64,000 bases of DNA from a virus: the IMG/VR virus record IMGVR_UViG_3300026484_000110. The stretch is one strand, 5' to 3'. Below are positions 1 through 64,000 of the stretch, one piece after another; positions within the stretch are counted from its first letter, which is position 1, and each line of letters opens with the position of its first letter. The translations under genes and the position numbers were made by a program. Under the pieces are notes generated by a model. It did no database searches. It was not told the origin of the DNA and saw only the letters and a program-made list of their open reading frames with translations.

Positions 1-602
1 TAGGTTATAAAACACTTAATGGAATTATCTATGATCCAAATTTAGAATACTTTATTAAAAGAGTCATTGGTGTATCCAATTTAAAAAGAGATGTTTATCT
101 TTATGATTTAGATAAACAGATATCTATATTAGACTATATGATAGATGATTCTATTATGATAGAAGAGATTAAACGATACAGGAACTTAAAGTTCGTTACA
201 GAATACGGTAATAATGTTTATTTAAAACCTATTAGATATAGTCCTGTAAATTGGGTAGTGAAACTAGAAAATGTCTATAACACTCCGGAAATTGATGAAA
301 ATTTCGAAAATAATGAAAATGAATATTATCCGCCATTGAATAAAAAAAGTTATATATTTTCAGAAGACTTTTATGATGTTTTATTTGGTATTAAAGTAAT
401 AGAAGATACTAACTTAACGTTATTTGAAAATGTGATATTAAAATTAATAGATAAGGAACCTATTGATAAAAATGATATTTTAACTTTAATACGTAGTAAA
501 GAGGATTTGAGTGTTGTACAACAATTATATTTTATACCTATTTTATATTTTATTATAAAATACTATTTAAACAGTTTTACTACTGTTAGTATAGGAGAAT
601 GA
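1..602 (+). CDS. C-terminal part of a probable virion structural protein (5'-truncated by window edge)
   Basis: Frame of ORF 138..602 is open from position 3 (GYKTLNGIIYDP...), so the ORF-track Met is internal; lies in a structural-looking block. Confidence 0.45.
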   Translation, partial: GYKTLNGIIYDPNLEYFIKRVIGVSNLKRDVYLYDLDKQISILDYMIDDSIMIEEIKRYRNLKFVTEYGNNVYLKPIRYSPVNWVVKLENVYNTPEIDENFENNENEYYPPLNKKSYIFSEDFYDVLFGIKVIEDTNLTLFENVILKLIDKEPIDKNDILTLIRSKEDLSVVQQLYFIPILYFIIKYYLNSFTTVSIGE

Positions 603-603
603 A

Positions 604-1107
604 ATGAATGGTTATGTTAGTCCAGTTACTATAAAAATGCAAGCATACGAGAAATTAAACAAAAGATTGATTTTAGTAAGAGTACCCCAAGTAGCACTAT
701 ATTCAGAAGAAGAATTAAAAGTTATGGGTATACCAATTAATATTGTAGATGGTAAAGAGGATAAGAAATCAATTACACAATATACTACAGTAATGTTACC
801 TTTAAGTAAAATATTAGATATTTACAGTAATGGATTTACAATTAGAATAGTGAATTCGGATGAAATACCTGCTATTGCTGAATTCTTAACAGAAGTTTTA
901 GATTTATTAGAATATAGCTTAAATGTAACCGATACTGAATTGAAAGATAAAATTAAAATGTTTTTAGATGGAGTAATAGATTTGAATAAAGATTACATTG
1001 TTAATAAAATTAATGAGCAAATTAATGATGATGGACTAGAAGATGACTTATTTATGTCTTCTGAAAGAATTAGACCAAAAATTGACATTAGTAAATTAGA
1101 AGTTTAA
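604..1107 (+). CDS. Conserved phiKZ-like hypothetical protein (gp161-like)
   Basis: AGGAG SD; 167 aa; precedes an inner-head paralog as recalled for phiKZ gp161-164; identity from synteny. Confidence 0.4.
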   Translation: MNGYVSPVTIKMQAYEKLNKRLILVRVPQVALYSEEELKVMGIPINIVDGKEDKKSITQYTTVMLPLSKILDIYSNGFTIRIVNSDEIPAIAEFLTEVLDLLEYSLNVTDTELKDKIKMFLDGVIDLNKDYIVNKINEQINDDGLEDDLFMSSERIRPKIDISKLEV

Positions 1108-1118
1108 AAGGAGAAATA

Positions 1119-2384
1119 ATGAATTTTTTAACAAAACATTTAGAAGATGAAGTTAAATCAGTATTAGGGTATGAAGAAAGTGACAAACCAGTCAATCCGT
1201 GCGACTTAATAGATTCTATAGAAGTTATGAAACAAAATGAATCGGACACTAGATTGTTAACAGTAGCTTATGAAGATATAGATAAGATAACTGAATCTAA
1301 TTTGATTATGTTGGGGATATCACCAGATAGAATTACAACAGGATATGAAGTAGATGCTAAGAAAATGTTATCAGGTATTTTAAATACAATAACTAGACTG
1401 ATAAATTCCATAGTAGATTTTTTTAATAAGGTATTTGCGTTCTTTTTAACCAGATTAAAGAATAAGAATACTACGCTATATAAAATTAAAAAAATACTAG
1501 ATGAAGCAGATAAAAAAGGGAATATTGTTCCAGAAGGTAATTTTTCAGAACCAGTCAGGATTTTAATTGCTAAAGAAGCAGTCGCATTAGACTGGTTCGA
1601 AGTAGAACCGAGTGCTAAGGGTATGATAAAATTTTATGATAAAATTGAAAGACAATTAGAAAATAGTTATACAGAATTAGAAGATAAATATAAACAGTTA
1701 GTATCCGGAACATTAAATAAGAGTTTAATAATGTTTATATTAAGATGGACTTTAGAAGGTAGTAAAAATGCAATATACGATAGAACTTATAGTAAATTTT
1801 TAAAGAATTTTAAAACTAATGATAAAATAATTAATGTAAGATTAAAAAAGATAGATAGAGTATCTATTAAGTTACAAATAGTTACAATCCCTAAAGATAA
1901 ACTTGATGAAGCAATAAATGCAGCTAAAAACGGAGATATTAAAAAGACAAAACAATTGTTACAAAGTATTAAAAAGCATGACTATAGTGTGGAGATTACG
2001 AAAGAACTTTATGAAGGTCTTTTGAAAAAAATAACAGAACCTTTAGATTTTGTAGAGGTCGGTGAAGTAGTAAATACAGGTATTAAAAAATATTCAGATG
2101 TAGAAAAAATTGTCAATAAGTCTAATAAATTAATTAAAGATGTTAAAGTAAAGGTAGAGAAATTTGTTAAATCAGCTGAAAAAGATGCTGATGAAGACAT
2201 GGTCGCAGTAGCTAGTATTCTGTCAAACTACATAATAGGTGATGTAAGAGATGATTTAAATAATGTAGTTAAGTTATCTGAATATATTATAAAACCACCA
2301 TTTACAAATTGGCTAATAGAATCCATTAAAACATGGGGTAATTATTATAAGAAAAAGTTAAATGAAAGATTTAAAAAATATTAG
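1119..2384 (+). CDS. Internal head (inner body/ejection) protein with cleavable acidic propeptide
   Basis: Acidic N-terminus with GYE/AYE/GYE sites followed by amphipathic helix KKMLSGILNTITRLINSIVDFFNKVFAFF typical of the phiKZ gp93/gp162 paralog family. Confidence 0.55.
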   Translation: MNFLTKHLEDEVKSVLGYEESDKPVNPCDLIDSIEVMKQNESDTRLLTVAYEDIDKITESNLIMLGISPDRITTGYEVDAKKMLSGILNTITRLINSIVDFFNKVFAFFLTRLKNKNTTLYKIKKILDEADKKGNIVPEGNFSEPVRILIAKEAVALDWFEVEPSAKGMIKFYDKIERQLENSYTELEDKYKQLVSGTLNKSLIMFILRWTLEGSKNAIYDRTYSKFLKNFKTNDKIINVRLKKIDRVSIKLQIVTIPKDKLDEAINAAKNGDIKKTKQLLQSIKKHDYSVEITKELYEGLLKKITEPLDFVEVGEVVNTGIKKYSDVEKIVNKSNKLIKDVKVKVEKFVKSAEKDADEDMVAVASILSNYIIGDVRDDLNNVVKLSEYIIKPPFTNWLIESIKTWGNYYKKKLNERFKKY

Positions 2385-2391
2385 TTAAATT

Positions 2392-2419
2392 TTCTAGTCA
2401 GATATTTTTCTGACTAGAA
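2392..2419 (+). terminator. Hairpin after inner-head gene
   Basis: TTCTAGTCAGA / TCTGACTAGAA. Confidence 0.6.
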
Positions 2420-2448
2420 CATAATTGTTTCTTTTAAAGGATTATAAA

Positions 2449-3756
2449 ATGTCATATACAGTAAAATTATTAGAAAACGAAGTATCAGAAGTTTTAAGCA
2501 ACAGTAAAAAGTTTGAATTTCCAGATATAAAATTGTATTTGCATGGTGAAGACTTTGATATGCCTATTACATATCCTATTTTTTTAGATATAAATAAAAA
2601 CTATAATTCTAACTTATTTTCAGAAATTACAGTAGAATTTGGTATAGGTATGGGTGATTATGTAAATTATATTTTTAAAAATAGAGATAATTTGGAAATG
2701 ACTATCCAGATAGATTATCCAGAATTTTCAGATATAAAGAGGTATTCATTCATACCGTTGAATGTAGATAAAAAATCAGATACTACTAGATACAGCCACA
2801 TGGACGGTGAAGATTTAAATAAAATGGATATGGTAACTGTTAAAGGTCAATGCGTAGATCCTATTGTTTTAATTTATAAACAATTGTTTGTTTCGGGTAT
2901 TTATAAAAATGTAAATGTAGAAAAAGTTATAAAAGGTTTGTTTAGTAAAAACTTTAAGGATATTAAAATAGCAGGTAGGTCTATTGATTTTGCTATAGAT
3001 ATGAGAAAACCAGATAATGACAGAACTTATGACCACATTATAATAAAGAGTAATACTAAATTAGCAAAATTATTACATTATTTACAAGATTACGACTATG
3101 GCGTATATAATGGTGGTATAAACCATTTCATAGAACAAATTAAAGAAAATACATATAGGATATATATTTACCCATTGTTTAATTATGAATTATTCGATAC
3201 ATTATTAGAAGATAAAATTATTTTCTATAACAGTAGAATTGTATCTGCCGATTTAAACGATGTCTCGTTTTGGAAAGAGCCTAACACTAGATTATATAAA
3301 TTAGTAACGTCTTCGATAGAAATAGAAAACAGAGGCAGTATGAATTTGATAGAACACGGAAATGCTTTAAAAGTCACATATCCAATAGCCGCAATTAGTA
3401 AAGATATGACATTAGTAAACGATAAACAAATAATGTTTGACGTTTATGGTTGTAATGAAATTAAACTTTTAGGAGTTAAATCTAACAATATTATAAATCC
3501 TATATATACAAACTTTGATGATAATTTATTCAAGTACAGATCTAACATAATTAGGAACAATTTATTAAATGCTAAATTAAAATTAAACATGGTGGATACT
3601 AGGTTTATTAGACCAGGTATGTTAGTAAAATATATACATCAAAGAGGTGATGAAGTAGTAGAAAGGAGAGGTGTGTTGCAATCGTTATATGAAAGTTATA
3701 ATTTTATTAAAAAAGAGAATGCTATTTTATTAAACTTTATGATAGAAAGGAAGTAA
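2449..3756 (+). CDS. Virion structural protein (phiKZ gp164-like)
   Basis: SD AAAGGA before ATG 2449; about 435 aa; synteny after inner-head gene. Confidence 0.4.
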   Translation: MSYTVKLLENEVSEVLSNSKKFEFPDIKLYLHGEDFDMPITYPIFLDINKNYNSNLFSEITVEFGIGMGDYVNYIFKNRDNLEMTIQIDYPEFSDIKRYSFIPLNVDKKSDTTRYSHMDGEDLNKMDMVTVKGQCVDPIVLIYKQLFVSGIYKNVNVEKVIKGLFSKNFKDIKIAGRSIDFAIDMRKPDNDRTYDHIIIKSNTKLAKLLHYLQDYDYGVYNGGINHFIEQIKENTYRIYIYPLFNYELFDTLLEDKIIFYNSRIVSADLNDVSFWKEPNTRLYKLVTSSIEIENRGSMNLIEHGNALKVTYPIAAISKDMTLVNDKQIMFDVYGCNEIKLLGVKSNNIINPIYTNFDDNLFKYRSNIIRNNLLNAKLKLNMVDTRFIRPGMLVKYIHQRGDEVVERRGVLQSLYESYNFIKKENAILLNFMIERK

Positions 3757-3759
3757 AAA

Positions 3760-4101
3760 ATGTTAATAAAAGATATTAAACATATCAGGGATAATATCTA
3801 TAATCTAGATATTTCTTCGGAAGATCTTAAAGAAATGTTAGATATAATACATACCACAATAGGTGATATAGGTATAGGAATTAACAAATTAAATACGGCG
3901 AATTTTAACGAAGGATTAATTCTGAGGTTACTAGTAACTGATGTAATAAAAAATTATAAAGATAAGTTATCAGAAAGACCTGTTATTTTTAATTTTATGT
4001 TTGGTGGTAGTAGGTACAGTTTTTACGTAGGTAAAGTGGATCAGGTAAACGATATGCTAGATGGTTATACATACGAATATATAAGTCCATTAGATTACTG
4101 A
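3760..4101 (+). CDS. Hypothetical protein
   Basis: 113 aa ORF coupled to upstream gene, ends in bidirectional hairpin. Confidence 0.6.
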   Translation: MLIKDIKHIRDNIYNLDISSEDLKEMLDIIHTTIGDIGIGINKLNTANFNEGLILRLLVTDVIKNYKDKLSERPVIFNFMFGGSRYSFYVGKVDQVNDMLDGYTYEYISPLDY

Positions 4102-4126
4102 GAGTGTTTACTCTCAGTAATCTAAT
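4089..4126. terminator. Bidirectional terminator
   Basis: 16-17 bp perfect stem between convergent genes. Confidence 0.75.
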
Positions 4127-4127
4127 A

Positions 4128-4736
4128 TTATTCATAATCTAAAAAATCACTTATGCTGTCTTCAGGTTCAGTTTGTTTTAATGTCTCTTTATTTTTGCTT
4201 TTCTCATTACTTTCAAAGTTTATATTATAACGTTTAAACATTTTAACTACTCCATCCAAATATTTTTTTAATTGTTCTTCGTCTGGTTTTGTAGCTTTTG
4301 CAATTCCTTCAGTAGCTTTACCTAAAAACTTTTCAGCTTCGAATGGATTATTGTCTGAAATTTGTTTAAACATATTTACCATTTTATAATAATCTACGTT
4401 TTTAGCCACGATGGAGTCAGGATCGATATCTAACATAATAGGCGGTAATACAAATAATTCTTCTTTAGTTTTATCATCGATTACTTTTATCCCTCTATAA
4501 TAGCTACCAGTAGCGTTATACATATTTTCTATGTAAGTTTTTATGTTTTCTTCATTTGGTTCAATATCGCCTTTTAATAATGGTAAAAAGTATTTAATAA
4601 AATCACTTTCTACCAGTGGTTCATCTTCATATTTTAGAACTTCGCTTACGATGTTGCTAGCTTCTTCTAAGTATTCTATAATGCTTCTTTCTTGCATTTC
4701 CTTTAGCTTTAATAAGGCATTTTGATTTTCTTCCAT
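4128..4736 (-). CDS. Conserved Chimalliviridae hypothetical protein
   Basis: SD AAGGAG; FLPLLKG...GSYYRGIKVID...LFVLPP motif recalled from core genes upstream of SbcD. Confidence 0.5.
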   Translation of the reverse strand: MEENQNALLKLKEMQERSIIEYLEEASNIVSEVLKYEDEPLVESDFIKYFLPLLKGDIEPNEENIKTYIENMYNATGSYYRGIKVIDDKTKEELFVLPPIMLDIDPDSIVAKNVDYYKMVNMFKQISDNNPFEAEKFLGKATEGIAKATKPDEEQLKKYLDGVVKMFKRYNINFESNEKSKNKETLKQTEPEDSISDFLDYE

Positions 4737-4746
4737 AATTTACTCC

Positions 4747-5157
4747 TTATAGTAATAATAATTTACTCAATAATTCATCTAGGTTAGAAATAATATTGTT
4801 TGCAATGTGTGCTGTTTGTGTTAATTTATAGACATTACCATTGTAAGTAGCTTCTATTTCAATGGTAATACTGTATTTCTTTTTCTTATTCTCATCTTCT
4901 TCTTTAATCTCTGTAGTCACATCTACTGTATCATAATACCGCTTGTAAAGTTCTGTTAAACTAGCATTTATATTACTTTTTAATTCTGTAAAATCATTAC
5001 TCGATTGCATTAATATGTATTTAAGACTATGAATTTTACCATAATAAATTACAGTCTGCGAATAGTCTGATGTAAGAAAATATCCAAACAGTTTATATAT
5101 CATTACACCTCTGTCTTCTGTAAAACCAGATAATGTTAGGGTGGGTAAGGTTGCCAT
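4747..5157 (-). CDS. Conserved Chimalliviridae hypothetical (possibly virion) protein
   Basis: True start ATG 5157 (SD AAAGGA); MATLPTLTLSGF...TSDYSQT.IY.GKIHSL motif; the ORF-track extension to 5289 overlaps sbcD. Confidence 0.5.
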   Translation of the reverse strand: MATLPTLTLSGFTEDRGVMIYKLFGYFLTSDYSQTVIYYGKIHSLKYILMQSSNDFTELKSNINASLTELYKRYYDTVDVTTEIKEEDENKKKKYSITIEIEATYNGNVYKLTQTAHIANNIISNLDELLSKLLLL

Positions 5158-5200
5158 GATAATTCCTTTAAAATAAATTTTCATCAAATCAGGAGGACTA

Positions 5201-6328
5201 ATGAAAACTAGTATCAAATATCCAGTAATTTCATATTTATTGTTATCAGATTTACATTTGGGACATGATAAAAATAAAACAGAATACATAGTAAGAAATT
5301 TAGATTTGTTTTTTAAAAGAAATTTAGATACAATATTAAAAACAAGAATTATTTTTATAGCAGGAGATGTGTTTGATAGGCTATTATCAAACAGTAATAA
5401 AGATAGTATACTAGCATATAGCTGGTTATCCAGACTATTAGTATTTTGTAAAAATAATGATATTAAGTTAAGAATTTTAGAAGGTACACCTAGTCATGAT
5501 AGAAAACAGGTAAAACAATTGACAGAAATTATAAAATCGTTAGGCATAGAAGATGAAGTAGATTATAGGTACTTTGATAAATTAGATATTGAGTTCATGA
5601 AAGATTTAGGTTTATCAGTTTTGTATATACCTGACGAATGGAAGGAAAATGCTGAGGATACGTTAAAAGATGTGAAGAAGATTTTAATTACACATGGTTT
5701 AGATAAAGTAGATATAATAATTATGCACGGTGCATTCAAGTATCAAATACCTAATATAGAATCACCAGCATTTCATAACCAAGAAGAGTATGTTAAATTG
5801 GTAAATTATACTGTTAACTGCGGTCACGTGCATAATCCTTCTGTATATGAGAAAATTCTAGTACCTGGTAGTTTTGATAGATTAAACCATTCTGACGAAA
5901 AAGATACAAAAGGTGGATTGATAGTAAATCTTTTTGAAAATGGTACTTTTGATTTTAAGGTATTAGAGAATAAAACAGCCATGATTTTTAAAACATTCGA
6001 TTTGAGTAAAACAGATTGGAATAAAATAGAAAAAGAACTTAAAAAATTAAACAATAACGAATTAGCATTTGTAAGGTTTTTGACTACAGATGAAATAAAA
6101 ATAAAAGATAATCTTTTTGAATTAAAACAACTCTATCCAAACTTAAGATTCACTGTTACAAAAAAGGATAAAGTAAAAAATGAAATTAACAATATGGAAT
6201 TAACAACAGATATAAATATAGATATTGTAAAGCTAGATGAAGAGGCTATTAAGAATTATATTATGGAAAATATACCTAACGATATAGATGAGAAATTATT
6301 GTTAGAGGAATTAAATAATATACTCTAA
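5201..6328 (+). CDS. sbcD: SbcD/Mre11-family metallophosphoesterase nuclease
   Basis: SDLHLG, GDVFD, GTPSHD, MHG, GHVH motifs; SD AGGAGG. Confidence 0.85.
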   Translation: MKTSIKYPVISYLLLSDLHLGHDKNKTEYIVRNLDLFFKRNLDTILKTRIIFIAGDVFDRLLSNSNKDSILAYSWLSRLLVFCKNNDIKLRILEGTPSHDRKQVKQLTEIIKSLGIEDEVDYRYFDKLDIEFMKDLGLSVLYIPDEWKENAEDTLKDVKKILITHGLDKVDIIIMHGAFKYQIPNIESPAFHNQEEYVKLVNYTVNCGHVHNPSVYEKILVPGSFDRLNHSDEKDTKGGLIVNLFENGTFDFKVLENKTAMIFKTFDLSKTDWNKIEKELKKLNNNELAFVRFLTTDEIKIKDNLFELKQLYPNLRFTVTKKDKVKNEINNMELTTDINIDIVKLDEEAIKNYIMENIPNDIDEKLLLEELNNIL

Positions 6329-6339
6329 TATATTATTTA
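6327..6339 (+). promoter_or_regulatory. Putative early (vRNAP) promoter
   Basis: AATATATTATTTA, 41 nt before ATG 6368; resembles phiKZ early TATATTAC. Confidence 0.55.
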
Positions 6340-6367
6340 AAGGATGATATACGAAAAGGAGTCTAAG

Positions 6368-7222
6368 ATGAAACCAAATCTACCTAGTGATAGAAAGAGC
6401 TATACTGGTATTAATTCAGCAACTGGTGTAATAATAGAAAAACTAATAGAAAAAGAATTATTAAATTCTTATCAAAGATACTTGATAAATGTTCATACAT
6501 TAGTTAGAAACCTAATAGCTATGATGGATGGTAAGACCGGTGATAAAATAAGATATTTGAAATTAGATAATAACTTAATTGATTTTACCAAATATTTGGT
6601 AGAAGAAATGAAATTGATAATAGAAAACTTTAATAACAGCGATACAGAAATAGTGTTTTACATACCTAATTATAAACAGGTATCCAGTAAGTTAGGTAAT
6701 AGGTTTAAAACCATTAATGATTTTAAGTCGTTGAAATACTATACATTAATTACACAAGAGGTAGTATCTAAAGCCATTTTGGAATATCAAGATTTACCTG
6801 TAATTAAAACGGGTTTTAAATTACCTAAGTTTGATGATGATTACAGTAAAACATTAATTACGACACATAATGGTATAGACTTATTAAATTATGTGTATAA
6901 TACAAGAGTAGATTTAATAGAGTCTTTTACAGGTGAATTTAAGAAATATAACAAATGGTATACTAAGTATAAAAAGTTAGGAAAAAAAGATATGAGTATT
7001 TTACCATTTAACGAATTCATTTATTATATATTTGGAGATGATTATTTTGTTAAACCTATGAATATACCAATAAGAGAAAAGATATACGATATAGCACTTA
7101 AAAAACACTGGAATTATAGAACAAAAATAGAGAAAATTAAAAGAGACATTTTACATACCGACTTAGATTTTTATACAAAGTTAAAACGAGAAATACCGTA
7201 TGTCTACCGTTCAATACGGTAG
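6368..7222 (+). CDS. Conserved Chimalliviridae core protein (phiKZ gp66-like)
   Basis: SD AAGGAG before ATG 6368; position between SbcD and ChmC; INVHTLVRN motif. Confidence 0.5.
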   Translation: MKPNLPSDRKSYTGINSATGVIIEKLIEKELLNSYQRYLINVHTLVRNLIAMMDGKTGDKIRYLKLDNNLIDFTKYLVEEMKLIIENFNNSDTEIVFYIPNYKQVSSKLGNRFKTINDFKSLKYYTLITQEVVSKAILEYQDLPVIKTGFKLPKFDDDYSKTLITTHNGIDLLNYVYNTRVDLIESFTGEFKKYNKWYTKYKKLGKKDMSILPFNEFIYYIFGDDYFVKPMNIPIREKIYDIALKKHWNYRTKIEKIKRDILHTDLDFYTKLKREIPYVYRSIR

Positions 7223-7224
7223 AC
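7202..7224 (+). terminator. Intrinsic terminator
   Basis: GTCTACCGT / ACGGTAGAC with downstream T tract. Confidence 0.55.
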
Positions 7225-7270
7225 TACAATGTTTTTTAACCATATATCATTCATGAGGAAAGAATATTCC

Positions 7271-7292
7271 TAATGTTTTCCGGAAAACATTA
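7271..7292. repeat. 22-bp perfect palindrome in chmC leader
   Basis: TAATGTTTTCCGGAAAACATTA. Confidence 0.9.
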
Positions 7293-7313
7293 AATTAAAT
7301 TAAGGAGTTAAAA

Positions 7314-7961
7314 ATGTGGGACAAAGATAAAATCTTTGGAAAGGTAACATTATATAATCAGCACGGAGAAAAAGAGGTCAGACTAAGAATAGGCGGATGG
7401 AAAAATTTTTTAAGATTCTATGTATATATAAACAAAATCTCAGAGAGAGATAAATTTACAAAACCTGTTTTTAATTTACCTGTAAATAGAATAGGTGTTG
7501 AAGTACTTGTAAATGAATTATATATACTAAATGAACAACCCAATGATTATGTAAGATTTATAGAGGTATCTAGACCTATCTGGGATGAAAAAACTAAGAA
7601 GATGACAGATGAAAAGGCTTTAGCAGGTTATTTAGTTGTTGGTAGAAAAGAATTTGATGGTGAAGTAGTAAACTTTATAGGTGTTAAAACACCTGAAGGT
7701 AAAAGGTATTATTTTAAGTTATTACCTACACCATATTTAAGATTATTAGATAATAAAGGTAATCCTTTACCAGATAGCGAGGCTAGCAAGAGATGGACTA
7801 TGGCGTATGCCAGTACATTTGATAAAGTACTTTCAATGTTTCCAGAAGTGTTGCCTGAACCAAATGAAAACGACAATGGAAAAACAACTACAAAATCTTA
7901 TAAGAAAGAAGACAAAAAATCATCATCAACACCTAGTGAGTTAGAAGAGTTTGATTTTTAA
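7314..7961 (+). CDS. chmC: ChmC-like nucleic-acid-binding protein (phiKZ gp67-like)
   Basis: 215 aa beta-rich protein with SSB-like acidic tail ELEEFDF, directly upstream of the gp68-like gene; call is synteny-based. Confidence 0.6.
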   Translation: MWDKDKIFGKVTLYNQHGEKEVRLRIGGWKNFLRFYVYINKISERDKFTKPVFNLPVNRIGVEVLVNELYILNEQPNDYVRFIEVSRPIWDEKTKKMTDEKALAGYLVVGRKEFDGEVVNFIGVKTPEGKRYYFKLLPTPYLRLLDNKGNPLPDSEASKRWTMAYASTFDKVLSMFPEVLPEPNENDNGKTTTKSYKKEDKKSSSTPSELEEFDF

Positions 7962-7984
7962 GAATACTATAAAAGGAGTCCAAT

Positions 7985-9523
7985 ATGTTTAAATTGTCGG
8001 ATTTATTAGCCAATACAAAGGTGTTAGTAGAACATAAAAATAAATCTATAGAATTCAGCATTGAGTCTATAATTAATAGGAGATTGAAAGATGGTTTAGA
8101 TAAGGAGGGTACGTTTTATATTTTAAATCGTTATCTGGATTATAAAGGCAAAGAATTTAAAGATGAATTATTTAAAAGAGAAGAAGAGGCTAAAGAAGGA
8201 ATGCTTTCTGTATTCACGACTAGATCACTAGATCCTCTGCCTGTTGAATACGTGCATCATATTTTGGATATGTTTGATTTGCAGGATGTCTATAATTTCA
8301 TTAAACAAACAGGTATTGTAAGAGCACCTGAAATGTTAAAAGATGAATTTAACGATGAAATAATAGTCAATGATGAGGGATCTAGAGAACAAACTTATCT
8401 TAAAGAAGATTATTATCAACTGGTATCTCTCATCACTGTCTTAAAATCGACACTAGGTGTAGTAGGTGAATTTGCAGCTGTAAAAGAATCACAAATACCC
8501 CAACTATATAAAGAGTTTATATTGTTAAACTTTTATGTAGGGCATCCAATATTTAAATCGCCTCCATTTCAAAAGTTATTGGATTATATTACTAAATTAA
8601 CAGATATTAGCTTCCTTAATGAAGAAGAATCCAGTATTAGGATTATAGAAAAGATAGTATCTAAAGACGATATGCCTTATTATGTGTTAGGTAGCGCGTT
8701 ATTTCAGAGATTACTAGTTAGTAACGAGAGAGCAGATATCAATGAGAAAAACTTAGTAACTAAACTTTATAATTTTGTAAAGAATAAAATTAAACTAAAA
8801 GACATTACTAGTAGTAGTAATGTAAGAATTAAGAAACAAGCTTTTGGTGGTAGTAGTGAAGAAGATAATGAATCTACTATGGAAACATACAGGGTACCTA
8901 CTGATATAACTGAAGGCTTTGCGGTAGAATTTAAATTCGTATATGAAAATTTAGATTATTTAATCAGAGATATGGGAATTAAAAATCCAGATAACGTATA
9001 TAAAATAAGACAGGCTATAGAGCCATTAGCTAGCGAGTTAATACCAGTAGAAACAATTAAACTAATTGCTATTATTTTAAAGAGGATAATAGATCCTAGA
9101 TCAGTAGATTATATTCCTATTGATTTATTATTAAATGGTCTAGCTGTGGCTATTGAATGGTGTCTTGAAAGAGGACATAAAGAATTGGCATTAATTATGG
9201 GTAGTTATAAGGTAAAAGACGATTTACATCAATTATCCATATCACTTAGAAATAAAGTATCCAAAGATTTGGAAGAAAGGTTAAACGAACTTTATCCATA
9301 TCATAGAGGTATTAAATCTAAAAATGAAATTAAGTATGTTTCCTATATAAGAGAATTCATAGATACCGTAGCGATCGAATTAAATAAATACAACCTAATT
9401 ACGACACTACCCGTGGAAGAAATGTTTGAGGATGTCACATCGAAACATGTTAGAATAAATGAAGATATTAAAAATCAGTTAGCTAGATTGCTAATTGACG
9501 TAGAGGAGTTTGCACAAGCATAA
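7985..9523 (+). CDS. Sigma-like promoter-specificity subunit of non-virion RNAP (phiKZ gp68-like)
   Basis: 512 aa; SREQTYLKEDYYQL...VVGEF signature; synteny. Confidence 0.75.
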   Translation: MFKLSDLLANTKVLVEHKNKSIEFSIESIINRRLKDGLDKEGTFYILNRYLDYKGKEFKDELFKREEEAKEGMLSVFTTRSLDPLPVEYVHHILDMFDLQDVYNFIKQTGIVRAPEMLKDEFNDEIIVNDEGSREQTYLKEDYYQLVSLITVLKSTLGVVGEFAAVKESQIPQLYKEFILLNFYVGHPIFKSPPFQKLLDYITKLTDISFLNEEESSIRIIEKIVSKDDMPYYVLGSALFQRLLVSNERADINEKNLVTKLYNFVKNKIKLKDITSSSNVRIKKQAFGGSSEEDNESTMETYRVPTDITEGFAVEFKFVYENLDYLIRDMGIKNPDNVYKIRQAIEPLASELIPVETIKLIAIILKRIIDPRSVDYIPIDLLLNGLAVAIEWCLERGHKELALIMGSYKVKDDLHQLSISLRNKVSKDLEERLNELYPYHRGIKSKNEIKYVSYIREFIDTVAIELNKYNLITTLPVEEMFEDVTSKHVRINEDIKNQLARLLIDVEEFAQA

Positions 9524-9526
9524 GTT

Positions 9527-9539
9527 TATATATTATTAA
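9527..9539 (+). promoter_or_regulatory. Putative early promoter (picA)
   Basis: TATATATTATTAA, 41 nt before ATG. Confidence 0.65.
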
Positions 9540-9567
9540 GATACAAAATAATGAAAAGGAGTCTAAA

Positions 9568-11025
9568 ATGGAATTCAGTCCAAATCCAACCCAACAATTA
9601 GAACAACCAGTTAAAATAACAAAATTAATTTTATCAGAGGTACAAGGTTATAAAGACCAATTCATTAGGTCTTTTGAAGTAAACGCAGGACACGAACAAA
9701 TTGAAAGATTAGAAAACGTAGTGGATAAATCAAGAAGTCTAGGTACTAAGAATATCAAACCCATTGATATTGCTAATTCTGTACCTGACATAATGTTGCC
9801 GTCTGCTGTCCCTGTTGGTAAAGTAGATATCCCGTATGGATGGGGAGAAAAAAGGTATAGATTTTTTATGGAAGTAATTGAACCAAACCCTACAGGGTAT
9901 GGTGAGAATGTAGTAATTTTACAAGGGTATACTGAATATCCTGGGGTAATTCTAGATAAAGATCTGGTGGATGACAGAATGAGATTTTATGTAAACAGTC
10001 TGTATAAACTACACAGAGCTTTTGATCCAAATACCGGCACACTAATAGCTAGAGTGTTACTTCAGTTAAGCATACTACATCTTCCAAACGGAGGATTAGA
10101 AATAAACGATTTAACACATCAACATTATCCAGGAATGCTTCCTAATCAAAACCATGCAGTAGCTATCAGACCTGAAGATTTATTAGTAACAATAAATGCT
10201 CAGTATAGTATGGATATACCCAAAACAAATATCGTACCACAAGGTACATTAATTCAACCAGTAGATACAGACAAAACATTGAGTTTACCTGCTTATCATA
10301 TATCCAAAACAATTACTGGTGTTTTGAATGCTAGAGAAATATCTGAACAAACTTATTCAGATGCAGATATTTTAGATAACAGCATCTCATTTGTGAGAAG
10401 CGATAACAGGTTTAAATCTAAATTTATGGGGATAATATCTACCATGTACGGAATGCGTGAAACAAACACATTCACATTTGCAGACTTGAAAAAGATTGAT
10501 CCTAACGTAGATAGGATAAAAGAAATTTATGCTAGGGGACCAGGAGTAGTAACTAGTCAACAACCTATCATGGATAGTGAAGATTTATACCTCAGCAATA
10601 TTGAGAATAGACTGGCTACTATGTTAGTGGAGTCATTGTCTTCATTGTTATCTGAAAATTTACTTTCTAGCATAACGTTGACATTTACTAACGAAACAGG
10701 ACAATTTGATACTAGAGTTTTCGGTGCTGAGACTTTTGTAGATGGTATTATTACATCCGAATTTGCAGAAAAGGTAAGAATAAAATTTGAGAGCATGGTG
10801 GCTCCTGTCCTAACACAAGGTAATCAAATGTTAGTAAATGTAATTGTAAATGCTAATATTTTAGGAGATACCATTGTAGATATATCTGTAAATAATAATC
10901 CGAATGTAGTTTTCAGAATTCCTACATTTGCAGATTCTACATTTAGTCCATTGATTGCTGATAAAGCTACATTTGATAACGTAGCTGATCAGTATAGAAA
11001 TCTAATCGACATAGTAACAATATAA
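9568..11025 (+). CDS. picA: PicA/Imp1 phage-nucleus protein-import factor (phiKZ gp69-like)
   Basis: IPYGWGEKRYRFFMEV...LQGYTEYPGV...MRFYVNS motifs; position between gp68-like and gp70-like genes. Confidence 0.7.
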   Translation: MEFSPNPTQQLEQPVKITKLILSEVQGYKDQFIRSFEVNAGHEQIERLENVVDKSRSLGTKNIKPIDIANSVPDIMLPSAVPVGKVDIPYGWGEKRYRFFMEVIEPNPTGYGENVVILQGYTEYPGVILDKDLVDDRMRFYVNSLYKLHRAFDPNTGTLIARVLLQLSILHLPNGGLEINDLTHQHYPGMLPNQNHAVAIRPEDLLVTINAQYSMDIPKTNIVPQGTLIQPVDTDKTLSLPAYHISKTITGVLNAREISEQTYSDADILDNSISFVRSDNRFKSKFMGIISTMYGMRETNTFTFADLKKIDPNVDRIKEIYARGPGVVTSQQPIMDSEDLYLSNIENRLATMLVESLSSLLSENLLSSITLTFTNETGQFDTRVFGAETFVDGIITSEFAEKVRIKFESMVAPVLTQGNQMLVNVIVNANILGDTIVDISVNNNPNVVFRIPTFADSTFSPLIADKATFDNVADQYRNLIDIVTI

Positions 11026-11037
11026 AAGGAGTGTAAA

Positions 11038-12363
11038 ATGGTTAAGAATCTAATAGATTTTTATAAAGACCTTTTAGAGGTCTTTGATATAAAAACTGAT
11101 AACAATGGAAAACTATTCATAGAGAGTGATAAACGTGGTAAGTTAATGGTAGAGTTAGATGGTAAACCGTTAGTATTACCTACTACTGAAAATATAAGAG
11201 CTAGTGTAGAAATTGATAACAATGGGAAACCAGTTCAAGTTCTAGCATTATTTAATCCAGTAGATGAGTCTGCTATCAAAGGAGAAAATAAATCGTTATT
11301 AAGATTAAGAGAAATTATGGAAAGAAAGATAAATAATAGTTTTGCAGTTATGGGTGAAGTATTGTTTACTATTTTAGCAGATAAAAAAGATATTGAAGAT
11401 CCAAATCTAATCACATTTATTCAGGAGCTTAATAAATATAAAGCACCTGGAATTAAGCATTTGGTAGATGAGTCTACTGTTAAAAATTGGGTAGACATTT
11501 ATAAAGCTATTTTTGGTCTAGAAACTAATAAGCTGTATATACATACATTTCTAAAAAGAGGAGGTAAAATAGGAGATAAAAAATATACGAGAGTAGCTAC
11601 TGTTACGTTTCCTGTGTATGAAGGATTAAACAATCTGAAAAAGAACGAGACATTCTATAATGTAAAAATCAGAAATAAAGATAAACATGCGTATATGGTG
11701 TTTCATCAGTACGTCTTTAATAAGACACATGAAGAAATTTTAAGTGGTATTCAACTAGGTACCGAAAATAAAAAATCTCCGGCTTTTATAATATTGTTAA
11801 CAGCTTATGAGTTAATAAAGAATAATATTAACTCTATGATTGATATTATAAAAGCACAAGGTTATGATGTAGATTATTTGGAATCTGCTAAATTAAAAGA
11901 TTTACCTATTGATATTAAAAGCTTAGAAGAATTTATAGAGCAAGTCTGGTATGAGGTAAAAGAAATACCTAGCGATAATGAACTAATGTTTAGCGCACAA
12001 ACATCTACAACAGTAGAACCAACAATAACTAATGAAACACCACAGCAACAACAAACCATTAATAATACTCAACAGGTAGAAGAAGATGAAGATCCTATTA
12101 ATAAAATTTTAAACAATATAGGGTCTCCTATGCCGAATCCTATGGGCGGAATTCTTCCTCAACAGCAAATGATGCCGCCTATGCAACAACAACCTATGAT
12201 GCCAAATTATCAACAAACAATACAGCCTATGCAGCCTCAAATGGTGAATCCAGGTATAGGTTTACCACCTATGCAACAACAATTCACCCAGCAACAAACT
12301 AATCCACCACAAGGCATGAATCCAGGAATGAATATGGGATTTCAGTATCCATTTGGATACTGA
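11038..12363 (+). CDS. Core protein (phiKZ gp70-like) with Q/P/M-rich disordered C-tail
   Basis: LVLPTTEN...LFNPVDE..IKGEN motif; synteny after PicA; low-complexity last ~105 aa. Confidence 0.6.
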   Translation: MVKNLIDFYKDLLEVFDIKTDNNGKLFIESDKRGKLMVELDGKPLVLPTTENIRASVEIDNNGKPVQVLALFNPVDESAIKGENKSLLRLREIMERKINNSFAVMGEVLFTILADKKDIEDPNLITFIQELNKYKAPGIKHLVDESTVKNWVDIYKAIFGLETNKLYIHTFLKRGGKIGDKKYTRVATVTFPVYEGLNNLKKNETFYNVKIRNKDKHAYMVFHQYVFNKTHEEILSGIQLGTENKKSPAFIILLTAYELIKNNINSMIDIIKAQGYDVDYLESAKLKDLPIDIKSLEEFIEQVWYEVKEIPSDNELMFSAQTSTTVEPTITNETPQQQQTINNTQQVEEDEDPINKILNNIGSPMPNPMGGILPQQQMMPPMQQQPMMPNYQQTIQPMQPQMVNPGIGLPPMQQQFTQQQTNPPQGMNPGMNMGFQYPFGY

Positions 12364-12366
12364 ATC

Positions 12367-12699
12367 CTATTTCTTTTTTTGTTTCATATAACCTAATATA
12401 GCATCTATTGTATCCGGAGAAATAATGTAAATTTTTCTATCACCTTTATAATCTAAAGGATTTGTTAAATTATTAATAATCATAGTAGGTACCCAGACAT
12501 CCATAGGTATATTTAATTCATTACTTAGTAATCCAAAAAAATTACCGATATAACTATTACCTACTGCTTGTGATATTTCAGTAGGACTTATATTATTTTT
12601 AACAAATTCAGTATTTACTATTTTATCCCAGTCTTGAATCAATTTACTATCGATTTCAATAACAGGATTATTTAGTGTCCTTAATTTTTCTATGTCCAT
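12367..12699 (-). CDS. Conserved phage hypothetical protein
   Basis: SD AAGGA; GNFFGLL.....IP.D.W..TMIINNLTNPLDY motif. Confidence 0.5.
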   Translation of the reverse strand: MDIEKLRTLNNPVIEIDSKLIQDWDKIVNTEFVKNNISPTEISQAVGNSYIGNFFGLLSNELNIPMDVWVPTMIINNLTNPLDYKGDRKIYIISPDTIDAILGYMKQKKK

Positions 12700-12711
12700 T
12701 TTCTTTCCTTT

Positions 12712-13311
12712 TTATTTTTTAACTTCCATCAAATGTCCAAACATCATCTCTCTGACGCGATCTAATTTATCATCGAGTGTATTAAAGTCTCTGGTCAATC
12801 TGGCTACTTCAGCTTTTAAGACTTTATATTCGTGAAAAACTTCACTGTGGGATTGAATGTATTCAATACTTTTATCTAATGTCAGAATTTGTGTTTTTAT
12901 ACCAGTTACAATTTTATCATTTTCAGAAATTAAATCACGTAGTGTATCATATTTACTAAATAAGAGTTTAGTTCTATTTTCCATTTCCAATTTATCATCG
13001 TTTATTTTAACTGTTAAATCATGTTCGATCTTTTCGTTTATTTTTGTAAAATTTTTTTCTACCTTTTCTAATTCTGTTTTGATATCGGATATGTTTTTAT
13101 TTAATTCTTTTTCTACTTTTAGACTATGTTCTTTTATAGTAGTATTAATATAATGTTTTAAATTATCATTTTCTGTTTCTAAATCTTCTATTCTACCAGT
13201 TAATTCATTAATTTTACCTTTAATAGAATAAATAGCACCTAATCCCGCTACTGCGGAACCTATTAAAGAAATAAGAATTTCGGTATCTATTTCTATTCCA
13301 TTTATATTCAT
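12712..13311 (-). CDS. Membrane-anchored coiled-coil protein
   Basis: N-terminal hydrophobic helix ILISLIGSAVAGLGAIYSI then heptad-rich region. Confidence 0.6.
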   Translation of the reverse strand: MNINGIEIDTEILISLIGSAVAGLGAIYSIKGKINELTGRIEDLETENDNLKHYINTTIKEHSLKVEKELNKNISDIKTELEKVEKNFTKINEKIEHDLTVKINDDKLEMENRTKLLFSKYDTLRDLISENDKIVTGIKTQILTLDKSIEYIQSHSEVFHEYKVLKAEVARLTRDFNTLDDKLDRVREMMFGHLMEVKK

Positions 13312-13401
13312 GGCTCAATCCTTTCTCCCTTTTGAAAAAGAGATTACGAAATATTATATAATTTATCTAAATAATCAATGGAAATTCAATATTTTTTAGA
13401 T

Positions 13402-13414
13402 AATATATTATTAA
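13402..13414 (+). promoter_or_regulatory. Putative early promoter (nvRNAP beta-C/beta'-C)
   Basis: AATATATTATTAA, 51 nt before ATG. Confidence 0.6.
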
Positions 13415-13452
13415 TTAGGATAGATTAGAAATTAAGAAAAAAGGAGTCCAAT

Positions 13453-15711
13453 ATGTCCAAAAAAAGATTACAAGTGTCTAACGAAATTAAAAGCATGTTT
13501 GATAAGTTTAAAGAACATGATCCTGATTTAAAAATTGATAATAGGTTATTAGCTACTTCAGGATTAAATCCATTCATCATTTATAATAGTAGTCCTAGAG
13601 GTTTGATGATGTCTAGTCATGTAGCGCAAATATTAGTATTAGAAAAACCAGAAAAAAGAATTGTCTATACTGGTCTAGAAAATGAATTTGGTAAATATGC
13701 GATTACAAAAGAGTTTGAACACGATAGTGAAGTTATATCTATAGTACATAGATATAATAAAACCACATTAGGTAAAGAACCTACTGAGTATGTTGTAATT
13801 TATAAAGATTTAGAAACAGGTAAAATTGACTCTATGTCGATTCCATATTATAACAAGTTTCATCCATATTTTGGATTTAAGTATAATATTAATAAAGATT
13901 TGTTAGACAATCTTTTTGCAGGTGATGTTATACCAGCAGGTACAAAAGTAGCATGGCCTAATACTGTGTTAGAAGATGGTTACGGCATCGGTGTCAATAT
14001 GAATATGGCGCTTATGTCTTTAGACGGCGTAGCTGAAGATGGTTTTATTATTAGTAAAAGTGCTTTAAAGAAGTTGATGTTTAGAATGTTTGAATCTAGA
14101 AGTATAACGTTTGGTGAAAATGCTTATCCGTTAAATATTTACGGAGATAATGAGCATTTTAAAGCTTTTCCTGAACTATATGAAGAAATTAATGAAACAT
14201 CCGTAGTAGCTGCTAGTAGGAAATATAGGGACGATTTAGTACCAGGTTTAATGGGTATAGAAGATATGAAATCTTTTAATCCTATTTTTGACAATGTAGT
14301 TTATGTAAGCGGTGAAGGAGGTAAAGTCGTAGATATTAAAGTCTACAAAAATCCTAAGAAAAAGAAAACACTACCTAAAAATACTGATGAACAGTTAGAA
14401 AGATATGGAGAAGAGTTATTAAACTTTTATAAACAGATTGTATCTGTTTATAATAACTTAAATCAACAACATAAAAGTCTTACTGGTAATAGTTTGGTAG
14501 TGGGACATGAGTTTAATAGATTAGTGGTTGAAGCTATGAATATTTTAGGTAGTAGTAAAGAAAATGCTAGGATTAAAAAGACTTATCGTAAAGAAGATAT
14601 GGATTTGTATAGAGTAGAATTTGTTATCGAATATTTAATGGAATCTACCATAGGTATGAAGCTAACCGACTATCACGGTGCTAAAGGTGTAATAGTACAA
14701 ATCTGGGATGATGAGAATATGCCTGTGGATGAAGATGGTAACAGAGCTGATATTATTGCTGACCCAGCATCTACTGTTTCTAGATTAAATATAGGTAGAC
14801 TCTATGAAAGATATTTTGGAGCAGCTAGTAGAAAAGCTAAGAAGATTATAAGACAAGATATTGCTGAATTTTTAAACAAAAAAGAAGATGAAATTACTGG
14901 AGATGATGTAGACAAACTGTCGTTAGAACAGATAGGTGTAATTTGGAATCATGATGTCTTAGAGTTTCTAAAACTAATTGATACACCACAGTATGAGATA
15001 TTTAAAGAGGCTTATGAAAATAACGAGATTGAAGAAATCAAAGTTACGTTAAAGGATATTGTAGAAAATGAATTTTATATCCATTATAATAATGAAATGG
15101 AAAAAAGAGCATATGAAGTAGTATTGGATATTGAGAATAGTAAGTTCAAGCCACCGTATGGTCCTGTGAAATATAAAGAATATGGGAAAACATATGTAAC
15201 ACAAGATCCTGTAATGATTGCACCGCTATATATGATGTTGTTAAATAAAATCGCTGATGGCATGTTAAGTTGTGCATCTGCAAAATTAAATCATTTTGGA
15301 TTACCTATTGGGGTATCTAAATCCGATAAATATAGATTGCCTTGGAGAAATTCACCTACTAGAACAATCGGTGAAACTGAATCTAGAATATTTGCTAGTT
15401 ATGGTGGTAGAAAGTTACTAGCTGAGTTAAAAGATAGAGCAGCATCTGTAGAAACACACTCTAAGGTATATGAAAACATACTGAAAGCTGAAAAACCTAC
15501 CAATATTGATGTCTTAATAGATAGAAATAAACATCCATATGGTGGAGACAGAGCATTAGTAAATCTAGAGACACTGTTTAATTCAGTAGGATTGGATTTA
15601 GAATTTGTAGAAGATAAGCACAGATATTACGAACCTATTGAAAAAGTAGATAATAAAATTGATTTAGATTCTGTGGAGCATATAGAAGACGACCACACAG
15701 ATGACGAGTAA
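13453..15711 (+). CDS. Non-virion RNAP beta subunit, C-terminal part (phiKZ gp71-73-like)
   Basis: GMKLTDYHGAKGVI...ADII.DP.STVSRLNIGRLYE; EDGFII; GETESR motifs. Confidence 0.9.
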   Translation: MSKKRLQVSNEIKSMFDKFKEHDPDLKIDNRLLATSGLNPFIIYNSSPRGLMMSSHVAQILVLEKPEKRIVYTGLENEFGKYAITKEFEHDSEVISIVHRYNKTTLGKEPTEYVVIYKDLETGKIDSMSIPYYNKFHPYFGFKYNINKDLLDNLFAGDVIPAGTKVAWPNTVLEDGYGIGVNMNMALMSLDGVAEDGFIISKSALKKLMFRMFESRSITFGENAYPLNIYGDNEHFKAFPELYEEINETSVVAASRKYRDDLVPGLMGIEDMKSFNPIFDNVVYVSGEGGKVVDIKVYKNPKKKKTLPKNTDEQLERYGEELLNFYKQIVSVYNNLNQQHKSLTGNSLVVGHEFNRLVVEAMNILGSSKENARIKKTYRKEDMDLYRVEFVIEYLMESTIGMKLTDYHGAKGVIVQIWDDENMPVDEDGNRADIIADPASTVSRLNIGRLYERYFGAASRKAKKIIRQDIAEFLNKKEDEITGDDVDKLSLEQIGVIWNHDVLEFLKLIDTPQYEIFKEAYENNEIEEIKVTLKDIVENEFYIHYNNEMEKRAYEVVLDIENSKFKPPYGPVKYKEYGKTYVTQDPVMIAPLYMMLLNKIADGMLSCASAKLNHFGLPIGVSKSDKYRLPWRNSPTRTIGETESRIFASYGGRKLLAELKDRAASVETHSKVYENILKAEKPTNIDVLIDRNKHPYGGDRALVNLETLFNSVGLDLEFVEDKHRYYEPIEKVDNKIDLDSVEHIEDDHTDDE

Positions 15712-15724
15712 AAAAGGAGCCAAA

Positions 15725-17761
15725 ATGAACCCGATCCCAGTAAGAAATCTATTCAATCTCAAACCTAGTGAAATAGTAAATCTAAAAACAGGATTTCCTA
15801 TCCTGTTTGAAGATGGTGTGGTAATTGATGCTAAACCTAGAGAAATTATTGTCTTTAGATATTTTATGGATTTTGTTACAAAACTAAAAGAAGCTAAAAA
15901 AATGCCTATTATATCTGATATGTTTATTAGTAAACATTATGAAGAAGGTTATTTTAATAGCGGTACATATACAGGAATGTTTAGTGTGGTGTTTAAAACA
16001 TTTACAGAGCATGTAGCTAAAAAGTATTCAGATGGTAGAATACTAATTAGAGAGTTGTTAAAAGAAATATATAAAGCCACAAATAAGATTACAAAAGATT
16101 TAGTACCTCATCTTGGAGAGTATGTAATTGGTGTAGAAGTACAAGACATTTTAGAGGTACAATTTCACAAAGAATTATTGGATTCAATAGTAGAGGTAAC
16201 TAAACACCCAGATCAACACCATATTGAACAAACATACAATGTCTTGGATGATATTGTACGTAATAAATTAGATAATAAAAATATAATCAGATTGATTTAT
16301 CTTAGTAAGATGGTAAATCTGGATCAGTTAAGACAATTGTTTGGTAGTAGAGGATTTCTTACAGAAATTAATTCTAGAATATTTGCTTTACCGATGACAA
16401 ATAGTTTTACCTTAGGTGCTAAAAATATCTATGAATTAGCTATAGAATCTAGAGCAGGTGCTAAAGCTTTATTCTTGTCATCTCGAGCTATTCAGGATTC
16501 GGAATATATGGCAAGAGAATTACAGTTAGCTACTATGGTAGCTGAAAACTTAGTAATAGGGGATTGTGGTAGTAAAGAATATGTAGACTATTATGTAACT
16601 CCTAAAGAAGTAGATCCAGTTACTGGAAAACTTATTTATAAAGGAGATTTGAAAAATTTAATAGGTAAACGATTTTTAAATCCTAATACTGGTAAAGAAG
16701 AAGTAATCACAAAAGATCATACTTGGTTAGAAGGGCAAACAATTAAATTACGTTCAGCGGTGAATTGTAAGTTAAGAGATAAGAAACAAATTTGTAGTGC
16801 ATGCTATGGTGAATTAGCATATTCGCTGTTCCCACATCAAAACGTAGGGCATGTAAATACTGTAAATATTACTAAGCCTATATCGCAATCTATTATATCC
16901 ACTAAGCACTTAACAAAGTCAGCTAGTAGTGGTGCTGTAGAGATAGACAATAGTGCTAAAAAGTATTTTACTGTAAAAGATAAAAATAAATTGGTATTTT
17001 TAAGTAAGTATTTCGGTAGGAAAACAAAACATCTCAGAATTCATATACCGCAAGAACAAGCTTTTGGTCTAAAAGATGTACTACAGATAGGTAACATTCT
17101 TAAAATTAACCTTAATAAGGTATCCAGGTTATCAGATATTTTAATAGAAGAAACAGGTAATAAGGCACCTGTATTTGATCCTATCAATTTGAAATCTGGT
17201 AATAAGTTTGGATTCTTTACAACATACTTTTGGCAGTATGTGATTAAGCACGGATATGAAATAGATGAATTTGATAACTATGTAGTAGACTTAGAAAATT
17301 GGGATTATAAGAAACCAATTATCCAATATGAAAAAATGGAATTCGATTTTGCTACATTGTCTAAAGAATTTAAGAAACTAATTAAGACAAGGAAATATTA
17401 TAAAGTAAATGGCGTTAAAAGAGCAGAATTTACACCAGATGTATTAGTCCAGAAATTGTTCGATTTAGTAAATAAGAAACTGGATATTAATATTGCATTA
17501 TTAGAAGCTTTAGTGTATCCTTTTACTGCTTGGGATATTAATAATGAAAATTATGATCTGGGTAGAAATAGTCCAAATAACGACCTAGTAGGGTTGAAGT
17601 ATGCAATTGATTATAGGTCAATAGGTGGTAGCTATGGCTGGAGTAAATTACAAGCCAAAATAGCTGATCCAGCGCTACATGAGAAAAATTTCAAACCAGA
17701 TCATCCGCTAGATGTATTATTTAAACCTAATGAAGTTATTAAAATAGTAGGAGAGAAGTAA
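15725..17761 (+). CDS. Non-virion RNAP beta' subunit, C-terminal part (phiKZ gp74-like)
   Basis: GSRGF, ESRAGAKAL...IQDSEY, GDCG and LRSAVNC...CSACYG zinc site; SD AAGGAG before 15725. Confidence 0.9.
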   Translation: MNPIPVRNLFNLKPSEIVNLKTGFPILFEDGVVIDAKPREIIVFRYFMDFVTKLKEAKKMPIISDMFISKHYEEGYFNSGTYTGMFSVVFKTFTEHVAKKYSDGRILIRELLKEIYKATNKITKDLVPHLGEYVIGVEVQDILEVQFHKELLDSIVEVTKHPDQHHIEQTYNVLDDIVRNKLDNKNIIRLIYLSKMVNLDQLRQLFGSRGFLTEINSRIFALPMTNSFTLGAKNIYELAIESRAGAKALFLSSRAIQDSEYMARELQLATMVAENLVIGDCGSKEYVDYYVTPKEVDPVTGKLIYKGDLKNLIGKRFLNPNTGKEEVITKDHTWLEGQTIKLRSAVNCKLRDKKQICSACYGELAYSLFPHQNVGHVNTVNITKPISQSIISTKHLTKSASSGAVEIDNSAKKYFTVKDKNKLVFLSKYFGRKTKHLRIHIPQEQAFGLKDVLQIGNILKINLNKVSRLSDILIEETGNKAPVFDPINLKSGNKFGFFTTYFWQYVIKHGYEIDEFDNYVVDLENWDYKKPIIQYEKMEFDFATLSKEFKKLIKTRKYYKVNGVKRAEFTPDVLVQKLFDLVNKKLDINIALLEALVYPFTAWDINNENYDLGRNSPNNDLVGLKYAIDYRSIGGSYGWSKLQAKIADPALHEKNFKPDHPLDVLFKPNEVIKIVGEK

Positions 17762-17775
17762 TCTCCTACTATTTT
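17741..17775 (+). terminator. Intrinsic terminator after beta'-C
   Basis: AAAATAGTAGGAGA / TCTCCTACTATTTT. Confidence 0.75.
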
Positions 17776-17806
17776 TTCTACATTGATGTGAAATATCTTT
17801 AAAAAG

Positions 17807-18211
17807 GTGAAGATGATGAGTAGACTAGATAGAGATGGATTAAACGCGGACATACGTAAGCATAAGAGAAATTTATATTATTTATCTGGACTAACAGCAG
17901 TGATATCTGCTGGTATAATGACTGTGGTATCTACTAAGGTAAGTTGTGAATCTAATGTGTTGTTTCCATTATTAACAATTGCCTTTTTTATATTAACTCT
18001 TATTATTTTAGAGTTAAACAATAGAATACTGTTGACTAGATCTCTAGAAGCTTTACTGGATGGTTATGAATATGAGATGGGGGATGAAAAAGAACATTTT
18101 TTTAGAAAAATTTCTGCTTTTATCAGAATCCATTTTAAAGAGTTTAGCAAACATCTTAAAGATAAAAAATACTACGATATGCTAAATTTAGAAAGGGACG
18201 CTCATGGGTAG
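17807..18211 (+). CDS. Two-TM membrane protein
   Basis: Two hydrophobic segments flanked by charged helices. Confidence 0.55.
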   Translation: MKMMSRLDRDGLNADIRKHKRNLYYLSGLTAVISAGIMTVVSTKVSCESNVLFPLLTIAFFILTLIILELNNRILLTRSLEALLDGYEYEMGDEKEHFFRKISAFIRIHFKEFSKHLKDKKYYDMLNLERDAHG

Positions 18212-18656
18212 TAAAATACAATTATCTCCTACGGAGATATTAAATTATTTAAAATATGTAAGGAGTGAAGTTTCTAGAGTCTACAGAAAAACAATGATAA
18301 AGGTAACACTAGTTTTAACAATATTATTATTAACAGCAATATTAATACCTACTATTGAGAAAGCGATTGTTAACGCTACTGCATCGGAAGCAGCTATAGT
18401 AGTAGTATATATTTTTATACTGATTTTAGCAATTTTGTCTATACACTATTTTGCAAAAATATCTGATTATAAACAGATTATATATAGTGTAGATAGATAT
18501 ATTAAACGTACTAGTAATTCATATTTAAAAAATGAACCAGAAGAACTTAATTATATCTTTGGCAAATTTATAAAATCAATTTGTAGAACATTGAAAATAA
18601 ATAGAGAGAAGATGATATCGTATCTTGTAAATCATGATTTACAAAAGGCGCTATAG
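18204..18656 (+). CDS. Two-TM membrane protein
   Basis: Two hydrophobic segments; 8-nt overlap with previous ORF. Confidence 0.55.
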   Translation: MGSKIQLSPTEILNYLKYVRSEVSRVYRKTMIKVTLVLTILLLTAILIPTIEKAIVNATASEAAIVVVYIFILILAILSIHYFAKISDYKQIIYSVDRYIKRTSNSYLKNEPEELNYIFGKFIKSICRTLKINREKMISYLVNHDLQKAL

Positions 18657-18676
18657 GAGAGTAGAATCTCCTATAG
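18651..18676 (+). terminator. Intrinsic terminator
   Basis: CTATAGGAGA / TCTCCTATAG. Confidence 0.65.
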
Positions 18677-18736
18677 TCTATTCATTATTTTCACCGCTCT
18701 ATATATCAATGACAGTTTGATCCTAAGGAGGAAACA

Positions 18737-20248
18737 ATGATAACTATTAATAAATTTAAACAATTTTTCACAATTACTTCCGATATGTTCGATAAACTAA
18801 TTTTTGATTTATTTTTATTTAATAAGAATTTAAAGACTTTTAAAAGACCTAGTAAAAGAAGTAGAAATCAAAAAGTACAAGTAGATAAAGAATTTTTTGT
18901 AATAGATTATAGAAATAATGTAATAAGATATCCAATTACTGTACTGGGAGATATGCTAACTACGTTACAAACTCTTTATCCTAACGAAGAAATAAAGATA
19001 GATGATGTAAAACCTGTAATAGGTAAAAATATAGAAATAGAGACAACACATGGATTTGAATTAAGAGATTATCAGAAAACTTATAAAGAATCTATGTTAA
19101 AGAATTTTAAAGATAAGCATACTACAATTGTAAACCTAAGAACAGGAGGGGGTAAGTCTATTTTAGCATTAGAGATGTTAGCTGAAATAAAAAAGAGATT
19201 TCTAATACTGGTATTACCTATGTATATAGAAAAATGGATAGGGGATGTAACTAGTAACACTAATATAAAACCTGAAGAAATTTATGTAATAAGAGGTAGT
19301 GATAGCTTAAGAAAACTATTTGAATTACCTAAAGAAGAAAAAGATAAAATAAAGTGTTATATTGCATCTATGTCTACTATTAGTAAATATATAAGAGAAT
19401 GGTTAAATGTGGACGAGATATTTAGTTTTTCTGTATCTCCAGATAAAATAGCAGAAGAATTAGATTTTTCAGTAGTATTGAACGATGAGTCTCATTTGGA
19501 ATTTCATAATGTGTTTAGATTTATGTTATTTGCTAATGTAAATTTCTTATTAGGACTCACAGCTACTTTAGATACGAATGATTATAGATTAAAGAAAATG
19601 CATGCATTGTTATTTCCTGAAGAACATAGATTACAAAACTTAGTAGATAAACGCTATATAAATGTGATATCCATTAAATATCATTTTAGAAATCCTAAAC
19701 GTATTAGATTCGATAGAGGATTTGGATATAATCAAGCTACATTTGAACAATCTATTATCAGAAACTCAGATATGTTAGAGAGGTATTTAAAAATGATTTT
19801 TGATATCTATTTAGCTGGTTATGCTAAATATAAAACAGACGTAGATAAGTTATTAATATTTGCAGGTACTATAGAAATGTGTACTTTAATCAGAGATTAC
19901 TTTAAAGATAGAGTTAAGGATTTAAACATTATAAAATATAATAGCGGGGAAGACGAATATAGCAGCATTGAAACAGCTGATATAATCGTATCTACTATTA
20001 ATAGTTTAGGCACAGCTGTAGATATTAAAAATCTGAGAGCAGTAATACAAACAGTAGCGATAGATAGTCCTGCAGCCAATAAACAATCTATAGGTAGATT
20101 AAGGGACTTGAAAGATAGAGATGTTTACTTTTACTATTTATGGTCTGGTGATATAAAATCCCATAGACGATATAATTACAATCGAATTAAATATTTTAAA
20201 GATATTGCTAAAGATGTAAAATTTGTAGTCTATAAGAACAATATTTAA
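18737..20248 (+). CDS. Superfamily 2 helicase (phiKZ gp75-like)
   Basis: Walker A LRTGGGKS, Walker B NDESH, GLTATL, QSIGRLR. Confidence 0.88.
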   Translation: MITINKFKQFFTITSDMFDKLIFDLFLFNKNLKTFKRPSKRSRNQKVQVDKEFFVIDYRNNVIRYPITVLGDMLTTLQTLYPNEEIKIDDVKPVIGKNIEIETTHGFELRDYQKTYKESMLKNFKDKHTTIVNLRTGGGKSILALEMLAEIKKRFLILVLPMYIEKWIGDVTSNTNIKPEEIYVIRGSDSLRKLFELPKEEKDKIKCYIASMSTISKYIREWLNVDEIFSFSVSPDKIAEELDFSVVLNDESHLEFHNVFRFMLFANVNFLLGLTATLDTNDYRLKKMHALLFPEEHRLQNLVDKRYINVISIKYHFRNPKRIRFDRGFGYNQATFEQSIIRNSDMLERYLKMIFDIYLAGYAKYKTDVDKLLIFAGTIEMCTLIRDYFKDRVKDLNIIKYNSGEDEYSSIETADIIVSTINSLGTAVDIKNLRAVIQTVAIDSPAANKQSIGRLRDLKDRDVYFYYLWSGDIKSHRRYNYNRIKYFKDIAKDVKFVVYKNNI

Positions 20249-20260
20249 AAGGGTTGAATA

Positions 20261-21562
20261 ATGAAAAACGTATTAGAAATTATTGAAGAACTACGTAATA
20301 CCAACAAAAGAAACGATAAGATTGAGATTTTAGAAAAATACAGGAATAACAAAGATTGGATTAAATTGTTAAAATATACATATGATACAAATAGACATTA
20401 TCAATTTTCAAAAATTGATAATGTCTCAGAATGTTCTAAAATTGAATTGGAAGATTATCTAAATGCTATATTTAGTATTCTGGATCTTTTAAATAGTAGA
20501 GAGATTACTGGTAGTAGTGCTTATGAAACTTTGTCTTGTCTTAGATATAATTTACCAGATGAATATAAAAATTTGTTGGATTTAATACTTAGAAGGAATT
20601 TAGATATTGGTGTGTCTGTAAAAACTTTTAATAAGGTATATGATAACTTAATTCCTGAATTTCCTGTACAATTAGCTGTAAAGAAACCTTTAAAGAAAAA
20701 AGATTTTCCTGTTTATTTAGAAGAAAAACTAGATGGTGTTAGAATACTAGTAGAAATAGGTAATGAGGAAATAATAGGTGTCTATACTAGAAAAGGAAAT
20801 GAAATCTTACTACCTAGTCTCAATAAGGCATTAAATTTATTTGTTAGATTTAATGCTAAATACAGAAACTATATATTAGATGGTGAATTAATAAGTAAGA
20901 AGTTTTCTCGTAAAAAATTATCAGGTTTTTTAAATAGCCAAATGCAAGATCCAAAACTTGACATAGACGATAGTCATTTAGTTTATTATGTATTTGATAT
21001 AATAACCAAGGAGGAATGGGAAACTAGAAAATCTGTAATTTTATCAGAAAGAAAGAAAAGGTTAGATGCGTTATTCGATAGATACTATTCTGATACCATA
21101 ATAAAGGTACCATATGAAAAAGTAGATTATACAAATAGAGAACGTATTGATGAAAAGTTCCATGAAGTCTTGCAAAATGGTAAAGAAGGTATAATGATTA
21201 AACCTGTTAATAGGGAATACGAGTTTAAACGTAGTGACGCTTTTAGAAAATTAAAAGCAGAAAACACAATTGATTTAAGGGTAGCGGGCGTTACTGAGGG
21301 CAGTGGTAAATATAAAAATATGATTGGTAGTTTACAATGTGAAACAGATGACGGTAAACTAAGAGTATCGGTTGGTAGTGGTTTAACAGACAAGGATCGT
21401 GATTTGCCTAAAGATTATTATATAGGAAGAATTGTAGAAGTAAAATATAACGAGTTTATTACTGATGATAACGGTAATTTATCGTTATTTTTACCAGTCT
21501 TTAATGGTATCAGATTTGATAAAGATGAAACGGATTTAATAAAAGGAGTCAAAAATGATTAA
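20261..21562 (+). CDS. lig: ATP-dependent DNA ligase
   Basis: EKLDGVR (KxDG), LDGEL, YVFD, EGIMIK, KLK motifs and C-terminal OB fold (VGSGLTD...FLPVF). Confidence 0.92.
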   Translation: MKNVLEIIEELRNTNKRNDKIEILEKYRNNKDWIKLLKYTYDTNRHYQFSKIDNVSECSKIELEDYLNAIFSILDLLNSREITGSSAYETLSCLRYNLPDEYKNLLDLILRRNLDIGVSVKTFNKVYDNLIPEFPVQLAVKKPLKKKDFPVYLEEKLDGVRILVEIGNEEIIGVYTRKGNEILLPSLNKALNLFVRFNAKYRNYILDGELISKKFSRKKLSGFLNSQMQDPKLDIDDSHLVYYVFDIITKEEWETRKSVILSERKKRLDALFDRYYSDTIIKVPYEKVDYTNRERIDEKFHEVLQNGKEGIMIKPVNREYEFKRSDAFRKLKAENTIDLRVAGVTEGSGKYKNMIGSLQCETDDGKLRVSVGSGLTDKDRDLPKDYYIGRIVEVKYNEFITDDNGNLSLFLPVFNGIRFDKDETDLIKGVKND

Positions 21563-22112
21563 AATTAATAACTTAGAATTTACAATTAATAAAAAGGAAC
21601 AAGTAGATGCTTTAAACAATGGGGAACTTTCTGTAATATATGATGGTGTTGATGAAACATGGAAACCTTACGTAGAGTTTACTGAAGAGTATCTTAATAA
21701 ACTTGAAGAATTTAGATATTTACCAGATGAGCTAATAAAATACGAAGAACAGAATAAAGATAAAATAAAATACTTTAGACCTATAATTGAAGTATCTTGT
21801 AGGAATGGAACTATTAGATACATGTCTGCTATTCTTAAGGAGATTGAATTAATAGATAATCCGAGAATTAATCCTGAACTTAAGAAACCGTATCCTATTA
21901 ATGATCCAAATTGGAAAGATACCGCCATAGTAAAAAATAGAGAAGAGAGAGTAATTAAACTAAACCTTGAATTAGGTAATCCTTCTATAGTGTCTTTAAA
22001 AGAAAAAAATAAAGATAGTAAGGTTATCTTTGAACTACATAATCAGTTTAAATACGGGATTCCTGCTTTACCAAAATATGTTTATAAATTTATAGAGAAT
22101 AAGTCTCTATAA
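21555..22112 (+). CDS. Hypothetical protein
   Basis: 185 aa, SD AAGGAG, ends in terminator hairpin. Confidence 0.6.
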   Translation: MIKINNLEFTINKKEQVDALNNGELSVIYDGVDETWKPYVEFTEEYLNKLEEFRYLPDELIKYEEQNKDKIKYFRPIIEVSCRNGTIRYMSAILKEIELIDNPRINPELKKPYPINDPNWKDTAIVKNREERVIKLNLELGNPSIVSLKEKNKDSKVIFELHNQFKYGIPALPKYVYKFIENKSL

Positions 22113-22116
22113 ATTT
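22086..22116 (+). terminator. Intrinsic terminator
   Basis: AAATTTATAGAGA / TCTCTATAAATTT. Confidence 0.65.
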
Positions 22117-22131
22117 CCAATTTTTTTCATT

Positions 22132-22144
22132 TATATATTACTAA
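22132..22144 (+). promoter_or_regulatory. Putative early promoter
   Basis: TATATATTACTAA, 45 nt before ATG 22177. Confidence 0.7.
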
Positions 22145-22176
22145 TACGAGAATAAAACAAATTAAAGGAGTCTATT

Positions 22177-22347
22177 ATGAAATTTATATTAATGTTCGCA
22201 CTTATCTCGCTTATAAGCGTTAGTTTAGGTGTACAATTTGGTGAAGTTGCTTGTGGGTTGAGCTGGATAATAGGTCTGTCAGTCCTATTTCTAGAAGAAA
22301 GATTAGAATTAAGTAAAGATAAAAGGGATCTATCATGTCAGCATTAA
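22177..22347 (+). CDS. Small membrane protein (56 aa), not in ORF track
   Basis: SD AAAGGAG, ATG 22177, MKFILMFALISLISVSLGVQFGEVACGLSWIIGLSVLFLEE...; follows early promoter motif. Confidence 0.6.
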   Translation: MKFILMFALISLISVSLGVQFGEVACGLSWIIGLSVLFLEERLELSKDKRDLSCQH

Positions 22348-22967
22348 TAAAAACAAATAATAGAAATGAAAAAGGTACATTATATATTGCGTTAGTTGAA
22401 GTTACCAGCAGAGGTGGTGGGTTATATGACGTAGTGCAATTTTTTAAAAGGACAGGGTCCGATAATGCTGCACTAAACTGGTTTGAAAAACTTGAGAGAG
22501 ATGCTCGTAGAGGAAAGTGGAATATCCATAATACCGGTAAAATACCGGGAATATGGGATTTTATTACTAGAAATTACATCCTGATCTCAGCAGCGACTGC
22601 TGGGCAGGATACACTTGAGATTGGGTTTCACAAGAGAAATCCGACTGTTAAAGACTGGGTGGAATTTGACGAAAAAGGAGGTTGTACATACAAGAAGCAG
22701 GTATCGTGTACCAGCGAGATAGTGCCAGACATTCTAATAACTGGTGGATGGGATCCTGCATTAACCTGTAATCCAAAGGGGGGTGTCTGTAATCTCAGTT
22801 GGAATTGCGGTACAAGGAATAACCCGGAGGATTGCGAAACAAAAATCAGTTATAGAGATGTTCCGGTCATATTTCATATTCACCCGGAACCCGGAACGGT
22901 TTCTAGACAGTCATTTTACATCTGGAATTTACCACAAGGATGGGGATGGCTGGTAAAACCTGAATAA
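22335..22967 (+). CDS. Cys/Trp-rich hypothetical protein with elevated GC
   Basis: 210 aa; counted 203/480 G+C (42%) over 22441-22920. Confidence 0.65.
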   Translation: MSALIKTNNRNEKGTLYIALVEVTSRGGGLYDVVQFFKRTGSDNAALNWFEKLERDARRGKWNIHNTGKIPGIWDFITRNYILISAATAGQDTLEIGFHKRNPTVKDWVEFDEKGGCTYKKQVSCTSEIVPDILITGGWDPALTCNPKGGVCNLSWNCGTRNNPEDCETKISYRDVPVIFHIHPEPGTVSRQSFYIWNLPQGWGWLVKPE

Positions 22968-23023
22968 ATTCTCTCTTCCCCTTTTTCTTTTTTGTCTGAA
23001 AAGTTAAAATTAAGGAGTGATGA

Positions 23024-23494
23024 ATGGCTACAGTAGAAAAAGGTAGTATAGACTTATGTGATATGAATGTTACCTTTACAGCAAAAGATATAGTAGAATT
23101 ACAACAAGTTATTGTTAATAACAATATTTATACCATTGAGGGCCTAGTAGAATATTTTAACAATAAATTTACTTGTAATAAGGTAATAGATTTTTTAAAA
23201 CTTTTATACAGAGAAGGAATTAAATTAACACCTAAATTAGAATTTAAACCTATAACAGAAAAATGCCTAGTTACAAATGGTGAATTTAAATTAAAAAGAC
23301 GACCTTTAGCAATGGACGATAGTTATTTTATTAATAACCTCGTAGTGGTCAGACTATTTAACGAGGATGGTGAATTAACCAATATGTACGAATTCTACGA
23401 TGACGTAGATGTAGATTTAAATAATTTAAAATGTAAACTATCTAAGGATACAGTGAATGGAATAGCTAGTGTGTCCTACTTCACATTTTCATAA
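23024..23494 (+). CDS. Hypothetical, probably virion-associated protein
   Basis: SD AAGGAG; C-terminal beta domain resembles that of the next ORF. Confidence 0.5.
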   Translation: MATVEKGSIDLCDMNVTFTAKDIVELQQVIVNNNIYTIEGLVEYFNNKFTCNKVIDFLKLLYREGIKLTPKLEFKPITEKCLVTNGEFKLKRRPLAMDDSYFINNLVVVRLFNEDGELTNMYEFYDDVDVDLNNLKCKLSKDTVNGIASVSYFTFS

Positions 23495-23574
23495 TCTTTT
23501 TCTATTTTGATATGATGTATTTAATACATTTATAAATGGGTTATTACCTATTAGAATATTAGAAGGAGATTGTC

Positions 23575-24396
23575 ATGCCACAAATCATGTTTAAAAAAGA
23601 TCTAGATCAAGACGCTAGTATACTTGATTTATATAATACTAAAGTAGATTTAACTGCATTCAATGCAGCCATTAATGATATTAATACAAATATTACAAAT
23701 TTACAAAGTAAGCATGAAAGCGATATTAATGACTTACAAACATATATAGATGATCAAGTACAGAGTCTTAAAGATAATGAGATTAAATCACTTCAAGATG
23801 CAATAACATTATTAAATGCTGACAGTAATACTGAAGGTTCTGTAGATTACAAAATTAAAACTGCTTTGGATGCATTAATTAATGGTGCTGGAGAAGCATA
23901 CGATACGCTTAAAGAAATAGTAGATTATATTAACAGTGAAGCGAGTGATTTCCAAGGTCTAATTGATAACCTAAATGCAAAAATCGACGCAATAGTAGGT
24001 AATGCATCTGATGATTATAATACATTAGAAAAAATTGAACAGAGAATTAAAGAGGTAAAAGACCAAGTTGCAGATATGCAAGGCGATACTAGTAATTCTT
24101 TAGCAGACGTACAAGCATCTATTCCACAATATAATTTTGAAAAAGACTTAGCTGTAGCTGAAGGTAATAAAATTACACTAGCTAAAGTACCAGCAAGTGG
24201 AATTGTATTTAACAGCGAAGCAAAAGTATACATTACTGATAATGATGGAAATATGATTATTACAGGTATCTTTACATGTGTAAAAGATCCAGATGACGAC
24301 AGTGGTAAAGTATTTAAAATCGAATGTCCAGTTGAAATTAGCTCTGATAGTAAAGCAATGGTATCATACTTCTGGAGAGAAGCAGATCAAGCTTAA
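23575..24396 (+). CDS. Fibre/decoration-like coiled-coil virion protein
   Basis: Heptads plus two GA.EAYDTLKEI-type repeats typical of phage fibre proteins. Confidence 0.55.
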   Translation: MPQIMFKKDLDQDASILDLYNTKVDLTAFNAAINDINTNITNLQSKHESDINDLQTYIDDQVQSLKDNEIKSLQDAITLLNADSNTEGSVDYKIKTALDALINGAGEAYDTLKEIVDYINSEASDFQGLIDNLNAKIDAIVGNASDDYNTLEKIEQRIKEVKDQVADMQGDTSNSLADVQASIPQYNFEKDLAVAEGNKITLAKVPASGIVFNSEAKVYITDNDGNMIITGIFTCVKDPDDDSGKVFKIECPVEISSDSKAMVSYFWREADQA

Positions 24397-24407
24397 TCTA
24401 ATTATTA

Positions 24408-24435
24408 ATACTAGAGTCCTTAAGGACTCTAGTAT
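24408..24435 (+). terminator. Terminator (28-bp perfect palindrome)
   Basis: ATACTAGAGTCCTTAAGGACTCTAGTAT. Confidence 0.7.
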
Positions 24436-24450
24436 CTATTTATTTTTATC

Positions 24451-24463
24451 TTTATATTATTAA
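24451..24463 (+). promoter_or_regulatory. Putative early promoter
   Basis: TTTATATTATTAA, 40 nt before ATG. Confidence 0.55.
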
Positions 24464-24490
24464 ATAGAAAACCATATGAAGGAGTGAAAA

Positions 24491-25225
24491 ATGAATGTAA
24501 TTAATAAATTAAGAAATGCTACTGAATTTCTATATCAATTAGAAGCTTTATTAAGAAAGGGCTATAAAAGAGATGCTATTGAAATGTCTAGGGAATATTG
24601 CAGTAGTGAACATATAGATTGTAGACAATGCGACGTAGTGTTAAAAGATGTATTTCAAGACGAAAAAGATATTAGTGGATTTGAGGTAGACTATATTATT
24701 GGAGGTTGTTGTTATCATGTTTTACAATATTTAGCTGCTTGCGAAAAAAATTATTTAGATCAAATATTAGGATATAGTTGGTATCATAATTTTAGAGTAG
24801 TTGATAAACTATTCGATTATGAAGAACTAAAAAATATGAAGCCATTTGGTCCTGGTGTCTTATTTAATACTAAATTTGGTCATAGTTTTATTATCTCTGT
24901 AGAGAAAAGAAATAAGTTGTTAAAAGAAATGAATGGATGGGTAGATTTAAATTATCTAAATGGTATATCTATTTCTATAGAATTAGTAAATGGTAATATT
25001 AATGACATATCGACAAGGTTAACATATCCAATTATGACTGATGAAGTTGTTGCTTGTAATGCGAGTGTATTTGGTTTTGCTGAAATTCTTTTGTCAAAAG
25101 CTAAACATAGTCCTAACATTTTAACTAAAGGAGCAGTAGAACATGTTCTAAATGAATACATTAGTGAACTAATGTGGACTGGTTTAGGTACAAAAGTAAT
25201 GAAAGGATTAAACGATGAGGATTGA
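24491..25225 (+). CDS. Hypothetical early protein
   Basis: 244 aa, SD AAGGAG, early motif upstream. Confidence 0.6.
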   Translation: MNVINKLRNATEFLYQLEALLRKGYKRDAIEMSREYCSSEHIDCRQCDVVLKDVFQDEKDISGFEVDYIIGGCCYHVLQYLAACEKNYLDQILGYSWYHNFRVVDKLFDYEELKNMKPFGPGVLFNTKFGHSFIISVEKRNKLLKEMNGWVDLNYLNGISISIELVNGNINDISTRLTYPIMTDEVVACNASVFGFAEILLSKAKHSPNILTKGAVEHVLNEYISELMWTGLGTKVMKGLNDED

Positions 25226-25706
25226 CGTAAGATTAACCAAAAGAAAGACCGAGTTATTAGAGCATACGTATTACGAGGTTGATATACGTATAAAAACGTT
25301 GTTTTACTGGAAAAAATTAGATGGTCCGAAAGAAACAATTCAACATTTATTAAAAAGGAATTATTCTAAAGAAGTAAATGCAAAATCTTTGTTGTACAAT
25401 ACTAACGTTATGTCTAAGCTAATACATGAGATAGACAATGAAAATGAAATTGTACTAACAAATGAAGACATCCTTTATAGAGGTAGTTGGGTATTATATT
25501 CTAGAAAGAAAGGAAATTGTTATAGAGGGGAAGAATGTCTAACTGATAATATAAATGATTTTTCCGAAGAACAACTAGAAATGATAGCCACTAAACTGTT
25601 TAGAAAATTCATAGCCTGTACTCTTGGTAATATACCTGTATGGCGGACAATTAGAGATAAAAACAATTATGAAAACGGTTATATTAAACACATGATATGT
25701 GAGTAA
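25215..25706 (+). CDS. Hypothetical protein
   Basis: 163 aa, translationally coupled. Confidence 0.55.
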   Translation: MRIDVRLTKRKTELLEHTYYEVDIRIKTLFYWKKLDGPKETIQHLLKRNYSKEVNAKSLLYNTNVMSKLIHEIDNENEIVLTNEDILYRGSWVLYSRKKGNCYRGEECLTDNINDFSEEQLEMIATKLFRKFIACTLGNIPVWRTIRDKNNYENGYIKHMICE

Positions 25707-25725
25707 GATTATGAAAGGAATAATT

Positions 25726-25962
25726 ATGTTAGAGGTGATAAAGAAAGGTCTAGTTTTAGACAAAGAAGGTAATTTAATTTCACCATACGTTAAATTAAAC
25801 AAAAAGGAAAAAATACAAATGATTTGGTTTATGACAGTATATTTTCCTATGCACCAGCATATAAACGTATGGGCTAAATGGATAAATATCTTTAATAAAG
25901 GAGTAAATAATGAAAAAGATTACATGCGAACTTTTACTGGAAGTTATAGAAGAATTAAATAA
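25726..25962 (+). CDS. Hypothetical protein
   Basis: SD AAAGGA favours ATG 25726 over GTG 25699. Confidence 0.45.
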   Translation: MLEVIKKGLVLDKEGNLISPYVKLNKKEKIQMIWFMTVYFPMHQHINVWAKWINIFNKGVNNEKDYMRTFTGSYRRIK

Positions 25963-26137
25963 AGAAGTGGAAAAAGTAAATGTATTGGACAAAGAGCGTA
26001 GAATTGAAGCATTGGAAAAATTCCGTGGAGTAGTAACTAACATAGCTTTAGTCGTAAAACATAATAAAGGAGCAAATAATGGACAAAATCAGACAAAAAC
26101 TAATAGAAGAATTAATCAGTCTACAACAAGAATATAG
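25910..26137 (+). CDS. Small helical hypothetical protein
   Basis: SD AAAGGAG; 75 aa. Confidence 0.5.
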   Translation: MKKITCELLLEVIEELNKEVEKVNVLDKERRIEALEKFRGVVTNIALVVKHNKGANNGQNQTKTNRRINQSTTRI

Positions 26138-26279
26138 AGCAGAAACGGATCCTAAAAAGAAAGAAAAAATATGGAGAGAAATAAGAACGGTACAGACTTT
26201 GGGAATTAATTCTCTCTACGGAGCTTATAGTAATTCTGAGTCCAAATTGTTTAGTAATAAAACATTAGATAGGAGATGA
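26079..26279 (+). CDS. Micro-protein resembling the PolB fingers subdomain
   Basis: SD AAAGGAG; helix-turn-helix ending in GINSLYGAY (cf. PolB motif B KxxxNSxYG). Confidence 0.5.
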   Translation: MDKIRQKLIEELISLQQEYRAETDPKKKEKIWREIRTVQTLGINSLYGAYSNSESKLFSNKTLDRR

Positions 26280-26290
26280 TTATCTCCTAT
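26269..26290 (+). terminator. Intrinsic terminator
   Basis: ATAGGAGAT / ATCTCCTAT followed by T run. Confidence 0.7.
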
Positions 26291-26361
26291 TAGTTTTTCT
26301 TTTTTGCCCTCTTTTGAACATTTCATGAATATTTAAAGCTATAAGGTAATAAGGAGATAAT

Positions 26362-27273
26362 ATGTTAGTTTTATTCACAACGCCACCTGTTCTAAGTCCA
26401 GGTTGGACACATGATGCTACAGATTGGCAAGTAGCAGAGGATGAGGATTTTCAGAATATAGTTTTAGAATCTCTAGGTGATACAGAAAATAAATTAGTTA
26501 AAATATTTGACGATAAAGATCTGGATATAAATAAGGTTTATTATGCTAGGTCTAGAATTGTATTTAATAAAGGTTTAGCAGAATGGTCTAATGTTGAAGT
26601 AATAAAATTAAAAGATAGAAATACAATTAATGTTACAACAGATATACCTACATTAGTAGGTCTACCTGAAGTAAACATAAACTTTAATCCTAATAATGTA
26701 CCTAGTACATTTTTTACTATCAATACTAGTAATTTTACATGTACTAGTAATGCTAAACATATGTCCACTAGTTATATAATTGAAGATAGTGATGGTAGAG
26801 TAGTGTTTTCTGATTTAAATAACAGTACCAATTTAACCAGTTTATTTGTATCAAACATAGTATTAAAAGAAGGCGAAGTCTATACTGTAAAAGTGACTCA
26901 TGAATCTAGTAGTAACGATGTTTCACCTATAGGTATGTTTACATTTACAGTACCTAAAATAAACGAAATAGAGGTACTGTCTGATACTACTAATGTAGAC
27001 GTTAGCAATGATGATTACATATTAAAATTAAAACCGATAGATGATGTAAAGAGTATTAATGTTAAATTATATTCAGTAGCAGAAAATCAAGTTGATGAAT
27101 TAACAAATAAGGATAGTGATGTCTTTACTATTACTTTAGAGAGAGATTTGTTTAAAGATATTACTAGGTTTTATATTATTTCTGTAACCTATACAATGGA
27201 TAATGACCGTATTATTGGTCCTAAATACATACCGTTAACTACTTATCAAACTTTAGAACAAGAAACTAATTAG
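26362..27273 (+). CDS. Ig/FN3-like repeat virion protein
   Basis: Two H.(A/S)T(D/S)(W/Y) repeats shared with ORFs 47057 and 52530. Confidence 0.55.
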   Translation: MLVLFTTPPVLSPGWTHDATDWQVAEDEDFQNIVLESLGDTENKLVKIFDDKDLDINKVYYARSRIVFNKGLAEWSNVEVIKLKDRNTINVTTDIPTLVGLPEVNINFNPNNVPSTFFTINTSNFTCTSNAKHMSTSYIIEDSDGRVVFSDLNNSTNLTSLFVSNIVLKEGEVYTVKVTHESSSNDVSPIGMFTFTVPKINEIEVLSDTTNVDVSNDDYILKLKPIDDVKSINVKLYSVAENQVDELTNKDSDVFTITLERDLFKDITRFYIISVTYTMDNDRIIGPKYIPLTTYQTLEQETN

Positions 27274-27283
27274 GATTAAAAAA

Positions 27284-28018
27284 ATGATTAAACTAGATGT
27301 ATCAGAATTAAAAAGAGATCCTGAATATTTTAAACCTATCTTAAAACAAACTGGAGAAACAGTAATTACTAAAAAAGATTTAGTGGTATTGTTTCCTCAG
27401 AAGTTTGTGGATAAGGGATTATCGGAATTAGGAACTACATGTTATGTGATGGGTATAATGGCTCTTGTAGACTTAGAAGCTAAACGCTATACTGTAATTA
27501 AAGTACCTGGGAGAATTCAAATGCAACCTGCTGAAATAGATACCGCGGTTATAAACGATACCGAATATGTGCTTTTAGAATTTATGGAAGATACCGATAT
27601 AATATCTAATAATAACATAGTAAAAGAAGCAGGTTATATGTTTGATATTTTTGATTTATTATTAATTAAATCGAAAATACCTTGGTATCTTAATTATAAA
27701 GACGTAGTGGAAGTATTTGATAAGATTAATAAATATACAGGTAGTAAGGCAGCAGATAATAGAGCAGTTATTGAGCTTTTAACATCCATAGTAGCCAGAA
27801 TAAAAAAGAATAAAAAAATACAATATCGTAATTATGTAAATGAAATAGGTAAAGAAAACGAAAAAGAATTAGAATGGGTAGGGTTAGAAAATATTTTTTA
27901 TAGTTTTAATTCTACCGTATCCAAGATAGCTGGTAGTTATATGGAGTTAGGATTGGTATCAGCTATTATTAATCCAGAAAAAGAAATTTCGGATTTAGAA
28001 CACGTCTTAAGGGAATAA
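27284..28018 (+). CDS. Conserved core protein upstream of head protease (phiKZ gp174-like)
   Basis: Synteny; ...SKIAGSYMELGLVSAIINP C-terminal motif. Confidence 0.5.
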   Translation: MIKLDVSELKRDPEYFKPILKQTGETVITKKDLVVLFPQKFVDKGLSELGTTCYVMGIMALVDLEAKRYTVIKVPGRIQMQPAEIDTAVINDTEYVLLEFMEDTDIISNNNIVKEAGYMFDIFDLLLIKSKIPWYLNYKDVVEVFDKINKYTGSKAADNRAVIELLTSIVARIKKNKKIQYRNYVNEIGKENEKELEWVGLENIFYSFNSTVSKIAGSYMELGLVSAIINPEKEISDLEHVLRE

Positions 28019-28019
28019 T

Positions 28020-28109
28020 ATGGGTGAAAAAATAAAAATAGATCCTTTATTAATTATTATATTTATTTCAGTATTTATAGTAATGATAGCAGTTTATCGG
28101 TATATTTAA
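28020..28109 (+). CDS. Putative 29-aa single-TM micro-protein
   Basis: MGEKIKIDPLLIIIFISVFIVMIAVYRYI*; starts 1 nt after upstream stop, followed directly by terminator hairpin. Confidence 0.4.
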   Translation: MGEKIKIDPLLIIIFISVFIVMIAVYRYI

Positions 28110-28137
28110 ATAGACAGTAGTATAAACTACTGTCTAT
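28110..28137 (+). terminator. Hairpin/terminator
   Basis: ATAGACAGTAG / CTACTGTCTAT. Confidence 0.6.
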
Positions 28138-28176
28138 AGAGTAATTTCTCTGAGAGTATTTTTCTAAGGAGTAAAT

Positions 28177-28926
28177 ATGAATAAAATGGTATTAGCTAGT
28201 AAAAAAGAAAAAAAGAATTTTAAAAATACAGTAATAAAAGATGAAAACGGATATTATAAAGTAACTTTTGGAGCATTTAATACGTTTAATAAATCAGGAA
28301 TTTATTATAATGTGCCTGATATAAATGCTATTTTAGGACCAGGTAGTTTAGTAGCCAAAAGAATAAACGAAGGTATTTTAATAGCTGAAAAGGATCACCC
28401 TGATGTAGAGGGGTTTATTAGAAATGACGATATAAATGGACTTACAAAACGTACTATTAGATTAGACCCGGATAATAAATGCGCACATATTAAGAAAATA
28501 GAAATAGAGAATACGGGTAGAGTAGAACCAGGATTTAAAAATCCTATTTATAAAATATATGGTTGGGTAAAACCAGAAGGACCTAAAAAAGCAGTATTGG
28601 AAGAAGCATTAGAAAATCCTGATGAGAATGTCTATTTTTCTGTAAGGTCATTGGTAAAACAAAAAACAGTAGGAAATTTAGTAATTAGAGATGTATTGTT
28701 AGTATCTACGTGGGACTATGTATATGACGGCGGTGTGCATATGGCAAACCAATGGAATGCAGCTGGATTAGAATCCACAATGGATGTAGTCCTATCTGAT
28801 AATGATTTAAAAAATATAATTGTAGGTTATGAAGGCGGTTGTAAAGATGGTAAGTGCGTGATAGAGACTCTAGAGAGTGTATTAGCAAAAGATAAAGATG
28901 TAGTAGATATAATTATGAATTGGTAA
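28177..28926 (+). CDS. Prohead maturation protease (phiKZ gp175-like)
   Basis: GAFNTFNKSG..Y, E.DHP, FSVRS, TWDYV motifs; AGLE-S site near the C-terminus. Confidence 0.82.
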   Translation: MNKMVLASKKEKKNFKNTVIKDENGYYKVTFGAFNTFNKSGIYYNVPDINAILGPGSLVAKRINEGILIAEKDHPDVEGFIRNDDINGLTKRTIRLDPDNKCAHIKKIEIENTGRVEPGFKNPIYKIYGWVKPEGPKKAVLEEALENPDENVYFSVRSLVKQKTVGNLVIRDVLLVSTWDYVYDGGVHMANQWNAAGLESTMDVVLSDNDLKNIIVGYEGGCKDGKCVIETLESVLAKDKDVVDIIMNW

Positions 28927-28948
28927 TAGGAGTATTTACTCCTATTAC
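28923..28948 (+). terminator. Terminator after protease
   Basis: GTAATAGGAGT / ACTCCTATTAC. Confidence 0.65.
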
Positions 28949-28969
28949 TGATGTTTAAAAAATTTCATT

Positions 28970-28982
28970 TATATATTACTAA
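28970..28982 (+). promoter_or_regulatory. Putative early promoter
   Basis: TATATATTACTAA, 46 nt before ATG. Confidence 0.7.
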
Positions 28983-29015
28983 GATAGAAAACAAAACAAA
29001 TAAAAGGAGTTTATT

Positions 29016-30056
29016 ATGTTAGTTTACGATACAATACCAGATTTAAATTCAGATTGGACAGGACAAAGACATAACTCTGTTCATCATGCCGTATTAAAAC
29101 TAGAAGAAATCATTTTTGATATAAGTGTATGTAAGGATGTGAAAGAGTTGTTTTTACATATAGAACTTAAAACAGGTGACTTGGTTAAATATGTGAAATC
29201 TTATGCATTAAATTCTTATAAGGTTTCATCAAGAAGCGGAAATTGTGTTTTTACGAATTTGGATCTACATGAATGGTTAGATAATGTAAAGACTATTAAT
29301 GATGATCTTAACAGGTTTGAAACTGATACACCTTATGGCAAATATATGGAAAGATTAGTAAAGTCTAACCATACTATACTTATACCAGCTGCGAACTATA
29401 AACTTCTATTCGATAGGAGTACTTCGGCTACTGTTGAAACAATAAAGACCTTTTTAAAAGAATTTCCAGGCATTAAAACTACTTTTATCTCCTATGATAA
29501 AGAATTTCCTTCTGAAATCCTTTCAAAATCAGACGACGAGATCTACAAGTTTTTTCTGATAAGGGAAAGGGAACATCTTAAAGAGGATTTATATAAAGAC
29601 TTAAATCAACTTTATAAAGAACTAAAGAAAGTAAATGAAGAAATTAAAACTGATGAAAGTTGTAAAAGTTTAAATGTTCGTTTACTGACAAAAGCTAGAG
29701 AAGTAAAAGATGTTAAATTTAAATATCCGTATCTAAAAAGTTTTGGAGAATATTTAAAATTTGTAAAAAATAAAAAACACACTTTAAAGTGTGAACCTGA
29801 AAAGATCGAAAATTATTTAAAGAGGTATAAAAGATTATTAGAGTTAAAAGAAGACAGAGGCTATGCTTTAGATTATCTTGTTTGCAAAAGAGTTGAGATG
29901 CTTTATCGTGGACTACCTAGAGGATTACTTTTAGATACCAAATCTAGAAGTTTATTAAGAGAAAGGTCGCGTATTAGAAATCGTATAGCTGAAATTAAAG
30001 AAATGATTTCAGCCATTAACGTAGAAATAGAAAACATGAATTCCGAGAACAATTAA
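29016..30056 (+). CDS. Hypothetical early protein (coiled-coil C-half)
   Basis: 346 aa; own early motif and terminator. Confidence 0.6.
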   Translation: MLVYDTIPDLNSDWTGQRHNSVHHAVLKLEEIIFDISVCKDVKELFLHIELKTGDLVKYVKSYALNSYKVSSRSGNCVFTNLDLHEWLDNVKTINDDLNRFETDTPYGKYMERLVKSNHTILIPAANYKLLFDRSTSATVETIKTFLKEFPGIKTTFISYDKEFPSEILSKSDDEIYKFFLIREREHLKEDLYKDLNQLYKELKKVNEEIKTDESCKSLNVRLLTKAREVKDVKFKYPYLKSFGEYLKFVKNKKHTLKCEPEKIENYLKRYKRLLELKEDRGYALDYLVCKRVEMLYRGLPRGLLLDTKSRSLLRERSRIRNRIAEIKEMISAINVEIENMNSENN

Positions 30057-30066
30057 TTCTCGGAAT
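30040..30066. terminator. Bidirectional terminator
   Basis: ATTCCGAGAA / TTCTCGGAAT between convergent genes. Confidence 0.65.
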
Positions 30067-30097
30067 CTTCTTTTACGATTTGCATATTTATTTTTTT

Positions 30098-31588
30098 TTA
30101 AAATCCAAAATCTTCATCTACGTTTTCATTTACACAATTTGTAATACAATTACCATCTTCATCTTTTCTATCTTCAGGAATAGGTGCTCCTTTAGGAAAT
30201 TCTAACATCGTATATAGTTTCTCTTCATCTATTACAGTAGGTATTCTATGTTTACCTCTTTGTACTGTTAAATAAGGTTTTCTATTCTTATAAGCTTTAG
30301 CTAAAAAAATTTCTAAATCTACCTCTTGATCTAATTGTCCGCTATGCGCGTAATAACCCTTACCAGGTAAATGTTTTACAAATTCAATAGCAGGTATACC
30401 ATTTCTAATTAATCTCTTGGCTTCAGTAGACAACTGATGTGGTGTCACAAATAGAATATTTCTTCTACTCATTTCGTTTCTCATTCTTTTATATAAGTCT
30501 TTATATTCCACACCTGCTGGACCGTTTTTCGTACATCCTTCCGTAGAAATTTGACTTAAGTAATCTGCAAATACTGCATGTATTTCAAATCCTTTTTTAC
30601 CATATTCATCAATAATTTTTACAATTTTTTTATAAGTAGTCTGTGACGGATCCATTCTGATTACTTTAATATTATACTTAATATCCTCTTTTAGATATTT
30701 CCTTAAATAGTCCACCATTTCTTGTTTATCTATATTAGCTTTTTCCGGATTAATTGCTATACCTTCGTTTAAATATTTTAAATATGCATAAAAAAATAAC
30801 ATTACCACGGATAATTCTTCTTCAAAACTAAAAAACAGCATCAATGGTTTTTTATTTTTATCATTCATAACAGGATCGTTTAATCTGGCTAATTGTAAAA
30901 ATAAAGATTTTACAAATCCTGATTTATAGTTATGAGGTAAAGCTGAAATCATAACAAACTCGCCTCTACGTAAACCTCCTTGTAACATCTCATTAATGCA
31001 TTTCCAACCAGTTTTTAATACTGTACTAGTATTTAACAGATTGCTACTGGATTCTACTGCTTTAACTATATCATCTTCACTATCAAAATCTACTTCATTA
31101 ATTATAGCCTCATCTTTTATATCTACAAATTCAATCACATCTTGTAATTCATTTATTACTTCATTAGCTAGTTTATAAATATTCACATTCTTTCTATTTA
31201 ATCTTTTTTCAGCTACTGAAATAATATTTTTTAATTTTAAAAAGTTTATAAAATTACCTATTTCTTTTTTTCTATTATAAATAGCTTTTGCATCTACTTC
31301 TTCTGTTAAATCTTTTAAAACTAAAGTTGATAAAGCAGGTCTATCTATTAAAATACTACCTAAACTACTAGCTAGTGAGTTTATATCATTTATACCATTT
31401 TCTATAATATCGTTTAAAACATTTAAAAGACTATTAAGTAATTCCGCTTCACCATTAAAATGTTTATCTTTTTGTTTTAAAACATGATCCCTGATAATTA
31501 TAGCTAATTCTATAGATTCTATAGCACCATGCTTATATTCTGATGCTAATAATAGTATCGTTTTAACTAGAGCTTCTATTGCATTCAT
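30098..31588 (-). CDS. dnaB: DnaB-like replicative helicase (phiKZ gp118-like)
   Basis: TGW..INEMLQGGLRRGE, SALPHNYKSG, FADY, TPHQL; lies divergently upstream of the capsid operon. Confidence 0.85.
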   Translation of the reverse strand: MNAIEALVKTILLLASEYKHGAIESIELAIIIRDHVLKQKDKHFNGEAELLNSLLNVLNDIIENGINDINSLASSLGSILIDRPALSTLVLKDLTEEVDAKAIYNRKKEIGNFINFLKLKNIISVAEKRLNRKNVNIYKLANEVINELQDVIEFVDIKDEAIINEVDFDSEDDIVKAVESSSNLLNTSTVLKTGWKCINEMLQGGLRRGEFVMISALPHNYKSGFVKSLFLQLARLNDPVMNDKNKKPLMLFFSFEEELSVVMLFFYAYLKYLNEGIAINPEKANIDKQEMVDYLRKYLKEDIKYNIKVIRMDPSQTTYKKIVKIIDEYGKKGFEIHAVFADYLSQISTEGCTKNGPAGVEYKDLYKRMRNEMSRRNILFVTPHQLSTEAKRLIRNGIPAIEFVKHLPGKGYYAHSGQLDQEVDLEIFLAKAYKNRKPYLTVQRGKHRIPTVIDEEKLYTMLEFPKGAPIPEDRKDEDGNCITNCVNENVDEDFGF

Positions 31589-31613
31589 TAAGGATTCCTT
31601 TCATTTGTTTTTT

Positions 31614-31627
31614 CTTGAAATTTCAAG
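31614..31627. repeat. 14-bp perfect palindrome between divergent dnaB and capsid operon
   Basis: CTTGAAATTTCAAG. Confidence 0.75.
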
Positions 31628-31658
31628 GTATCCAATCTTGATAAAAAAGGAATGAAAA

Positions 31659-32213
31659 ATGTATAAGAGTAAGTTTAACGGTATTAATAAGAAAAGTGTT
31701 CCTATTGGAGTAGTGACAGAAGATCTTTTAAATAATGAGAGTTTTATAAAACACTTAAAAGGTTATTATGAATCTGAGTTAAGAAAAAACGTAGAAGAAA
31801 GAGAATACCATCTTACGATGGTTAAAGAATCTGTAGACCGTTACAATTTAGGTATGTTCCTATTGTTAAATAGAAAAATATTCAATTCGGGATTAAGAAA
31901 TCTAGTAATAGCTAATTTATCTGGCTATTATACATTACTAGATGGTTTAATTACTATTGATGATATAAAAATAGATGAAAAAACTACTGATGGTATGAAT
32001 AATACTGTAAAGTTTGAAATAGTAGAAAAAGATGGTTACATGTTTATCGTAATTAAAAATACTAATGTTATAGAAAATTTACTAACTAATGAAAAACTAT
32101 TTGAGATGTTCATACTGGATGTGAGTAACGAGTTAATTAAGAAAAATGATGAAAATGTAGCATATAAGCTACTATTAATGAGAAACATTAAACGTTTAAT
32201 GTTTAAAGAATAA
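31659..32213 (+). CDS. Hypothetical protein (phiKZ gp119-like position)
   Basis: Between DnaB and MCP. Confidence 0.5.
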   Translation: MYKSKFNGINKKSVPIGVVTEDLLNNESFIKHLKGYYESELRKNVEEREYHLTMVKESVDRYNLGMFLLLNRKIFNSGLRNLVIANLSGYYTLLDGLITIDDIKIDEKTTDGMNNTVKFEIVEKDGYMFIVIKNTNVIENLLTNEKLFEMFILDVSNELIKKNDENVAYKLLLMRNIKRLMFKE

Positions 32214-32274
32214 CAGTATAGAATTATATATACTGTAAATGATATGATATAAATTTAGAATTGAAGGAGAAACA

Positions 32275-34401
32275 ATGAGTCTTGTACAAAACTTATTCGA
32301 AAAGATTAAAACAGAACTAAGCGTAAACGGTGCTGATAAAAAACAATCTGCAGCAATGACTGTAGTAGGATTTGAATCAGCAGATGAATTCACAAAACAA
32401 GCAGCTAGAGACGCAGCAGCTAGTATTGAAAATGCAGTAGTAGCAGCTTTTGAATCTGCTAAGATGGAAGACGGTGTAGATATTAAAGATCACGTATTAG
32501 ATGCAGTTAAAAAGGTAGCAGTACTAGCAACTGATCCTGTTACAGTAATTAAAAATCTTTCTAAAAATAGAAGAAATCCTGAAATTACAGCAGGTAGTGA
32601 AGCAGTTACTATTGATTCTACAATCTTTGATGCAGATGATGCAATTGGTGTTGGGTATGAAGCATTTGATGGTCAAAACGTAACACCTAGTATTCATTTC
32701 TCAGTATTATACAATGCTATGGTGATGCAACAAGATGATGTAGTAGAACTATTCTTCCCAATTATACCTATCGATCCAAAATCAAGTGGTGCTACTGTAT
32801 CAATGGTAATCGATAGCGTAATGAGAGAAGTTACTAGAACAGTTGATGGTAATGTAAATAAACCTAAATTCGATAAAACACCATTAGTTAAAATCGTAAA
32901 TGATCCAGATAAAATTGACGTAGATAAAAACAGATTAGTACCAGTACTAAGAGACCAAAATAAAACTAAATTTGTAGATACACTTTCTGAAACAGTAAAT
33001 TACAATGGTGAGACCGTAACAACAGCACCTCTTAAAGTAAATGAAGAAGTAAACCTATTGTCAATTTCACAAACTGATAGCATGTTAGCTAGAGGTGTAA
33101 TGGATGAAACTGATGCATTGGATGCAAATGTTAGAATTCTTGGACTATACGCTAGTCTAACAGGTAAAGATAGTGAAGGTAATGAAGTAACTGAGCAATT
33201 CAGATTTGATTTATCACAATTACCAGCTCACTTCACATATAGTACTAGAGACCATAACAAAGACATTATTCTTGGACTAGACACTGATAGTCTTGCTATG
33301 GTATTTGGAGAAACTAAAACAGCTCAAGGTGCAGATAGTGTGGTATTAGGTAATCTACCAGAAGGTTATACAGCTAAACTTAGACTAGTATTGAATGGTG
33401 CGGGTAATACTCAATACGGTGACGTAGCTGTATATGTAAACAAATTAGAACTTGTTAGTGTATATGATGCAGCTGGAAGAGAACTTCCTAAAACATCTGA
33501 TGTTTATAGCGATGTTAAAGCAGTGTTTGATACAATTAAACCACTTGGTTATGATGTAGAAGCATATTTAACGAATACAAACGCTAGAATGAGAGGATTG
33601 ATTGTAACTTCTGACAGATATACAGAAGTATTCACAGTACCTTATAGAACTGGTATTACTATTCAAACACCAGTAGTTATTAATGGTGACGACGGTGACC
33701 TACAATATTTGAATTCACAAATCAATGCTGGTAGAGCTAAAATGAATATGGCTGGATTTAAAGTATTAACAGGAGTAATCGATTATCTAAGATCAACAGA
33801 CAGAATTGATCCACAAATGACTGGTCTAAGTACTAAACTAGTAAACAAATTCTTTGTAGAAGAAACACTAGACCTTACTAAACTAGTAGATTCTCTAAAC
33901 AGTAATACTAGAGAAGAAGATGTAAGAAAAGCGTTAACATTAAAAATTAAAAATGCAGCAATCAGAGCTTATCTAGAATCAAATTACGGAATAGCTCTAA
34001 GTACATTAAGACCTGATTTAAAACCAACAATCATCATTGGTACTGATCCTATTATAGGTGCATTCCTACTAGGAAACGGTGGTATCGAAAATGATGCACA
34101 GTTTAATTATGAAATTAGAACATCTGTAAACCCAATGATGAGAGGTAAAATCGTATTCTCATTTGGTGTATTCGATGGTAACAGAAATAAAGAACCTAAT
34201 GCACTAAACTTTGGTCAGTGTTTCTGGTCTCCTGAAATTGTAATTAACGTACTTAAAACAGTTAATGGATCAACTAGAAGCGAACTTACTACAATGCCAA
34301 GATTTAGACATGTAGCTAACCTACCAATCGTAGGAGTATTTAACGTTACTAATGTTGAGTCTGTATTGGGTAAACTAGCAGTAAATACAAAAACAGTTTA
34401 A
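32275..34401 (+). CDS. Major capsid protein (phiKZ gp120-like)
   Basis: 708 aa; GYE-AFDGQ processing site, QDDVVELFFP motif, PRFRHVANLP C-terminus; biased high-expression codon usage; synteny. Confidence 0.88.
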   Translation: MSLVQNLFEKIKTELSVNGADKKQSAAMTVVGFESADEFTKQAARDAAASIENAVVAAFESAKMEDGVDIKDHVLDAVKKVAVLATDPVTVIKNLSKNRRNPEITAGSEAVTIDSTIFDADDAIGVGYEAFDGQNVTPSIHFSVLYNAMVMQQDDVVELFFPIIPIDPKSSGATVSMVIDSVMREVTRTVDGNVNKPKFDKTPLVKIVNDPDKIDVDKNRLVPVLRDQNKTKFVDTLSETVNYNGETVTTAPLKVNEEVNLLSISQTDSMLARGVMDETDALDANVRILGLYASLTGKDSEGNEVTEQFRFDLSQLPAHFTYSTRDHNKDIILGLDTDSLAMVFGETKTAQGADSVVLGNLPEGYTAKLRLVLNGAGNTQYGDVAVYVNKLELVSVYDAAGRELPKTSDVYSDVKAVFDTIKPLGYDVEAYLTNTNARMRGLIVTSDRYTEVFTVPYRTGITIQTPVVINGDDGDLQYLNSQINAGRAKMNMAGFKVLTGVIDYLRSTDRIDPQMTGLSTKLVNKFFVEETLDLTKLVDSLNSNTREEDVRKALTLKIKNAAIRAYLESNYGIALSTLRPDLKPTIIIGTDPIIGAFLLGNGGIENDAQFNYEIRTSVNPMMRGKIVFSFGVFDGNRNKEPNALNFGQCFWSPEIVINVLKTVNGSTRSELTTMPRFRHVANLPIVGVFNVTNVESVLGKLAVNTKTV

Positions 34402-34404
34402 TAC

Positions 34405-34432
34405 TACTTAGAGTCCAAATGGACTCTAAGTA
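34405..34432 (+). terminator. Terminator after MCP
   Basis: TACTTAGAGTCC / GGACTCTAAGTA. Confidence 0.7.
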
Positions 34433-34486
34433 AAATATTTTTTCCTTAGAATACTTTGAAACATTACAATAATATAAGGAGATATA

Positions 34487-35185
34487 ATGGGTAGAAGAAC
34501 AACTAGAACTAGAAAAACTAAAGTAGAAGAACAGGAAATTAAACAAGAAGAGGTAAAAGCAGAAGAAACAGTTGAACAACCTAAAGAAGAACAACCTGCA
34601 CCTGTAGAAGAGGAAACTAAAAAAGAGCAACCTAAACAAAATAAACCAAAAAATAAAAAAATAGATATCGAATCTTTGGATACAAATAATCCTCAATATG
34701 TAGAAGCCGTTCTAACAGAGAGTAAAAGTCTAGATGATTTACTAGATAAACTTAGAAAATCACCGCTAACTAAATTAATAGCTGGTAGATTAAAAGCGTA
34801 TATAGACGCGATGGGTACAAGCAAAGTATTAAATCCGAAAGATGGTGCAGCTAAAAACTATGAAATGTATAATTTAATTATCAGTATAGCTAAGAATCCA
34901 GACTATAATAAATTCCAATTACAATTTAAAGTATTGAATAAAGCATTCCTTTTAGGTAGAAAAGGTGTGTTTAGTCCTATTAATCTAAGTAGATACGATT
35001 TTGAATGGAGATGGGGATTAAAATCTAAATCTCAATATGAAAAATTGGTAGAATTAATTACTACATTAGCTAATCCAGGTAATAGAAAACAAATTGGTAA
35101 AACAATTAGTTTAGAAAGTGCGCTATCTGATTTACCAGAAGCAGCCAGAGAAAACATTACTAGATTCTATACAACAAATAGTTAA
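34487..35185 (+). CDS. Conserved protein downstream of MCP, E/K-rich disordered N-terminus
   Basis: 232 aa, SD AAGGAG. Confidence 0.55.
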   Translation: MGRRTTRTRKTKVEEQEIKQEEVKAEETVEQPKEEQPAPVEEETKKEQPKQNKPKNKKIDIESLDTNNPQYVEAVLTESKSLDDLLDKLRKSPLTKLIAGRLKAYIDAMGTSKVLNPKDGAAKNYEMYNLIISIAKNPDYNKFQLQFKVLNKAFLLGRKGVFSPINLSRYDFEWRWGLKSKSQYEKLVELITTLANPGNRKQIGKTISLESALSDLPEAARENITRFYTTNS

Positions 35186-35216
35186 TACATACTAGGGATA
35201 AACCCTAGTATGTATT
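35184..35216 (+). terminator. Intrinsic terminator
   Basis: AATACATACTAGGG / CCCTAGTATGTATT plus T run. Confidence 0.78.
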
Positions 35217-35242
35217 TTATTTTTTTTCTAATTTTTTATAAT

Positions 35243-35255
35243 AATATATTATTTA
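35243..35255 (+). promoter_or_regulatory. Putative early promoter
   Basis: AATATATTATTTA, 38 nt before ATG 35281. Confidence 0.55.
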
Positions 35256-35280
35256 GTTAGTGAAGATGAAAGGAGATGAC

Positions 35281-36357
35281 ATGGTGGTAGATGATAAGAT
35301 AATATCAGAAACATTTAATACTGAAGTAGAACAAAGAATCTTTCCAAAACCAACAATTCCACTACATACTGATGTAAATCCATTAGTAACGAAGATGGAA
35401 AGATTCGGCATAAATTATGGTAAACCACACCATCGAATGTATGTATATACAAATGTAGACGATAGAAGATTTTATTTTCTTAGAGATGGTATGCTTTTAC
35501 CAGTAGAATATAATTATGATTTAAACAATCTTATACCCAAGAAAAAAGATATGAGTAATGAAGGAATATTTGTAATCAGATACTATACCATTTATGAAAA
35601 ATCTATACAGTTAATTTTAAAGATTTTGGATTACCACAAGAATGTAAGTAAATTACTGAGACCTGAAGTAAAGAAGTACGTAATTGAAGAATTAGAAAAT
35701 ATACTAAAGAATTTTAACGAACAAAGTTATGAAATTAGTATTAGATTAATCGATTTTATACCATTGGAATTATTAACATCTACTACATTAGTGGAATATA
35801 CAGAAACAAACATGATATTTAGCGATAGCGTAGAAAATTTCGAGTTAATATCTAATCAATCTACTAAATTATTCGATACAGTAGTGGAAGTAGATACTGG
35901 AAATAAACTACTTTTGGAGATAGAATTTAATAGTAGAGCAAGTGAGGATAGGAGATATCTGAAAATATTAGGAGACGTGATGGAAATTCGTCCTAATGTT
36001 TCAGATGTTAAACATCCTCAAGTACGTGTAGCATATTATAGAGATGGATACAAAATAAGAGAACGTTTAATTCTCAATACAGATGATCCATTTAAAGAGT
36101 TATACGAAAATAAAAGTGATGTGAATAATGACGATTTGATTAGTCAAGTAGTAGATAGAGTAAAGCTCTCTACTGAAGTAGTAGCTGAAAGAATTAAACA
36201 TGTTAGAGAATTAAGAGAGTATTTGATAAAAGAGAATTTACAATTATATAAGTTAATGGAACAATTAGTAAAAAATGAAACAGCAATAAATGCGTTAGAA
36301 CGTAGTAGCTTAAAAGACTTTACAGAATCTCTTAAGCTACTAAAAGGTATACTATAA
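35281..36357 (+). CDS. Hypothetical core protein (phiKZ gp122-like position)
   Basis: SD AGGAG before ATG 35281; early motif upstream. Confidence 0.5.
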   Translation: MVVDDKIISETFNTEVEQRIFPKPTIPLHTDVNPLVTKMERFGINYGKPHHRMYVYTNVDDRRFYFLRDGMLLPVEYNYDLNNLIPKKKDMSNEGIFVIRYYTIYEKSIQLILKILDYHKNVSKLLRPEVKKYVIEELENILKNFNEQSYEISIRLIDFIPLELLTSTTLVEYTETNMIFSDSVENFELISNQSTKLFDTVVEVDTGNKLLLEIEFNSRASEDRRYLKILGDVMEIRPNVSDVKHPQVRVAYYRDGYKIRERLILNTDDPFKELYENKSDVNNDDLISQVVDRVKLSTEVVAERIKHVRELREYLIKENLQLYKLMEQLVKNETAINALERSSLKDFTESLKLLKGIL

Positions 36358-36403
36358 TTTTTGTAAAATTCATTATATATTGTAGACCATAAAAGGAGTA
36401 AAA

Positions 36404-38086
36404 ATGAATTTAAATAAACGCGTATTCAAACACACTGAGAGTAAATCAAAATTTAATCCCCAAGTCGTAAGCGGTATGGGTAAACTTTATTTAGATAAAG
36501 TACCTGAATATTTAGATAGTATTATTAGGACTGGTGTAGCTAACCTAATACCAGAAATACCATTCAGTTACAATGGATGGAGATACCTATCTCCAGAAGA
36601 GGACTTTCATGACCAATTCAAATCTAGTAGTAGTAAAAATAGTATTGACGTAGCTAAAAACACACTGTATAAAATTGAATTCAGTTTTGAATTCAATGGA
36701 CAAGAATTAAAAAGAGTATTACTACTACCATATGTAGAAAAAGGTAGCATAATGTATCTATCTGATGCTATATATTCAGTAGTCCCTGTGCTAACAGAAT
36801 ATGTCGTATATCCTACAAATAAAGAAGTCTTTGTAAGGCTATTGAAAGATAAATTAATATTTAAAAGAATGGAAAGAAATATTTTAATAGACGGAGTAAA
36901 AACACCTGTGCCAGTAATTCATAGTAGAGCTTATAAATTCACACAAGGAGTAAACGATAAGGTACCTATGGCGTTATATCTATTTGTTAGAAACGGTTTT
37001 TATGGTGTGTTTGAAAAGTATTTTAATACTAAACCAATTATAAAAGGACCAGACGACATGGTCACTGATAAAGAAAGAGAAAAATATACAGTGTTTGAGT
37101 CTACTGGTGTAAAACCTAGAATTCTACACGATCCAAATTATAGACCACATGGTATCAAAATTTTAGTAGAAAAAGATAAAGTAAATCCATTTATGGAATC
37201 AGTAATAGGTGGATTAATTTATAGCTTTGATTTAATAAATGTATTTTCTAGACATTTACCAGATATATTAACAGGTAAGTCTAGAATGGATGAAAATACA
37301 TTTTGGAGAGTATTACTGGGTAAAGTAATATTTAGAAACAAGTATACCCAAGATAAAATATTAAATGCTATGCAGGAATATATAAGTGTAATTAATACTT
37401 ATATAGATCCTATTATTGATGCTAAACTAAAAGAATCCGGAATTGTAATAGAAGACTTTTATGACTTGGTAGCTTATATTATTAAGAATTATAACGAACT
37501 AGTAATTAATTCAGAAAGGAGGAGCTCTAATTTAGAATTTAGATATATAGATGTGATATATTATCTAATGTTTGAAATCATTGCAGGTATAAATAAAATC
37601 TTTTATGGAATAAATAAGGAATATACCAAAAAGGGTGATAAATTAAGTTTAAGAGATATTGAGAACTTGTTTAACAAACATTTGACTAGTAGGAAAATAT
37701 TTAGTTTAATCAAAGGAGCTACTAACTTGGCATTAATGCCTATTGATTATTCTGGAGATAACTATTATCCTAAAATTACTGCTATCCTAGAAGATCAAAA
37801 TCGTGGTTCTGGTGTGAAAAGAGATAAGAAAGCTAGTTTCCCTCACTTTGCTAGGAACTTACATGCTGAAGATCTATATCTAGGTAACATCCTGTATATT
37901 GTTAAAAAGTCACCATCGCCTAGATTCAGAATTAATCCATTTTTAGAGGTAGATATAAATACCGGTAAAATAAAAATGGATGACGATATGAAACGTAGGT
38001 TAAACAAAATGGAGCACTTACTGGAAGGTAAATTTGAAAACGATGAAATACTAGAGAAAGAACGTATCGAAGAAATTAACATATAG
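36404..38086 (+). CDS. Non-virion RNAP beta subunit, N-terminal part (phiKZ gp123-like)
   Basis: LLLPYVEKGSIMYLSD..YSVVPVLTE, FVRLLKDKLIF, KSPSPRFRINPF; three genes after MCP as in phiKZ. Confidence 0.8.
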   Translation: MNLNKRVFKHTESKSKFNPQVVSGMGKLYLDKVPEYLDSIIRTGVANLIPEIPFSYNGWRYLSPEEDFHDQFKSSSSKNSIDVAKNTLYKIEFSFEFNGQELKRVLLLPYVEKGSIMYLSDAIYSVVPVLTEYVVYPTNKEVFVRLLKDKLIFKRMERNILIDGVKTPVPVIHSRAYKFTQGVNDKVPMALYLFVRNGFYGVFEKYFNTKPIIKGPDDMVTDKEREKYTVFESTGVKPRILHDPNYRPHGIKILVEKDKVNPFMESVIGGLIYSFDLINVFSRHLPDILTGKSRMDENTFWRVLLGKVIFRNKYTQDKILNAMQEYISVINTYIDPIIDAKLKESGIVIEDFYDLVAYIIKNYNELVINSERRSSNLEFRYIDVIYYLMFEIIAGINKIFYGINKEYTKKGDKLSLRDIENLFNKHLTSRKIFSLIKGATNLALMPIDYSGDNYYPKITAILEDQNRGSGVKRDKKASFPHFARNLHAEDLYLGNILYIVKKSPSPRFRINPFLEVDINTGKIKMDDDMKRRLNKMEHLLEGKFENDEILEKERIEEINI

Positions 38087-38110
38087 GTAGAGGAAAATTC
38101 CTCTACCTAT
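38083..38110. terminator. Bidirectional terminator
   Basis: ATAGGTAGAGGAA / TTCCTCTACCTAT. Confidence 0.72.
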
Positions 38111-38796
38111 TATTCATGTTTTAAACTAAACATTTTTACAGGTGTAAATTGTAAATCTATGAAGTATTCCATAGATCTTTTCATATCTTTAAATATGTCT
38201 TCAATATTTTTATTTTTTTCTATTTTCTCCAAAAATGCAGGTATATATAGTCTAGTGCTTGGCATGTTAAAATTAAAAAACTCATTAGTAGCAATTCTAT
38301 ATTTTAACCAGTTTAATCCATCATACATAATAATACTGTAGAATTCTTTAAAATCTGTTAAACTTACATTATAAGGATTAAAGTATGTATCTTTGATATT
38401 GAAATCTATATTACCCATAGTGAATCTAATAGATTTTTTAATATCATCTATTTCTTTTTTTGTTAGTCTATAAGGATATGTATTTATTACTATATTAGCT
38501 ACTTTAACACCCTCTTTAATTTGTGGATTCAATTCTACATAACATACTTCAGAAAATAAAACATCAGTAATATGTGTACGTATTGCGGTCTTTAATAAAC
38601 TGTTATCTCTATATTTATAGAATGTTTTAAATACTATTTCAGGTATTGGAGGAAAACTATCTCTTAATCTATTAAAATATTGTTTATTTAATAACACTTC
38701 ACCTGCTATTTTAGGACTCATTTCTGTTAGAAGAGAAAACCGTGTATCTAAGAGACTATCCAAATCTATATAAATGCTATTTTTAATCTTATCCAT
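38110..38796 (-). CDS. Conserved hypothetical protein with HAD-like DxD start
   Basis: IYIDLDSLLDTR N-terminal motif. Confidence 0.5.
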   Translation of the reverse strand: MDKIKNSIYIDLDSLLDTRFSLLTEMSPKIAGEVLLNKQYFNRLRDSFPPIPEIVFKTFYKYRDNSLLKTAIRTHITDVLFSEVCYVELNPQIKEGVKVANIVINTYPYRLTKKEIDDIKKSIRFTMGNIDFNIKDTYFNPYNVSLTDFKEFYSIIMYDGLNWLKYRIATNEFFNFNMPSTRLYIPAFLEKIEKNKNIEDIFKDMKRSMEYFIDLQFTPVKMFSLKHE

Positions 38797-38807
38797 TTGT
38801 TATCCTT

Positions 38808-39386
38808 TTAATAATAGTCTCTCAGATCGGGTTGAATATTACGAATTTCTTCTGGAATACTCTCTTTAATATTTTTTTCTAGTCCTTCCATTTGTTTATT
38901 TAACTTATCTATTTTTACTAATACCATATCAGCAATAGTATCAGCCTCACGAATTGGTAAATTTAAATACTCTTTTAAAGATAATCCAGTATGTTTATAA
39001 ATATCTAATTCTAAATAATTTAATATTTCATGCTCTATACCTGACATCAAATACGGATCTTCTTCTCTTTTATATTCTATAGTAGTTAATGCAGGAAAAT
39101 CATTATTTAAATCAAATTGATTACTGGTATCATAAATTAATTTCTTTACTACGTCTGCTTCAGGATAGTTTAAAATTAAGTCTTTATTATTAGCTATAGA
39201 TTTAATATGTTTAAAAACAAATTTTAAAATACTAAATTCATCGTTCTCGGATATCAGCGGAGCTACAATTAAGGTTTGGAATTTATTTAATATATGATCT
39301 TCCAAACCATAAGCTTCTTCTATATATGAGGCTAGCTCTCTCCCAATTCCCTCAAAATTTTCTCGTACTGATATCCGAGATGGGTA
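38808..39386 (-). CDS. -1 frameshift extension (T-like part) of the upstream putative tail/baseplate assembly chaperone
   Basis: ORF track starts at a TTG (39305) with no SD; the frame is open without stops up to the slippery T7 run at 39392-39386. Confidence 0.6.
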   Translation of the reverse strand, partial: YPSRISVRENFEGIGRELASYIEEAYGLEDHILNKFQTLIVAPLISENDEFSILKFVFKHIKSIANNKDLILNYPEADVVKKLIYDTSNQFDLNNDFPALTTIEYKREEDPYLMSGIEHEILNYLELDIYKHTGLSLKEYLNLPIREADTIADMVLVKIDKLNKQMEGLEKNIKESIPEEIRNIQPDLRDYY

Positions 39387-40762
39387 AAAAAATAGTCAAA
39401 TACGTTTAACGGAATGAATGCTTTAAAGTTACTTTTATCATCGCTATCAGCTTTTTGAGATTCTTGACATATAGGACATACATAATCAGGTATACCTACT
39501 ATACTTACTAAACTATTGTTAATATAATCCACAATTTTATTTCTAATTTTTCTTCTAATATCTACGTTGTTACTTAATAGTTCCAATTCTTCATTTATAT
39601 CTACGATGTCTTCTGCTACCTTACCATCTATTACAATTGATTTTACGTAATGATTATAAATACCTAAGTATAGATTATTTAATACCATTATTTCTGCTTC
39701 TTTTATATCATTTATTACAGTTTTGTTTTTAATCATGTCTGTAGATAATTCAGTTAACTGTGTAATAAAATATTCACCTGCCTCTAAATATCTATTAATA
39801 CTAGGTGATTCAATATTTAAAGTCACCGCTACGTCACCTATTGTAAAGTTCAATGGTGTAGATTGATTAGCTTCTAATTCTTCTTGGTATTTTCTAATTT
39901 CATCCACATTAACAGATTTACTAGTCTTTCTACTCATTATTGATTTATGATATTCGGTTAGTTTACTCATATCCACCCAAAGTAATTTAGCAGGGTCAAT
40001 ATTTATTTCAGATTTATAATTACACTTAGGTGCATTATTTTCTATTATTACTGTATTTTTACATTGTAAAATATAGTTTACACCTTTTGGATACATAGAT
40101 TTAATTAAACCTAATACTAAAGGATATAAGTCTTGTAATTTAATATAATCAAAAATATCTTCACCCTCTGGTAAAGCTAAACTAGTATCTAATATAAATT
40201 GTTTAATCTTTTCTAAAAGTATCTTAGTAAACACTACTGAATGATTGCTGAAAATTAAATTATTTGTTTCCCTACCGACTCTACCAAATTCTTCAGATAA
40301 GGATAACATTAAGTTTACTTTATCTTGTTTAGTCATTGGTTTTATAGTTATCCAGAATCCACTATGCCATAATGGTATATGAGATAAGCTACCAATACCT
40401 AAGGCTTCTGCTAATCTGAGTTTAGCTAATGATCTATTACCTGATTTTTTAATACCTACTGTTTTCATTATCAGTAGCTTATCGTTTATTTTGGGTTCGA
40501 GTTCTAAATCATTGATATTATCTCTCACACCTACATTTTCTTTATTTGTTTTATCTATACTATCTAGCACCAATTCTAATGTAATTTTATCATCGGTAGT
40601 AAGTTCTTTTAATGCTGTTGTGTTTTTACTAATTTCTTCTATAAACTCTTTTATTGTTTTATAATTATTAGATGGTACTGTAATTCTTACTTCTTTTTTT
40701 AGTAATTTTTCAGTATCCAGTTCTTTAAAATCATTTACAATATCTTTAATTGTCTTTTCCAC
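39332..40762 (-). CDS. Putative tail/baseplate-hub assembly chaperone (G-like part)
   Basis: 476 aa; C..N...C and CPIC Cys pairs; ends ...DYFF encoded TAT TTT TTT. Confidence 0.5.
   Translation of the reverse strand: MEKTIKDIVNDFKELDTEKLLKKEVRITVPSNNYKTIKEFIEEISKNTTALKELTTDDKITLELVLDSIDKTNKENVGVRDNINDLELEPKINDKLLIMKTVGIKKSGNRSLAKLRLAEALGIGSLSHIPLWHSGFWITIKPMTKQDKVNLMLSLSEEFGRVGRETNNLIFSNHSVVFTKILLEKIKQFILDTSLALPEGEDIFDYIKLQDLYPLVLGLIKSMYPKGVNYILQCKNTVIIENNAPKCNYKSEINIDPAKLLWVDMSKLTEYHKSIMSRKTSKSVNVDEIRKYQEELEANQSTPLNFTIGDVAVTLNIESPSINRYLEAGEYFITQLTELSTDMIKNKTVINDIKEAEIMVLNNLYLGIYNHYVKSIVIDGKVAEDIVDINEELELLSNNVDIRRKIRNKIVDYINNSLVSIVGIPDYVCPICQESQKADSDDKSNFKAFIPLNVFDYFFTHLGYQYEKILRELGES
39386..39392 (-). 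other. Candidate -1 ribosomal slippery heptamer T_TTT_TTT
   Basis: Minus strand GAC TAT TTT TTT ACC; the -1 frame opens just before it and runs to 38808. Confidence 0.6.
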
Positions 40763-41213
40763 CTTCTGCTCCTTTTTGTTTTTCGAGTTCAGCCTGTAGT
40801 TCTGTTAGCAATGCTGCAACACTAGTATGTCCTACTACCTGTAATTGGTTAGCTAATCCTGCATAAGCTATAGTAGCATTCATATACAGTTCCATTTGTT
40901 TATCATCTTCTGGATTCACATCACCTGTAAAAAATACTGGTTGATCAGGCGCACCCTTAGAATGGCTAGCTTTTACAGTTACATATTGCTCTGTTAAATC
41001 GTTTAATGTTAAAACAATACCCTGTAAAGTTTTACTTAGGTTAGGATTATTTTCTATTTGTTCTTTAAATCTATTAGAAATCTCCATCATTTTCATATTT
41101 AAATCTGCTAAGGTTTTTCTAATATTCTCACTAGTCTCTGCTAAATCTTCCCATTTAACTACTTTATCCTCTACTTTATAATTTGTTTTTTTATTTCTTT
41201 TTTTCTTACTCAT
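40746..41213 (-). CDS. Hypothetical helical protein
   Basis: SD AAGGAG; 155 aa. Confidence 0.6.
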   Translation of the reverse strand: MSKKKRNKKTNYKVEDKVVKWEDLAETSENIRKTLADLNMKMMEISNRFKEQIENNPNLSKTLQGIVLTLNDLTEQYVTVKASHSKGAPDQPVFFTGDVNPEDDKQMELYMNATIAYAGLANQLQVVGHTSVAALLTELQAELEKQKGAEGGKDN

Positions 41214-41307
41214 AATTACTCCTTGTTTATGTTTTGTAATTTATTGTCGCTTGACATCATATGATACAGCAGTAGCTATAAAAAAGATGATTATTAAAGG
41301 AGATAAA

Positions 41308-42309
41308 ATGGTAGATATTTCAGTAATAAGAAATTTTTTGTTAGAAACAGGTAATTCCTCAGTAGCAGATAATGTAACATTAATTCTTAATATGTTAGAT
41401 AATGCTGGTATAAAAGATTATATAGAAGATTTAGAAAAATGGACAGATGTAGATGAAACAAATATAGACCCAATAAATAAATATGATGCTATCATAAACA
41501 TAGCTAAAAAATATGGAATAAAGTTAATTAGACGTAGAGGAGTAGTGATAGATGAAGACAGAATAAACGAGATATCGACACAATTCATAGTCGCTATTTT
41601 ATTAGCTTTAGATGGTCTACAAAACTTAGATATTCAGTCAGCACTATATATTACTGGGATTTTAACAGATGAGAATACAAATAATGATTTAGATAAACTC
41701 TATTTAATTTTATTTTACCTAAATCCTAGTTTAGATAGTAATAGTTTTTCTACATATGTCAAAGATGTGAGTCCTGTCCTATTTGATAAATTAGAACATG
41801 TTTGTGAAAACATAATAAATAGCGAAGATATAATACCAGATGATATAGATAATAACTTAACTGATATATCGATTAAATTAGTGGATGAATTTATTAAATT
41901 AGGATTTAAATCAGTACCGGATATTTTATTAACAATTATAAATTATCCTACTATAGTTTTAGCAATAAGAAATAACTATCAAAATGAACAATCTAAAATA
42001 TTGAAGAAAATTAACTTTTTACTAACAGAATTGAAAGATGAAGATAATATTTTCGATACCCCTATATATTCTAATATTTTGTATAGTATAGTAGATCTTT
42101 TTATTATAGGTTATATAGGAGATAATACCTTAAAAGATGATAGAGATGAATTATTAACGCTAATATCTGACCATAAATATTCTAAGGAAATTACTGATTT
42201 AGTAAACAAAATTTACGATGATTTTATAAATAGTGAATTCTTGAAAACTTTAGATAAAATAATTAAATTAGTAAATGAGTCTGAGGAGTTAGACAATGAG
42301 CAAAACTGA
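41308..42309 (+). CDS. Acidic hypothetical protein upstream of vRNAP beta'
   Basis: SD AAAGGAG before ATG 41308. Confidence 0.55.
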   Translation: MVDISVIRNFLLETGNSSVADNVTLILNMLDNAGIKDYIEDLEKWTDVDETNIDPINKYDAIINIAKKYGIKLIRRRGVVIDEDRINEISTQFIVAILLALDGLQNLDIQSALYITGILTDENTNNDLDKLYLILFYLNPSLDSNSFSTYVKDVSPVLFDKLEHVCENIINSEDIIPDDIDNNLTDISIKLVDEFIKLGFKSVPDILLTIINYPTIVLAIRNNYQNEQSKILKKINFLLTELKDEDNIFDTPIYSNILYSIVDLFIIGYIGDNTLKDDRDELLTLISDHKYSKEITDLVNKIYDDFINSEFLKTLDKIIKLVNESEELDNEQN

Positions 42310-43573
42310 ATATTTGTGGTATGCCTTAGAAAATGAATTTCCTAATGATTTTACATGGATTACAGATATGTTTAGTATCTTAGCTGATGAAAACCATAAT
42401 GACGAATATGTAAAAATAGACAATAATAAAATATATGCAAAGCAAGATGATAATCTAATAGAAATCGGGGAATTTGGCAAACCTATCTTTACTACTAAAG
42501 AGAAAATCACTATAGATAAAAATATGTTAAACTTAGTAGATAAACCTACTGAAACTACTGTAGGTAGACTAATTATGAATTACTTAATTATATATCAAAA
42601 TTTTGGACATAAAATTCCATACTTAAATAAGCAATTCGGTTTTGAAGAAATAGAATCTAATTACATAGAAAAAATGTTAGTAGATAACGATAAACCTGAT
42701 AAAGGCATTACCGTATCAGAGTATAAAAACTATATGGATACTATGTTATACATAATGAATTTTAATAAAGTAATTTCAGTATCCATTACCGAGAAAACAT
42801 CACTACCTCCTAAAGGTATTGAAGAATATAAGAAACAGGTAATTAAAGAGTTAGAAGAAAAATATGGTCCTAATGCTTTAGAAGATAAAGCAGTAGCTGC
42901 TCTATTCGAAGAGAAGATGATGGAGTATGATGAGAAATGGTTAAAAGGAGACCCTGCTGAAGGTAAATTTGTAGTAGGTAAGATTAAAGGTGCCAGAAAG
43001 AAAATGTTTATAGACTATGGTGTAGGTATGGATTTTAAACCTACTAATAAAGCAAAAGTAATTACACAGAGTCTATTAGATGGTTATCCTAAAGATCCAG
43101 AAAAATTAGCAGTATTATTTAACGACAGTAGATTAGGGTCTTATAGTAGGGGCGCTGAAACACAAAAAGGTGGTGTAGCAGCTAAGGTGTCATTAAGAGC
43201 TACTAATGATATTAAAGTATTAAATAAAGATTGTAAAACTAAAATGTTTTTATTCATGCCTATTACAAAAAATAATTATAAAAAATTTATAAACAGATAC
43301 ATGTTTAACGATAAAATGGAGAATGTTTTATTAACAGAGGATTTACTTAAAAGTTTAATAGGCGATGTTATAAAATTAAGATCACCATTGTACTGTAATG
43401 AAGATCATCATTATTGTGTATATTGTATGGGTAAAGGTTATGAAGATAAGGAAAATGCAATTAGTTTAGCAGTATCTGGATTATCTGGTAAAATATTAAA
43501 CGAAAGTATGAAACGTATGCACGCAACGCTAACCGAAGTAGTGAAATTTAACATTCATGATGAGTTGTCCTAA
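42296..43573 (+). CDS. Virion RNAP beta' subunit piece (phiKZ gp80-like)
   Basis: ETTVGRLIMN, GSYSRGAETQKGG, DCKT, LRSPLYC...CVYCMG, SMKRMH. Confidence 0.85.
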   Translation: MSKTEYLWYALENEFPNDFTWITDMFSILADENHNDEYVKIDNNKIYAKQDDNLIEIGEFGKPIFTTKEKITIDKNMLNLVDKPTETTVGRLIMNYLIIYQNFGHKIPYLNKQFGFEEIESNYIEKMLVDNDKPDKGITVSEYKNYMDTMLYIMNFNKVISVSITEKTSLPPKGIEEYKKQVIKELEEKYGPNALEDKAVAALFEEKMMEYDEKWLKGDPAEGKFVVGKIKGARKKMFIDYGVGMDFKPTNKAKVITQSLLDGYPKDPEKLAVLFNDSRLGSYSRGAETQKGGVAAKVSLRATNDIKVLNKDCKTKMFLFMPITKNNYKKFINRYMFNDKMENVLLTEDLLKSLIGDVIKLRSPLYCNEDHHYCVYCMGKGYEDKENAISLAVSGLSGKILNESMKRMHATLTEVVKFNIHDELS

Positions 43574-43586
43574 GACAACTCATCAT
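43557..43586 (+). terminator. Terminator after vRNAP beta'
   Basis: ATGATGAGTTGTC / GACAACTCATCAT. Confidence 0.7.
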
Positions 43587-43641
43587 TACTATTTTCATTA
43601 CACTACTCCTATGAATGAATATAATTTAGAAAGGAAATAAA

Positions 43642-44400
43642 ATGGAAGACTTTGGTTTTGAGATGTTTGAAGAAGAAACACCTAAAAAAGAAGAACCTTT
43701 TCAAAAAGATTATGAAGAGAATACCAAACCTAAAAAACAATTTAACAATTATAACAAACAAAATTATAATAAGAAAAAATCTAAAAAAAGAAGAAACGCT
43801 ATAGACCTGTTTAAGGAGACACCTGAACCAACACCTATAGATTTTGAAAATATTAAAACAGATAAAATAGTGACAATTGTGTTTGCTAGTAAAAACTTAA
43901 CATTAGATAATGATGAAAAGACAAAAATAAAAAATTTACTAGATATGTTAAAAGAATCAGGTTTCAAATTGAGACTATTATGTAATACCGTAAATCCAAT
44001 TTTAGACTTATTGAAAGATTACGGTTATGAAAATATATTTATTATAAAACCTTGGGATAATTATTGTAAAACAGGTAGTTATAAATCATATTTGCCTACC
44101 GAATTAAATATTAAAGCAGCTGCTTACTATTTTGATAAATTTGATAAATTACCTACAGGTATTAAGTATTTAAATAGTGCGTTGATTGAGGTAATGTTTG
44201 GTCCTAATAATAATCAAGCTCTAGAATATATAATTACATATGATCCTAACTACGATGGAAAACAAATTAATTTTGATTTAAGCAAGGATACCGCTTTTTG
44301 GTATTGGTTTCCTAAAAAGAAATTTAAAGATTTTGGATTTAGTATATTTAATGTTTATAACGAAAATGATTACAATAACCTGATTAAGATGTTAAAATAA
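43642..44400 (+). CDS. Degenerate DprA/SLOG-fold-like protein
   Basis: GFKLR...I.IKPW..Y...A..YF.KF.KL...IK.LNS....MFGP pattern; canonical SGGAxGAD loop absent. Confidence 0.35.
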   Translation: MEDFGFEMFEEETPKKEEPFQKDYEENTKPKKQFNNYNKQNYNKKKSKKRRNAIDLFKETPEPTPIDFENIKTDKIVTIVFASKNLTLDNDEKTKIKNLLDMLKESGFKLRLLCNTVNPILDLLKDYGYENIFIIKPWDNYCKTGSYKSYLPTELNIKAAAYYFDKFDKLPTGIKYLNSALIEVMFGPNNNQALEYIITYDPNYDGKQINFDLSKDTAFWYWFPKKKFKDFGFSIFNVYNENDYNNLIKMLK

Positions 44401-44411
44401 AAGGTAAAGGA

Positions 44412-44732
44412 ATGAAAGAGGTGTTGGATGGTAGTTTTTACAGTATAGATGGTAATACAGTAAAAATAGTAAACAAGATAGTAGAATTACTAAAAGAATT
44501 AGATAAACATACTACAGTGGAAATAATAGAAAATGGATTAATACAGATTGATGGTATAAACGACTTTACATGGAGTCTAATAAATAGAATAAATGAATTA
44601 TCTGCTATATTCCCAATGTTAGAATCAATTCTAACAGTTTTGGAATTATCTGGTAATGTAGATGATTTGGAATATACTTTTAGACTAGTAAATAAATTTT
44701 CATTAATTAGAAAATTAATATTAAATACGTAG
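44412..44732 (+). CDS. Hypothetical protein
   Basis: 106 aa; ends in bidirectional hairpin. Confidence 0.55.
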   Translation: MKEVLDGSFYSIDGNTVKIVNKIVELLKELDKHTTVEIIENGLIQIDGINDFTWSLINRINELSAIFPMLESILTVLELSGNVDDLEYTFRLVNKFSLIRKLILNT

Positions 44733-44755
44733 AGGATATGTCCTCTACGTATTTA
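44722..44755. terminator. Bidirectional terminator
   Basis: TAAATACGTAGAGGA / TCCTCTACGTATTTA. Confidence 0.75.
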
Positions 44756-45307
44756 TGATTTAAAACCTAACATGTTATTTAAGATAAATAGACTAGGAAC
44801 ATTTAATGTGCCATCTGGATTTACTGTAATAAAGTCACTAAACTTTTTTAGATTTTCGTACAAATGGCTATTTCTGTTTATTACAAAATTATGAAATACC
44901 CCATGTTTAGTAAATTGTTTGTTAATCTTAAAAGAACTTTCTTTAAGTTTATCTAATAAATCAATTCTTTCAAATCCTCTTAACAACTTAATATTTAAAG
45001 TAATAGAAATTAAATTATCTTTATGGAACTTATAAATTAGTTTATAATTTAACTTCAAATCTTTAATTTTGTTTTCTATTACATAAAATTTACAAATTTT
45101 GTTTTTAAAACATTTCTTCATTTCCATATACAATAATTTAGTATTTAATTTTCTATTATTTCTTTCAGTCATTGTTTTACGTAGTCTATTCACATTACTG
45201 TTTACAGTATTAATATCCACAATAGTAATTCCACCAGTAAACGGTGGATTATCGCTAAACATTTGTTGTATTGTGTTTCTAATTTTAATAAGATCTTCAA
45301 TTCTCAT
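44753..45307 (-). CDS. Basic hypothetical protein
   Basis: SD AAGGAGG; 184 aa. Confidence 0.55.
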   Translation of the reverse strand: MRIEDLIKIRNTIQQMFSDNPPFTGGITIVDINTVNSNVNRLRKTMTERNNRKLNTKLLYMEMKKCFKNKICKFYVIENKIKDLKLNYKLIYKFHKDNLISITLNIKLLRGFERIDLLDKLKESSFKINKQFTKHGVFHNFVINRNSHLYENLKKFSDFITVNPDGTLNVPSLFILNNMLGFKS

Positions 45308-46973
45308 AGTCTTCCTCCTTTATTAGTTTTTCTAGTTTATATAAGTCTGGAAAATTTAACATAGTAGTACACCATTCTACTGCATTTGTAGGACCATATA
45401 ATAAATTAATGTTTTGTTTTTTAAACGTAGACTTATCTATACCCTCTATAGATAAGATTTCTCTATGTGTTGTATCTTTAGATACATTAGCTGCTTTTGT
45501 ACAGCTAGGATAAGACGATACTGCGTCAGCGTCATATACTCCTAATCTGATATTAGTTTTGATTTTAAAATCTTCATCAGTGACTCTTAGACCGTTTTCC
45601 ATAATTCTATAACCTGGCATTGTTACTATCCATTCATCTAACCCTAATAATTTATCAGGGTCTAAATTACCAGGTCTTACTCCTAATACTCTTCCATATT
45701 CTAAATAGAAAAACATAAAACCATCTACTAATTTTCTAGGACCACTATTAAATACATCAAAATGTGAAATATCTGATAAAATAGGTACAGCTAATTCCAA
45801 ATCTTTTGTTTTTTTATCTAGTTCTAACATAGACATGGCGTCCCAAATATTATAGACTACATATTCTAAAGGTTTATTATTTACCATATATATGTGCCAT
45901 TCTACACCTTCCAAACCTATATCTGAATCAAATTTTAATTTTTTAGCTACCTTTTCATGTTTTAATATATTGTCTAGACTATATCCACCAGGTACATTCT
46001 TACCACCTACTCTTACATATCTATGTGCTGACATAGCATCTATTATGTAAAAGTTTGATGTAGTTTTAACTGTATGCCATTGTTCTTCTGGGTTAATAGG
46101 AATTGTTTTACCAGATTCTGTTACCTTTTGTTTTTTACCTTGTTTATATTTAAAGTATTTATATTTTTCAGGTATTTTATCAAAATGAAAAATATCAGCT
46201 GGATTTACATTTTTTTCTTCTAACTTTTCAACTATAGTAGGGATATCGTAATCCATATTCCAAATAGCTAAAAAGTCTATATTTGCATAATTGGCTGCTT
46301 TAAATATTTCTTTTAATAATGTTACCTCATCATCAAACACTTTTATTATTAACTCAGGATTACCTAGACTATGTTCAGGTATATGCTTATCGTATAAGTC
46401 TTTGATTCTTTTTTCAGGATTTTGTATGCTACCTAAAAAAGATTTTAATATATATGTATGTATCTCTTTAGGAGTAGCAAATGTAGCAATAATAATTTCA
46501 TTTGTTAATACATTTACCTCAATATCGAATGTACCTACTCGATATGGCGTACTGAATGCACCATACTTTTTAAAATATTGATATTTTAAAAATGTACGAC
46601 TATCTACATCTATACCATAAAGATAAGGAGAATCTTTTAATCGATATAAGTCTGTAATACCTATATAATTATCTCCTAATCTAGGTGCAATATTTTTACC
46701 TAGATCTGATTCTGTGGATAAAAACATATCTACCTTTTTAATATCTTCGGATTCCTTTTTTTCGGTATGGTTTCTATAAATTTCTTTAGTAACCCAAAAT
46801 GGTCTTTTATAATCCTTTATTATTCTAATATTATCTAGTATTTCACCATTTGGTTTATGTACTAATTCTTTTACAATATGAATATCTTCACCTACTTCTT
46901 TTTTAGATAGATGAGTAATGAAACGTGGTTCTAATTTGTCTTCAGGATCTGGTTTATAATTTATATATGTCAT
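45297..46973 (-). CDS. Split family-B DNA polymerase, exonuclease + motif A subunit (phiKZ gp82-like)
   Basis: ExoI FDIEV, ExoII WNMDYDIP, ExoIII YNIWD, motif A DAVSSYP; motifs B and C absent. Confidence 0.85.
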   Translation of the reverse strand: MTYINYKPDPEDKLEPRFITHLSKKEVGEDIHIVKELVHKPNGEILDNIRIIKDYKRPFWVTKEIYRNHTEKKESEDIKKVDMFLSTESDLGKNIAPRLGDNYIGITDLYRLKDSPYLYGIDVDSRTFLKYQYFKKYGAFSTPYRVGTFDIEVNVLTNEIIIATFATPKEIHTYILKSFLGSIQNPEKRIKDLYDKHIPEHSLGNPELIIKVFDDEVTLLKEIFKAANYANIDFLAIWNMDYDIPTIVEKLEEKNVNPADIFHFDKIPEKYKYFKYKQGKKQKVTESGKTIPINPEEQWHTVKTTSNFYIIDAMSAHRYVRVGGKNVPGGYSLDNILKHEKVAKKLKFDSDIGLEGVEWHIYMVNNKPLEYVVYNIWDAMSMLELDKKTKDLELAVPILSDISHFDVFNSGPRKLVDGFMFFYLEYGRVLGVRPGNLDPDKLLGLDEWIVTMPGYRIMENGLRVTDEDFKIKTNIRLGVYDADAVSSYPSCTKAANVSKDTTHREILSIEGIDKSTFKKQNINLLYGPTNAVEWCTTMLNFPDLYKLEKLIKEEDYEN

Positions 46974-47056
46974 AATGTTTTCTCCTTAATATTTGTTTCT
47001 CATAAAACCATCACCGCCAGATTTCTTGATTAAATATAATAAAGGTATAAAAGGAT

Positions 47057-47833
47057 GTGAAAATGGCAGGATTTACACTTTTTATCACGCCTGTAGTAAC
47101 AGCAAATGATCTGTCACACTTTGCTACTAGCTGGCAAATATCAAAGGATCCTTTGTTTAATGATGTATTGGTGGATAAAGAAAAAGATAAAGACAACTTA
47201 TTGAGTTTAAAGGTGGATTTACCTTTAACTAAAGATGACGTTTACTACAGTAGACATAAATTACATTTTAAAGATAATGATGGTAATGAAAAAGAAACAA
47301 ACTGGAGTAGACCATCTACAATTACTAAAAATAGTGATGGTTTTAGTTTTAACAATACAATAATTACGACTCCCAGAGTATTTACAGAAATCAGTAATCA
47401 AAATTGTCCATTAGGAGGTTTTAATATCTATGCTGGTAAATTTAATTTATTTATGGGTGTGGGTAAGCATGAATCCACGGATTGGATAATTGAAGACAGT
47501 GAAGGTAATATAATCTGGGAGAGACTAAATGATAAAAATAACTTAACTAAAATTAGAATACCTGCCAATATTTTAAACGCAGGTAGGCTATATGTGGTAA
47601 AGGTAAGATTTAATTCCGATACCAATAGTAGTAGTAATTATGGGAAATTACTATTAATTACTGATCCTAAATTAACAAAAGAAAATACTGATATAGATAT
47701 TAATTATGTTAAGAAAATAGAAGAAAGTAATGTGTATTTAGCAGAAAGATTAAAATGTCTAGAAAATATTGAAAAAACAGCTAATGATTTATTAACTAAG
47801 TTAGTAGCATGCACTATTGATAGCACATTATAA
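47057..47833 (+). CDS. Ig/FN3-like repeat virion protein
   Basis: HFATSWQ and HESTDW repeats; paralog of 26362. Confidence 0.55.
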   Translation: MKMAGFTLFITPVVTANDLSHFATSWQISKDPLFNDVLVDKEKDKDNLLSLKVDLPLTKDDVYYSRHKLHFKDNDGNEKETNWSRPSTITKNSDGFSFNNTIITTPRVFTEISNQNCPLGGFNIYAGKFNLFMGVGKHESTDWIIEDSEGNIIWERLNDKNNLTKIRIPANILNAGRLYVVKVRFNSDTNSSSNYGKLLLITDPKLTKENTDIDINYVKKIEESNVYLAERLKCLENIEKTANDLLTKLVACTIDSTL

Positions 47834-47875
47834 GATTGAATTGATAATTTCTAATTATAAATAAAGGAGAATAAT

Positions 47876-48742
47876 ATGGCTTTACCATGGGAAATAATAT
47901 CTGAAAATGTATTAAACATATCCAAAGTATTAAACGATTTAATGGATACCGTAGATGAGAAAGATGTAGAGTGGGTTCAAAAGGATGAAAACGGAAATAT
48001 TAGTACAGTAAATATACCCAATTTAAGCAAAATAGCTAAATTATTAGGTAGAAAATATATAGGCGCTGATGACAACGAACCTACTAGTAAAATAGATGGT
48101 AGTGAATTAGAACCAGGTGATTTGTATTTTGATACTAATAAAAACCAAATGATGGTATATAACGGTAGTGAGTGGAAGTCTGTAGCATTTGCTTCTACCT
48201 TACTTAAAGCAGAATTTACAGGAGACGGCGCTACTACTGAATTTACAGTAAACGGTGGATACAATCCTAATATGGGTATGGTATTTTTAAATGGTGTAAA
48301 CGTGAATAATGTTGTGGATATCAGTAGCGGTAGCGTAATTAAATTTAAAGAACCACCTGCAGAAGGTGATATTATAGAAGCATACTTTTATAATAGTTTC
48401 AAAGTAGCTGATACATATACTAAAATAGAAATGAATAATATTTTAAAAAAATATAAAAAAGAAATATTAGTTTCCACAGACATGGAAGATAATTTTGAAG
48501 CAGAAGCATATAATAAATATTATGTAAATACTAGTGAAAAGGAAATAACTGTTACATTACCAAGTAATCCTTTAAGAGGTGAAGAAATTATGATATTTGA
48601 CCCATATGGTAATTTTGAAACTAATAATTGTATAATTGATGGCAATGGAAATAACATAATGGGAGAGTCTATGTTTTATTTAAACATGAATAACAAACTT
48701 TATACAATAGAATTTAATGGTATAGAGTGGAGAGTTAGATAA
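47876..48742 (+). CDS. Tail fibre proximal/adaptor protein
   Basis: PGDLYFDT..NQMMVYNG..W, FTGDG.TT.F and C-terminal YYVNT...ITVTLPSNP.RG.EI...D..GNF..NN module. Confidence 0.7.
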   Translation: MALPWEIISENVLNISKVLNDLMDTVDEKDVEWVQKDENGNISTVNIPNLSKIAKLLGRKYIGADDNEPTSKIDGSELEPGDLYFDTNKNQMMVYNGSEWKSVAFASTLLKAEFTGDGATTEFTVNGGYNPNMGMVFLNGVNVNNVVDISSGSVIKFKEPPAEGDIIEAYFYNSFKVADTYTKIEMNNILKKYKKEILVSTDMEDNFEAEAYNKYYVNTSEKEITVTLPSNPLRGEEIMIFDPYGNFETNNCIIDGNGNNIMGESMFYLNMNNKLYTIEFNGIEWRVR

Positions 48743-48760
48743 AAACAATAAGGAGTGAGA

Positions 48761-49567
48761 ATGAATAATTTTAAAGACATGTATATAAAACAAATGTTAA
48801 CTAATAATAGTTTAAATATTCCAGTGTACACAGATGATCCTATTAGTATGGAAAATATTAAAATAAATACTTCAGTACCTAGTATATATGTAGATAATGA
48901 AAACGGCGACGATAATAATGATGGATTCACGCCCGACACAGCAGTACGTACATACGAAATGGGATTATGGAGAGCTTCCGTTTTTAATACATCTGCTTTA
49001 TATTTAAAATACGGTCAAGTTTATGATTTCAATAATCTGTTTCCTAATGGACAACATCATATTTTTATTTCCAATAAACATGTATATATAAATGCGTACG
49101 GTGATAATAGTTTAGATAAACCTATTATTAATTATTACAGACATATTTATACGTCCGATTCTCATAAGTATTACACTGTTACCAATAGCATATATACGTA
49201 TAATACCAGTATAACATATGAAAATATTAATTTTTATTTACAACCGAGAGACGATACTAATATTTCTAATTCATCAGGTGTATTTGTGATTAAACCAATG
49301 AATTCACTTATAATGTTTCAATTCTGCGAAATAAAATCTCCGGATAGTTGGTTAACTATAGTTAGTCCTAGAGACCATGGTTTCGGATCAGCCATAATAG
49401 ACAGGTCTACTATTGATGGTGATGTAGCAGTTATTGATGTGAATATGTCTACAGGTAGTTTAGCGAATTACCTTAGTACATTAAAAAATGGTGCAAAGTG
49501 GGCTATAAATTATTTAAAAGATAGCAATGGGGTACCTAGAAGCTTAGTATCTAACGTTATGCTATAA
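48761..49567 (+). CDS. Receptor-binding/tail fibre tip protein (beta-helix-like)
   Basis: IYVDNENGDDNNDG motif typical of the start of beta-helix domains. Confidence 0.55.
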   Translation: MNNFKDMYIKQMLTNNSLNIPVYTDDPISMENIKINTSVPSIYVDNENGDDNNDGFTPDTAVRTYEMGLWRASVFNTSALYLKYGQVYDFNNLFPNGQHHIFISNKHVYINAYGDNSLDKPIINYYRHIYTSDSHKYYTVTNSIYTYNTSITYENINFYLQPRDDTNISNSSGVFVIKPMNSLIMFQFCEIKSPDSWLTIVSPRDHGFGSAIIDRSTIDGDVAVIDVNMSTGSLANYLSTLKNGAKWAINYLKDSNGVPRSLVSNVML

Positions 49568-49582
49568 AAATAAGGAGAAAAT

Positions 49583-50041
49583 ATGATTATTAAATATTTA
49601 AAAGTAGATAGTGATATTCTAGTAAACACCCAGATAAAAACAACAAACAATCCTGAATTACCGGGGATATATATCACTGACGATTTGGATACGTTTAAAC
49701 AATATGCCGTTGATACTATAAACTGGGTTATAGGACAAGAAGTATTAAACGCATTAAATAAAGAATTTACGAAACTTTCTACGGCTAATAGTAAAGCAAT
49801 TGCGTTATTGGCTAAACTAATAAATACATTAAACCCTGATACTACAGTATTATCAGAAACAGAAAAAGACATATTTGATCAGTTGTTAAGACTAGCAGAC
49901 AACGGGTATTCAGATAGCAGATTATTAAAGAATACGTTAGAGATAGTATCTAAAAATATTGCTAAATACATACCATTAATTGCTGAAGTTAATAAGGCAA
50001 GTACTATTAATGACGTTATAGTAGTATTAGCTAAAATATGA
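49583..50041 (+). CDS. Probable tail fibre assembly chaperone
   Basis: Helical 152 aa protein directly after RBP, ends AEVNKASTINDV. Confidence 0.45.
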   Translation: MIIKYLKVDSDILVNTQIKTTNNPELPGIYITDDLDTFKQYAVDTINWVIGQEVLNALNKEFTKLSTANSKAIALLAKLINTLNPDTTVLSETEKDIFDQLLRLADNGYSDSRLLKNTLEIVSKNIAKYIPLIAEVNKASTINDVIVVLAKI

Positions 50042-50053
50042 TAAGGAGTAGTC

Positions 50054-51055
50054 ATGAGTAAAGCATTTCAAAATTCACAGATGCCTAATATAATCCAGTC
50101 TTTTACTGGATTTAAGAATAGAGTTATAAATGGAGACTTTAGTGTATGGCAAAGAGGTACTACTGGTAGTAATACCACAAACGGTAGATATACAGCTGAT
50201 AGGTTTGCAGTGTATAGTGATGCAACAGATATTACATTTGATTGGAGTAGAGTTACAGGAGATACGGAGATATTAGACGCAGGGTTCGTTAACGGGTTAA
50301 AAGTAAAACAAACAGGGGGTACTGGAATTTTAAGTTTAGAACAATTTATAGAAAATATTACACAATTTAAAGTAGGAGAACCTATAACTATAAGCTTCTG
50401 GGCTAAAACAGATGATACCCCTTATACTGCATATATTGCTATACAAGGTAGAAAGGGCGGGTATGAAGATGATATGACAGAAGAAATTACAGGTAGTGTA
50501 AATATTACAAACAATTTGCAAAGATTTAGTACGACTTTAAATGTGCCCGATTGGAAAACATTAGGGATAGATTATAATAATTTAGAAAATACAAATTTAG
50601 CAATAAAAATAGAAATACCTAATATGGCTGGTAATTTAATTGTTACCGGAGTGCAAGTAGAAAAAGGTAGTAAAGTTACTGAATTTGAACATATACCTTT
50701 TGATATTCAACTATATAGATGTAGAAGGTACTTTTTTAACACCATGTATCCGCATTTTCGATATGACTGGTTAGATGGCGCGATGACCACGAATGCTATA
50801 ACTACGGTAGACTTTACAGAAAGAAATTACTATCTAAAAAACAAGATGCGTTCTGCGCCATCAATAACAGTATATGCATTTGAAACAGGAACAATAGGAA
50901 AATATAGAGATAGAACTGATGGTACTGATGCAGGTAACCCAGCAATAGGACCAGAATCTCACACTGGTGAAAAAATATATTTTTACGATGATAAAGGCGG
51001 ATTAATAAACGAACATCTGTATAGTTGGCATTTCACAGCAGACGCAGAACTATAA
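50054..51055 (+). CDS. Tail fibre/receptor-binding protein with carbohydrate-binding-like domain
   Basis: FKNRVINGDFSVWQRGT...YTADRF...GVQVEKGSKVTEFEH.P...QL.RCRRYF signature. Confidence 0.75.
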   Translation: MSKAFQNSQMPNIIQSFTGFKNRVINGDFSVWQRGTTGSNTTNGRYTADRFAVYSDATDITFDWSRVTGDTEILDAGFVNGLKVKQTGGTGILSLEQFIENITQFKVGEPITISFWAKTDDTPYTAYIAIQGRKGGYEDDMTEEITGSVNITNNLQRFSTTLNVPDWKTLGIDYNNLENTNLAIKIEIPNMAGNLIVTGVQVEKGSKVTEFEHIPFDIQLYRCRRYFFNTMYPHFRYDWLDGAMTTNAITTVDFTERNYYLKNKMRSAPSITVYAFETGTIGKYRDRTDGTDAGNPAIGPESHTGEKIYFYDDKGGLINEHLYSWHFTADAEL

Positions 51056-51065
51056 GGAGTGAGAA

Positions 51066-51623
51066 ATGAAAATTAAAGAATTGAGAAATATGGAGACAGA
51101 TGAATTAACAGGATATAGTGTTGGTGGTCTGTTTGTTCCTTTGGATCCGAATAATAGACATTACCAGGAAGTACAAAAATGGATAGCTGAAGGGAATCAA
51201 CCAGAACCAGCATACATTGCTGAAGAAAGATTAAATTATATTAAGAACAAACTTTACAAAAATCTAAAGAAAAATACAATATCTAAATTAGAAATACTAG
51301 TCATGCATTCAGTAACGATAGATAAAAAAATTAACGCAAATAATAACGCGTTAATAGATATATATGGTTTATTAGAGATTTTAGAAAACGATACCGATAC
51401 CATAGATTTTAGATTAGCTGATAATACTTTCATAACTGTAACAAAAGCAGACCTAATAAATATCAAAAAGGAAATCGTAGAAGCAAGACAAAAGATACGC
51501 CAAAACAAATGGAAAATCGAAAAAGAGATCAACAACTTAAAAGATCCGGATGTAGTAAGAAAAGTAAAAATAGATCTTACCAATGGTGAACTGTATATAC
51601 CAGAAGAATCAGATGACGCGTAA
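51066..51623 (+). CDS. Tail fibre assembly chaperone (DUF4376-like)
   Basis: VPLDPNNRHYQEV..W...GN.PEPA start and IDFRLADN.F..VT.ADL motif. Confidence 0.65.
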   Translation: MKIKELRNMETDELTGYSVGGLFVPLDPNNRHYQEVQKWIAEGNQPEPAYIAEERLNYIKNKLYKNLKKNTISKLEILVMHSVTIDKKINANNNALIDIYGLLEILENDTDTIDFRLADNTFITVTKADLINIKKEIVEARQKIRQNKWKIEKEINNLKDPDVVRKVKIDLTNGELYIPEESDDA

Positions 51624-51631
51624 TTATGATT

Positions 51632-51668
51632 ATGAGTGACCACGAATATTTTATTCGTGGTCACTCAT
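51632..51668 (+). terminator. Terminator after second RBP-chaperone pair
   Basis: 17-bp stem ATGAGTGACCACGAATA / TATTCGTGGTCACTCAT. Confidence 0.75.
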
Positions 51669-51712
51669 TTCTTATTCTTTGATTACACGACTATTCGTTT
51701 AAGGAGATAAGA

Positions 51713-52357
51713 ATGAAACATTTAAAAAATATACTCAGGATACTAGGAGTATTTATTATCCAGGTATTTTTTATAATCATTGGACCTATCGTGGTAGGTT
51801 TAGCATTACTATTCAATCGTATTGAACCTTTTGATCCTATCAGTAAGGCATCTAGACCTAACCATAGATTCAAAGATAAATGGATAAATGCTATTTGGGG
51901 CAATGACGATGATGGAATAGACGGCGACATATATTACCTTCTAGTGCATGTCAATGGTAAACGTAATTTTTGGACTAGATTCAATTGGACAGTTTTAAGA
52001 AATCCTGTTCATAATCTAGGTCTTAAACTAGGATTCAATGGTATAGCTGTAAGACATATAGGATTCAGAAAAGGATTTAAAAAATCTGAATGCGTTACTA
52101 AAATATATAATAATGATTATAATAATTGTTTGGATTCCAAACCAAATAGAACAGGTTTCGAGTATACTGAAGTCTATAAAAAGAATGGAAAGATGTACCC
52201 TATGTATCGTTTAAGATGGAAATATCCATTTATTAAATATGGAATAAAATGTAATATAGGATGGAAGAACTTTAACGTAAGTGAATTACCTAAACATTAC
52301 AAATATACATTTACTATATTAGTGAATCCATTTAAGACTTTTAAATCAGAAAACTAA
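51713..52357 (+). CDS. Conserved phage membrane-anchored protein
   Basis: N-terminal TM; WGNDDDGIDGD...W..LRNPVHNL...IGWK motif. Confidence 0.55.
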   Translation: MKHLKNILRILGVFIIQVFFIIIGPIVVGLALLFNRIEPFDPISKASRPNHRFKDKWINAIWGNDDDGIDGDIYYLLVHVNGKRNFWTRFNWTVLRNPVHNLGLKLGFNGIAVRHIGFRKGFKKSECVTKIYNNDYNNCLDSKPNRTGFEYTEVYKKNGKMYPMYRLRWKYPFIKYGIKCNIGWKNFNVSELPKHYKYTFTILVNPFKTFKSEN

Positions 52358-52529
52358 AACATATAAACTAAGTTTTATATATCCATATAATCCATAATAA
52401 ACAAAAAATATAGTTATTGAAAAATCAGAAGAAGATAAAACATTTTTTTATAAATTAGTAGGCACATAATTAACCATTTACTATATTTTTCTCATCTTTT
52501 TTTGAATAACTTACTGACGGGAGTACGAA

Positions 52530-53018
52530 ATGCTAAAGAGTGTAATATATAAAATTCCTAACATTACATTAAATACTACAGATAGCGATATTATAAATGG
52601 TAATTTTAAAGTAAAAATAATAGGACTAGAGTATAATACTGTAAATTGGAACTTATCATCTACTGATTGGACAATTGTGAATGCTGAAGATGAGATAGTT
52701 TTTCAATCATTAAGCGATACTACTAATAAAACAGAAATTCAAATAGATAAAACTTTGTTTACAACTACTATGGAATATACTGTATTAGTAAAATTACATT
52801 TTACTAATAAAAACGATAACACAACTTATGATTTTATATTAAACCAGTATCCCTATGTAGCTGATGAAACAGTAGCTAAGAAATTCGATATAGGGTTAAA
52901 AAATAATTATGTCAAAGATTTAATAAACAAGAATAAAAGTCTTGAACTTGCCGCGTCAAAAATCCTAGAGCAACATGTAGCTGCAATATTGTATTTCAAT
53001 GCTAAAGAATATGATTAA
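52530..53018 (+). CDS. Single Ig-like-repeat virion protein
   Basis: STDWTI...IVFQSLSDTTNKTEI, paralogous to 26362/47057. Confidence 0.5.
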   Translation: MLKSVIYKIPNITLNTTDSDIINGNFKVKIIGLEYNTVNWNLSSTDWTIVNAEDEIVFQSLSDTTNKTEIQIDKTLFTTTMEYTVLVKLHFTNKNDNTTYDFILNQYPYVADETVAKKFDIGLKNNYVKDLINKNKSLELAASKILEQHVAAILYFNAKEYD

Positions 53019-53040
53019 TAACTTAAAATCTATGTATAGT

Positions 53041-53071
53041 AAAAACAGTATGGATTTTCCATACTGTTTTT
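53041..53071 (+). terminator. Intrinsic terminator
   Basis: AAAAACAGTATGG / CCATACTGTTTTT plus T run. Confidence 0.78.
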
Positions 53072-53116
53072 TTTTCTTGTAATTGTGTGATTATTTTATA
53101 TATTAAGGAGCGATAG

Positions 53117-53641
53117 ATGCAAAAAAAAGAAATAAAGATAGCATTTTACAAATCAAACGGTCCGCGTTCAACATGGATTGATAGACTAATAGCATGGTGG
53201 ACCAGAGGACCTTATAGTCATGTAGAATTAATAATAGAAAAAGACGGAGAAATATTGCAATGTAGTTCATCTCCTAGAGATGGTAAAGTAAGATGTAAAA
53301 AACACATACTGGATACTAATGTATGGGACTACGTTTTGTTAGAGGTAACATCTGAACAGTACGATAGAATTATAAAATTTTATAATTCTATTAATGGTAA
53401 TAAATATGATTGGATGGGTATATTAGGATTTATATTACCTATACAAGATAGAACTAATAATTGGTTTTGTTCAGAAACTGTAGCTAACGCTCTTAAAATA
53501 AATGGTTTTAAAGAATTATGGAAATATGATCCTAGTAGAATATCACCTAACTATCTAGCATATCTATTTGGCTTACTACCTAATTTGGATAAACGTAGTA
53601 AATTTATTACATTCTTTACTAAATTTTTAAAGGAGCTATAA
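53117..53641 (+). CDS. Permuted papain-like (NlpC/P60-type) amidase/peptidase
   Basis: YSHVEL (His) precedes YD..G and WFCSE (Cys), the circularly permuted order. Confidence 0.65.
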   Translation: MQKKEIKIAFYKSNGPRSTWIDRLIAWWTRGPYSHVELIIEKDGEILQCSSSPRDGKVRCKKHILDTNVWDYVLLEVTSEQYDRIIKFYNSINGNKYDWMGILGFILPIQDRTNNWFCSETVANALKINGFKELWKYDPSRISPNYLAYLFGLLPNLDKRSKFITFFTKFLKEL

Positions 53642-53937
53642 TGAATTATAATCCAGAAAACTATGAACCTAAATGGTTATTATTATGGAAGAGTATGATT
53701 AGACCAATGATTACTACCGTTACTTTAGGTTTAATTGTATATATTGTAATAACTAAGTTTAAACTAGATCCAATAGATAAAGAAAATCTTTGGTTTGTTA
53801 TAAAAGTAATAGTCATTTATTGGTTTACAGAACGTATGATAAAGACTACTGGTGCAGCTGATTTAATAGCTAATTTAGGTTTATTATTAAAGAATAAGGG
53901 AAAGAATAATGGAAATACTACTGAAGAAACTCAATAA
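53641..53937 (+). CDS. Holin-like small membrane protein
   Basis: 98 aa, two hydrophobic helices, IRPMIT and YWFTER motifs. Confidence 0.45.
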   Translation: MNYNPENYEPKWLLLWKSMIRPMITTVTLGLIVYIVITKFKLDPIDKENLWFVIKVIVIYWFTERMIKTTGAADLIANLGLLLKNKGKNNGNTTEETQ

Positions 53938-54190
53938 CCTATTACCTAAAGATAAGTTATTACATTTTTTCTATGGTAGCATTATTTATATAATCTTATT
54001 AATCGGATGTAGTTTTCAAGTAGGTATTAAGCTAGGGAGTTTATATAGTTTACTAGGAATTTCGGTGATAGCTGGTTTAAAAGAGACTTATGACTATTTT
54101 AATAAAAATAAACACATTGCAGACATTAAAGACTTTTTATTTACAGTGTCTGCAGGAATAGTCTTTACAGCTATACTACAGTTAGCATAA
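53909..54190 (+). CDS. Small multi-TM protein (DK.LHF...KE.YD family)
   Basis: DKLLHFFYG...AGLKETYD...D.KD motif. Confidence 0.5.
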   Translation: MEILLKKLNNLLPKDKLLHFFYGSIIYIILLIGCSFQVGIKLGSLYSLLGISVIAGLKETYDYFNKNKHIADIKDFLFTVSAGIVFTAILQLA

Positions 54191-54200
54191 GGAGTTATTT

Positions 54201-54632
54201 ATGGGTAGTAAAGAAATATGGTATAAAAAATCAGAACAATTAGCAGGTTACAAATTAGAACTTGAAATGGATAAAACAGGCAAATTTATTTTAAACAAAA
54301 TACTAGCACCTGTACCAATTACTGGTAAAAAAGCTGAAAAGGTCTACAAAAAATTATCAGCTATTATTGAAGTAGATGGTTATAAATTTCAAGCAGACGA
54401 AGGTAGTATAAATTACATGAGTAGCGTAGTAGCATTAGCTAACTTTAAATACAATCAGGCTATAGCCAACGGTATGAGTCCTCCTAAAGCATATAAAGCG
54501 ATCTACAAACAAACCATTATTTGGAAAGACGTAGATAATGAATTCAGAAATATTTCTGTAGAAGCTATAGGTAACGCATTAGAAGCAGCTATGAAAAAGG
54601 TAAAAGAAATTATTAGTGAAGAATCACATTAG
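54201..54632 (+). CDS. DUF4376-like tail fibre chaperone
   Basis: IIEVDGYKFQADE.SINYM...IIWKD.DN motif. Confidence 0.55.
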   Translation: MGSKEIWYKKSEQLAGYKLELEMDKTGKFILNKILAPVPITGKKAEKVYKKLSAIIEVDGYKFQADEGSINYMSSVVALANFKYNQAIANGMSPPKAYKAIYKQTIIWKDVDNEFRNISVEAIGNALEAAMKKVKEIISEESH

Positions 54633-54657
54633 TATAGGGTAAATACCCTATACTAAT
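54628..54657 (+). terminator. Intrinsic terminator
   Basis: ATTAGTATAGGGT / ACCCTATACTAAT plus T run. Confidence 0.78.
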
Positions 54658-54691
54658 TTTTTGTATGTCTTAATTTCTATGCAATTCTGTC

Positions 54692-54704
54692 TATATATTA
54701 TTAA
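54692..54704 (+). promoter_or_regulatory. Putative early promoter (pepA operon)
   Basis: TATATATTATTAA, 46 nt before ATG. Confidence 0.68.
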
Positions 54705-54737
54705 GTAGAGAAAAAACCAAATTAAAAGGAGTCCAAA

Positions 54738-56213
54738 ATGAGATTAATTCCAGTTAACGAAAATACCAAAGATGCGTATAATTACATAGTAGACGTTTTG
54801 CAACTTACCAAAAGTGATCCTATTTGGATAAATCCAATAGAAAACGAGATGTATGTATTAATACATACGACACTATCCAGTTTGGAGATTAGAGAATTAG
54901 GTAGAAGAATAGGTAATATCTGTAGAGATAAGAAAATAGATATATTAGAAGTGGATGCTGGTGATGTAATAAAGGTTCTAAATTACAATCCATTAACTAA
55001 TATAGATAGTCTAATCGATTATATTGGTTTTATGGTAGGATTAAGATTAGGTTTAGTAAAGGCTAAAGATTATGAAGAATTTTGGTTAGATGATTGTGAA
55101 ATAAAGAGAACAGAATTAAAAATAAATTATGAATTAAGAACACAATATTTAAAAGGTTTAGAAGATTATATAATAGTGTTATCCGATAGCATTAAGACCT
55201 TAAAACATTTAGTTAATGTACCGTATAATAAAGTAGATCTAGACGACTATGTCCATGAACTAGTGTCTATGTTCGTTAATAAAAATAGAACACAATTGGA
55301 TAACATTGTAATTAAAAAACTAGATAGAACTGACCTATTGAACAAAGGCTATAATTTAATTACTACTGTTAACAAAGGTAGCAAACATTCACCTACAATA
55401 TTACATTATACTTATAGACCTAGTAATACTAACGAAAGTGATAGACTACCTAAAATTGTGATAGTAGGAAAAGGTGTGCACTTCGATACAGGCGGTACTA
55501 GTCTTAAACCATCAGACAGTATGATAACTATGAAATACGATAAGGCAGGAGCTATTACCGCCTTAATGATACTAAACATGGTCAGTAAGTTAAATCTCAA
55601 CATAGAATTACATGTTGTTGTTGGTTTTGCAGAAAATCTAATAAGTGCTGACTCTTATAAACCCGGTGATGTTTTAACTGCTAAAAATGGCAAAACAATT
55701 GAAATAATAAACACCGATGCAGAGGGTAGATTAGTATTAGCAGATTGTTTACAATATGTAGATGAAGAAATAAAAGATTACCAAATGGTCTTTACTATTG
55801 CTACATTAACTGGAGCTGCTAGAAGAGCACTAGGGGAATGGACAGCTGCTATTCATGGTAGTGATGATTTTTTTATAAATAAGTTTATAAAAACAGCAGA
55901 AACAGTAGGTGAAGAATTTAGTTATATGAAAACACATGAAAAATTAAAAGATACTCTAAAAAGTAAAATAGCAGATATCAGAAATGTAGCCAGTACAGAT
56001 CTAGCAGGCAGTATTACAGCGTATCTCTTTCTAAAAGAATTTATTAATAATCCCAATAGGTTAGTTCACATTGATATAGCAGGACCAGGATGGACAGAAA
56101 AAGGTTTTGGTTATGCCGAGTACGGAGCTACAGGATTTGGAATAGAAACATTTTACCAATATTTAACGACATTACATACAATGTACATGGAAGGAGGTGA
56201 AGATGGCGAATAA
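54738..56213 (+). CDS. pepA: Leucyl aminopeptidase (peptidase M17)
   Basis: GKGVHFDTGG.SLKP, MKYDKAG, NTDAEGRLVLAD, ATLTGA, HIDIAG: all metal and catalytic residues present. Confidence 0.92.
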   Translation: MRLIPVNENTKDAYNYIVDVLQLTKSDPIWINPIENEMYVLIHTTLSSLEIRELGRRIGNICRDKKIDILEVDAGDVIKVLNYNPLTNIDSLIDYIGFMVGLRLGLVKAKDYEEFWLDDCEIKRTELKINYELRTQYLKGLEDYIIVLSDSIKTLKHLVNVPYNKVDLDDYVHELVSMFVNKNRTQLDNIVIKKLDRTDLLNKGYNLITTVNKGSKHSPTILHYTYRPSNTNESDRLPKIVIVGKGVHFDTGGTSLKPSDSMITMKYDKAGAITALMILNMVSKLNLNIELHVVVGFAENLISADSYKPGDVLTAKNGKTIEIINTDAEGRLVLADCLQYVDEEIKDYQMVFTIATLTGAARRALGEWTAAIHGSDDFFINKFIKTAETVGEEFSYMKTHEKLKDTLKSKIADIRNVASTDLAGSITAYLFLKEFINNPNRLVHIDIAGPGWTEKGFGYAEYGATGFGIETFYQYLTTLHTMYMEGGEDGE

Positions 56214-56466
56214 ATATAAATCTAAAAATGGATATTACAAATATTATAACAAAGAAGGTAAATGGTGTAGGATCAAAATTACTGATCCTACTATTTCTGG
56301 CAATGTTATTTTCAAGATGAGATATCCGTATGAAAACTATTTACTACCTAACTATTATTCTCCTAATAGAAAATTCAAAAGTGCATTTGATATAATTACA
56401 CATATTTGTAAGAATTTAGAAACAGATGGTCTGGTAGTAAAAGTCTTACCAACAATTAAAAAATAA
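56197..56466 (+). CDS. Hypothetical protein
   Basis: SD AAGGAGG; 89 aa. Confidence 0.55.
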   Translation: MKMANKYKSKNGYYKYYNKEGKWCRIKITDPTISGNVIFKMRYPYENYLLPNYYSPNRKFKSAFDIITHICKNLETDGLVVKVLPTIKK

Positions 56467-56495
56467 AAAAAAATATTAATTAAAAAGGAGTTAAA

Positions 56496-57617
56496 ATGGA
56501 TATAATGCAAGAACTATGGTACACAAGAGGTTATGTAAAGACTATTGAAGATAAAATAGGTTGTAAATATTCGGAAATTAATACAAATATGGAAAACAGA
56601 ATAAACACCGTTACATCAATAGCAGCAATTACGAGAGGTAAAAACAAATCGAAAAATCCTAAAAAAAGAATTCAAGGTCTTTTAAAAGAAGCAGCCGCAA
56701 ACATTTGTTTTTATCGTTTAGAAGAGTTAGATAATCAAAAAGAAGTAAAAGAAGATTTTCTCGCAGCTGGTAGACCGTTGGAATATTGTCCTGTGGTGGT
56801 AAAAAGAATAATAGCAAAAGATAAAGTTTTTATAAAAGATATTGAAACTGGTACTAATCTAGCTATTATGGGATATAGAACCTATGAAAACAAATTATCA
56901 AAATTTGGATTTATACAAGAAATAGATGGTGAAGAATTATTATTTACCAATGCTAGAGCGTTAGTAAATATAGGTATACCATTTGACTTAATACCATTTA
57001 ATACGAATGAAGAATTGATGAAACATTATTTTATAGTAGAGGTGAAGGCGCCATATTTTGTCTTTGCACAAATGAGAACGCATGGCTTGTTATCACAAGT
57101 AGCTGTTTCTGAAAGAGTACTAAAAGAAGACGAAGCATGGTTGCCTAATGATTTTATATATAGATTTTTGAATTATATAAATAAATTTAATCCTGATGAT
57201 TTGGGTCAAAAATTAAAACAAAATAGATTGTTATCTAGACTTTATAATTTATTCACTAAGGCAAAAGAATTAGATCAAATGCTGCCTATTAACGATAAGG
57301 AAAACATTGAAAATCTAATTATCAGAAATTTCAAAAGTTTACCAAATATATTAGCAAATGAATTTACTATAGACGAAGTACAAGAATTATTAAAAGAATT
57401 AAATTATCATCAGGAAATAGTAAATAGATGGTATAACCATATGAAATTTAAAACATGGATTATTGGTGGATGGTTAAACAATCCGTATCAATGGGGACAT
57501 TTCCTATTAGAGAGAGGAGCTTATGATTTCCATGGAGCTAAAACACAACAACAGACTAGAGAGGTAGCTGAGGCTATAAGGGAAATCATAAATCTCTATA
57601 TTGCAATAAGGGGTTAA
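56496..57617 (+). CDS. thyX: Divergent flavin-dependent thymidylate synthase
   Basis: APYFVFAQMRTHGLLSQVAVSERV aligns to RHRx7SxR; C-terminal HFLLER...TQQQTREVAEAI. Confidence 0.65.
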   Translation: MDIMQELWYTRGYVKTIEDKIGCKYSEINTNMENRINTVTSIAAITRGKNKSKNPKKRIQGLLKEAAANICFYRLEELDNQKEVKEDFLAAGRPLEYCPVVVKRIIAKDKVFIKDIETGTNLAIMGYRTYENKLSKFGFIQEIDGEELLFTNARALVNIGIPFDLIPFNTNEELMKHYFIVEVKAPYFVFAQMRTHGLLSQVAVSERVLKEDEAWLPNDFIYRFLNYINKFNPDDLGQKLKQNRLLSRLYNLFTKAKELDQMLPINDKENIENLIIRNFKSLPNILANEFTIDEVQELLKELNYHQEIVNRWYNHMKFKTWIIGGWLNNPYQWGHFLLERGAYDFHGAKTQQQTREVAEAIREIINLYIAIRG

Positions 57618-57619
57618 AA

Positions 57620-57910
57620 ATGGAAATATTAAATATAAACACAGTATACATGATTATTGGTTTATGTTATATAATTCTTAGCTTGGGCTTGATTACATTC
57701 TATATAGTAAACGATGGTTTTCCTAAAAATGGTTTAGAATTTGGTATTGCGGTTAAAAGTGGTTTATTGGCCATAATTTATTTAATAGGTGGTCTAATCT
57801 TGGGCGTAGTAGGCGCAATATTTAGTTCTGTTGTTTTACTCGTTGCAGTAATTGTTGTACCTATTTATTATTTATTACTTGTATTAACAAATAAGTTACT
57901 AAAGGTTTAA
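57620..57910 (+). CDS. Small multi-TM protein
   Basis: Largely hydrophobic 96 aa. Confidence 0.6.
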   Translation: MEILNINTVYMIIGLCYIILSLGLITFYIVNDGFPKNGLEFGIAVKSGLLAIIYLIGGLILGVVGAIFSSVVLLVAVIVVPIYYLLLVLTNKLLKV

Positions 57911-57911
57911 T

Positions 57912-58172
57912 ATGGAAAAAGAAAGGGAATTTAAAAAATCAGAATTCTTGTATGATGTGCCTGGTAGCCATTTCAGAAATATGTCTTACGAGACTGCCAT
58001 TAAAGAAAAGATTGGGTTAGGTGAGAAACTAAAAAATAAACTATCTAATCTAATCTTCAGTGATAAGTTAAACAAAGAAGAAAAAATGAAGTTAAATGAA
58101 AGATTATACATGGTAATGAAGGCTATAGAGTTCAACAGGTTATTAATAGAAGAAATGAATGGGAAGATTTAA
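57912..58172 (+). CDS. Hypothetical protein
   Basis: 86 aa. Confidence 0.55.
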   Translation: MEKEREFKKSEFLYDVPGSHFRNMSYETAIKEKIGLGEKLKNKLSNLIFSDKLNKEEKMKLNERLYMVMKAIEFNRLLIEEMNGKI

Positions 58173-58186
58173 CCCCCATTCATTTC
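58152..58186 (+). terminator. Intrinsic terminator
   Basis: GAAATGAATGGG / CCCATTCATTTC. Confidence 0.6.
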
Positions 58187-58230
58187 TAAGTTTTCTTTTT
58201 TGTCTGAAAAAATATAACAAAAGGATTATT

Positions 58231-60342
58231 ATGGCAAAATTCTTGAATATAAGATTAGACACGAAAAAAGATTTTTTTATTTTCAGAATGGATAATACTA
58301 ATAATTTCTACAGATTACTAAAAACAGTAGTCACCGATACAACTTTAAAGATAATATTTAAATTAAGTAAAACAAAAATAGAAATACATGATTATTTTCT
58401 TTTTGATTTCTATAATATAATCGAAAGAATTTATGAATATGAAAATGATGAAAAGGTAAAATTAGCTATTAAACATTTCGGGATAGTAAATTTGAATATA
58501 ATAAAACACCTACTGGAAAATGAGACTTACCTAAAAGATTTATTAAATCAAGAAACTAAAATACCAAATATAACTAAGTTAGAAAAAATATTAAAATTTA
58601 AACCTTTACCACACCAGTTAAGGTTATATAGTCATTATTTAACTAGTAAATCAGATTTAAATATAAGGGGAGTACTACTAGATGCAGCAGTAGGTACCGG
58701 TAAAACATATATGTCATTGTCACTCGGAGAACTATTAAATTATAAGCGTTTTCTTGTTATAGCCCCTAAAGCGGTTTTAGATAGAGTCTGGGTAAAATCT
58801 ATCACCAATGAACTTTATAAAAAGCCACAGTCGTATAAAATTTTAACTACTAAAGATTTTACATTCAATAATGAAAAGTTTTTAATTACAAATTATGAAA
58901 CAATAATTAAATTGGTAAACGATGATAAGTTTAAAAATGAAATTAAGAAAATTAAACCATTCTTAATAGTAGATGAATCCCATAATTTAAACAATATTGA
59001 TGCAAAACGTACTGCAAGTGTAATAGATTTGGTAAATTTTACAGGTATAGAGGATATTGCTTTATTAACTGGTACTCCAATAAAGATGACAGCTAAAGAA
59101 TTGACAGCAGTATCTGCAATGTTGGATAAAAGAGTAAATAAGATACTAAAATTAGTAGAACTGTATTTCAAATCTGCTGATTTACATGTTATAAAAAAGA
59201 AATTAGACTATTACAGAGTTACGATACATAGAGATACCGATAGGCTACCAGGAATATTTATGGATACTATAAGAATAGAATTAAAAGATTACAAAAAATA
59301 CCTATTAACCACAATTAGAGAAGATATGAAACAATATAAAGAAGAGAAAACGGAATATTACCTAAAATACTACGATGAATTCTATTTAGACTTTTTGAAA
59401 TTATTAAATTTAGCTTTGGATAGAGCTGTTAATAAAGGGATAGTTACCGATAAAAAGAGAATTATGAATAGATATTTGGATTTAGTAAAAACATTTTTTA
59501 AACATAGAGAATTTATTTTACCTCTAGCAGACCAATTAAAAGAAGCTAAAGAAATTGAAGAAAAGTATATCTTACCTATGTTAGTGAAAGAAGAAAAAGA
59601 TGAATTTAAAAGACTAGCTGCTATTGTAAAATATCCTAACCTAAAAGCAATGGGTGAAGCACTAGGAAACATAGTATTAAAACGTAGATTAGAATGCTAT
59701 ACTAAATTAGCTAAAAATCTAGATTATAAGGATATTATCAATAGTGTAGAAAAGAAAACCATTGTATTTAGTACATTTATTAATACCTGTGAAAAAGCTT
59801 ATGAAGAATCTATAAAACAAGAATTAAAACCTATTAGAGTATACGGAGAATATGTAAAGGATTTAGCTAAAAATGTAAAATGGTTTAATGATATAAAAAG
59901 CAAAGTAAATCCATTAATAGCTACTTACCAATCACTTAGTACTGGAGTACCATTAATAGGTGCTAATCAAATCTTAATGTTAAATGTACCGTTTAGACTT
60001 TATATGTATGACCAAAGTATAGGTAGAGCTTGGAGATTAAGTCAGGATACTGATGTATATATTATAAATGTAAAACTCTATACAGAAGAGGATTATAATA
60101 TTACTGATAGAGACTTGTATATATTAAATCTTAGTAAAAATAATGTAGAATTTATTACAGGAAGTAATACGCCTTATGATATACCTGAAGGTGATGAACC
60201 AGTACAAATGGATGATACCATACCATTAAGTAATTTTATAGATATAGATGGTTTAATCAGTACAAGAACAACCAAGTTCATTGACGTAATCAAAAACACC
60301 ATAATAGATATGTTTAACAGTTTTATAAAAATAAAAAAATAA
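58231..60342 (+). CDS. SNF2-like helicase (phiKZ gp203-like)
   Basis: AAVGTGKT, VDESH, LLTGTP, QSIGRAWR; SD AAAGGA before 58231. Confidence 0.85.
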   Translation: MAKFLNIRLDTKKDFFIFRMDNTNNFYRLLKTVVTDTTLKIIFKLSKTKIEIHDYFLFDFYNIIERIYEYENDEKVKLAIKHFGIVNLNIIKHLLENETYLKDLLNQETKIPNITKLEKILKFKPLPHQLRLYSHYLTSKSDLNIRGVLLDAAVGTGKTYMSLSLGELLNYKRFLVIAPKAVLDRVWVKSITNELYKKPQSYKILTTKDFTFNNEKFLITNYETIIKLVNDDKFKNEIKKIKPFLIVDESHNLNNIDAKRTASVIDLVNFTGIEDIALLTGTPIKMTAKELTAVSAMLDKRVNKILKLVELYFKSADLHVIKKKLDYYRVTIHRDTDRLPGIFMDTIRIELKDYKKYLLTTIREDMKQYKEEKTEYYLKYYDEFYLDFLKLLNLALDRAVNKGIVTDKKRIMNRYLDLVKTFFKHREFILPLADQLKEAKEIEEKYILPMLVKEEKDEFKRLAAIVKYPNLKAMGEALGNIVLKRRLECYTKLAKNLDYKDIINSVEKKTIVFSTFINTCEKAYEESIKQELKPIRVYGEYVKDLAKNVKWFNDIKSKVNPLIATYQSLSTGVPLIGANQILMLNVPFRLYMYDQSIGRAWRLSQDTDVYIINVKLYTEEDYNITDRDLYILNLSKNNVEFITGSNTPYDIPEGDEPVQMDDTIPLSNFIDIDGLISTRTTKFIDVIKNTIIDMFNSFIKIKK

Positions 60343-60353
60343 ATCTACTTGAC

Positions 60354-60379
60354 ATACAGAGGATAATTATCCTCTGTAT
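60354..60379. terminator. Bidirectional terminator (26-bp perfect palindrome)
   Basis: ATACAGAGGATAATTATCCTCTGTAT. Confidence 0.72.
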
Positions 60380-60954
60380 AAGTATTTATACCATATGTAA
60401 TAATCCCAAATGTTTTGTACCACATTTAGGATTAACATCATCTTGGTGAATAATATCAAATCTATTTTGAAATAAGTAAGACATACTAACGCTATGCCGC
60501 TACCTAATGCTCCACCTATGCTAAATATTAATTCTTCCTTTTTTCTTATTTTCCTTAATAATCTTTTACCAGCTTTATTTATTTTATAATCTTCTAAATC
60601 TCTAGCGGATACTCTCTCCAATCTGTTACTAATTGCATTTATAATAATTACACTATATACAACTAAACCAGCCATTCTTAGATTATTGCTAATTAGTACT
60701 ACATATAGAACTAACAAAAATATAGTTTCTATAGAAATGTTTAAGAATTTCATTTTAGTATAATCCAGAAATTTACCGTAAGCTATTTTAATACCAATAA
60801 TTCCTGATACAAATATCATAAATTCAAATATAGGTATATAATTTACCCCTATTGCATTTTTAGCAACTAACATAAAAGTAGTTAATGACATCCAAGTAAC
60901 CACACCAAAAAAATGACTAAGCAGTTCTTTAGATTTGTATTCTATGTAATACAT
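60367..60954 (-). CDS. About 6-TM membrane protein (half-MFS-like)
   Basis: SD AAGGAG before ATG 60954; six hydrophobic segments. Confidence 0.55.
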   Translation of the reverse strand: MYYIEYKSKELLSHFFGVVTWMSLTTFMLVAKNAIGVNYIPIFEFMIFVSGIIGIKIAYGKFLDYTKMKFLNISIETIFLLVLYVVLISNNLRMAGLVVYSVIIINAISNRLERVSARDLEDYKINKAGKRLLRKIRKKEELIFSIGGALGSGIALVCLTYFKIDLILFTKMMLILNVVQNIWDYYIWYKYLYRG

Positions 60955-61065
60955 AATAAACTCCTTTTCTTTTGATTTCGCATTAACCATATAAAAATAA
61001 AAAAATTTGGAATAAGTTTTGTGATGGTTATAAAGATAGTAAAATAACTTCCATTTGGTTTTATT

Positions 61066-61078
61066 TATATATTATTAA
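61066..61078 (+). promoter_or_regulatory. Putative early promoter
   Basis: TATATATTATTAA, 41 nt before ATG. Confidence 0.68.
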
Positions 61079-61106
61079 TAAGATAAAAAACATTCGGAGG
61101 TGTAAG

Positions 61107-61409
61107 ATGCTAGATATTATGGAAATGATAAATAGTGTAGATAAAAGTAAAAGAGTTTATGCCGATTTTATAGAAAACGCGATTTTTAGAGTCGACAAAA
61201 CCATAGACAACAATTTCTTAGTAATATTAGTAGACGATAAACATAATCCAATAAGCCCGGTTATTAGAGGATTCAAAGATATAGAACCCATGAACGAATT
61301 CTTCAAGTATCGCTTCGGGTTAAGTTATGCTGGCGGTAAAATGATAATGAATGGCGTTCTAATACCGCCATTTAAAGATGCAGTAATAGATGCATGGGAA
61401 AGAAACTAG
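61107..61409 (+). CDS. Hypothetical early protein
   Basis: SD GGAGG; early motif upstream. Confidence 0.6.
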   Translation: MLDIMEMINSVDKSKRVYADFIENAIFRVDKTIDNNFLVILVDDKHNPISPVIRGFKDIEPMNEFFKYRFGLSYAGGKMIMNGVLIPPFKDAVIDAWERN

Positions 61410-61423
61410 CCCATGCATCTATT
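61385..61423 (+). terminator. Intrinsic terminator
   Basis: AATAGATGCATGGG / CCCATGCATCTATT plus T run. Confidence 0.72.
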
Positions 61424-61459
61424 TTTTCTTTTTTTGTGAATTAAACAAAGGAAATCATT

Positions 61460-61774
61460 ATGAGTAAAAATTGGAGAAATTCTAGAAAATGGAAAGAAAC
61501 TAAAGAAAAGGTAATTAAGAGAGATGGATATAGATGTGTTATATGCGGTCAGTCAGATGATCTTGCAGTACACCATATTAATGACGCTAGTTATCACCCT
61601 AATCAAAGATATTTAATAGATAATTGTGTTACTCTATGTAGAGAATGCCATACTAATTTCCATACAAATTTTAAAAAATCTTTTAGACAAAAATGTACCG
61701 AATACGATTGGAATAACTTCATTTGTCTGACTAATTATTTTAAGAGTAAATTTACTAAAGGAGATCAGAAGTGA
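61460..61774 (+). CDS. Stand-alone HNH endonuclease
   Basis: C..CG....AVHHI.......NCVTLC..CH..FH. Confidence 0.85.
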   Translation: MSKNWRNSRKWKETKEKVIKRDGYRCVICGQSDDLAVHHINDASYHPNQRYLIDNCVTLCRECHTNFHTNFKKSFRQKCTEYDWNNFICLTNYFKSKFTKGDQK

Positions 61775-62163
61775 AGTTACCCAGTAATTATGCTACGATG
61801 ATTAAAATACATACACCATTGTCTAGTATTAATCTGATAGGCATAATTGAAAATAGTCTTGTTATTAAAAATTACTACCACGCCTCCATAGATACTAATT
61901 TAGGTTTACGTAGTTTAAAACAAATGATAGAAGATTACTTTAAACTTAAAGATACAATATTAAATAATTTACTTTGGATTGTAGAAGGAGATAACTGCTT
62001 ATATATTGCTATTTATAAAAATGCTAATACTGAGAATATAGTAAAACAATTTAACATTCTATTAGATTATTTAGTTTTTTATAAAAAAATTAAAAAATAT
62101 GAATATAGGTATAAATCTAATGAAGCATTTAATGTAGTATTATTTAAAGGAGTAAAAGAATGA
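61771..62163 (+). CDS. Hypothetical protein
   Basis: 130 aa, GTGA overlap with HNH stop. Confidence 0.5.
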   Translation: MKLPSNYATMIKIHTPLSSINLIGIIENSLVIKNYYHASIDTNLGLRSLKQMIEDYFKLKDTILNNLLWIVEGDNCLYIAIYKNANTENIVKQFNILLDYLVFYKKIKKYEYRYKSNEAFNVVLFKGVKE

Positions 62164-62501
62164 AAATTAAGAGAATTTTAATCGGTGTAGTAACTTTTCT
62201 TTTATTTGTAACCTTTTTTATAGGTACAGATCCTAGTACTAAATTTTTCCAAAACTTATCTTGGGGTGCACAATTAATTCTAACATTAGGTATTTTTATT
62301 ATAGCTAGTGTAGGATTCTGGATGATAGAAATAGCATATGACTTTTTCATAGATCCAATCTACGGTAAAGCAGGATTTCTAGTAGACAAAGCTAAGGAAG
62401 ATGCTAAAGGCGCAGGTTTAGCGTTAATAGCTAGAAGTATAAATATATTAGCTGCAGCTATAATAGTAGCAGCGAGTATATTAGCACTTAATATTGGATA
62501 A
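62160..62501 (+). CDS. Multi-TM protein, holin-like
   Basis: Three hydrophobic segments; A......GAGLALIA motif. Confidence 0.5.
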   Translation: MKIKRILIGVVTFLLFVTFFIGTDPSTKFFQNLSWGAQLILTLGIFIIASVGFWMIEIAYDFFIDPIYGKAGFLVDKAKEDAKGAGLALIARSINILAAAIIVAASILALNIG

Positions 62502-62571
62502 AAAAATGTTTTTAGAATTTAATATTCTAATAACATTATTGATTTCTATTATAATTGGATTAATTACATTA

Positions 62572-62603
62572 CACTCACTAGGAGTAAATACTCCTAGTGA
62601 GTG
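62572..62603. terminator. Bidirectional terminator
   Basis: CACTCACTAGGAGTA / TACTCCTAGTGAGTG. Confidence 0.75.
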
Positions 62604-62604
62604 A

Positions 62605-63735
62605 TTACCAATCATCTCCCATATCCAAGGTACCTACCGTATAATCAGCTACATTTCTTTCGAAGAATCCTGTTCTTTTACTCTCACTACCGCCTACCAA
62701 ATGTTTATTCAATAGGTCTTGTAATGGATTAAATTCAGATTCTTCATATAGTAATGGTAATCCTAAATTTTTACAAACAGAATTACCTTTACCCTCTACA
62801 AATATATCAATTGCTCTTTCGCTAAATCCTAATAATCCTTTACTTACATACTTAGTCCATCTCTTTTCTGCATTTACCATTTCTTCTATTAGACTTAAAG
62901 AAAACTCTTTTACGTCTTCAGGTACCACACCGTCAAAATTTTCTTTTACAGCTGTTCTGAATATGTTTTTAAATATTGGTACATGTGACAATGTCTCATC
63001 TTTCATAATTTCAGCTATCATTTCAGCACTACCAGGCATTTTATTTTCCAAACTAAGTATTACCGCAAAACCTCCAGGAAATACCAATTCTTCTAATATT
63101 TGATTAGCTGTACATGCTTTTAATAAATCTTTTATAGTAGGTTCTTTAACAATTAAATATTTACCATCTTTTACTTCAATACCTAATTTTAATCTAATAT
63201 CTTTACCTTCTACAACAATTTCAACATCATCGTATGCCTTAGCATACATATTTGCAATACTCATATTCTTTATAAATAATTCATTATCTTCATTATGTAA
63301 ATAATAAATAAAGTCACCAGTTACTTCCTCTGCCATTCTTGCATATGCGTCACTATGTACGACTTCTTCACTAGCTTGTCTTACAATACACATATTTACA
63401 GCAGGACTAGTAATATATCTGTTAATATTGTCTACTAATTGATTAGCTTGTATACTATCATTTGTAGCCAATTGCGCTAATACTAAATCATAAGCTCTCT
63501 TTTCAGCATCTGTTAAGTTACTGTATCTCTTTTTATCTTTTTCTAAATTTATTCTTTTAGGGAACCATGTCCTACCTTCCATATTAGCATATAACTGTAT
63601 AGCCCAATCATGATTACTTTTATTTCTAAATATAATACCATTAGGATTACCACAAAATATTTTAGCTTCATCGTAGTCTTCTTTACTGTCTAAGTTGTAT
63701 AGTTTCTTAGGTAATACAAATTCACATTTTGACAT
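62605..63735 (-). CDS. nrdB: Ribonucleotide reductase class Ia beta subunit
   Basis: NDSIQ, EEVVHSDAY (radical Tyr), EELVFPGGF, DETLSH, GFFE. Confidence 0.95.
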   Translation of the reverse strand: MSKCEFVLPKKLYNLDSKEDYDEAKIFCGNPNGIIFRNKSNHDWAIQLYANMEGRTWFPKRINLEKDKKRYSNLTDAEKRAYDLVLAQLATNDSIQANQLVDNINRYITSPAVNMCIVRQASEEVVHSDAYARMAEEVTGDFIYYLHNEDNELFIKNMSIANMYAKAYDDVEIVVEGKDIRLKLGIEVKDGKYLIVKEPTIKDLLKACTANQILEELVFPGGFAVILSLENKMPGSAEMIAEIMKDETLSHVPIFKNIFRTAVKENFDGVVPEDVKEFSLSLIEEMVNAEKRWTKYVSKGLLGFSERAIDIFVEGKGNSVCKNLGLPLLYEESEFNPLQDLLNKHLVGGSESKRTGFFERNVADYTVGTLDMGDDW

Positions 63736-63786
63736 AATTTCTCCTTTATCTGTTGTTTGTCAAAATACAGACAAAATAAGAAAAAG

Positions 63787-63815
63787 ACAGTAGAGAACTT
63801 TACATTCTCTACTGT
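63787..63815 (-). terminator. Terminator between nrdA and nrdB
   Basis: ACAGTAGAGAA / TTCTCTACTGT with A-tract on + strand. Confidence 0.6.
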
Positions 63816-64000
63816 TAATTAGCACAACCAATACAAGCTATTTCTTCTTCTCTAATTTCATCATTTCTAGGAGGTTTACTCCTTAAATAGTAAAGTGTTT
63901 TTAATCCTTTTTTCCATGCATGTCTAATGGTATCTCTAATTGTCTTACCGGTAATCTTAGTTGGATCGAAATACAAATTATGACTAATACCCATGTCTAT
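63815..64000 (-). CDS. nrdA: Ribonucleotide reductase alpha subunit, C-terminus (partial)
   Basis: Own translation: IDMGISHNLYFD...AWKKGLKTLYYLRS...ACIGCAN*. Confidence 0.93.
   Translation of the reverse strand: MDMGISHNLYFDPTKITGKTIRDTIRHAWKKGLKTLYYLRSKPPRNDEIREEEIACIGCAN

Follow-up and report, generated by a model that had tools for sequence, protein, structure and literature searches.

A predicted -1 frameshift at a T-run heptamer joins two open reading frames at the gp77 locus of phiKZ-like jumbo phages

Introduction

In the tail assembly chaperones of phage lambda (gpG/gpGT), phage P2 (E/E+E') and Mu-type phages, a -1 slip on a heptamer of the form X_XXY_YYZ near the 3' end of an upstream gene gives rise to two proteins, a short form and a C-terminally extended form, that share an N-terminal body. 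The downstream open reading frame (ORF) of these systems has no start of its own, and the layout has survived very wide divergence. A run of T's is also found at P2-type sites. In Escherichia coli dnaX (tau/gamma), a homopolymer-type heptamer likewise underlies two forms of one protein, made in a fixed ratio, and the shift there leads to early termination, with an upstream Shine-Dalgarno (SD)-like element and a downstream hairpin. Gene 26 of phage T4, whose product is a baseplate hub assembly protein that belongs with its paralogue gp51 to PF12322, also gives two products, annotated as gp26 and the internal-start product 26', by internal initiation and not by frameshifting.

Here we describe a locus in a 64-kb stretch of DNA (referred to below as the window; 28% GC), which is contained in a 186-kb virus record with terminal repeats whose source is hydrothermal-vent metagenomes. 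The upstream ORF of the locus (ORF1) is a member of phrog_4585 and a homologue of phiKZ gp77. Like the lambda, P2 and Mu-type systems, the locus carries an X_XXY_YYZ heptamer shortly before its upstream gene ends and a downstream ORF without a start of its own, in a layout that is common to very widely diverged relatives; the resemblance in having a short and a C-terminally extended form with a shared N-terminal body is, in our case, one of gene layout alone. In a profile alignment, two Cys pairs and a C-terminal FF of the gp77 family line up with those of T4 gp26.

Results

A start-poor ORF continues the -1 frame of ORF1 in the window

The features of the locus are as follows, with positions given in the numbering of the window.

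39332..40762, minus strand: ORF1, zero-frame product of 476 aa, with a GTG start at 40762 and a TAG stop at 39334-39332
40769..40774, minus strand: Shine-Dalgarno sequence AAGGAG, 6 nt 5' of the ORF1 GTG, as read from the sequence
39386..39392, minus strand: slippery heptamer T_TTT_TTT in the phase X_XXY_YYZ, formed by the wobble base of Y457 and the codons of F458 and F459
39332..39385, minus strand: dual-coding overlap of the 17-aa zero-frame C-terminal helix tail and the start of the -1-frame extension (YPSR...)
38808..39386, minus strand: -1-frame extension of 192 codons and TAA (38810-38808), read from the sequence and conserved in the family
39303..39305, minus strand: TTG listed as the start of a 165-aa ORF (ORF2), without an SD-like motif and probably not the real start
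39361..39380, minus strand: weak 5-bp hairpin TCTCG ... CGAGA found by folding, beginning 5 nt past the heptamer and unsupported as a stimulator

ORF1 reads GAC TAT TTT TTT ACC across the site (D456, Y457, F458 and F459 for the first four codons), with the heptamer 17 codons before the stop. In the -1 frame, a TGA at 39398-39396 is followed by 192 stop-free codons, and a -1 shift at the heptamer would join residues 1-459 of ORF1 to these 192 residues to give a predicted long form of 651 aa. Among the first 113 codons past the slip site, the TTG at 39305 is the sole canonical start; no SD-like motif was found 5' of it, and the first ATG of the extension is its codon 113. When the window was compared with its closest relative (L005), the conservation of the -1 frame continued 5' of this TTG and across the ORF1 stop. 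At the opposite end of the gene, the N terminus of ORF1 (M-E-K...) agrees with the N termini of its relatives in the family alignment. ORF1, the T7 site, the TGA in the -1 frame, the open -1 frame behind it and the start-poor ORF2 were thus all present as described in the original prediction, which had been made from the window's sequence.

By itself, a T7 run is unremarkable in so AT-rich a window, where we counted 26 runs of seven or more T's and 27 runs of seven or more A's, and the window alone is weak evidence for recoding. Because such runs are common at 28% GC, the case for the frameshift rests on comparison with relatives. Within ORF1 itself, none of about 440 other 18-codon stretches of the -1 frame is free of stops.

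The open -1 frame and the heptamer are conserved among gp77 loci

Homologues of ORF1 were found in 230 named phage records, nearly all of them phiKZ-like jumbo phages, and the metagenomic homologues are 24-59% identical to it. From 55 related IMG/VR loci that were retrieved, 54 were complete, and these were compared with the window and with five named phages (phiKZ, Bacillus phage AgentSmith, Burkholderia phage FLC9 and Erwinia phages pEa_SNUABM_54 and phiEaH2), giving 60 loci in total, i.e. the window and 59 complete relatives. In all 59 relatives there is a start-less -1 ORF of some 150-190 codons whose open frame begins at the T-run site or upstream of it. In the 54 complete IMG/VR relatives, the open -1 frame begins 43-511 nt 5' of the ORF1 stop and always includes the T run, and the same -1 layout is present in each of the five named phages. 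Judged from the frequencies of -1-frame stops within the same genes, the overlap would be open by chance in 18.9 of the 60 loci, and in just 1.6 of the 20 loci below 40% GC, whereas it was observed to be open in all of them.

Of the 60 loci, 49 have a perfect T_TTT_TTN heptamer, compared with 8.5 expected from how often each gene itself uses TTT codons and ends its codons in T, and the excess is also seen in the 33 loci with a GC content of at least 0.45 (genomes of 45-59% GC), where 25 perfect heptamers stand against 1.8 expected. Position 1 of the heptamer, which is the wobble position before the FF codons, is T in 53/60 loci and carries 1.48 bits, though the residue encoded there varies; adjacent wobble positions carry 0.1-0.3 bits only. 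In AgentSmith and pEa_SNUABM_54, F-F has been replaced by F-L, yet the heptamer is kept, as T_TTT_TTA and T_TTT_TTG, respectively. The heptamer is imperfect in the remaining 11 loci (G_TTT_TTY, CTT_TTT_ATT or GTT_TTT_A/T), which nonetheless have the -1 ORF.

Taken together, the comparative evidence lies far beyond chance. The alignment of orthologous gene pairs, by which the original prediction was to be checked, was strongly positive, with the open -1 frame kept throughout and the slip site in most loci, and this comparison supports the central proposal of that prediction, namely that a hidden -1 frameshift at the FF codons leads to a short product and a C-terminally extended one. Overall, the results argue that ORF1 and ORF2 form one recoded gene with predicted products of 476 and 651 aa, a reading to which we assign a probability of roughly 80%.

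The -1 frame specifies a conserved and mostly helical extension

The -1-frame peptide that follows the site is conserved as YP[STA]R and then HVxxxxFG. The latter motif lies 5' of the first ATG, GTG or TTG in 41 of the 46 loci that have it, and the first start codon in the extensions of the relatives may occur anywhere from codon 2 to codon 136, usually past the conserved motif. A profile of the extension matched 1,798 cluster representatives, of which the best 150 have without exception been annotated as short ORFs, 104-182 aa in length. The first residues of these best 150 matches are scattered over profile positions 1 to 58, which is the signature of arbitrary start calls. Profiles alone detect this domain: tblastn of the extension against named phages gave no match at E 1e-3, and a search of viral contigs with ORF2 alone gave none either. 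The structural model of the extension is mostly helical (pLDDT 72), and it matched only small uncharacterised ORFs of other chimalliviruses. Searches of the PDB with Foldseek and VIA-align returned no meaningful match for the extension (best Z 5.3, helix-loop-helix-like), and it resembles neither T4 gp26 nor T4 gp51 when compared with each of them.

The zero-frame tail of ORF1 after the FF codons is also conserved family-wide and falls within a predicted C-terminal helix (residues 454-475). A conserved, helical tail of this kind implies that the short form would be a real product and that the shift would be partial. Further, no in-frame fusion of the two parts was found among 29 ORF1 homologues of up to 556 aa or among the best 150 of the 1,798 extension matches, nor did a search of longer proteins for the extension reveal one, a result that is weak evidence. 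The absence of in-frame fusions suggests that both products may be needed. A 686-aa protein of phiEaH2, considered as a candidate for a natural fusion, is actually an N-terminally longer ORF1 accompanied by the usual separate -1 ORF. In a related strain of roughly 93% identity, 39330-39403 is free of substitutions whereas the following 195 nt contain 18, the pattern expected where both frames are coding.

The conserved features of the site point to slipping by the ribosome

We propose that most ribosomes would stay in the frame of ORF1 up to the TAG and make the 476-aa protein with its conserved C-terminal helix, whereas in a minority of ribosomes two tRNA-Phe would re-pair one base back on T_TTT_TTT (39392-39386). 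The resulting -1 shift would swap the last 17 residues for the conserved, mostly helical extension of 192 residues. The shift would be ribosomal and would not require a strong stimulator, and both forms may be required in a fixed ratio; the two forms of dnaX are also made in a fixed ratio.

The original prediction had also drawn attention to the TCTCG/CGAGA hairpin. This hairpin is present but weak, and it proved to be neither significant nor conserved: the 70 nt past the site in the window fold at -12.0 kcal/mol (z = -0.29), and the hairpin is not formed in L005. Across the 60 loci, no common downstream structure was found (mean z -0.37, with 7/60 loci below -2), and no conserved upstream SD-like stimulator was found among them. 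Not every known -1 frameshift site has a stimulator. The gp77 locus would thus differ from dnaX both in these elements and in the outcome of the shift, which would extend the protein and not terminate it early.

The same long protein would be made if, instead of the ribosome, the RNA polymerase of the phage or the host slipped on the T7-T8 run and added an extra U in some of the transcripts. We regard transcriptional slippage of this kind as rather unlikely, even though transcription in these phages relies on unusual RNA polymerases of their own and no RNA stimulator of ribosomal slipping was found. The run is indeed a homopolymer of 7-8 T in most loci, and the base 5' of the heptamer is also a T in 27/60 loci, which lengthens it; however, the run is lengthened on this 5' side only and never on the 3' side, and the conserved feature is the in-phase heptamer and not the length of the run. 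The second Phe codon is TTC in 16 of the perfect heptamers, several runs consist of just six T's (T_TTT_TTC), and in some loci the run is down to five T's, a short stretch for a polymerase to slip on as judged by bacterial enzymes. The phase-conserved heptamer, the runs of 5-6 T's in some loci and the 5'-only extension of the run point to ribosomal slipping as the probable mechanism.

Gene callers and all of the records examined annotate two genes at this locus, in which case ORF2 would be translated from TTG 39305 or by re-initiation, and the T7 run would simply follow from Y-F-F being encoded in AT-rich DNA. Such runs abound in the window and FF is a conserved amino-acid pair, but two separate genes are very improbable given that the TTG has no SD-like motif, that the first starts of the relatives are spread as described above and usually come after the conserved motif, and that the open -1 frame invariably reaches back to the heptamer. 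In addition, TTT TTT preceded by a T wobble persists in GC-rich genomes in spite of their own codon usage. Finally, although errors are frequent in homopolymers and the window was assembled from metagenome data, an assembly error is excluded, and a sequencing error or a recently broken gene has next to no chance of being the explanation, as two independent Logan assemblies (depths 18 and 40) carry the identical T7 stretch, the contigs of two related strains cross the T7 run without a gap, the zero-frame tail is conserved and the layout is common to some 59 diverged relatives.

ORF1 is probably a distant and enlarged relative of T4 gp26

Having considered the alternatives to a ribosomal frameshift, we turn to the identity of the shared body. 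Pfam gave no match for the window protein, NCBIfam gave weak zinc-finger matches only, and the PHROGs matches of ORF1 were to families of unknown function only. No match to PF12322 was found in the window's genome, and when PF12322 was compared with 55 family members, one reached E 0.0078, which is below the 24.5-bit cut-off. The fold model of ORF1 (pLDDT 83, pTM 0.85) had no clear match in the PDB by Foldseek and VIA-align and matched no gp26 or gp51 chain; the best match (Z 6.7) covered a helical hairpin only. In BFVD, gp77 homologues matched the ORF1 model at E 1e-28. Weaker matches in the same database (E 4e-4 to 1e-2, TM about 0.45-0.57 on the target) included many gp26/gp51-like predicted models of ~250 aa that carry the names baseplate hub subunit or assembly chaperone. 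In an ESM Atlas neighbour cluster, PF12322 is present on 24% of the members.

We also compared the 55-member gp77 alignment with a nine-member alignment of T4 gp26 from named phages using hhalign. The two alignments matched with a probability of 74.2% (E 2.7e-5, 173 columns) over ORF1 residues 178-464, in the C-terminal two thirds of the protein, and gp26 residues 33-209, which is nearly the whole of gp26, and both Cys pairs and the FF motif were aligned. Against T4 gp26 alone, the probability was 54.6%, compared with 5.5-14% against gp51 alone. T4 gp26 ends just after the aligned FF (E-F-F-E-L-L-stop), at the point where the slip site of gp77 falls; unlike gp77, it has a length of 208 aa and no slippery site (GAG TTC TTT GAG). 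Based on the profile comparison and the predicted folds, ORF1 probably represents a larger and distantly related version of T4 gp26, which takes part in assembly of the baseplate hub, and we place moderate confidence in a functional link between the two. Counting against a gp26-type function, and likewise against one of the lambda G/GT type, a homologue in phage Churi was detected 15 min after infection among non-structural proteins (PMC11849849).

The original prediction had described the pair as a tail or hub assembly chaperone of the lambda G/GT type. The hub part of this assignment is partly supported by the hhalign match to gp26 and by the BFVD folds, whereas membership in the lambda G/GT family is not supported by sequence, size or gene position. 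No tail-chaperone Pfam family was matched at E up to 1 in any of the 55 gp77 members, and the gp77 body, at 476 aa compared with about 140 aa in that family, is about three times too large. Unlike lambda G/GT, the gp77 gene does not lie between the tail tube and tape measure genes but has polymerase and head genes as its neighbours: in the window these are a polymerase, an RNA polymerase beta subunit, a DNA polymerase and the major head protein, and in phiKZ they run from the gp75 helicase through the gp82 polymerase. The pair may then act as a hub assembly factor in a short and a long form, like lambda G/GT but without belonging to that family.

Discussion

A full-text search of the literature on phiKZ-like and jumbo phages found no description of a frameshift in gp77, and all six of the named-phage records examined annotate two genes and no frameshift. 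A core gene of the heavily studied phiKZ-like nucleus-forming phages, which are therapy candidates, appears to be mis-annotated as a gene for 475-600 aa, a gap and an arbitrary small ORF. Its recognition as one recoded gene with two products would correct hundreds of genome records and would add to the known frameshifts one that lies outside the classical tail-chaperone genes and is very widely conserved. This recognition may also provide a handle on the assembly of the baseplate hub, for which the helpers gp26 and gp51 are poorly understood even in T4.

A more far-reaching possibility, which we raise tentatively and consider doubtful at present, is that the gp77 family represents the long-sought counterpart of G/GT in T4-like and giant contractile-tailed phages. 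According to this proposal, a gp26-like hub body would be made in two forms by -1 frameshifting at a fixed ratio, the helical extension would recruit another part of the tail or baseplate, and gp26/gp26' of T4 would be a reduced version of the same arrangement.

The annotation of phiKZ itself illustrates how the -1 frame has been recorded. Its length there is about 165-171 codons, with the first start at codon 85, and in the record gp77 is followed by a 218-nt gap and then by PHIKZ076.4, whose 80 aa make up the C-terminal portion of the -1 frame. The site in phiKZ gp77 (PHIKZ077) reads ACT TTT TTT ACT.

Conservation of the two-frame overlap

Comparison with an ∼93% identical strain (2025 run; X3, record 9) revealed 0 substitutions in window positions 39330-39403, which comprise the T_TTT_TTT heptamer and the region read in two frames, and 18 substitutions within the 195 nt directly upstream. 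A subgroup of three relatives (L040, L052, and L053) carries the heptamer 118 nt upstream of the stop codon of ORF1, the phiKZ gp77 homologue, compared with 40-64 nt elsewhere; consequently, their zero-frame tail comprises 37 codons, and the stretch read in two frames is double its usual length. The overlapping -1 ORF is also retained in relatives in which the perfect heptamer is absent (L024, L025, L041, L046, L048, L054, L058, L059, L027, and Burkholderia phage FLC9, L002). The sites in these relatives read CTT_TTT_ATT, GTT_TTT_A/T, or G_TTT_TTY, and a shift there might arise from slippage of a single tRNA or of the polymerase.

Comparison of ORF1 with T4 gp26

The C terminus of T4 gp26 (E-F-F-E-L-L-stop; L068:1492-1560, end of gene 26), a baseplate-hub assembly protein to which ORF1 is probably distantly related, falls at the exact point of the gp77-family frame shift. 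The end of T4 gene 26 (GAG TTC TTT GAG) has no slippery site. The start of T4 gene 25 overlaps the gene 26 stop codon (TAATG), and its frame is -1 relative to gene 26. Further, ORF1 contains four nearly invariant cysteines (C234, C247, C429, and C432; window about 40063-39467), arranged as two pairs distant from each other in sequence, with a CxxC near the C terminus. Both pairs line up with cysteine pairs of T4 gp26, and the four residues probably constitute a zinc site tying the middle of the protein to its end.

Upstream ORF and a short match within the extension

The start of ORF1 is overlapped by 17 nt (window 40746-40762) by the following feature:

40746-41213, (-), upstream ORF of 155 aa, at the position of phiKZ gp78

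This arrangement suggests that both genes are translated in a coupled fashion. Within the 192-codon -1 extension, a 40-nt segment (window 38973-39012) agrees, apart from 6 differences, with part of another contig of 3.2 kb, which both vent metagenomes contain at very high depth (386 and 120); this match is probably chance AT-rich similarity to another abundant element.
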